From: Fibrobacter succinogenes subsp. succinogenes S85
Lineage (GTDB): Bacteria; Fibrobacterota; Fibrobacteria; Fibrobacterales; Fibrobacteraceae
Assembly (NCBI RefSeq): GCF_000146505.1
Contig: NC_017448.1
Span: 2,130,001-2,162,000, forward strand
Direction: 5' to 3'
DNA length: 32,000 nucleotides
The position numbers and the translations under genes were made by a program. Every line of letters begins with the position of its first letter. The first letter of the stretch is position 1. This document shows, one piece after another, positions 1 through 32,000 of the stretch. The notes below the pieces were generated by a model that was given only the letters and a program-made list of their open reading frames with translations, was not told where the DNA came from and did not search any database.

Positions 1-11
1 ATCGCCACTTT

Positions 12-557
12 TCAAATTATTTGTTTGGAAAATATCGGAAAATGGACAGTTGGACTACGGAGAATTCTTTTCCTGGACCAACCGGTCGCGAACCTCGGTG
101 ATGACCTTTCCAAGGAGATTGCGCCCCTCCAATTTGCAGGGTCGTCGATGTTCGGATTGGTCACGGACAACCCGATACCCCAAATTCTATCACGGGGCGA
201 AGCTTCGACAAACGCGTGCCCGTCGAACTCAGGATCAAGAAGGCGGTTCTTGCAATCTTCCACCTGGCTGTACTTGGCGTAGTTGATATCAAGCATCACC
301 TGATAACGGACGGAATCCCACTTCTCTTTGTCGAACGGGGTCACCTTGCGGCCCAGCCTCTTAGCCTCTTGCGGTGTGCTTGCGACCAAGATCTTTTCTT
401 CCATCACCTTGTCACCGAACAGCACCGCCTTTTCCCACATGAACGCCTGTTCATTGCAAAAGAAGGTGCGTCCCTTGTATTCGAACGGAGCATTCCAGAA
501 GTTAGAAAGCCATTCATGGTAAAAGAATACGTGTTTGTCTGTAACTTTGATAGGCAT
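12..557 (-). CDS. NADAR (DUF1768, YbiA-like) family protein with an apparently frameshifted 3' end; the restored frame would stop at 55-57
   Basis: ORF 12..605 trimmed to the Met at 557, which follows AAAGGAAAAAAT. NADAR-like motifs are present: FFYHEWLSNFW..PF, NEQAFMWEKA, RIWGIG. The canonical family C-terminus GRNLLGKVITEVRDRLVQEKNSP* is readable only in the neighbouring frame after the C4 run at 124-127. Confidence 0.75.
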   Translation of the reverse strand: MPIKVTDKHVFFYHEWLSNFWNAPFEYKGRTFFCNEQAFMWEKAVLFGDKVMEEKILVASTPQEAKRLGRKVTPFDKEKWDSVRYQVMLDINYAKYSQVEDCKNRLLDPEFDGHAFVEASPRDRIWGIGLSVTNPNIDDPANWRGAISLERSSPRFATGWSRKRILRSPTVHFPIFSKQII

Positions 558-587
558 ATTTTTTCCTTTGCTAATTGTTGCTTCTAT

Positions 588-616
588 ATTATCGGAGCAA
601 GGCAAGGAAATGTAAA
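588..616 (-). promoter_or_regulatory. sigma70-like promoter upstream of the NADAR gene (TTTACA-N17-GATAAT)
   Basis: Minus strand reads TTTACA (616-611), a 17-nt spacer, GATAAT (593-588), then ATAGAAG. It lies about 30 nt upstream of the ATG at 557. Confidence 0.45.
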
Positions 617-655
617 ACAGAGCCCTCTCCAGTTTGCAGGGGCATTAACATACTC

Positions 656-1279
656 CTAATAACCTTTATCTTTATACCACTTTGGCGGATTTTTGCAAAG
701 CGGACAATTATAAAACATATTTTCCATATTCGTTTCACTAGACACGTTCCAATTACTGATGTCACCGTAGAAAGGGGCAGAGATGAACATCCCCATCAAA
801 CCTTTCACATGAGAGACATCCCACTGACTAATATCGCCGTTGAAAACGGACTGTTGAAACATTCCCATCATGCAAATCACATTGGAAACATTCCATTGAC
901 TAATGTCGCCATCGAACTGGGACATCGAAAACATCATCGTCATGTCCGTCACATTGGAGACATTCCACTTGCTAATATCGCCGTTGAACAGGGAGCACGA
1001 AAACATGCACATCATATTCGTCACGTTGGACACATTCCATTTGCTGATATCGCCATTGAAAGAGGTAACATCGAACATATAGCTCATATCCGTCACTTTA
1101 GACACATCCCACTGGCTAATGTCGCCATTGAAATCCGTTCCACGGAACAAGTTCGACATATCTTTCACCTGAGAAACGTCAATAAAATTCAGGTCGCAGT
1201 TCGGTCCTTCTTTTTCAATGGTCTCTTTAATGAGCTGTTTCAGGTGTTCGCGGTCGCGGGCAATAACTTTTTCTGACAT
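656..1279 (-). CDS. DUF285 / BspA-family 26-residue-repeat protein, single module, no signal peptide
   Basis: ORF 656..1450 trimmed to MSEKVIARDREHLKQLIKE at 1279, preceded by AAAAGGAAAAAGT. It has six F(N/D)GDIS.W(D/N)VS.V..M..MF repeats after a conserved head (ARDREHL..LI....GPNCDLNFIDVSQV). Confidence 0.85.
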   Translation of the reverse strand: MSEKVIARDREHLKQLIKETIEKEGPNCDLNFIDVSQVKDMSNLFRGTDFNGDISQWDVSKVTDMSYMFDVTSFNGDISKWNVSNVTNMMCMFSCSLFNGDISKWNVSNVTDMTMMFSMSQFDGDISQWNVSNVICMMGMFQQSVFNGDISQWDVSHVKGLMGMFISAPFYGDISNWNVSSETNMENMFYNCPLCKNPPKWYKDKGY

Positions 1280-1288
1280 ACTTTTTCC

Positions 1289-1311
1289 TTTTGCGTATGA
1301 ACAACGCAAAA
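1289..1311 (-). promoter_or_regulatory. perfect 8-bp stem hairpin abutting the RBS of the 656..1279 gene
   Basis: Minus-strand RNA reads UUUUGCGU-UGUUCAU-ACGCAAAA, followed immediately by GGAAAAAGUAUG. Confidence 0.3.
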
Positions 1312-1413
1312 TCTTCATTATCTTCTTTATATATACATTATTTGGGTAAAAAAATGAATCCCTCAAAAATCCATCCATAAAAGGGAGCTGTAGATACAAT
1401 AAACCCACCCCTA

Positions 1414-1442
1414 TATATCGGTAAAGGAGTGGGATGTGTAAA
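1414..1442 (-). promoter_or_regulatory. sigma70-like promoter (TTTACA-N17-GATATA) for the DUF285 gene 656..1279
   Basis: Minus strand reads TTTACA (1442-1437), the 17-nt spacer CATCCCACTCCTTTACC, then GATATA (1419-1414). It shares an identical 16-mer with the element at 5529-5544. Confidence 0.45.
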
Positions 1443-1475
1443 GGGGGCAATTCCTTGACTAAACACCATTGCTAT

Positions 1476-3338
1476 TTACTGTGCAATATCGAGACTCATC
1501 TCGTTCACATCACAATCTACTTGTATTTTACCCAAAATATCATAATCTAAACATGCTATTCTATCACCGTCACCTTGCTTTTCCAATGCCAAAATCAGCC
1601 CATCAAAATTATAGGGCTTGAAGATTTTTCCAACAAGCAATCTAAAATATTTATCTACAAAAGACTGTTCTGCGGACATTCCATCATGAGCCAATCCGGC
1701 AATAGGCTTTATACGCCAAAATGCATATTTTTCGTTTAACAAATCCGAAAATTTTTCACGGAATAAAGCACGTGCTTCACTTTTAAATTTTTCGCACGAA
1801 ACAGAATTCTTAGATACGTAAGATTTTAAAACAAACATGAAATTGATGTTATACACCTGTAAAAAAAGTGTATCTCTATCAAAAAGCCTGTTTGTAAAAT
1901 GCCGATTACGATTTCTCCATAAATCCTGCGAATCTTTTCTAATCAATTTAGCGTTTTTTCCAGTCGTTTCTGTCCTAAAATACGGTTCTTTATATTGTTC
2001 CTTCTCTTTTTCCTTTTTAAATTCAGGAATCTCGCCACGAATAAAGAAATTGGGAACTACGTTATATCCTTCAGTCAGCGGATCTCTATAACGAACACCT
2101 TTATGAACATCACCAGCATGTATTGCAATATTGTCTCTTTCACTCAAGCATTCTCTCTCAACATAATTGCCAGAGAAAAAATACTGTAGAATGTTCTTGG
2201 CGTATGTATATTGTTTTGCTATAGATTTGGGATCCAAATCATGAGCATCTTTATAATATTTACTATCACCAATACACCATATCAAATCATTCTCAGAATC
2301 CGAAGCAAAAAGGGATTTTTCTTTATACAGATGATCAACAATTTTTCCATCTTTGTTATTTTTCAAAGCCTCAATATCTTTACCTTGATCTCCTATAAGG
2401 TCATCAACCATCGCCTCAAATACATTGTTGAATGAATTGACAATCAAATACTCCTTAACCTTTTTGTCTTTAGACTTATAACGAGCCCCCCACCGAAAGA
2501 AAGCCTCCATGATATTGTAAAGCCTAAGAAGCCGATCATCAAAGTATTTATACTTAATACGATGCAGCTCTCGCAAGCCATGCTCGTTTTCTAAAAGCCG
2601 TTCCATTTCATTCGCCCTGAGCGGCTGATAAAATTCATTTTGAGGCATGTCATATCCAAATGTCTCTTGGATATATTTCATTGCTGAAAAATACAAGACT
2701 AATAAGCGATCATCTAAATCAAACACCTTAACTTTATTCACAGGATTTAGATATATCGGAATATCGTCTTGAATAAATGGAGTTTTCTTATTAACAGTAC
2801 GTTGCCAATTTATTTTATGGTTTCCGCAATGTTTATTTTTGGCAATAAAAACAAAAAGCGATTGATTCTTTTTGTAAAACAACTCCATATTGCTTATGAT
2901 ATCAAGCAACGTGGCGTAACGATCGTTTTCCTTAAAATCTCGAGATTCCTTTTGAACGGGAGTCTTAACTCCAGTATTTCCTCCACCCTGTTTTTTATAC
3001 TTATCTATGGCCGAATAAAGCCAAACAGACAACGAAGCTAAAAAACGACGTTGGTCTTGATTTATAGAATCTTTTTTTTCTATATCGCCGAAAATATCTT
3101 TGCCATCTTTATCAATCTTTTCCCCAAAAGCATTCGTTTCATTTTCAACAAACACCTTAGGCAAAACAAAGACAGGTTGGCTATTGTAAAAACAATAACC
3201 AACTCCTTCTATCTTTATTTCACTGCTATCTTTTTTTGTATTAAAACCGCATTCACTTTGTTTTTTTGATTCGTCAAAGCCAATAACGTTTTGCAAAAAA
3301 CTCGAAGCATATGGAAATTCTTCAAAAAGGAATATCAT
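1476..3338 (-). CDS. LlaJI-R2 / McrC-like PD-(D/E)xK restriction endonuclease subunit
   Basis: 620-aa ORF starting 3 nt after the stop of the McrB-like gene. It contains the nuclease-type motif WCIGDSKYYKD (about 2250-2282, the D-x-K-Y-Y pattern of McrC/LlaJI). Size and position match the partner subunit of McrB-type GTPases. The sequence is very AT-rich. Confidence 0.7.
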   Translation of the reverse strand: MIFLFEEFPYASSFLQNVIGFDESKKQSECGFNTKKDSSEIKIEGVGYCFYNSQPVFVLPKVFVENETNAFGEKIDKDGKDIFGDIEKKDSINQDQRRFLASLSVWLYSAIDKYKKQGGGNTGVKTPVQKESRDFKENDRYATLLDIISNMELFYKKNQSLFVFIAKNKHCGNHKINWQRTVNKKTPFIQDDIPIYLNPVNKVKVFDLDDRLLVLYFSAMKYIQETFGYDMPQNEFYQPLRANEMERLLENEHGLRELHRIKYKYFDDRLLRLYNIMEAFFRWGARYKSKDKKVKEYLIVNSFNNVFEAMVDDLIGDQGKDIEALKNNKDGKIVDHLYKEKSLFASDSENDLIWCIGDSKYYKDAHDLDPKSIAKQYTYAKNILQYFFSGNYVERECLSERDNIAIHAGDVHKGVRYRDPLTEGYNVVPNFFIRGEIPEFKKEKEKEQYKEPYFRTETTGKNAKLIRKDSQDLWRNRNRHFTNRLFDRDTLFLQVYNINFMFVLKSYVSKNSVSCEKFKSEARALFREKFSDLLNEKYAFWRIKPIAGLAHDGMSAEQSFVDKYFRLLVGKIFKPYNFDGLILALEKQGDGDRIACLDYDILGKIQVDCDVNEMSLDIAQ

Positions 3339-3341
3339 GCT

Positions 3342-4976
3342 CTAAACTTGCCCTTCATCACCGCCATCATTATTACCTTCAGCAAGGGCTTCTGCAGCAG
3401 CGGCAGCATTAGGTGCTACTTGAATTGCAGGGCCAATAGAAGGGACTCCTAAGTTTTGCATAATTTTATCTACAAGAGCTTGTTGTGCAGGAACATCTTT
3501 TTCAAAAAGCGTTTGGAAAGTTACTGTTTTAGCATCATCATCAAAATGGAAAACTTTTTTCGCTTCCTCATTTCCATCTTCATCCTTATAAACAGAATCC
3601 CACAAATAGAACAAGACTTTAGAACGGAATTCATCAAACTTAATGGTCCGTCCCCCATCTTTAGGCTTTATGAAAAATTCGCCCATTTGCTTATCTTCGC
3701 TCTTGGTCACCGAATAGACGTTTTCATTAATCTTTGTCAAGAATGTCAGCCAATTATATTTTCGAGGACCTACTTCTATGACAAAATTAGCTTCGCGGTG
3801 ATTATAATTTATTGGTACATAATTCCAATCAAAACGACGCTTAAAAGCACTATCCATCGGGAATAACGATTGGTCGCTCGTGTTCATTGTTGCAAGGATA
3901 TTTAAATTGGGGGGCAACATAATTTTACAATCTTCAAGATGGTACTCTAAAACATATTTATCAAAAACACCCTCGCGGGCATGACTTAGGGAATCCTTAA
4001 TATATTCTGCAAAATCATAATCTGCATCTATAGAATATTCTGAAATGCCATTCGGTGCACGATCTAATAATTGAAAAATATCACCGAAAATTTGAGCACA
4101 ATTACCACGATTAATTTCTTCAATAATAAGATAGACATTATCATCCACCTCATTTTCAACACCATCCGCGGCTTGTTCACGATCAATTTTCGCTTCAAGA
4201 TATTTTACCCATGCCGTAACATAGGCTTTTGCAAATACTTGCGGAACAAACGAATAAGTTATTGAACCATCACCACTTCTTTTCGGCTTGTACGCACCAA
4301 CAAATTGCGCATAATCATAATCAGGATGAAATGTTGTACGAAACTTTCGATCTTCTGGAATTTTTTCCAATCCATACAACTGTTGATTATTATCTACAAA
4401 CAAACCTTTTTCAATTTTATGAGATTTACCTGTACCAGGAGCTCCAAAAAAAATTTTTTGCAAGCATCTCTCGGAGATTTGAGCATTTCCAGCGCCTTCT
4501 CCCTCACCATTAGCATGATTCTCTATTTGATCTGCTTCATTTTCGCGACGCACTGCATTTTGATCAATTGAATCCAATACCAAATTTCCATCCGGATATT
4601 TTCTTACAGAAATTCCATACGGAGCAAAAATGCTATTAAAGACCTCCAAATCCCTATCTGTAGAGCCAACTTGACTCGTCAAATAATAAGTTATCCCATC
4701 CTTATTAAACGTAGGAGTACGAAGCCAACGTTTTATGCGCCCAGAATCTACGTCTTCTATAGTACGCGGAGCAAAAATCGCAAAAACATATCTAGCAAAA
4801 CCACCGTTTATATAGTGAACGCTTTTAAATGGCCGATTTACACCATCTTCTCCCGTAATAGAACTATTTTTTTCATGCATAAACGGCCAAATACATTCAA
4901 ACTGGTCAGTTTCATACATATACTTTATTGCTGCTATCCAAAAATCCTTAACTCTACGACCTCTATAAATCGGCAT
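3342..4976 (-). CDS. McrB-family AAA+ GTPase (LlaJI-R1-like) with an unassigned N-terminal domain
   Basis: ORF 3342..5087 trimmed to MPIYRGRR at 4976, preceded by AGGAGAATGTT. It has Walker A GAPGTGKS (4422-4445), the McrB signature TTFHPDYDYAQFVGAYKP, Walker B/NTPase LIIEEINRGNCAQIFGDIFQLLDR, and NLNILATMNTSDQSLFPMDSAFKRRFDW. Confidence 0.88.
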   Translation of the reverse strand: MPIYRGRRVKDFWIAAIKYMYETDQFECIWPFMHEKNSSITGEDGVNRPFKSVHYINGGFARYVFAIFAPRTIEDVDSGRIKRWLRTPTFNKDGITYYLTSQVGSTDRDLEVFNSIFAPYGISVRKYPDGNLVLDSIDQNAVRRENEADQIENHANGEGEGAGNAQISERCLQKIFFGAPGTGKSHKIEKGLFVDNNQQLYGLEKIPEDRKFRTTFHPDYDYAQFVGAYKPKRSGDGSITYSFVPQVFAKAYVTAWVKYLEAKIDREQAADGVENEVDDNVYLIIEEINRGNCAQIFGDIFQLLDRAPNGISEYSIDADYDFAEYIKDSLSHAREGVFDKYVLEYHLEDCKIMLPPNLNILATMNTSDQSLFPMDSAFKRRFDWNYVPINYNHREANFVIEVGPRKYNWLTFLTKINENVYSVTKSEDKQMGEFFIKPKDGGRTIKFDEFRSKVLFYLWDSVYKDEDGNEEAKKVFHFDDDAKTVTFQTLFEKDVPAQQALVDKIMQNLGVPSIGPAIQVAPNAAAAAEALAEGNNDGGDEGQV

Positions 4977-5056
4977 AACATTCTCCTGTATTATTTTTAG
5001 GCTTAATATACATTTTTCGGGCAGTTTTCTTCTGCGATAACACAATTTTTTGAAAT

Positions 5057-5471
5057 TTAACAAGAGATAGCGGTGCAATTCCACCACGATCTCGGAATTC
5101 TCGCTCCATTCCTAACTTTTTTAAGTTTACCAAAAAAAGACCCATAACGAAAACATGTGGCAACAAGATCTTTAAAATCTGAACATTTCGACAAATAACT
5201 CATTGCAGCTCTTATAAATCCATTCTTCAAGTAGGCTTTTCGATGATGCAGTTCCACCCATTTATCCGAGTTATGATAAAACTCGCTCATTTTATCCGTT
5301 ATTTCAGCTTCTTTGTACAAATCTTAGAAGCATTTCCATGACCAAAATCAGGCAAATTTAAATACTCCGCCAGATATTTTATCGCCAGAAAAAAGACCTG
5401 GCCTTACCACTTTGAATTCCAGGCGTTTCACAAAATGGGACAAATTTTTGTTCAAATGTATTGAAATCCAT
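5057..5471 (-). pseudogene. small ORF of unknown function (about 138 aa if restored) broken across three reading frames
   Basis: Frame A is MDFNTFEQKFVPFCETPGIQSGKARSFF (start 5471 after AAAGGAGAAAAA). It continues plausibly as LAIKYLAEYLNLPDFGHGNASKI in a second frame after the T6 run (5389-5394). It then continues as LYKEAEITDKMSEFYHNSDKWVELHHRKAYLKNGFIRAAMSYL... in a third frame (ORF 5057..5320). Confidence 0.4.
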
Positions 5472-5532
5472 TTTTTCTCCTTTGTTGATTATCTTAAACG
5501 TTTTTGAACCGAATATAAATATTCCATTCCTA

Positions 5533-5561
5533 TATATCGGTAAAACTATGGGGATTGTAAA
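5533..5561 (-). promoter_or_regulatory. sigma70-like promoter (TTTACA-N17-GATATA) ahead of the broken ORF and restriction pair
   Basis: Minus strand reads TTTACA (5561-5556), the 17-nt spacer ATCCCCATAGTTTTACC, then GATATA (5538-5533). It is paralogous to the element at 1414-1442. Confidence 0.45.
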
Positions 5562-5569
5562 AGATCTTA

Positions 5570-5578
5570 CCCCCCCCC
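5570..5578 (-). repeat. G9 homopolymer (C9 on the plus strand) between the sigma-like gene stop and the -35 box
   Basis: Nine consecutive C at 5570-5578. The tract is 8 nt upstream of the -35 hexamer at 5556-5561 and 9 nt downstream of the stop at 5588-5590. Confidence 0.9.
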
Positions 5579-5587
5579 ACGCAAGCA

Positions 5588-6280
5588 TTACGAATAGCGG
5601 TTACCCAAATACAATTTTTGAATACAATTCCGTGCCTCATCTTGAGCGGAGAGGAAATCCGCAAATTCTTTTTCCAGACCATTTTCTTCGGCGATAAAGC
5701 GAATCTTCTTGAAATTTGTATTAATCATCTGACGTGAAATTCCCATAATCTTTGCCATGTCGGTCTGGCTGACATAGCCAAGCTCGTCAAACGTCGCTAC
5801 ATACTTTTTAAAGAATGCTCGAAGCCTTTCATTTCCACTAAGACATTTTTCAATGGAGTTCACGATTTCCGTCATATCATCATCTTGATCTCGGAACTCA
5901 TAACTATCATAATTCTCACAATAAGAGTTCCTCATCGACATCTCGGTATTAAACGACTTCTCATCCTTAAACGCATACTTGTTCTTCATCGCGAAATACG
6001 CAAGAAACGGCACGCTATAATTGGAATCATAAGTTTCGGCAGCCTTAGCCAAGTTAATATAAGAACTGCCTAAACGGTAACTCCAGAGTTTTTCGGAATT
6101 CAAAAAGTCCTCAGAAAAATCCGGACGAATTTTATAATACTGGTTAAGGGTGACTTTCTTGATAAAATCCACATGCCGGATCCACAGTTCCGACAGAGCG
6201 TCAAAATTGCCATTCTGCGTCATGTTCACAAGTTGAACATCGTCAAAATGAGCGTAACTTTCGTTAATTGTATTTACCAT
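5588..6280 (-). CDS. sigma-70-family-like transcription factor (region-2-like N-terminus, region-4-like HTH)
   Basis: ORF 5588..6325 trimmed to MVNTINESY at 6280, preceded by TAAGGAGAAAAAAT. The N-terminal part reads DDVQLV..NGNFDALSELWIRHVDFIKKV ... YDSNYSVPFLAYFAMKNKYAFKD. The C-terminal HTH reads SQTDMAKIMGISRQMINTNFKKIR. The assignment is by pattern only. Confidence 0.5.
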   Translation of the reverse strand: MVNTINESYAHFDDVQLVNMTQNGNFDALSELWIRHVDFIKKVTLNQYYKIRPDFSEDFLNSEKLWSYRLGSSYINLAKAAETYDSNYSVPFLAYFAMKNKYAFKDEKSFNTEMSMRNSYCENYDSYEFRDQDDDMTEIVNSIEKCLSGNERLRAFFKKYVATFDELGYVSQTDMAKIMGISRQMINTNFKKIRFIAEENGLEKEFADFLSAQDEARNCIQKLYLGNRYS

Positions 6281-6314
6281 ATTTTTTCTCCTTATAATTA
6301 AAATCCTCATTTTT

Positions 6315-6334
6315 AAACACGACAAAACGTGTTT
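6315..6334. promoter_or_regulatory. perfect inverted repeat AAACACG-N6-CGTGTTT in the 5' region of the sigma-like gene
   Basis: 7-bp arms at 6315-6321 and 6328-6334. They lie between a TTGACA box (6351-6356, minus strand) and the RBS. Confidence 0.3.
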
Positions 6335-6452
6335 TTCAAAAATCCAAGCATGTCAAAAAACAAATAATTCTCACGGAATTATTTTATACAAAATCACAAA
6401 TACAAAAATTCTATTTCAAATTTTTTATTTATCTACAACAATTTTTATTAAA

Positions 6453-6488
6453 TAAAAAAAAACGCAACCCTTCAAAAACGGGTCGCGT
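6453..6488 (-). terminator. rho-independent terminator after the DUF285 gene 6527..7273
   Basis: Minus strand reads ACGCGACCC-GUUUUUGAA-GGGUUGCGU followed by a U9/U10 run. Confidence 0.7.
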
Positions 6489-6517
6489 AATATAGTAAAT
6501 TTCACGTCATTTGTCAA
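6489..6517 (-). promoter_or_regulatory. promoter-like TTGACA-N17-TATATT directly abutting the terminator 5' arm
   Basis: Minus strand reads TTGACA (6517-6512), the 17-nt spacer AATGACGTGAAATTTAC, then TATATT (6494-6489). The terminator stem starts at the next base. Confidence 0.35.
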
Positions 6518-6526
6518 GGGTCGTCA

Positions 6527-14816: not shown

Positions 14817-16136
14817 TTATTTCACGAAGGCGGCGTAGATGGCCTTGATAGCCTTTTCAGTATCGGCTTCGTCAACACCAGTGATGATGTTGATCTGGGA
14901 AGAACCCTGGTCGATAATGCGGACGTTCACCTTGTTTTCTGCGAGAGCCGTAAAGAGCTTTGCAGCAACACCGATCTTGTTCGTCATGCCGTGACCCACG
15001 GTAGCGATAAGAGCGATGCCCGGGAAAATCTTGATACGGTCCGGACGCATCTGCTGCGTGATATCTTCGAGAACAACGTCCTGAACGGCGTCGAGAGCCT
15101 TGGAATCCACGACGATGCTCATGGAGTCAATTGCGCTCGGGCAGAGTTCGTAGGAGAGTCCTTCGCTTTCGAGAACGGCGAGCACGCGACGGCCAAAGCC
15201 AACTTCCTTGTTCATCATGGACTTTTCGATGTAGATCATCGAGAAGCCCTTACGGCCTGCAACACCCGTAATCGGGAGCTTTGCATTTTCCGGAGTCGGG
15301 CCAATGATGGTGCCGGCGTCTTCCGGGCGGTTCGTGTTGCGGATGTTGATAGGAATCTTCTTCGCGCGGCACGGAGCGATGGATTCATCGTGGAGCACGC
15401 TTGCACCGGAGTAAGCAAGTTCGCGGATTTCGCGATAGCTCACGTATTCAATCGGGAGCGGGCTTTCGACGATGCGCGGGTCAGCCATGAGCATGCCCGA
15501 AACGTCGGTCCAGTTTTCGTACTTGGCAGCGTCAATGCCGTTAGCAAGGATAGCGCCAGTAATGTCGGAACCACCACGGCTGAAAGTCTTCACTTCGCCA
15601 CGGAGGTTAGAGCCATAGAAGCCCGGCAAGACGTACAACTGATTTTCGTCGCCGAGAGCCTTTGCAATTTCTTCGTAAGTCTTCGGAGCGATGCGGTACT
15701 TGTCATCGAAAGTGATGAGCGGGTAGCTATCGACGAAGTTTGCACCGAGATACTTTGCCATGAGGCGTGCGCAGAGGAATTCGCCACGGCTCACGAGGAA
15801 GTCCGTGCTCACGGATTCCGGATGGTTCTTGAGCTTGTCTTCGAGACTGTCGAGGTCTTCGGTAAGCTTGTCTTCAAGACCGAGGTCCTTGCAGATTTCA
15901 TCATAACGCTGGCGGATGAGGTTCCACGGCGTGGAGAAATCGAGGCCCTTGGAGGCGAGATCATAGGTGCTGTAGAGGAGGTCGGTCAGTTTGGTTTCTT
16001 TCGGGTTACGCTTGCCCGGAGCAGAAACGACGATGACTTTGCGGTTCTTGTCGCTTTCGACAATGGCCTTGATTTTTTTGAACTGACCTGCGTCGGCGAC
16101 AGAGGAGCCACCGAACTTACATACGATTCTAGACAT
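14817..16136 (-). CDS. lysC: aspartate kinase (monofunctional)
   Basis: ORF 14817..16253 trimmed to MSRIVCKFGGSSVADAGQ at 16136, preceded by AAAGGAATAAC. It has a full-length AK fold pattern and C-terminal ACT-like repeats. Confidence 0.9.
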   Translation of the reverse strand: MSRIVCKFGGSSVADAGQFKKIKAIVESDKNRKVIVVSAPGKRNPKETKLTDLLYSTYDLASKGLDFSTPWNLIRQRYDEICKDLGLEDKLTEDLDSLEDKLKNHPESVSTDFLVSRGEFLCARLMAKYLGANFVDSYPLITFDDKYRIAPKTYEEIAKALGDENQLYVLPGFYGSNLRGEVKTFSRGGSDITGAILANGIDAAKYENWTDVSGMLMADPRIVESPLPIEYVSYREIRELAYSGASVLHDESIAPCRAKKIPINIRNTNRPEDAGTIIGPTPENAKLPITGVAGRKGFSMIYIEKSMMNKEVGFGRRVLAVLESEGLSYELCPSAIDSMSIVVDSKALDAVQDVVLEDITQQMRPDRIKIFPGIALIATVGHGMTNKIGVAAKLFTALAENKVNVRIIDQGSSQINIITGVDEADTEKAIKAIYAAFVK

Positions 16137-16279
16137 GTTATTCCTTTGGGCCGCTGACCTCTCAGCTTCAAGCTTGACCGCTTTCCTCGCGATCATACCC
16201 CGTTCGGGATATTGCCCAAGCTTACCCATCGAGCCAGCCACTTGGTGTTTCACGACGGCATTTTACCGCCGCGCGGGCA

Positions 16280-16308
16280 AATATAGCTAAAGGCGAGAGT
16301 CGCGACAA
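16280..16308 (-). promoter_or_regulatory. candidate promoter for aspartate kinase (TTGTCG-N17-TATATT), implying a leader of about 135 nt
   Basis: Minus strand reads TTGTCG (16308-16303), a 17-nt spacer, then TATATT (16285-16280). Confidence 0.35.
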
Positions 16309-16407
16309 TAGTGCACACTCAAATAATTAACAAAAATTTACAGGACAAACGGGCAAAAAAAGCGTGTTTATATAGTAGAGCCACCTCAAGTAAATCTTTG
16401 AAGGTCT

Positions 16408-17361
16408 ATGAAGAAACACGAACAATTGATGCTTATCGCCGCAAAATCGAACATTCCCGTGCTACTGCAAGGGGAATCGGGAGTCGGCAAGGAAATCGCC
16501 GCCAAGTTTATACACGAACACAGCAAACGAAGCGAAGGGCCATTCGTCGCCCTCAACTGCGGCGCCATCGCAAGGAATCTCGCCGAAAGCCTTTTGGAAG
16601 GCGCTAAGAAAGGTTCTTACACCGGGGCCGCAAGTGACCACCGGGGCATCGTGCAGGCGGCAAACGGCGGCACGCTATTCCTCGACGAAATTGGCGAAAT
16701 GCCATTCGACATGCAGAGCAAGCTTTTACGCATCTTGCAGGAACATTCCGTGCTCCCGCTCGGGGCCACTCAAAACGAGCCGGTCGACTTCAGGCTTGTC
16801 TGCGCGACAAACCGAGACTTGCAAAACGAAGTCCATGACGGAAATTTCCGTAAGGACCTGTTCTTCAGGCTGAACGCCTTCCCTATCGTGATTCCGCCGC
16901 TCCGCAAAAGAGACGACTTCGCCGAAATCGCCACCACGCTATGGAACGAAATCACGGAAAGGACTTTCGCCGAAAAGTTCCCGCTCCGCGACTGGGAAAT
17001 CAAGGAACTATCCAAGTTCAAATGGCCAGGCAACATCCGCCAATTGAAAAACGTCCTCCAGCGCTATGCGCTCTTAAAGCAGCACGAAATATCGCTTGAA
17101 GAAATCCTCTCCGAAGAATTTTCGCACCAGACGATAAACGATGTCAAGGAAAATTACACATACCGAGCGCCAACAGCCATACGGGCATCAGCACCGAACT
17201 GGACGTTTATTCAAAAAGCGCTCAGCGAAAACGACGGAAATAAAAGCAGGGCCGCCAAAGCGCTCAAAATCAGCCGAGGCTGTCTGTGCTATCAAATAAA
17301 GAAGCACGAACTCCATGAATGGAACTCGTGCAAAAACTTAGCGGAATGCGCGGGAGCCTAG
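16408..17361 (+). CDS. sigma54-interaction-domain AAA+ activator (bEBP) with a Fis-type HTH and no N-terminal sensor/receiver domain
   Basis: Walker A GESGVGKE and Walker B TLFLDEIGEM are present. The GAFTGA position reads GSYTGA (16612-16629). The C-terminal HTH reads NKSRAAKALKISRGCLCYQIKK. The ORF begins only about 20 aa before Walker A. Confidence 0.8.
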   Translation: MKKHEQLMLIAAKSNIPVLLQGESGVGKEIAAKFIHEHSKRSEGPFVALNCGAIARNLAESLLEGAKKGSYTGAASDHRGIVQAANGGTLFLDEIGEMPFDMQSKLLRILQEHSVLPLGATQNEPVDFRLVCATNRDLQNEVHDGNFRKDLFFRLNAFPIVIPPLRKRDDFAEIATTLWNEITERTFAEKFPLRDWEIKELSKFKWPGNIRQLKNVLQRYALLKQHEISLEEILSEEFSHQTINDVKENYTYRAPTAIRASAPNWTFIQKALSENDGNKSRAAKALKISRGCLCYQIKKHELHEWNSCKNLAECAGA

Positions 17362-18272
17362 AACTTCACACCGACGGCGATGTAATGGTTGCCGCCTTCG
17401 AATGCCGGACGCGGGCTATAAGCATAATCAAACACGACCATGCCAAACGTCACGCCGAGACCGCCACTAATGGCGTCTTCGGTATCCGGGCGGATTGCAT
17501 AGCCCATGCGGAACGAGAGCATATCGAAGTAGACCACTTCGCCGCCAATCAAGACTTGAGCCTTTGTATCGGCACGGCGATACGCATCTACAGACAAATG
17601 CACCATCCAGCGGTCAAGAATCGGGATGAATCCCGTCACGCCCGCCTGGAGCGCAAGCGGGGACGCTTCTTTCCCAGATTCATACTTGCTTGCAAAGCCA
17701 AGATTCGTGAAGTTTGCACCGAATGCAAAATAGTCATTCACGCGGAACGAGCCGCCCGCATCGACCGAGAACAGAAATCCAGTTTCGTCGTCAATCGTCT
17801 GCGTCGCAAAACGTGCCGAAGCAGCCCAGTTGAAAATCTTGGAACGGCTACCGAAACCCGCCAAAAGCGACCAGGCATAAGAGCCGTATTCCGAAGTCTT
17901 GAGACCGTTCTCGTCACGACCTTCAATATTATCGTAACCCAAAAAGTCAACAGCAAGCCCTAGCGTGTACTTATCGCCAAGTGGGAGGCCATAGTATGCC
18001 GAAACGAAGTTATCGGCACCGCCATTGCCAAAAATCACCTGGCTAAGTCCAAATTCCGCCTCATTTGCAACGCTCATCGCAAGCGGATTGCGCGAAATTT
18101 CGGACACGCGACCGGGATCAGCAACGCCTGCACCCGAAAGCGCAGCCGCACGCGGCGAAACCTGCATCGCAAGGAACTTCATCGTCACACCGCCCGGGTC
18201 CAAATGCCAATACTCCCCTGCAAACGCGAGGGAACCAACAGTCAGTGCAAACGAAAGAAACTTTTTGAACAT
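17358..18272 (-). CDS. PorV/PorQ-like outer-membrane beta-barrel protein
   Basis: ORF trimmed to MFKKFLSFALTVGSLAFA (signal peptide). The VSPRAAALSGAGVADP....NPLAM motif resembles PorV-type proteins. Alternating beta-strand pattern and a C-terminal F are present. Confidence 0.6.
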   Translation of the reverse strand: MFKKFLSFALTVGSLAFAGEYWHLDPGGVTMKFLAMQVSPRAAALSGAGVADPGRVSEISRNPLAMSVANEAEFGLSQVIFGNGGADNFVSAYYGLPLGDKYTLGLAVDFLGYDNIEGRDENGLKTSEYGSYAWSLLAGFGSRSKIFNWAASARFATQTIDDETGFLFSVDAGGSFRVNDYFAFGANFTNLGFASKYESGKEASPLALQAGVTGFIPILDRWMVHLSVDAYRRADTKAQVLIGGEVVYFDMLSFRMGYAIRPDTEDAISGGLGVTFGMVVFDYAYSPRPAFEGGNHYIAVGVKF

Positions 18273-18294
18273 ACGATTAATAAGATACAAAAAA

Positions 18295-18381
18295 TAGAAC
18301 TTAGAACTTAGACCGCTGCGCTCTTAGAACTTAGAATATTGCAATATCCCTAAGTTCTAAGCTCTGCCAACTAAGTTCTAA
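18295..18381. repeat. nested direct and inverted TTAGAAC heptamer repeats between the phosphohexomutase and the PorV-like gene
   Basis: Forward copies lie at 18295-18313 and 18323-18337. Inverted copies lie at 18350-18361 (a perfect 12-bp complement of 18323-18334) and at 18371-18381. The last overlaps the TAG stop at 18378-18380. An A6 run (U6 on the minus strand) is at 18289-18294. Confidence 0.85.
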
Positions 18382-19886
18382 TTTCGCCAGCCTTCCATAA
18401 TCTTGAGGCAGTCCGCGAGGAGTTCTGCACTGCGTTCCTTGCCTTCGGTTTCCACGTAGCAGCGGAATTCCGGAGCGTTTCCACTCGGACGCAAGTGGAT
18501 GATGTCGCCAGAATCGAATTCCATGCGGTAGCCATCGACTTCGTTCAACGAAACAATCTTGCCCTGGAACGTCTTGTCCTTTGCAAACTTGGAGGGCTTT
18601 GCTGCGAGAGCGCCAAACAGCTTTTCGCCGAGATTCTTTTCGCGGATTTCAGCGAGCTTTGCCTTCGACTTTTCGGTCGGGAATTCCTTGAGGCGGTCGC
18701 TCACGGTAAAGCGCTTCGGCAACTTGCGGAGCAAATCCACAACGCACATGCGTTCCTTGCGGACCATTACCATCACAGCAATCATCGGGAGGAGGGCGTC
18801 ACGTGTCGGGAGGGCCTTGAGTGTGCGGCCATCGAGCGTCAAATCCGTCTCGAGCAAGAAACCGCCATTGGCTTCGTAACCTGCAACCGTGAGGCTCTTG
18901 TCATTTGCATCGACCAGGCTTTCCATGCCGGCAATCACATACGGGCTACCAATGCGCGTACGGCAAATCTTTTCAAAGCTACCGGACTTTTCAAGCGAAG
19001 TGTTGCAACTCACCGGAGTTGCAATGCGCTTGATGCCAAGAGACTGTGCGGCCAAAATACCAAGCACGTCGCCACGGAGCCACATGCCCACATCATCAGC
19101 CAAAAGCGGGCGGTCAGAATCGCCGTCGGTGCTGAACACGGCATCCACGTAATCCTTGTGCGTAAATTCACGAGCGAGTTCTTCATCTTCCTTGCGGATA
19201 GCTTCGGTATCGACCGGAACAAACACATCGCTACGGCCAAACGGCTTGACTGTCGCACCGAGGCTTTCGAGAACCTTCACCACGATGTCGCGGCCCACAG
19301 CGGAATGCTGGTAAACGCCAATCGTGAGTCCATGCAATGCATCGCTACCGAAAAAGTCCGGGTAACGCTTGCAATAATTCGTTTCGGCTTCCGCTTCGAC
19401 CGCCGGGAGTTCAGGCGCAGCCTTCAGCATGCCCTTGTCGTCAAAAAGCGCTTCGTCGAAATCGACCGACTGCGAAACAATTCCCTGTTCGTCGGCCTTC
19501 GTGATTTCGCCATTCGGGTGGTTAAACTTGATACCGTTGCGGTCAGCCGGAATGTGGCTACCCGTCACCATGATGGTCGGCAAATGCTTGTCGATGCCGT
19601 ACATCGCAATCGCGGGGCTCGGGATGCGACCGCAGTAAATCACCTTCCAGTTTGCATCGGCACCAGCCTGCATGAGCGACTTCAAGATGCGTTCCGTACT
19701 CGGACGCAAGTCGCCCGCAATCGCAATCGTGCGTTCGCACTTGTAAGACGCTTCGCAGTACTTGATAAAGGAACGCGCGTACACATAGCACACACGGTCG
19801 GTCATAGCGCTCACGAGACCGCGAGCACCGCTCGTACCAAACGCCACCCCGGACTGTTTCATAACATCTTGCATCGCAACGGACAT
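18378..19886 (-). CDS. alpha-D-phosphohexomutase family protein (phosphoglucomutase/phosphomannomutase)
   Basis: 502 aa with RBS AGAGG. The active-site loop reads VTGSHIPADRNGIKF and the metal-site region reads FSTDGDSDRP. Confidence 0.85.
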   Translation of the reverse strand: MSVAMQDVMKQSGVAFGTSGARGLVSAMTDRVCYVYARSFIKYCEASYKCERTIAIAGDLRPSTERILKSLMQAGADANWKVIYCGRIPSPAIAMYGIDKHLPTIMVTGSHIPADRNGIKFNHPNGEITKADEQGIVSQSVDFDEALFDDKGMLKAAPELPAVEAEAETNYCKRYPDFFGSDALHGLTIGVYQHSAVGRDIVVKVLESLGATVKPFGRSDVFVPVDTEAIRKEDEELAREFTHKDYVDAVFSTDGDSDRPLLADDVGMWLRGDVLGILAAQSLGIKRIATPVSCNTSLEKSGSFEKICRTRIGSPYVIAGMESLVDANDKSLTVAGYEANGGFLLETDLTLDGRTLKALPTRDALLPMIAVMVMVRKERMCVVDLLRKLPKRFTVSDRLKEFPTEKSKAKLAEIREKNLGEKLFGALAAKPSKFAKDKTFQGKIVSLNEVDGYRMEFDSGDIIHLRPSGNAPEFRCYVETEGKERSAELLADCLKIMEGWRN

Positions 19887-19982
19887 ATTAAACCTCTGTT
19901 TAGTAGGCGATAGGAAGTAGACAATAAGAAGTCTCTAAAACCGCCAAATGATTTACAATGGACAAGATAGAAAAATATGTTT

Positions 19983-20963
19983 TTAAGATATTTCCAACGC
20001 CCTTGCTCTATCGTAAATACATTCCTTATACTTAGCCTTCGCTTCTTCACTTAAGAAAGACGCGTCTATCATTTCGTTCATTTCATCAAGATGGTTGGTC
20101 ATTTCACGAATAAACCGCTCAGCCCTTTTCTCGACAATGCCGATACGTTTTGCAAATTCCATAAAATCCGGAGCACCATAAAAGCCATTGGCACTAAAGA
20201 AGTCGCTTTCGTAATCCTCTTCATCTGCAAAAAGATCAAGTGCCATTCTTTCATCAGAAGCATGCAACGACGTATTCAACAAATCATATGCGGGAGTCAA
20301 TACAAATACCCCCTCCTTATTTGGAGAGTATATCGAAAAATTCTTGATATGCGCATCGCCGTTACACACAAGATAATTAAACAAAATAATCTTGAAAAAT
20401 TCTTCGGCAGCAACAATATAAGCACTCACATGTTGTTTTATAAGTCCCGCAATTTCTTCGTAACTAATACTTTCGTACTTAAAGTTTGAACCCGCATTTT
20501 GGCTGCACAAGTCCGCAACTTGGGCAAAATCCTCTTGATGAATCCTCGTACCGTCTTTACGGACATCAAACCGTTTTGTTAAATAGGCAAATTCTCCAGA
20601 AGAAAATTCCATCAATGCCGACTCAGCCACATTCATCTTGAAAATCTGTTTTGCCATTTGCATAGTGACATGTTCATTGGCTGGCATATCACGAAATAAG
20701 CGAAACCGCATACTTGTAGCAGGCTTGAGAATATAGGTTCCAGCACGATCGGTAGGCTCCAATTTTTTCCAACCAAATCTTAATGAAAACTTTATCTGCG
20801 CTCCAGATATTGAAATGCGTTTGACTACATTACCTGTACCTTGAGCAATATCAGGAAGTGTAAAATCAAGTTTCGCACTAAATTTATCCTTATTAAAAAT
20901 TTTTCTAGAACAAGTGCGGCAAAAATCATCTTCACATTCCCTAAGACAGCTACGGCAACGCAT
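19983..20963 (-). CDS. hipT: HipT-like Ser/Thr kinase toxin (HipA lacking N-subdomain 1)
   Basis: 326 aa. It has the Gly-rich loop ISISGAQIKFSL, the catalytic motif NGDAHIKNFS, and TPAYDLLNT. The N-terminus reads CRSC..C.....CRTC. Its start overlaps the hipS stop (TAATG). Confidence 0.8.
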   Translation of the reverse strand: MRCRSCLRECEDDFCRTCSRKIFNKDKFSAKLDFTLPDIAQGTGNVVKRISISGAQIKFSLRFGWKKLEPTDRAGTYILKPATSMRFRLFRDMPANEHVTMQMAKQIFKMNVAESALMEFSSGEFAYLTKRFDVRKDGTRIHQEDFAQVADLCSQNAGSNFKYESISYEEIAGLIKQHVSAYIVAAEEFFKIILFNYLVCNGDAHIKNFSIYSPNKEGVFVLTPAYDLLNTSLHASDERMALDLFADEEDYESDFFSANGFYGAPDFMEFAKRIGIVEKRAERFIREMTNHLDEMNEMIDASFLSEEAKAKYKECIYDRARALEIS

Positions 20964-21301
20964 TATCGAGCCTCCTGCACTGTAATATCCCCGATAGATT
21001 CATTTTTACAAAGTGCCAATAAAACCGCAAAATCATCATTGACGTTAATCTTTAGTCGCTTGCAGATATCTGCTCTATTTTCGCCTTCAGGCAAAAGTCC
21101 GCTAAAAAAAGGGAACAAACATTTAGAATAAAAAATCCTTTTCGATTTCGGCAAATTGATAGCAATAGAGGTTCCGTCTTTATCGATATAATCCGCATCA
21201 TAAATAAAGACGAACCGCCTTTTACTAGCAAGAAGAATACCTGCAATTTTTCCGTTCTTGAAAACAAAAGCCTTTCGAATTTTATAATAAATGCTATTCA
21301 T
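20963..21301 (-). CDS. hipS: HipS-like protein (free-standing HipA N-terminal subdomain)
   Basis: 112 aa. KIAGILL...FIYD..Y......INLP......Y....LFPFFSGLLPEGENR....K....NDDFAVLLALCKNESIGDITV matches the HipA N-terminal coupling domain. Confidence 0.8.
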   Translation of the reverse strand: MNSIYYKIRKAFVFKNGKIAGILLASKRRFVFIYDADYIDKDGTSIAINLPKSKRIFYSKCLFPFFSGLLPEGENRADICKRLKINVNDDFAVLLALCKNESIGDITVQEAR

Positions 21302-21542
21302 GGACGACCCGTTCCTTCAAAGTGATAACGAGTCCAAGAACTTGCAAAAGTTCAAAAAGTACTTTAACGCTCGGATTTGCGCGCCCGCTCTCAATACCAT
21401 TAACAGTACGCAGACAGACTCCCGACATTTCAGCAAGATCAGCTTGAGATATATTCAGCTCCTTACGCCTGTCGGCAATCTGCTTGCCCAAAGAAGATAT
21501 TTCCGTCTGACCCATCGGTTTAAACTCCAAATTATGCAACAT
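21294..21542 (-). CDS. hipB: HipB-like XRE-family HTH protein
   Basis: 82 aa. The HTH reads LGKQIADRRKELNISQADLAEMSGVCLRTVNGIESGRANPSV. There is an 8-nt overlap with the hipS start. Confidence 0.8.
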   Translation of the reverse strand: MLHNLEFKPMGQTEISSLGKQIADRRKELNISQADLAEMSGVCLRTVNGIESGRANPSVKVLFELLQVLGLVITLKERVVHE

Positions 21543-21555
21543 ATTGCCAATTCTA

Positions 21556-21614
21556 TAGTAAAAATACTACAAATAGTATAATTCGTCAACTAAATTGCGC
21601 AATATATTGCGTAA
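21556..21614. promoter_or_regulatory. operator-like inverted repeats in the hipBST promoter region
   Basis: TAGTA-N4-TACTA-N4-TAGTA lies at 21556-21578. A 20-bp near-palindrome ttgcgcaata|tattgcgtaa lies at 21595-21614. TTGACG (minus strand) lies at 21584-21589, between the two. Confidence 0.45.
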
Positions 21615-21768
21615 ACAAACAATCAGACAGCGACTACTTCGCAAACGTAAACAGGATTGCGGTGATAATTATAGCAGCGATAAGGGTAAAACATGAACAC
21701 ATACTTAGAAAGTACATTTTGATTTTGACACTTTACTGTCAAAAACTCAAATTTCTATATTCCCCGTC

Positions 21769-22554
21769 ATGGATAGAGCACGCCGCCGCAAATTTGGACA
21801 GAACTTTCTTGACGTTGAAACCGCCACCGCCATCGCAGGCGATTTGCCCGCCGAAGCAGGAGAATTCGTCCTTGAGATTGGTCCCGGTCACGGCGCTCTC
21901 ACGGAGCACTTGCTCAACCGCGGGCTAGAACTTACTGCTGTCGAAATCGACGAGCAGTGCGTTGAAGTCTTGAACGAAAAATTCAAGGACTACAAGAACT
22001 TCAACATTGTAAACATTGACTTTTTGAAGTTTGACTTGCAGGCGTTTTTGGATGCGCATGCCAAGCCGTGGGTTACAGGCAACTTACCATACAACGTAAG
22101 TACAGCAATTATCGCAGGGCTTATGCCGCGCTTGCACTTGACCAAAGGCTTTATGGGAATGGTGCAGCTCGAAGTCGCCGAACGCATCTGCGCCGAACCA
22201 TGCTCCAGCAATTACGGGAGCCTTTCCGTACTTGTTTCTGCATTTGCGAACACGCAGATTTTGCGCAAGATCGGGCCGGAACATTTCACGCCAAAGCCGA
22301 ATGTCGATAGCGCCACGATGCTCTTGACACCGCGCGAAGACGCCATCCAGGCGCCCGACGGATTCTTTGACTTTGTGCGTACCGCATTCACGCAAAAGCG
22401 CAAGACGCTTGCGAATTCCTTTGGACGCAATTACGACAAGAAGAAAATCCAGGCGACCATTGAACTTTTGGATTGGCCGACAACCATCCGCGCCGAAGAA
22501 CTCAGCCCCGAGCAGTTCCTGAATTTCTACAAGGCATTTAAAGGTGAAAATTAA
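21769..22554 (+). CDS. rsmA: 16S rRNA (adenine1518/1519-N6)-dimethyltransferase
   Basis: RRRKFGQNFL at the N-terminus, the SAM motif VLEIGPGHGALT, and NLPYNVST. Confidence 0.9.
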   Translation: MDRARRRKFGQNFLDVETATAIAGDLPAEAGEFVLEIGPGHGALTEHLLNRGLELTAVEIDEQCVEVLNEKFKDYKNFNIVNIDFLKFDLQAFLDAHAKPWVTGNLPYNVSTAIIAGLMPRLHLTKGFMGMVQLEVAERICAEPCSSNYGSLSVLVSAFANTQILRKIGPEHFTPKPNVDSATMLLTPREDAIQAPDGFFDFVRTAFTQKRKTLANSFGRNYDKKKIQATIELLDWPTTIRAEELSPEQFLNFYKAFKGEN

Positions 22555-23377
22555 AATCCTTATAGACAACATCAGCGGTGCCGAAAAGCAATTAAAAGGT
22601 GAATGGGGACTTTGCGTCTACACCGAATTCAACGGCAAAAGCATTCTGCTCGATACAGGAGCGTCCACGCAATTCGCGAAGAACGCCACCATCATGGGAA
22701 TAGACATTTCCAAAATTGACGCCGGCGTCTTGAGCCATGCGCATTACGATCACGCCGACGGCATGCAGGAATTTTTCGACAAGAACGACCACGCCAAATT
22801 CTACTTGCGTGATGCCGCCCGCGAAAACTGCTACCATACGCACAAGTTCTTAAAGTTTTTCACCTATCAAGAATACATCGGCATTCACAAAGGAACACTC
22901 AAAAAGAACGCCAACCGCATTGTATTCGTCAACGGCGACTGTGAAATTTTTCCGGGAGTCACACTCGTCGGTCACAAGACTCCGAACCTCGATGAAATTG
23001 GCAAACGCGCCCACATGAGCGTCAAGGAAAACGGAAAGTACCGCCCCGACAGTTTCGACCACGAACAAAGTCTAGTCTTCGACACACCAAAGGGGCTGTT
23101 CATCATGAACAGCTGTAGCCACGGTGGCGCCGACAACATTATCAAGGAAATCGAAGCGACATTCCCTGGCAAACAGATTTACGCCATCCTCGGCGGATTC
23201 CATTTATTCCGCACGCCCGACGACCGCGTAAAAGTATTCGCCGAACGCCTCCGCGATTTGAATGTTCAAAAAATCTACACAGGGCATTGCACCGGGCAAC
23301 GCGCCTACGAGATTTTGCATGATGTGCTCGGTGACAAAGTTGAACAAATGCACACCGGCATGGAAATCGAAGTATAG
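22544..23377 (+). CDS. MBL-fold metallo-hydrolase
   Basis: GTG start overlapping the rsmA stop. The motif SHAHYDHADG (HxHxDH) is present. Confidence 0.75.
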   Translation: MKIKILIDNISGAEKQLKGEWGLCVYTEFNGKSILLDTGASTQFAKNATIMGIDISKIDAGVLSHAHYDHADGMQEFFDKNDHAKFYLRDAARENCYHTHKFLKFFTYQEYIGIHKGTLKKNANRIVFVNGDCEIFPGVTLVGHKTPNLDEIGKRAHMSVKENGKYRPDSFDHEQSLVFDTPKGLFIMNSCSHGGADNIIKEIEATFPGKQIYAILGGFHLFRTPDDRVKVFAERLRDLNVQKIYTGHCTGQRAYEILHDVLGDKVEQMHTGMEIEV

Positions 23378-23409
23378 AACATAATAAATCAAATACCTCA
23401 TTCAAACAT

Positions 23410-23440
23410 TCCTGCAAAAGCAGGATTTTTCTTTATTTTT
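23410..23440 (+). terminator. rho-independent terminator after the MBL hydrolase gene
   Basis: TCCTGC-AAAA-GCAGGA followed by TTTTTCTTTATTTTT. Confidence 0.6.
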
Positions 23441-23520
23441 AGCATAAAAAAATAAACAACATTCTTTATTTATTCTAATTTATTATTTAAAAACAGATTT
23501 CTATAAACAAGGTATTACAA

Positions 23521-24012
23521 ATGAAAAAACTTTTTGCAGTTTTGTTAGTCCTCTTCGCCACCACACTTTCCTTTGCACAGGCCCAAGCACACAAACTCGC
23601 CATGGACAGAGGCATCTTCACAACAGACTACACCATTGATGGTCAAGATGTTGATAGCGATGCTTTTGAAAGAGAACTCGCCAATGTTCCAGAAGCTATC
23701 AGCAAATGGAACACCGGAAATACAATGAGATATATTTCGTGGGGAGCCGCATTCGGTGGCGGATTCCTATTGGGCTACGGGATTGCAGAAGGTTCCGGCT
23801 ATCAAGCCCCAGAAAGCTATAAAATGAAAGTCCTTGGTGGTGGAATAATCATCGTTGCCGCATTAATTGTTGAACACATCGGCAACTCCAAAAAAGATGA
23901 TGCCGTTGATATTTACAACAAAGAAATCGGCAAAATTGCAGGCAATGAATCAGTCAACTTGAGCCTTGTTCCGACTGAACAAGGCGGCATTGCTCTCGCT
24001 TTCAACTTCTAG
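23521..24012 (+). CDS. hypothetical secreted/membrane protein
   Basis: 163 aa. It has the signal peptide MKKLFAVLLVLFATTLSFAQA, one Gly-rich hydrophobic segment, and a C-terminal ALAFNF. Confidence 0.6.
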   Translation: MKKLFAVLLVLFATTLSFAQAQAHKLAMDRGIFTTDYTIDGQDVDSDAFERELANVPEAISKWNTGNTMRYISWGAAFGGGFLLGYGIAEGSGYQAPESYKMKVLGGGIIIVAALIVEHIGNSKKDDAVDIYNKEIGKIAGNESVNLSLVPTEQGGIALAFNF

Positions 24013-24016
24013 AGCT

Positions 24017-24790
24017 TTACTTGCTGTAATCGCGTTCGCCAAAGAGCGCGGTTCCCACGCGAATCATCGTAGAACCTTCTTCGATGGCGACTTCCAAATC
24101 GCCCGTCATGCCCATCGAAAGCTGATCGAACGCAGCAAAGGCTCCACCTTTCGCAAGGAACTTGTCGCGCAGCCCACGCAAGAACGCAAAGCATTCGCGG
24201 GAATCTTCAGCCACACCCGTGTTCTTGCCAATCGTCATGAGGCCGCGAAAACGCAAATGCGGGAAGTTTTCGCTTTTGCCGTCCGCTGCTGCGCCCGCGC
24301 GCTTTTCCAAATCTTCAAGGAACGCTTCGGCTTCGTGAACGTCCAAGCCACTCTTCGTTTCTTCCTCGCCCGCATTTACCTGGAACAAAATGTCAAGAAC
24401 TTTGCCCTGGCCATTTGCAGCTGCCGCACAGACCTTTTCGAGCTTTTCCACCGCTTCGATGCTTGCAATGGAATGGATGCAGTCAGCCACAAGAGCAGCC
24501 TTCTTGAGTTTGTTACTTTGCACAGGACCAATCACATGGCAACGCACGCGGCTTCCGTCCTTTGCCGTACGCGGTTCAGAGAACTTGAGTTCCGCCTCTT
24601 GCACGCGGTTTTCGCCAAAGTCCGTTGCACCCAGAGCAATCGCATTTTCCACAGCTTCTGCCGGGTGGAACTTGCTCACCCAAACGAGCTTCACGGATTC
24701 ACGGCTGCGGCCTGCAATCTTGCAGGCTTCATCAATCCTTGCTTCGAGAGCTGCAAGGTGCTCGCGCATTTCATCAAGAGTAAATTCCAT
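24017..24790 (-). CDS. yggS: YggS-family pyridoxal-phosphate homeostasis protein
   Basis: FGENRVQE, HVIGPVQSNK and LSMGMTGDLEVAIEEGSTMIRVGTALFG are present. Confidence 0.88.
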   Translation of the reverse strand: MEFTLDEMREHLAALEARIDEACKIAGRSRESVKLVWVSKFHPAEAVENAIALGATDFGENRVQEAELKFSEPRTAKDGSRVRCHVIGPVQSNKLKKAALVADCIHSIASIEAVEKLEKVCAAAANGQGKVLDILFQVNAGEEETKSGLDVHEAEAFLEDLEKRAGAAADGKSENFPHLRFRGLMTIGKNTGVAEDSRECFAFLRGLRDKFLAKGGAFAAFDQLSMGMTGDLEVAIEEGSTMIRVGTALFGERDYSK

Positions 24791-24900
24791 AGTAGTAACG
24801 AGGTCGCGCCTACGGCACTTTAAGGTTAATTATCATGCAGAAATTAGAAAATTTTCTTTTTCCAAAGGAACAGTATTCTCGACAATTTTATTCATACAAT

Positions 24901-24929
24901 AAAAAAGCGACCCATTTCAACGAGTCGCC
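24901..24929 (-). terminator. candidate terminator after gene 24944..27169
   Basis: Minus strand reads GGCGAC-(12-nt loop)-GUCGCU followed by UUUUU. Confidence 0.45.
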
Positions 24930-24943
24930 GTTTAACATTAAAC

Positions 24944-27169
24944 TTATTTTAAGTCAATCCGCCAAGTCTGTTTACCAACGCGCACAATATAACCGCCCAC
25001 CCAGGGAACAGCGATATTGAAGTTTTCCGATGCTACGCGTCCTTTTTGCAACACGCGGCCCTGCATATCAAAAATTGCATAAGCCGAACCCACAGGCGCC
25101 CCAGTCACCAGAATGCTTCTTGAAACAGAATTCACCGACAATTCCATATGCGCTCTTGTCAAGGAAATTATCGCGTTATGCTTCTCCGAAGAACTGCTAG
25201 ACGACTTCGCTTTTTCTACAGAGCTAGACGAAGAACTCTTTTTCTCTACAGAACTCGATGATGAGGATTTTGCTTGAACAGAGCTCGACGACTTAGCCTC
25301 CTCGGAACTAGACGAGGATTCCCTCAATTCATATTTTTGATATAACACTGTATCCGATATAACCTTTACATAGCGGTTTCTAGGCATAGATATTTCATTC
25401 TGATTTTGGTCATACCATTCTCCATAGGTCACATACAACGAAGTCGACGATCCGTATTTCACCCACACCGAATCAAAGGCATTCACCTGTTCCACGTTAC
25501 ATTTGGCCGTATCAGGAGAATTGCAGATTTTTACCGTATAAACATTTAGCGTAGAATCATAGAGCGCATAAGCCATTCGATCCATAAAAATCTTTTCGGG
25601 CAAATTCCATCCCTTAAAGGTGTACGTATACCCAATCGTCTTTTCCAATGTCGGAGTTTCACCTTTATAAGCCGCAGCTTCACCCGTTCCTACAGAATCA
25701 CAGCCCAATTTTGTCTTGAGCATATCGCTGTTATAATAACAAACAAGCCACTTCATATCCGTTTCTTCACCGTATTTGGCGTACACGGTATCGCCTTCGA
25801 ATAAATGAGAATTTGCCGTAACACGAACTCCATCCTTGGTATACCATCCTAAGAAGGTTTTTCCCTCAGGAACATCGACACTGTCTGGAATAGTCGTTTC
25901 CCCGGTATAAGAACTCAACTGTTCACGGATAAGCTTATCCCCTACAAAAATAATTCTCTGAATTGGGAGATGCGTCGAATCCGCAAAAATCGGATATCCT
26001 CCATAGCGGCTCCACCGTCCAGAATTTTCAGCTTTTCCTCTTTGAGTATTCAATGTCCACGCAAACCAATCTGATTGCATTTGGCTGGTTGAAAAAGAAT
26101 AGTACCAAGAAGGTCCATCGAAATCTTTATTTACCGCAGGGTACACATCTCTTGCCGACCAGTAAGGTTTCAATATCGTAGCATCGTAATAGCTATTTTG
26201 AAGAGTCGACTTATTTGTATCAACCAATGCAAACGCGTTCAAACGGGGTGCAATGATATAATTATTCATAATTACACCAGAAGACTTCGTTTGGACTTCA
26301 TTTCTCGCCGCAATGCCTCCAGCCGAATTCCCCCACGATTCCATAATCACAAGAGCCGAACTGTAATTATCAAGCACATATCCCGAATTGATACCAACAA
26401 GGCCACCGGCCTTTGTAGAATGAGAGCTCGATCTCACAATCCCTTCTGTATGGCACATTTCTATTAAACCAGTATTAGTGCCGGAAATACCACCAACTTT
26501 TGCAGAATGACTCCCTCCATCAAGAGAGATATTAGCAAAACATCTCTGAATCTTCCCCCAGTTACAGCCAGCAATGCCACCTACATTAGCTCCATACGAT
26601 CTAGACGTTGCACGAACATCCGTCGATGAATTTCTTATCGTGCCTTTTTCTGCATTTGTCGCGACAATTCCACCAACAACATCATTATTGTGAGTCGCAT
26701 CCACGTAACCTTCAACATAACAATTCTCGATCAAGCCTTTATTTACGCTAGCAATTCCCCCAGGACGATAATCCACCACGCCAACATGCACCATATTCAA
26801 GTTTTTCACAACACCCGACGTATCAATCAGCCTAAAGAGAGGAGCATCCTCTACTGCGGTCGAACGATAATTGTATAGCGTATGGCCTTGTCCGTCAAAT
26901 ACACCTGAAAGTTTTCTGTCACTTGGGAAAATATCATTCAAGCTATCCGCATCAAATTCCTCAGCAAAATCGATATCGATTTCGAGCACGGCGTTTATCG
27001 CATCTGACTTCTGGCTCAGCTGCTTGACATACCACATAAATTCATCGACAGAGGTCAGCTTGAAGAAAAACTTCTTATCGATTACAGTGACTTCGGGTTG
27101 TCCATCCAGACGTCCAAAAGAAAAACTAGCATAGAACAAGCAAATAATTGCCAAAATCCATTTTTTCAT
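24944..27169 (-). CDS. secreted multidomain protein: GLUG-like repeats, Listeria-Bacteroides-type repeats, Ser-rich linker, T9SS-type C-terminal sorting domain
   Basis: Signal peptide MKKWILAIICLFYASFSFG. Repeated (V/A)GG(I/L).(G/A).N motifs are present (VGGIVATN, VGGIAGCNWG, VGGISGTNTG, AGGLVGINSG, AGGIAARN). F(L/K)GW...... repeats are present. The 78-aa C-terminus reads ...YAIFDMQGRVL....GGYIVRVG....RIDLK. Confidence 0.7.
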   Translation of the reverse strand: MKKWILAIICLFYASFSFGRLDGQPEVTVIDKKFFFKLTSVDEFMWYVKQLSQKSDAINAVLEIDIDFAEEFDADSLNDIFPSDRKLSGVFDGQGHTLYNYRSTAVEDAPLFRLIDTSGVVKNLNMVHVGVVDYRPGGIASVNKGLIENCYVEGYVDATHNNDVVGGIVATNAEKGTIRNSSTDVRATSRSYGANVGGIAGCNWGKIQRCFANISLDGGSHSAKVGGISGTNTGLIEMCHTEGIVRSSSHSTKAGGLVGINSGYVLDNYSSALVIMESWGNSAGGIAARNEVQTKSSGVIMNNYIIAPRLNAFALVDTNKSTLQNSYYDATILKPYWSARDVYPAVNKDFDGPSWYYSFSTSQMQSDWFAWTLNTQRGKAENSGRWSRYGGYPIFADSTHLPIQRIIFVGDKLIREQLSSYTGETTIPDSVDVPEGKTFLGWYTKDGVRVTANSHLFEGDTVYAKYGEETDMKWLVCYYNSDMLKTKLGCDSVGTGEAAAYKGETPTLEKTIGYTYTFKGWNLPEKIFMDRMAYALYDSTLNVYTVKICNSPDTAKCNVEQVNAFDSVWVKYGSSTSLYVTYGEWYDQNQNEISMPRNRYVKVISDTVLYQKYELRESSSSSEEAKSSSSVQAKSSSSSSVEKKSSSSSSVEKAKSSSSSSEKHNAIISLTRAHMELSVNSVSRSILVTGAPVGSAYAIFDMQGRVLQKGRVASENFNIAVPWVGGYIVRVGKQTWRIDLK
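25181..25321 (-). repeat. imperfect tandem DNA repeats encoding the Ser-rich linker (SSSSSSVEK units)
   Basis: It translates as ESSSSSEEAKSSSSVQAKSSSSSSVEKKSSSSSSVEKAKSSSSSSEK. Confidence 0.8.
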
Positions 27170-27177
27170 AATTCCCC

Positions 27178-28662
27178 CTATTCTTCCAAATATTTCTCTT
27201 CTGTGATTTTAGTCCACATGCCATCCTTGCACTGGTAATATTCTGTTTTAGTATCAGAATTAAGCGTGTACGATTTCTTTATCCCTTCATTTTCCTCAAT
27301 GCAAGGCATCTTCAGTTTCTTTTCTACGTCAGTGAATTTTCGCCACGTTTCTTTATCACAAATATACGAGTAGGGTTTGCCAAAAGTCATTCCCTGCCAT
27401 TCTTCAATACATTCGCCAACGATTCGATCTGGAGTAATTTCCGTCCATTTCCATTCAGGTCCAATGCACTCGTAATAAACGTTTTGATAAGTATCCCATT
27501 CTTTAGATCTTTCCGGCTTACATACACCAAAGATCGACTCCAATACACTAGGAGAACGCCAAGCACCACTATCGCAGATGTAGTAATAAGAGTACACCTC
27601 CAGCATTTCAAAGTTCCGATCCTCAGTACATTCACCTAGGACCTCTTCTGTAGTCGCCTTCGTCCATTCGTAGTCCTTACAGATATAATGATAGAAGTCA
27701 TCTTTAACTTTCATCACTCCCAAACTGTCTTCTAAGCAAAGCCCATACAAAGAATCCAACGATGTCAATTCAGTCCATCTGGATTTTCGGCATTTGTATT
27801 CCTTTTGACCATACAACTCAATAACTTCCAAATCGGAACAGTTTTTTCCCAAGTACTCATTAGCACTCAACATTTTCCATTTCGTTCCATCACACACATA
27901 ACGATAATCACCAGTAGTCACAATTGTGTCAGCAAGTCTGCCATCCCAACAGAAACCATAAACTTTATCATTGAAGTCTAATAGAGACCAATCGCCATTT
28001 CTGCAACCATAGATTCCGCTTAGAGAACCACCCATATACTTAACTATTCCATTTTCTTCTTTACCGCATCCGATCTCAAGCGAATCCATATAGGGTATCC
28101 ATCCCGTTTTATAACACATGAATTTTTCACCTGTTTCTTCGGAAACATACACATCCCTTTGAGGTAAGCAACTTTCAAAAAAGCTCTTTTCGCATTTTGT
28201 CAGATACGCATCCGATATATCCAAGCCGCGGTAACACGTCAAGGATTTATACAAGGAATCCTCATCCGTTTCTGTATCGCTTGACAAATTTTGTTCAAAA
28301 GAACTGGACGAGCTTATCTCGGATCCTTCACTGGAGGATTTTTCACTGGAGCTACTTACTGAACTTGAGCTAGTTTTTGAGCTCGAACTGTTTTTTGAGC
28401 TTGAACTGTTTTTTGTACTGGAGCTGCTCTTTTTACTTGAACTGCTTTTTGCAATCGAGCCACTCTTTGTACTCGAACTACTCTTCACACTCTTACTACT
28501 AGAGCTGTCATCATATTCTTCTTCAGCTTGCTGTTCGTTAGCCCCCACACCGGAATCACTATCCCCGCATGCGGCCAAGAAAAAGGCGCTTATGAAAAAA
28601 CACAAAAAAACAAAATTTTCCGTCAAACGCCAAAAAGCAATGTACCGTTCTTTACGACACAT
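27178..28662 (-). CDS. lipoprotein with a Ser-rich linker and about nine Cys-containing repeats of about 36 aa each (Y.C...W...G.C)
   Basis: RBS AGGAGG and lipobox FFLAAC. Repeats include YRYVCDGTKWKML..YLGKNC, YHYICKDYEWTKA..VLGECT, YYYICDSGAWRSP..IFGVCK and YSYICDKETWRKF. Confidence 0.7.
   Translation of the reverse strand: MCRKERYIAFWRLTENFVFLCFFISAFFLAACGDSDSGVGANEQQAEEEYDDSSSSKSVKSSSSTKSGSIAKSSSSKKSSSSTKNSSSSKNSSSSKTSSSSVSSSSEKSSSEGSEISSSSSFEQNLSSDTETDEDSLYKSLTCYRGLDISDAYLTKCEKSFFESCLPQRDVYVSEETGEKFMCYKTGWIPYMDSLEIGCGKEENGIVKYMGGSLSGIYGCRNGDWSLLDFNDKVYGFCWDGRLADTIVTTGDYRYVCDGTKWKMLSANEYLGKNCSDLEVIELYGQKEYKCRKSRWTELTSLDSLYGLCLEDSLGVMKVKDDFYHYICKDYEWTKATTEEVLGECTEDRNFEMLEVYSYYYICDSGAWRSPSVLESIFGVCKPERSKEWDTYQNVYYECIGPEWKWTEITPDRIVGECIEEWQGMTFGKPYSYICDKETWRKFTDVEKKLKMPCIEENEGIKKSYTLNSDTKTEYYQCKDGMWTKITEEKYLEE
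28300..28512 (-). repeat. low-complexity tandem repeats encoding the Ser/Lys-rich linker
   Basis: It translates as SSSSKSVKSSSSTKSGSIAKSSSSKKSSSSTKNSSSSKNSSSSKTSSSSVSSSSEKSSS. Confidence 0.8.
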
Positions 28663-28695
28663 ATGCGTCCTCCTATTTTTCTATTTCAAATTAGC

Positions 28696-31065
28696 TTATT
28701 TGGATTTTGTAGATGTAGCCTTTTCTGCAGTTTTTGCAATTTTTACATCTTTAAACAAAATCTTCACGATTTCGTCGATGTGCTTGTGCGTGTAAATCTT
28801 GAGGCCCTTCTTTGCCGGTTCCGGAAGTTCCGCCACATCCTTCTTGTTGCCTTCAGGCAAGCGAAGCGTCTTCACACCAGCAGCGAGTGCAGCAAGCGCC
28901 TTCTCGTTCAAGCCACCAATCGGGAGGCAGGCGCCCGTAAGGCTCACTTCACCCGTAAACGCAATGTCCGGTGAAATCGGCTGCTTCGTAAACGCACTCA
29001 AGAGGCAGAGCGTAAGCGCGATACCTGCAGAAGGTCCATCCTTCGGCACGGCACCTTCCGGCACGTGAATGTGGATGTCCGTCTTACGCACAATCGCAGG
29101 GTCAATGCCAAAGCGCTGCAAGCGTTCACGAACAAGCGAAACAGCAATCTGTGCGGATTCCTTCATCACGTCGCCAAGCTTACCCGTCAAAATCAGCTGG
29201 CCCTTGCCGCTCAAAAGCATGCATTCAATAGGCAAAATTTCGCCACCGACACTTGTCCAGGCAAGGCCCGTCACAACGCCCGGGCGCCCCGGTTCCGGCA
29301 ACTGGTTGTCCAAGAATCTCGGAGCGCCGAGGTAATCCTGAAGCACCTTCGCCGTCACTTCCGGCTTAATCTTCTTGCCCATCACAATGTCTTTTGCACG
29401 ATGGCGCACAGCACTTTCAAGCACGCGTTCAAGTTCACGCACGCCCGCTTCGCGTGTCCAGCCGCGCATCACGGCGTTAATCATCTCGTCGCTGAAGCTC
29501 ACCTGTTCGCCAAGTTTCACGCCCGTGCGTTCACAGATGCGCGGGAGCAAATACTTGCCCGCAATCTGCAGCTTTTCATGCGGATAGTAGCCCGGCAAGC
29601 GCACCACTTCCATACGGTCGCGCAGAGCTTCCGGAATTTCACCTTCGCTGTTTGCCGTCGCAATAAAGAGCACACGGGAGAGGTCGAGCCCCACTTCCAT
29701 GAAGTGGTCAGTAAAGTCATGATTCTGTTCCGGATCCAAAACTTCGAGCATAGCGCTTGCTGGGTCGCCTCTAAAATCGCTTGCCATCTTGTCGATTTCA
29801 TCGAGCAAAATGACCGGGTTCATGCACTTTGCACGGCGCAAAGCGTGAATGAATCGACCAGGCATCGCACCAATGTAAGTGCGGCGGTGACCACGGATTT
29901 CAGCTTCATCACGCACGCCACCAAGCGTAATGCGGACAAAGTTACGCTGCATCGCCGTTGCAATAGATTCCACGAGAGTCGTCTTACCAACGCCCGGAGG
30001 ACCCACAAGGCAAAGGATCGGAGCACGGCGTTCCGTACCGGTAAGCTTCAGCACGGCCACGTATTCCATAATGCGTTCCTTGACCTTGTCGAGGCCAAAG
30101 TGTTTGGAATCGAGTTCCGCCTTCACCTTCTTCATGTTAAGAACAGTATCGGTATAAACGCCATACGGAAGTGCCAAGAACCAATCCACGTAATTACGGC
30201 TCACCGCATATTCCGGGGAGGTCGGCTGCATCATGCGCATGCGACCGATTTCTTCTTCAAGCTTTTCTTCAATCGCCTTGCTAAACTTCTTGGCCTTGAT
30301 TTTCTTGAGCAACTGGTCCGGTTCCGAAGCACCGCCATTTTCGCCGTCCAGTTCATCCTGCAACTGGCGAATCTGCTCCGAAATAAACCATTCCTTCTGC
30401 TGCTGGGCCATCTTCTGGCGCACGTTCTGCTGAACGCGAATCATCACGTTCTCGTTTTCCTGAGCAACCTGCATCAGGCTTATCAAACGTTCCGCAAGGG
30501 CGTCAATCGTTTCGAGTTCCAAAAGCGCCTGCTTCTCGGAAAGCGAAATTGAGAGGAACGGGATCATCCCGTAAAACGCGTTGATGTGGCTATCCATCGT
30601 AAAGAGCGCTTCGACCATGCCATCGGCAATATTCCTGTGCATGGCGTACTCGCGGAACATGTTCAGCACATCTTCAAACTTTTCGCTCTTGTCTTCGGCC
30701 TTGATAAAATGTTCTCTCGGCGAGACCGTCACCTGCAAAAATCCGTCGCGCAAAGCAATTGAGCGGAGATCCACAATGGAATCGCCTTCCAGCACGACCT
30801 TCACACAGCCATTCGGGAATGGCGTCACATTCGCCACGCGGGCAACCACGCCCACCGAGTAAAGGTCGAGCATCGGGTTGTCAAGCGTTTCCTGCTCCAC
30901 ATTCTTCTGTGCAACCAGGATAATTTCGTTGTTATGATTCTCAGCAAATTCCAGGGCGCGGAGAGACATCTCGCGGCCCACCAAAATGCGTCTAGTCGTC
31001 AGCGGAAATACAACAGCATCCCTCAGAGGGAGCAACGGGTACGTTTTATTAAAGTCAAAAGCCAT
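28696..31065 (-). CDS. lon: ATP-dependent Lon protease (endopeptidase La)
   Basis: 789 aa. It has the N-terminus LPLLPLRDAVVFP, Walker A GPPGVGKTT, and the catalytic Ser motif KDGPSAGIAL. Confidence 0.95.
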   Translation of the reverse strand: MAFDFNKTYPLLPLRDAVVFPLTTRRILVGREMSLRALEFAENHNNEIILVAQKNVEQETLDNPMLDLYSVGVVARVANVTPFPNGCVKVVLEGDSIVDLRSIALRDGFLQVTVSPREHFIKAEDKSEKFEDVLNMFREYAMHRNIADGMVEALFTMDSHINAFYGMIPFLSISLSEKQALLELETIDALAERLISLMQVAQENENVMIRVQQNVRQKMAQQQKEWFISEQIRQLQDELDGENGGASEPDQLLKKIKAKKFSKAIEEKLEEEIGRMRMMQPTSPEYAVSRNYVDWFLALPYGVYTDTVLNMKKVKAELDSKHFGLDKVKERIMEYVAVLKLTGTERRAPILCLVGPPGVGKTTLVESIATAMQRNFVRITLGGVRDEAEIRGHRRTYIGAMPGRFIHALRRAKCMNPVILLDEIDKMASDFRGDPASAMLEVLDPEQNHDFTDHFMEVGLDLSRVLFIATANSEGEIPEALRDRMEVVRLPGYYPHEKLQIAGKYLLPRICERTGVKLGEQVSFSDEMINAVMRGWTREAGVRELERVLESAVRHRAKDIVMGKKIKPEVTAKVLQDYLGAPRFLDNQLPEPGRPGVVTGLAWTSVGGEILPIECMLLSGKGQLILTGKLGDVMKESAQIAVSLVRERLQRFGIDPAIVRKTDIHIHVPEGAVPKDGPSAGIALTLCLLSAFTKQPISPDIAFTGEVSLTGACLPIGGLNEKALAALAAGVKTLRLPEGNKKDVAELPEPAKKGLKIYTHKHIDEIVKILFKDVKIAKTAEKATSTKSK

Positions 31066-31101
31066 ATACTACAAAGATAGTATTTTGAAAGGTGAGGGAA
31101 C

Positions 31102-31133
31102 AAAAAAGCAGTCACCGTTTTTCGGCAACTGCT
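31102..31133 (-). terminator. rho-independent terminator between clpX and lon
   Basis: Minus strand reads AGCAGUUGCCG-AAAAA-CGGUGACUGCU followed by UUUUUU. Confidence 0.6.
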
Positions 31134-31188
31134 AAGATTTACATTCGTGAAGTCGTAAAGTCTAGGAATCCGCAGCCCTCTACAACAA

Positions 31189-32000
31189 CTAAGACTTTTT
31201 CTTGTTGTGCGTGAGGCCTTCCTTCACCATTTCGACAGTCACGGTGAACTTCTTTTCGCCAGAGCCTGGCATCTTGAACATCGCCTGCTGCAGCACGCGT
31301 TCCATCACGGAGCGGAGCCCACGTGCACCCGTCTTACGGGTCATCGTTTCGCGGACAATTTCCTTGAGGGCATCGTCTTCAAATTCAAGCTTGATGTTGT
31401 CCATTGCAAACAAGCTCTTGTACTGCTTCACAAGCGCATTCTTCGGCTTTGTCAAGATGTTGAGGAGAGCCGTCTCGTCGAGTTCTTCGAGAGCAACGGC
31501 AATCGGCAAACGTCCGACAATTTCCGGGATGAGGCCGAACTTGATCAAGTCTTCCGGCTCAAGCTGCTTGAAGAGTTCGCTCAAGCTGTTTTCGCTTGCA
31601 GTGTGGATATCGGCACCAAAGCCCATACCACCCTGGTTCACACGCTGGGAAATAATCTTGTCCAAGGTTTCAAAGGCGCCACCGCAAATGAACAGGATGT
31701 TTCTCGTATTCACCTGCACAAGCGGCTGTTCCGGATGCTTACGGCCACCCTTCGGCGGAACCGATGCAACCGTACCTTCCAAGAGCTTGAGGAGGCCCTG
31801 CTGCACACCTTCACCGCTCACGTCACGTGTAATGGAGGGGTTAGCGGTCTTCCTTGCAATCTTATCGATTTCATCGATAAAGATAATGCCGCGTTCAGCC
31901 TTCGCCACATCGTAATCGGCAGCCTGCAACAAGCGCACGATAATGCTATCGACGTCTTCGCCCACGTAACCTGCTTCGGTCAAGACCGTCGCATCGGCGA
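31189..32000 (-). CDS. clpX: ClpX ATPase, C-terminal part; the 5' end lies beyond the window
   Basis: [10 protein letters not shown], Walker [11 protein letters not shown] and GFGA are present, then the ClpX C-terminal region. The frame stays open to position 32000 (..[11 protein letters not shown]). Confidence 0.92.

Follow-up and report, generated by a model that had tools for sequence, protein, structure and literature searches.

McrB homologs keep their motor and nuclease and swap their N-terminal readers, and LlaJI is the exception, being methylase-linked, equipped with a B3 domain and site-specific (PMC7680126, PMC12707154). Here we compare with these systems a two-gene pair, R1 and R2, from Fibrobacter succinogenes S85, a cellulolytic rumen bacterium used as a model organism and difficult to manipulate genetically; the pair lies in the 32,000-nucleotide stretch of DNA that was analysed as a whole (the window). 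The McrBC system of E. coli K-12, which is of type IV and 5mC/5hmC-dependent, resembles the S85 pair in that it consists of two adjacent genes with no cognate methylase nearby. Its McrB (EcMcrB) fuses an N-terminal reader to a GTP-specific AAA+ motor with an MNxxD signature, as R1 appears to do, and its McrC (EcMcrC) is, like R2, a PD-(D/E)xK nuclease with an I-x-D-x-K-Y-Y-K motif. However, the N-terminal domain of R1 is not MrcB_N/DUF3578, the GTPase domains are distant (E 9e-8), and R2, at 620 aa against 348 aa for EcMcrC, has no profile-level similarity to it beyond the motif. Among solved structures the best match to the R1 motor is McrBC of Thermococcus gammatolerans (TgMcrBC, E 3e-16), in which reader and motor are arranged alike. 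Its reader is a YTH domain recognising 6mA (PMC7680126); no similarity to this domain was detected in the S85 N-terminal domain, either by sequence or in an AF2 fold at pLDDT 66.

The LlaJI system, known from plasmid pNP40 of L. lactis and also from H. pylori, has the order M1-M2-R1-R2, of which R1-R2 is as in S85, and restricts unmethylated GACGC (PMC1459862). The pNP40 R1 is a McrB-like GTPase with 31.5% identity to S85 R1 over the motor, and both R2 proteins belong to Pfam RE_LlaJI, whereas S85 lacks the methylases and the R1 N-terminal domains are unrelated, that of HpLlaJI.R1 being a B3 fold (PMC7680126). The three-gene McrBC homologs LlaI and BsuMI likewise combine a McrB-like motor with a McrC-like nuclease. 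In these homologs DNA is bound by a module encoded as a protein of its own (bioRxiv 10.64898/2026.08.31.748284), an arrangement reminiscent of a stand-alone ORF resembling an N-terminal domain upstream of R1 in the related locus L019; yet methylases are present in LlaI/BsuMI and the motor carries no fused N-terminal domain, while S85 has a frameshifted separate ORF and a fused R1 domain. Nearest of all are five-gene operons from rumen bacteria and Fibrobacter (m5C methylase, GHKL/histidine-kinase-like protein, response-regulator-like protein, McrB with MrcB_N, and LlaJI-type R2), with 58-60% identity in R2 and about 60% in the R1 motor. Unlike these, S85 has no methylase, kinase-like or regulator-like gene, carries another N-terminal domain, and has a G+C of 0.34-0.37 in the pair versus 0.45-0.50 for R2 at the five-gene loci. 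These operons are the McrBC systems associated with methylases and two-component genes that Bell et al. 2024 (PMC11090510) mentioned but did not analyse.

Layout and core domains of the pair

Both genes lie on the minus strand (Table 1). An earlier, sequence-only reading of this DNA had described them as tightly packed with 3 nt between them, and the ORFs and a spacer of exactly 3 nt were recovered as described. This spacing, identical in L015 and L019, indicates an operon, probably with translational coupling. R1 starts with ATG at 4976, has AGGAG 6 nt upstream, and ends with TAG at 3342-3344. DUF285 paralogs flank the pair on either side, as that reading had proposed, and the G+C is 0.339 in R2 and 0.372 in R1 versus 0.473 in window positions 10200-32000; the proposed low-G+C islet is therefore real in direction, but not at roughly half the background, the ratio being about 0.72-0.79. 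No Rfam family and no tRNA was found in the window. R2 (FSU_1830) is already annotated in public databases as a LlaJI-family endonuclease, and the kind of pair is not new, methylase-less pairs of the LlaJI/McrBC family being common in our census. The S85 pair is ordinary in kind, with its rare target-recognition domain and the lack of an adjacent methylase as mildly unusual details.

Table 1 Features of the R1/R2 locus and its surroundings, numbered from the first base of the window.
Feature	Position	Strand	Evidence or remark
49-nt repeat, copy A, just 3' of R2 stop	1394..1442	-	hairpin then U-rich tail
R2, 620-aa LlaJI-family PD-(D/E)xK nuclease, FSU_1830	1476..3338	-	Pfam RE_LlaJI
Predicted nuclease active-site segment of R2, IVD335HLY ... 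IGD358SK360YY	2247..2342	-	homolog alignment
R1-R2 spacer, agc, 3 nt	3339..3341	-	R1 stop to R2 start
R1, 544-aa McrB-type AAA+ GTPase	3342..4976	-	Pfam AAA_5, PDB TgMcrB E 3e-16, motifs intact
R1 GTPase core	3831..4445	-	Walker A 4422-4445; MNTSD signature 3867-3890; FKRRF arginine motif 3831-3845
R1 N-terminal domain, aa 1 to about 150, rare orphan	4527..4976	-	homology with other R1 starts at about aa 152
Frameshifted remnant of ~105-aa ORF	5162..5471	-	homologous to N-terminal domain of other R1
49-nt repeat, copy B, 5' of small-ORF remnant	5513..5561	-	16-nt core exact
Poly-G tract	5570..5578	-	G9 here, G11 in CP001792.1 (two S85 assemblies differ)
230-aa gene, C-terminal HTH, sigma-factor-like by eye	5588..6280	-	no Pfam family
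RsmA, rRNA dimethylase	21769-22554		only methyltransferase of window

In R1 an orphan domain at the N-terminus is followed by a linker, then by the GTPase core and finally by an acidic/Ala-rich tail. Every McrB motif quoted for it in the sequence-only reading was found (GAPGTGKS at aa 178-185, TTFHPDYDY at 214-222, IIEEINRGN..IFGD at 284-299, TMNTSDQS at 363-370 and FKRRF at 378-382), with Walker A, Walker B, NxxD (MNTSD) and FKRRF all intact. Profile searches, on which the proposed McrB membership had been made to depend, placed R1 in the family through Pfam AAA_5 (28.8 bits, cut-off 22) and the PDB matches to TgMcrB and EcMcrB given above. Since the NCBIfam McrB equivalog scores far below its cut-off (31 versus 637 bits), R1 is not an EcMcrB ortholog. 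R1 is thus a McrB-type GTPase of the AAA+ NxxD clade, for which GTP-specific hydrolysis is predicted. For the CoCoNuT branch of the family, Bell et al. predict that RNA is the target (PMC11090510), and a McrBC-derived system that does not restrict DNA, whether RNA-targeting like this branch or housekeeping, is conceivable for S85 but very improbable: the branch is marked by an NxD signature, fusions to coiled coils and additional nucleases, whereas R1 has NxxD, neither a coiled-coil nor an RNA-binding domain was found in it, and the cassette, low in G+C and patchy in its distribution, behaves as defence genes do.

R2 passes the Pfam RE_LlaJI profile (PF09563; 38.7 bits, cut-off 23.6, E 9e-10) with a match spanning only aa 155-383 of its 620 aa, and the same family was found in all but one of the 120 R2 homologs listed. 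The D-S-K-Y-Y motif noted earlier is IGDSKYYKD at aa 356-364; it aligns by hhalign with IVDAKYYKS at positions 255-263 of EcMcrC, so that the D..DxK residues of R2 fall on D257 and K259, the catalytic residues of EcMcrC. D335, D358, S359 and K360 are invariant across 19 homologs. The PD-(D/E)xK catalytic residues are therefore present and cleavage is predicted. Outside the nine-residue motif hhalign aligned nothing between R2 and EcMcrC, the R2 profile found no McrC chain in the PDB, and Pfam DUF2357, the N-terminal McrB-binding 'finger' domain, gave no match. The label 'LlaJI-type' holds by Pfam but not by comparison with LlaJI.R2 of pNP40, to which phmmer found no match and hhalign a marginal one (17.5% probability); it comes solely from the profile, and the putative link to McrC from the nine-residue motif. 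PADLOC gave no complete system at the locus and R2 matched none of its models.

The N-terminal domain of R1

The first ~150 aa of R1 are unrelated to the motor, and R1 thus shows the variable domain plus motor of McrB-type GTPases; by analogy, this domain is presumed to be the target-recognition module. Only about ten rumen sequences carry the S85 type, and an exhaustive phmmer search of 1.84 billion representative proteins gave one true match, the other two being spurious matches to repeat proteins. No Pfam, PDB or fold match was obtained, and none of the known readers MrcB_N, YTH, EVE and SRA matched by sequence. A first AF2 model (5 sequences) reached pLDDT 52 with meaningless Foldseek matches; a second (9 sequences, with cluster 15) reached pLDDT 66 and pTM 0.60, with none above TM 0.25 in PDB/BFVD. 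This cluster 15 is another N-terminal cluster to which hhalign detected a remote link (77%), and its members are the only remote relatives known for the domain. Their R1 genes sit directly behind an m5C methylase and a MutH-like nuclease, or behind a methylase-kinase-regulator module.

Methylases at the locus and among its relatives

As had been claimed, the window holds no DNA methyltransferase, RsmA being its sole methyltransferase. None was found in the 27 kb upstream or about 11.5 kb downstream of the pair, and the 10 kb past the left edge of the window, where a cognate methylase would have told against a stand-alone pair, contain none either. A cognate methyltransferase is thus absent locally, over 27 kb upstream and 11.5 kb downstream, and the one or two operonic m5C methyltransferases that define LlaJI are missing at the S85 locus. 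A search of the available literature on the methylome or restriction barrier of S85 yielded nothing useful.

We surveyed about 110 loci of relatives. Among distant R2 relatives (30-37% identity) an m5C methylase lies directly upstream of R1 in 65/81, and methylases accompany R1/R2 in pNP40 and a Pedobacter plasmid; in the 40%-identity R2 group that includes S85 (the Fibrobacter clade) an adjacent m5C methylase occurs in none of the 11 assessable loci. The N-terminal domain of R1 is replaced as a module: it is hypervariable, falling into at least 40 sequence clusters, on motors that are about 60% identical among relatives, and its cluster predicts m5C methylase adjacency almost perfectly (61/62 versus 0/21), with the methylase of linked types at most about 1.3 kb from R1 in 61/62. 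This offers a usable rule for the LlaJI/McrBC family, in which the N-terminal type of R1, and not the nuclease family, tells methylase-linked (type II-like) from methylase-free (type IV-like) systems. Close R1 relatives most frequently have MrcB_N as their N-terminal domain, and it is often present in the closest R2 clade; in E. coli McrB this domain binds 5mC (PMC11090510, PMC7680126). The S85 clade is not simply methylase-free, because close relatives with MrcB_N lie in the five-gene operons that start with an m5C methylase. Among close relatives this type of operon is found at L010, L011, L013 and L125, and in a shorter form at L123. The clade also commonly has Xre-R1-R2 without a methylase (L009, L012, L020, L022). 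The cassette of R2 and an R1 with the S85 N-terminal type occurs in four different contexts (L001/L019, L015, L018, L126) that have only R1 and R2 in common and visible flanks free of methylases, S85 being the one locus of this type with sufficient upstream sequence.

These observations bear on whether the pair could be a modification-blocked, type II-like enzyme whose N-terminal domain reads an unmodified sequence and whose cognate methylase is encoded elsewhere, a 'separated' R-M system. The prototype LlaJI does restrict unmethylated DNA (PMC1459862), most distant R2 relatives and the remote cluster 15 relatives of the N-terminal domain adjoin an m5C methylase, and Ershova et al. list for two strains of F. 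succinogenes a separated type II R-M system with a solitary endonuclease, which may or may not be R2, and argue for LlaJI-like pairs annotated as type IV being in fact type II (PMC3488263). We nevertheless consider a separated system unlikely, given the methylase-free surroundings in S85, the short distance at which linked N-terminal types keep their methylase, the four methylase-free contexts of the cassette, and the lack of similarity between the S85 domain and those of methylase-linked R1 proteins.

We favour, by a narrow balance of judgement, the reading of the S85 pair as a McrBC-type, GTP-driven restriction complex acting in type IV-like, modification-dependent defence; its membership of the McrBC family, taken alone, is highly probable. 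If the pair is built like the McrBC complexes of known structure, R1 would assemble into an AAA+ GTPase ring of six subunits, with the ~150-aa N-terminal domain selecting the DNA target. R2 would bind to this ring, stimulate its GTP hydrolysis and, through the PD-(D/E)xK site D335/D358/K360, cleave the DNA. Because there is no methylase in cis and the pair travels as a two-gene cassette, the N-terminal domain may recognise a feature that host DNA lacks, a modified base being the likeliest. Assembly of the complex, GTP dependence and, above all, modification dependence are what we infer here. The stand-alone, modification-dependent function put forward in the sequence-only reading gains comparative support from the four contexts sharing only R1 and R2, from the predictive N-terminal types, and from the frequency of the 5mC-reading MrcB_N in the closest R2 clade. 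Counting against modification dependence, the S85 domain matches no reader by sequence, nor by fold in the pLDDT 66 model, its cluster 15 relatives adjoin an m5C methylase, and close relatives with MrcB_N lie in methylase-led operons. If active, a McrBC-type enzyme would stand concretely in the way of methylated DNA entering S85, and the pair could then be considered for deletion or evasion. McrBC systems are established as a conserved motor and nuclease with swappable readers, and the locus leaves this view unchanged; it contributes one further orphan domain as a candidate reader and, still visible, a relic left by the replacement of a reader.

The region upstream of R1

That relic is a small ORF, intact in L019 and frameshifted in S85, which matches aa 1-102 of the R1 protein P0148 (phmmer E 1e-35), itself encoded in a methylase-kinase-regulator type operon. 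Since the N-terminal domain to which the ORF is homologous differs from that of S85 R1, we read the remnant as an orphaned specificity module, a relic of domain replacement. Several of the nearest relatives share their operon with an m5C methylase and kinase/regulator-like genes, so the S85 pair may have arisen by reduction from an operon of this kind. The stronger proposal, a remnant that has lost the upstream module and is inactive, decaying or conditionally active, would accommodate the full operons of the close relatives and the shorter form in L123, the origin and frameshift of the small ORF, and the PADLOC results. It appears quite unlikely, however, as both ORFs are full length with all catalytic motifs intact, several strains keep the two genes together at a 3-nt spacing, and methylase-less Xre-R1-R2 forms are also common in the clade.

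Within the preferred reading as a modification-dependent McrBC-type complex, a further, joint proposal is possible but doubtful: the S85 N-terminal domain would be an undescribed fold that reads a DNA modification of rumen phages or mobile elements, and the locus a snapshot of a change in specificity. Insertion before the motor of a new reader that brought its own start codon may have left the earlier P0148-type reader as a free upstream ORF, intact in one strain and decayed in S85, and the change of reader may have coincided with loss of the ancestral methylase/kinase module. Inversion-type switching of N-terminal cassettes was rejected, with no inverted repeats linking stand-alone N-terminal ORFs to R1. 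At 72% amino-acid identity between S85 and L019, synonymous sites would be saturated.

Two copies of a 49-nt repeat bracket the remnant and the pair, and their exact 16-nt core has 0 matches expected by chance; copy A (folding energy -18.2 kcal/mol, z -2.4) is a probable terminator. The 230-aa gene further upstream was dismissed as a hidden methylase, its weak PADLOC MTase_II match (E 3e-5) being the only indication, with no Pfam/NCBIfam family, no SAM or (D/N/S)PP(Y/F) motifs, and a C-terminal HTH. A conserved counterpart with 91% identity precedes the closest homologous cassette, L019, and the gene is possibly a regulator.

The gene pair and its low-G+C islet

Both open reading frames (ORFs) of the sequence-only reading, as well as all the motifs that it cites, were found on the minus strand of the window, where a spacer of 3 nt (agc) separates the gene for the McrB-type GTPase (R1) from that for its nuclease partner (R2). 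The latter is identical to FSU_1830, and the window differs from the CP001792.1 assembly, in which the locus lies around 1.675–1.697 Mb, solely by two homopolymer indels. The start of R1 is supported by its homologs, which begin at the same MPI residues. The islet itself is real, since the G+C of R2 (0.339) and R1 (0.372) falls below that of both window positions 10200–32000 (0.473) and the flanking DUF285 genes (0.41–0.44), although for the same reason the earlier estimate of half the G+C of core genes was too strong. As had also been proposed, the islet breaks an array of DUF285 paralogs, which shows a 72-nt internal repeat periodicity. A second low-G+C patch (0.39–0.44, ~19500–21500) carries a toxin-like gene for a kinase with a HipA_C domain.

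The S85 pair is very probably a restriction module of the McrBC family, and the placement of its proteins among McrB and McrC/LlaJI relatives was borne out by profile searches. R1 scored above the Pfam AAA_5 threshold and matched the NCBIfam McrB model, but far under the equivalog cut-off, while its best solved relatives were McrB of T. gammatolerans (E 3e-16) and then McrB of E. coli. Judged by its MNTSD signature, R1 is assigned to the NxxD clade of Bell et al. (PMC11090510). R2 exceeded the Pfam RE_LlaJI cut-off (38.7 bits vs 23.6) within residues 155–383, and in an alignment of 19 homologs reaching down to 30% identity its D335, D358, S359, and K360 were invariant, as were many residues in the 240-aa region past the Pfam match. 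With hhalign, the R2 motif IGDSKYYKD was aligned onto IVDAKYYKS of E. coli McrC; beyond this motif, no link from R2 to McrC or to LlaJI.R2 of pNP40 was found by phmmer, PDB profile search, or hhalign, and “LlaJI-type” is therefore a profile-level assignment for R2, which we classify as a distant, much longer member of the RE_LlaJI family. PADLOC placed R1 under its REBASE-derived “REase_II” models and matched none of its models to R2.

Coordinates of features in the window and in surveyed loci (L-numbers; L001 is the S85 locus)
Feature	Locus	Position (strand)	Remark
R1	window	3342-4976 (-)	544 aa; ATG at 4976, AGGAG ahead
R2	window	1476-3338 (-)	620 aa
49-nt repeat copies	window	1394-1442; 5513-5561	just past R2; just before orphan ORF; bracket orphan ORF, R1, and R2
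Orphan ORF	window	5162-5471 (-)	frameshifted
Orphan ORF	L019	451-765	intact
Orphan ORF	L020	734-1258 (-)	
HTH gene	window	5588-6280 (-)	230 aa
Poly-G tract	window	5570-5578	between HTH gene and cassette
DUF285 paralogs	window	656-1450, 6527-7291, 7282-9363, 9495-10199 (-)	
HipA_C-domain kinase gene	window	19983-20963 (-)	
RsmA	window	21769-22554	
NADAR/Macro/ADP-ribosylglycohydrolase genes	window	12-605 (-)	
NADAR/Macro/ADP-ribosylglycohydrolase genes	L001	12782-13285, 16938-17981	
NADAR/Macro/ADP-ribosylglycohydrolase genes	L126	3-494	
Second RE_LlaJI-family nuclease gene	L015	2-781	51 bits
m5C methylase/HATPase_c_3+HATPase_c/response-regulator-like/McrB(MrcB_N)/LlaJI-type nuclease operons	L010; L011; L013; L125	3909-12040; 2752-11884; 3649-12040; 175-12097	
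m5C methylase + MutH-domain nuclease (480 aa)	L124; L125	5748-8538; 5770-8560	between methylase-kinase module and R1-R2
Genes inserted between R1 and R2	L009; L011; L123	5081-6052; 8770-9882; 11422-12402	

DNA methylases around the pair and its relatives

The proposal that the pair acts as a stand-alone, modification-dependent system is the reading we favor, if by a modest degree of belief, because of the local lack of methylases, the behavior of the two genes as a cassette, and a rule linking domain type to methylase that emerged from our survey. The sole methyltransferase in the window is the rRNA dimethylase RsmA. No DNA methylase was found in the 10 kb past the left window edge, where the genes are of DUF285, NADAR, Macro, VWA-like, radical-SAM, and kinase types. 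A methylase pair beyond the window in the operon of R1 and R2, which would have refuted the sequence-only reading, is absent. The gene upstream of R1 (HTH gene) gave a weak PADLOC MTase_II match; its sequence shows none of the motifs of a methylase and resembles a regulator of the HTH or sigma type. That the enzyme is instead blocked by modification, with its methylase encoded elsewhere in the genome, is backed in principle by a published study (PMC3488263) and is in our judgment rather unlikely.

For the survey, ~110 non-redundant loci with R2 relatives were gathered from one genome per species, metagenomes, IMG/VR, and plasmids, ORFs were called, and R1, R2, and m5C methylases were marked by phmmer. 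Among the R2 sequences, 16 loci including S85 made up a Fibrobacter group (≥45% identity), and the others fell into more distant groups (30–37%). In the distant groups, one or two m5C methylases lay ≤1.3 kb upstream of R1 in 65 of the 81 loci with enough upstream sequence, which is the classical LlaJI layout seen in pNP40 and a Pedobacter plasmid, whereas such a methylase was found in none of the 11 assessable Fibrobacter loci. The N-terminal domains of R1 proved exceptionally diverse, with 40 sequence clusters among 196 R1 proteins, and cluster membership predicted the methylase layout: methylase-adjacent clusters had a methylase in 61/62 loci, and clusters 0 (MrcB_N), 1, 4, 5, 6, and 8 (the S85 type) had an adjacent one in 0/21. 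The largest cluster (27 members) is that of MrcB_N, the domain with which E. coli McrB binds 5mC; it is fused to motors ~60% identical to that of S85 R1. These results fit the published picture of a conserved McrB motor and McrC nuclease with exchanged N-terminal readers (presumed target-recognition domains), within which LlaJI, site-specific and equipped with a B3 domain, represents the methylase-linked case (PMC7680126, PMC12707154, PMC1459862). Among the IMG/VR sequences, 22 viral or proviral contigs (L100–L121) carried distant R2 relatives, nearly all beside m5C methylases, indicating that LlaJI-type restriction-modification cassettes travel on phage-like elements.

The Fibrobacter clade is nevertheless not simply methylase-free. 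Three loci (L010, L011, and L013) have tight five-gene operons encoding an m5C methylase, a HATPase_c_3+HATPase_c protein, a response-regulator-like protein, R1 (MrcB_N), and R2; the order in L123 is methylase, HATPase_c_3/Ymh, R1, Fic, and R2. In L124 and L125 a second m5C methylase and a MutH-like nuclease, together looking Sau3AI-like, stand after a methylase-kinase(-regulator) module and before R1-R2. An upstream methylase occurs in L021 and L028 along with HATPase_c_3, HNH, or AIPR genes, and a lone Xre-type HTH gene precedes R1 in L009, L012, L020, and L022. Given these relatives, the S85 pair may be a reduced derivative of a methylase/kinase/regulator operon; we consider it unlikely that it is a reduced or inactive remnant of such an operon rather than a stand-alone system. 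Methylase- and two-component-associated McrBC systems have been noted by Bell et al., who deferred their analysis (PMC11090510). In the Fibrobacter relatives L010, L011, L013, and L125 a 5mC-reading domain shares an operon with an m5C methylase. In some relatives, R1 and R2 are separated by a gene for an SLFN_AlbA_2 protein bearing a winged HTH, or for a Fic/DOC protein bearing an HTH.

A candidate reader and an orphan ORF

Methylase-less members of this McrBC/LlaJI family are common, existing annotation already names R2 a LlaJI-family endonuclease, and McrBC evolution is known for its swapping of readers; the unusual points of the S85 pair are limited to its orphan candidate reader and the apparent fossil of its acquisition. 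Homology of S85 R1 to other R1s starts at ~aa 152, and the first 150 residues gave one true match among 1.84 billion representative proteins. Rumen-type metagenomes supply five to six full-length relatives that are 36–49% identical in the domain, and a remote link extends to cluster 15 (hhalign 77%, E 2e-5). Pfam and PDB profiles gave no match. An AlphaFold2 model from nine sequences (pLDDT 66, pTM 0.60) predicts an alpha/beta domain (H9-24, five strands, H107-120, two strands), for which Foldseek found no match in PDB or BFVD.

In S85, the interval from the HTH gene to R1 holds broken reading frames. In L019, the closest relative of the S85 locus (R1 72%, HTH gene 91% identical), this interval is an intact ORF of ~105 aa, from which S85 differs by two single-base deletions (one in a T-run, window ~5388–5394) and a 33-nt deletion. 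Over its full length, this orphan ORF shows homology to N-terminal domains that other R1s carry fused to the same motor (P0148, aa 1–102, E 1e-35; P0153, E 1e-13). A similar copy stands free in L020, encoded on the opposite strand. Its sequence suggests that the ORF is left over from a replacement of the reader, or perhaps is a spare module. In the simplest reading of a replacement, a new candidate reader with a start of its own (cluster 8) would have been put ahead of the motor, the previous reader would have been left behind as the orphan ORF, and this would then have decayed in S85. No inverted repeats pointing to programmed switching of N-terminal cassettes were found.

Repeats and neighbors of the cassette

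Cluster-8 R1 genes and their R2 partners mostly keep the same 3-nt spacing, are all of low G+C (0.36), and have differing neighbors; R1 + R2 is the only unit conserved across these loci. S85 and L019 share the HTH gene and DUF285/NADAR genes; L018 also has a DUF285 gene downstream; L126 has an ADP-ribosylglycohydrolase gene upstream; and L015 has Fib_succ_major and SbcCD genes downstream and a second LlaJI-family nuclease gene upstream. The latter ends ~220 nt before the S85-type R1, which suggests tandem McrBC-like systems.

Among 122 loci, only S85 and L019 were seen to carry an imperfect direct repeat of 49 nt, whose 16-nt core (CCTATATATCGGTAAA) is exact and would have no matches by chance. 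The copy past R2 folds into a hairpin that a U-rich tail follows and is thus a probable terminator. The poly-G tract reads G9 in the window, G11 in CP001792.1, and G8 in L019, differences that could reflect sequencing error or a variable homopolymer. Genes for the reversal of ADP-ribosylation (NADAR, Macro, and ADP-ribosylglycohydrolase) adjoin these cassettes in different strains, and at position 127 of the window the two S85 assemblies disagree by one G (G4 vs G5) in the NADAR ORF, a difference that alters its predicted length.
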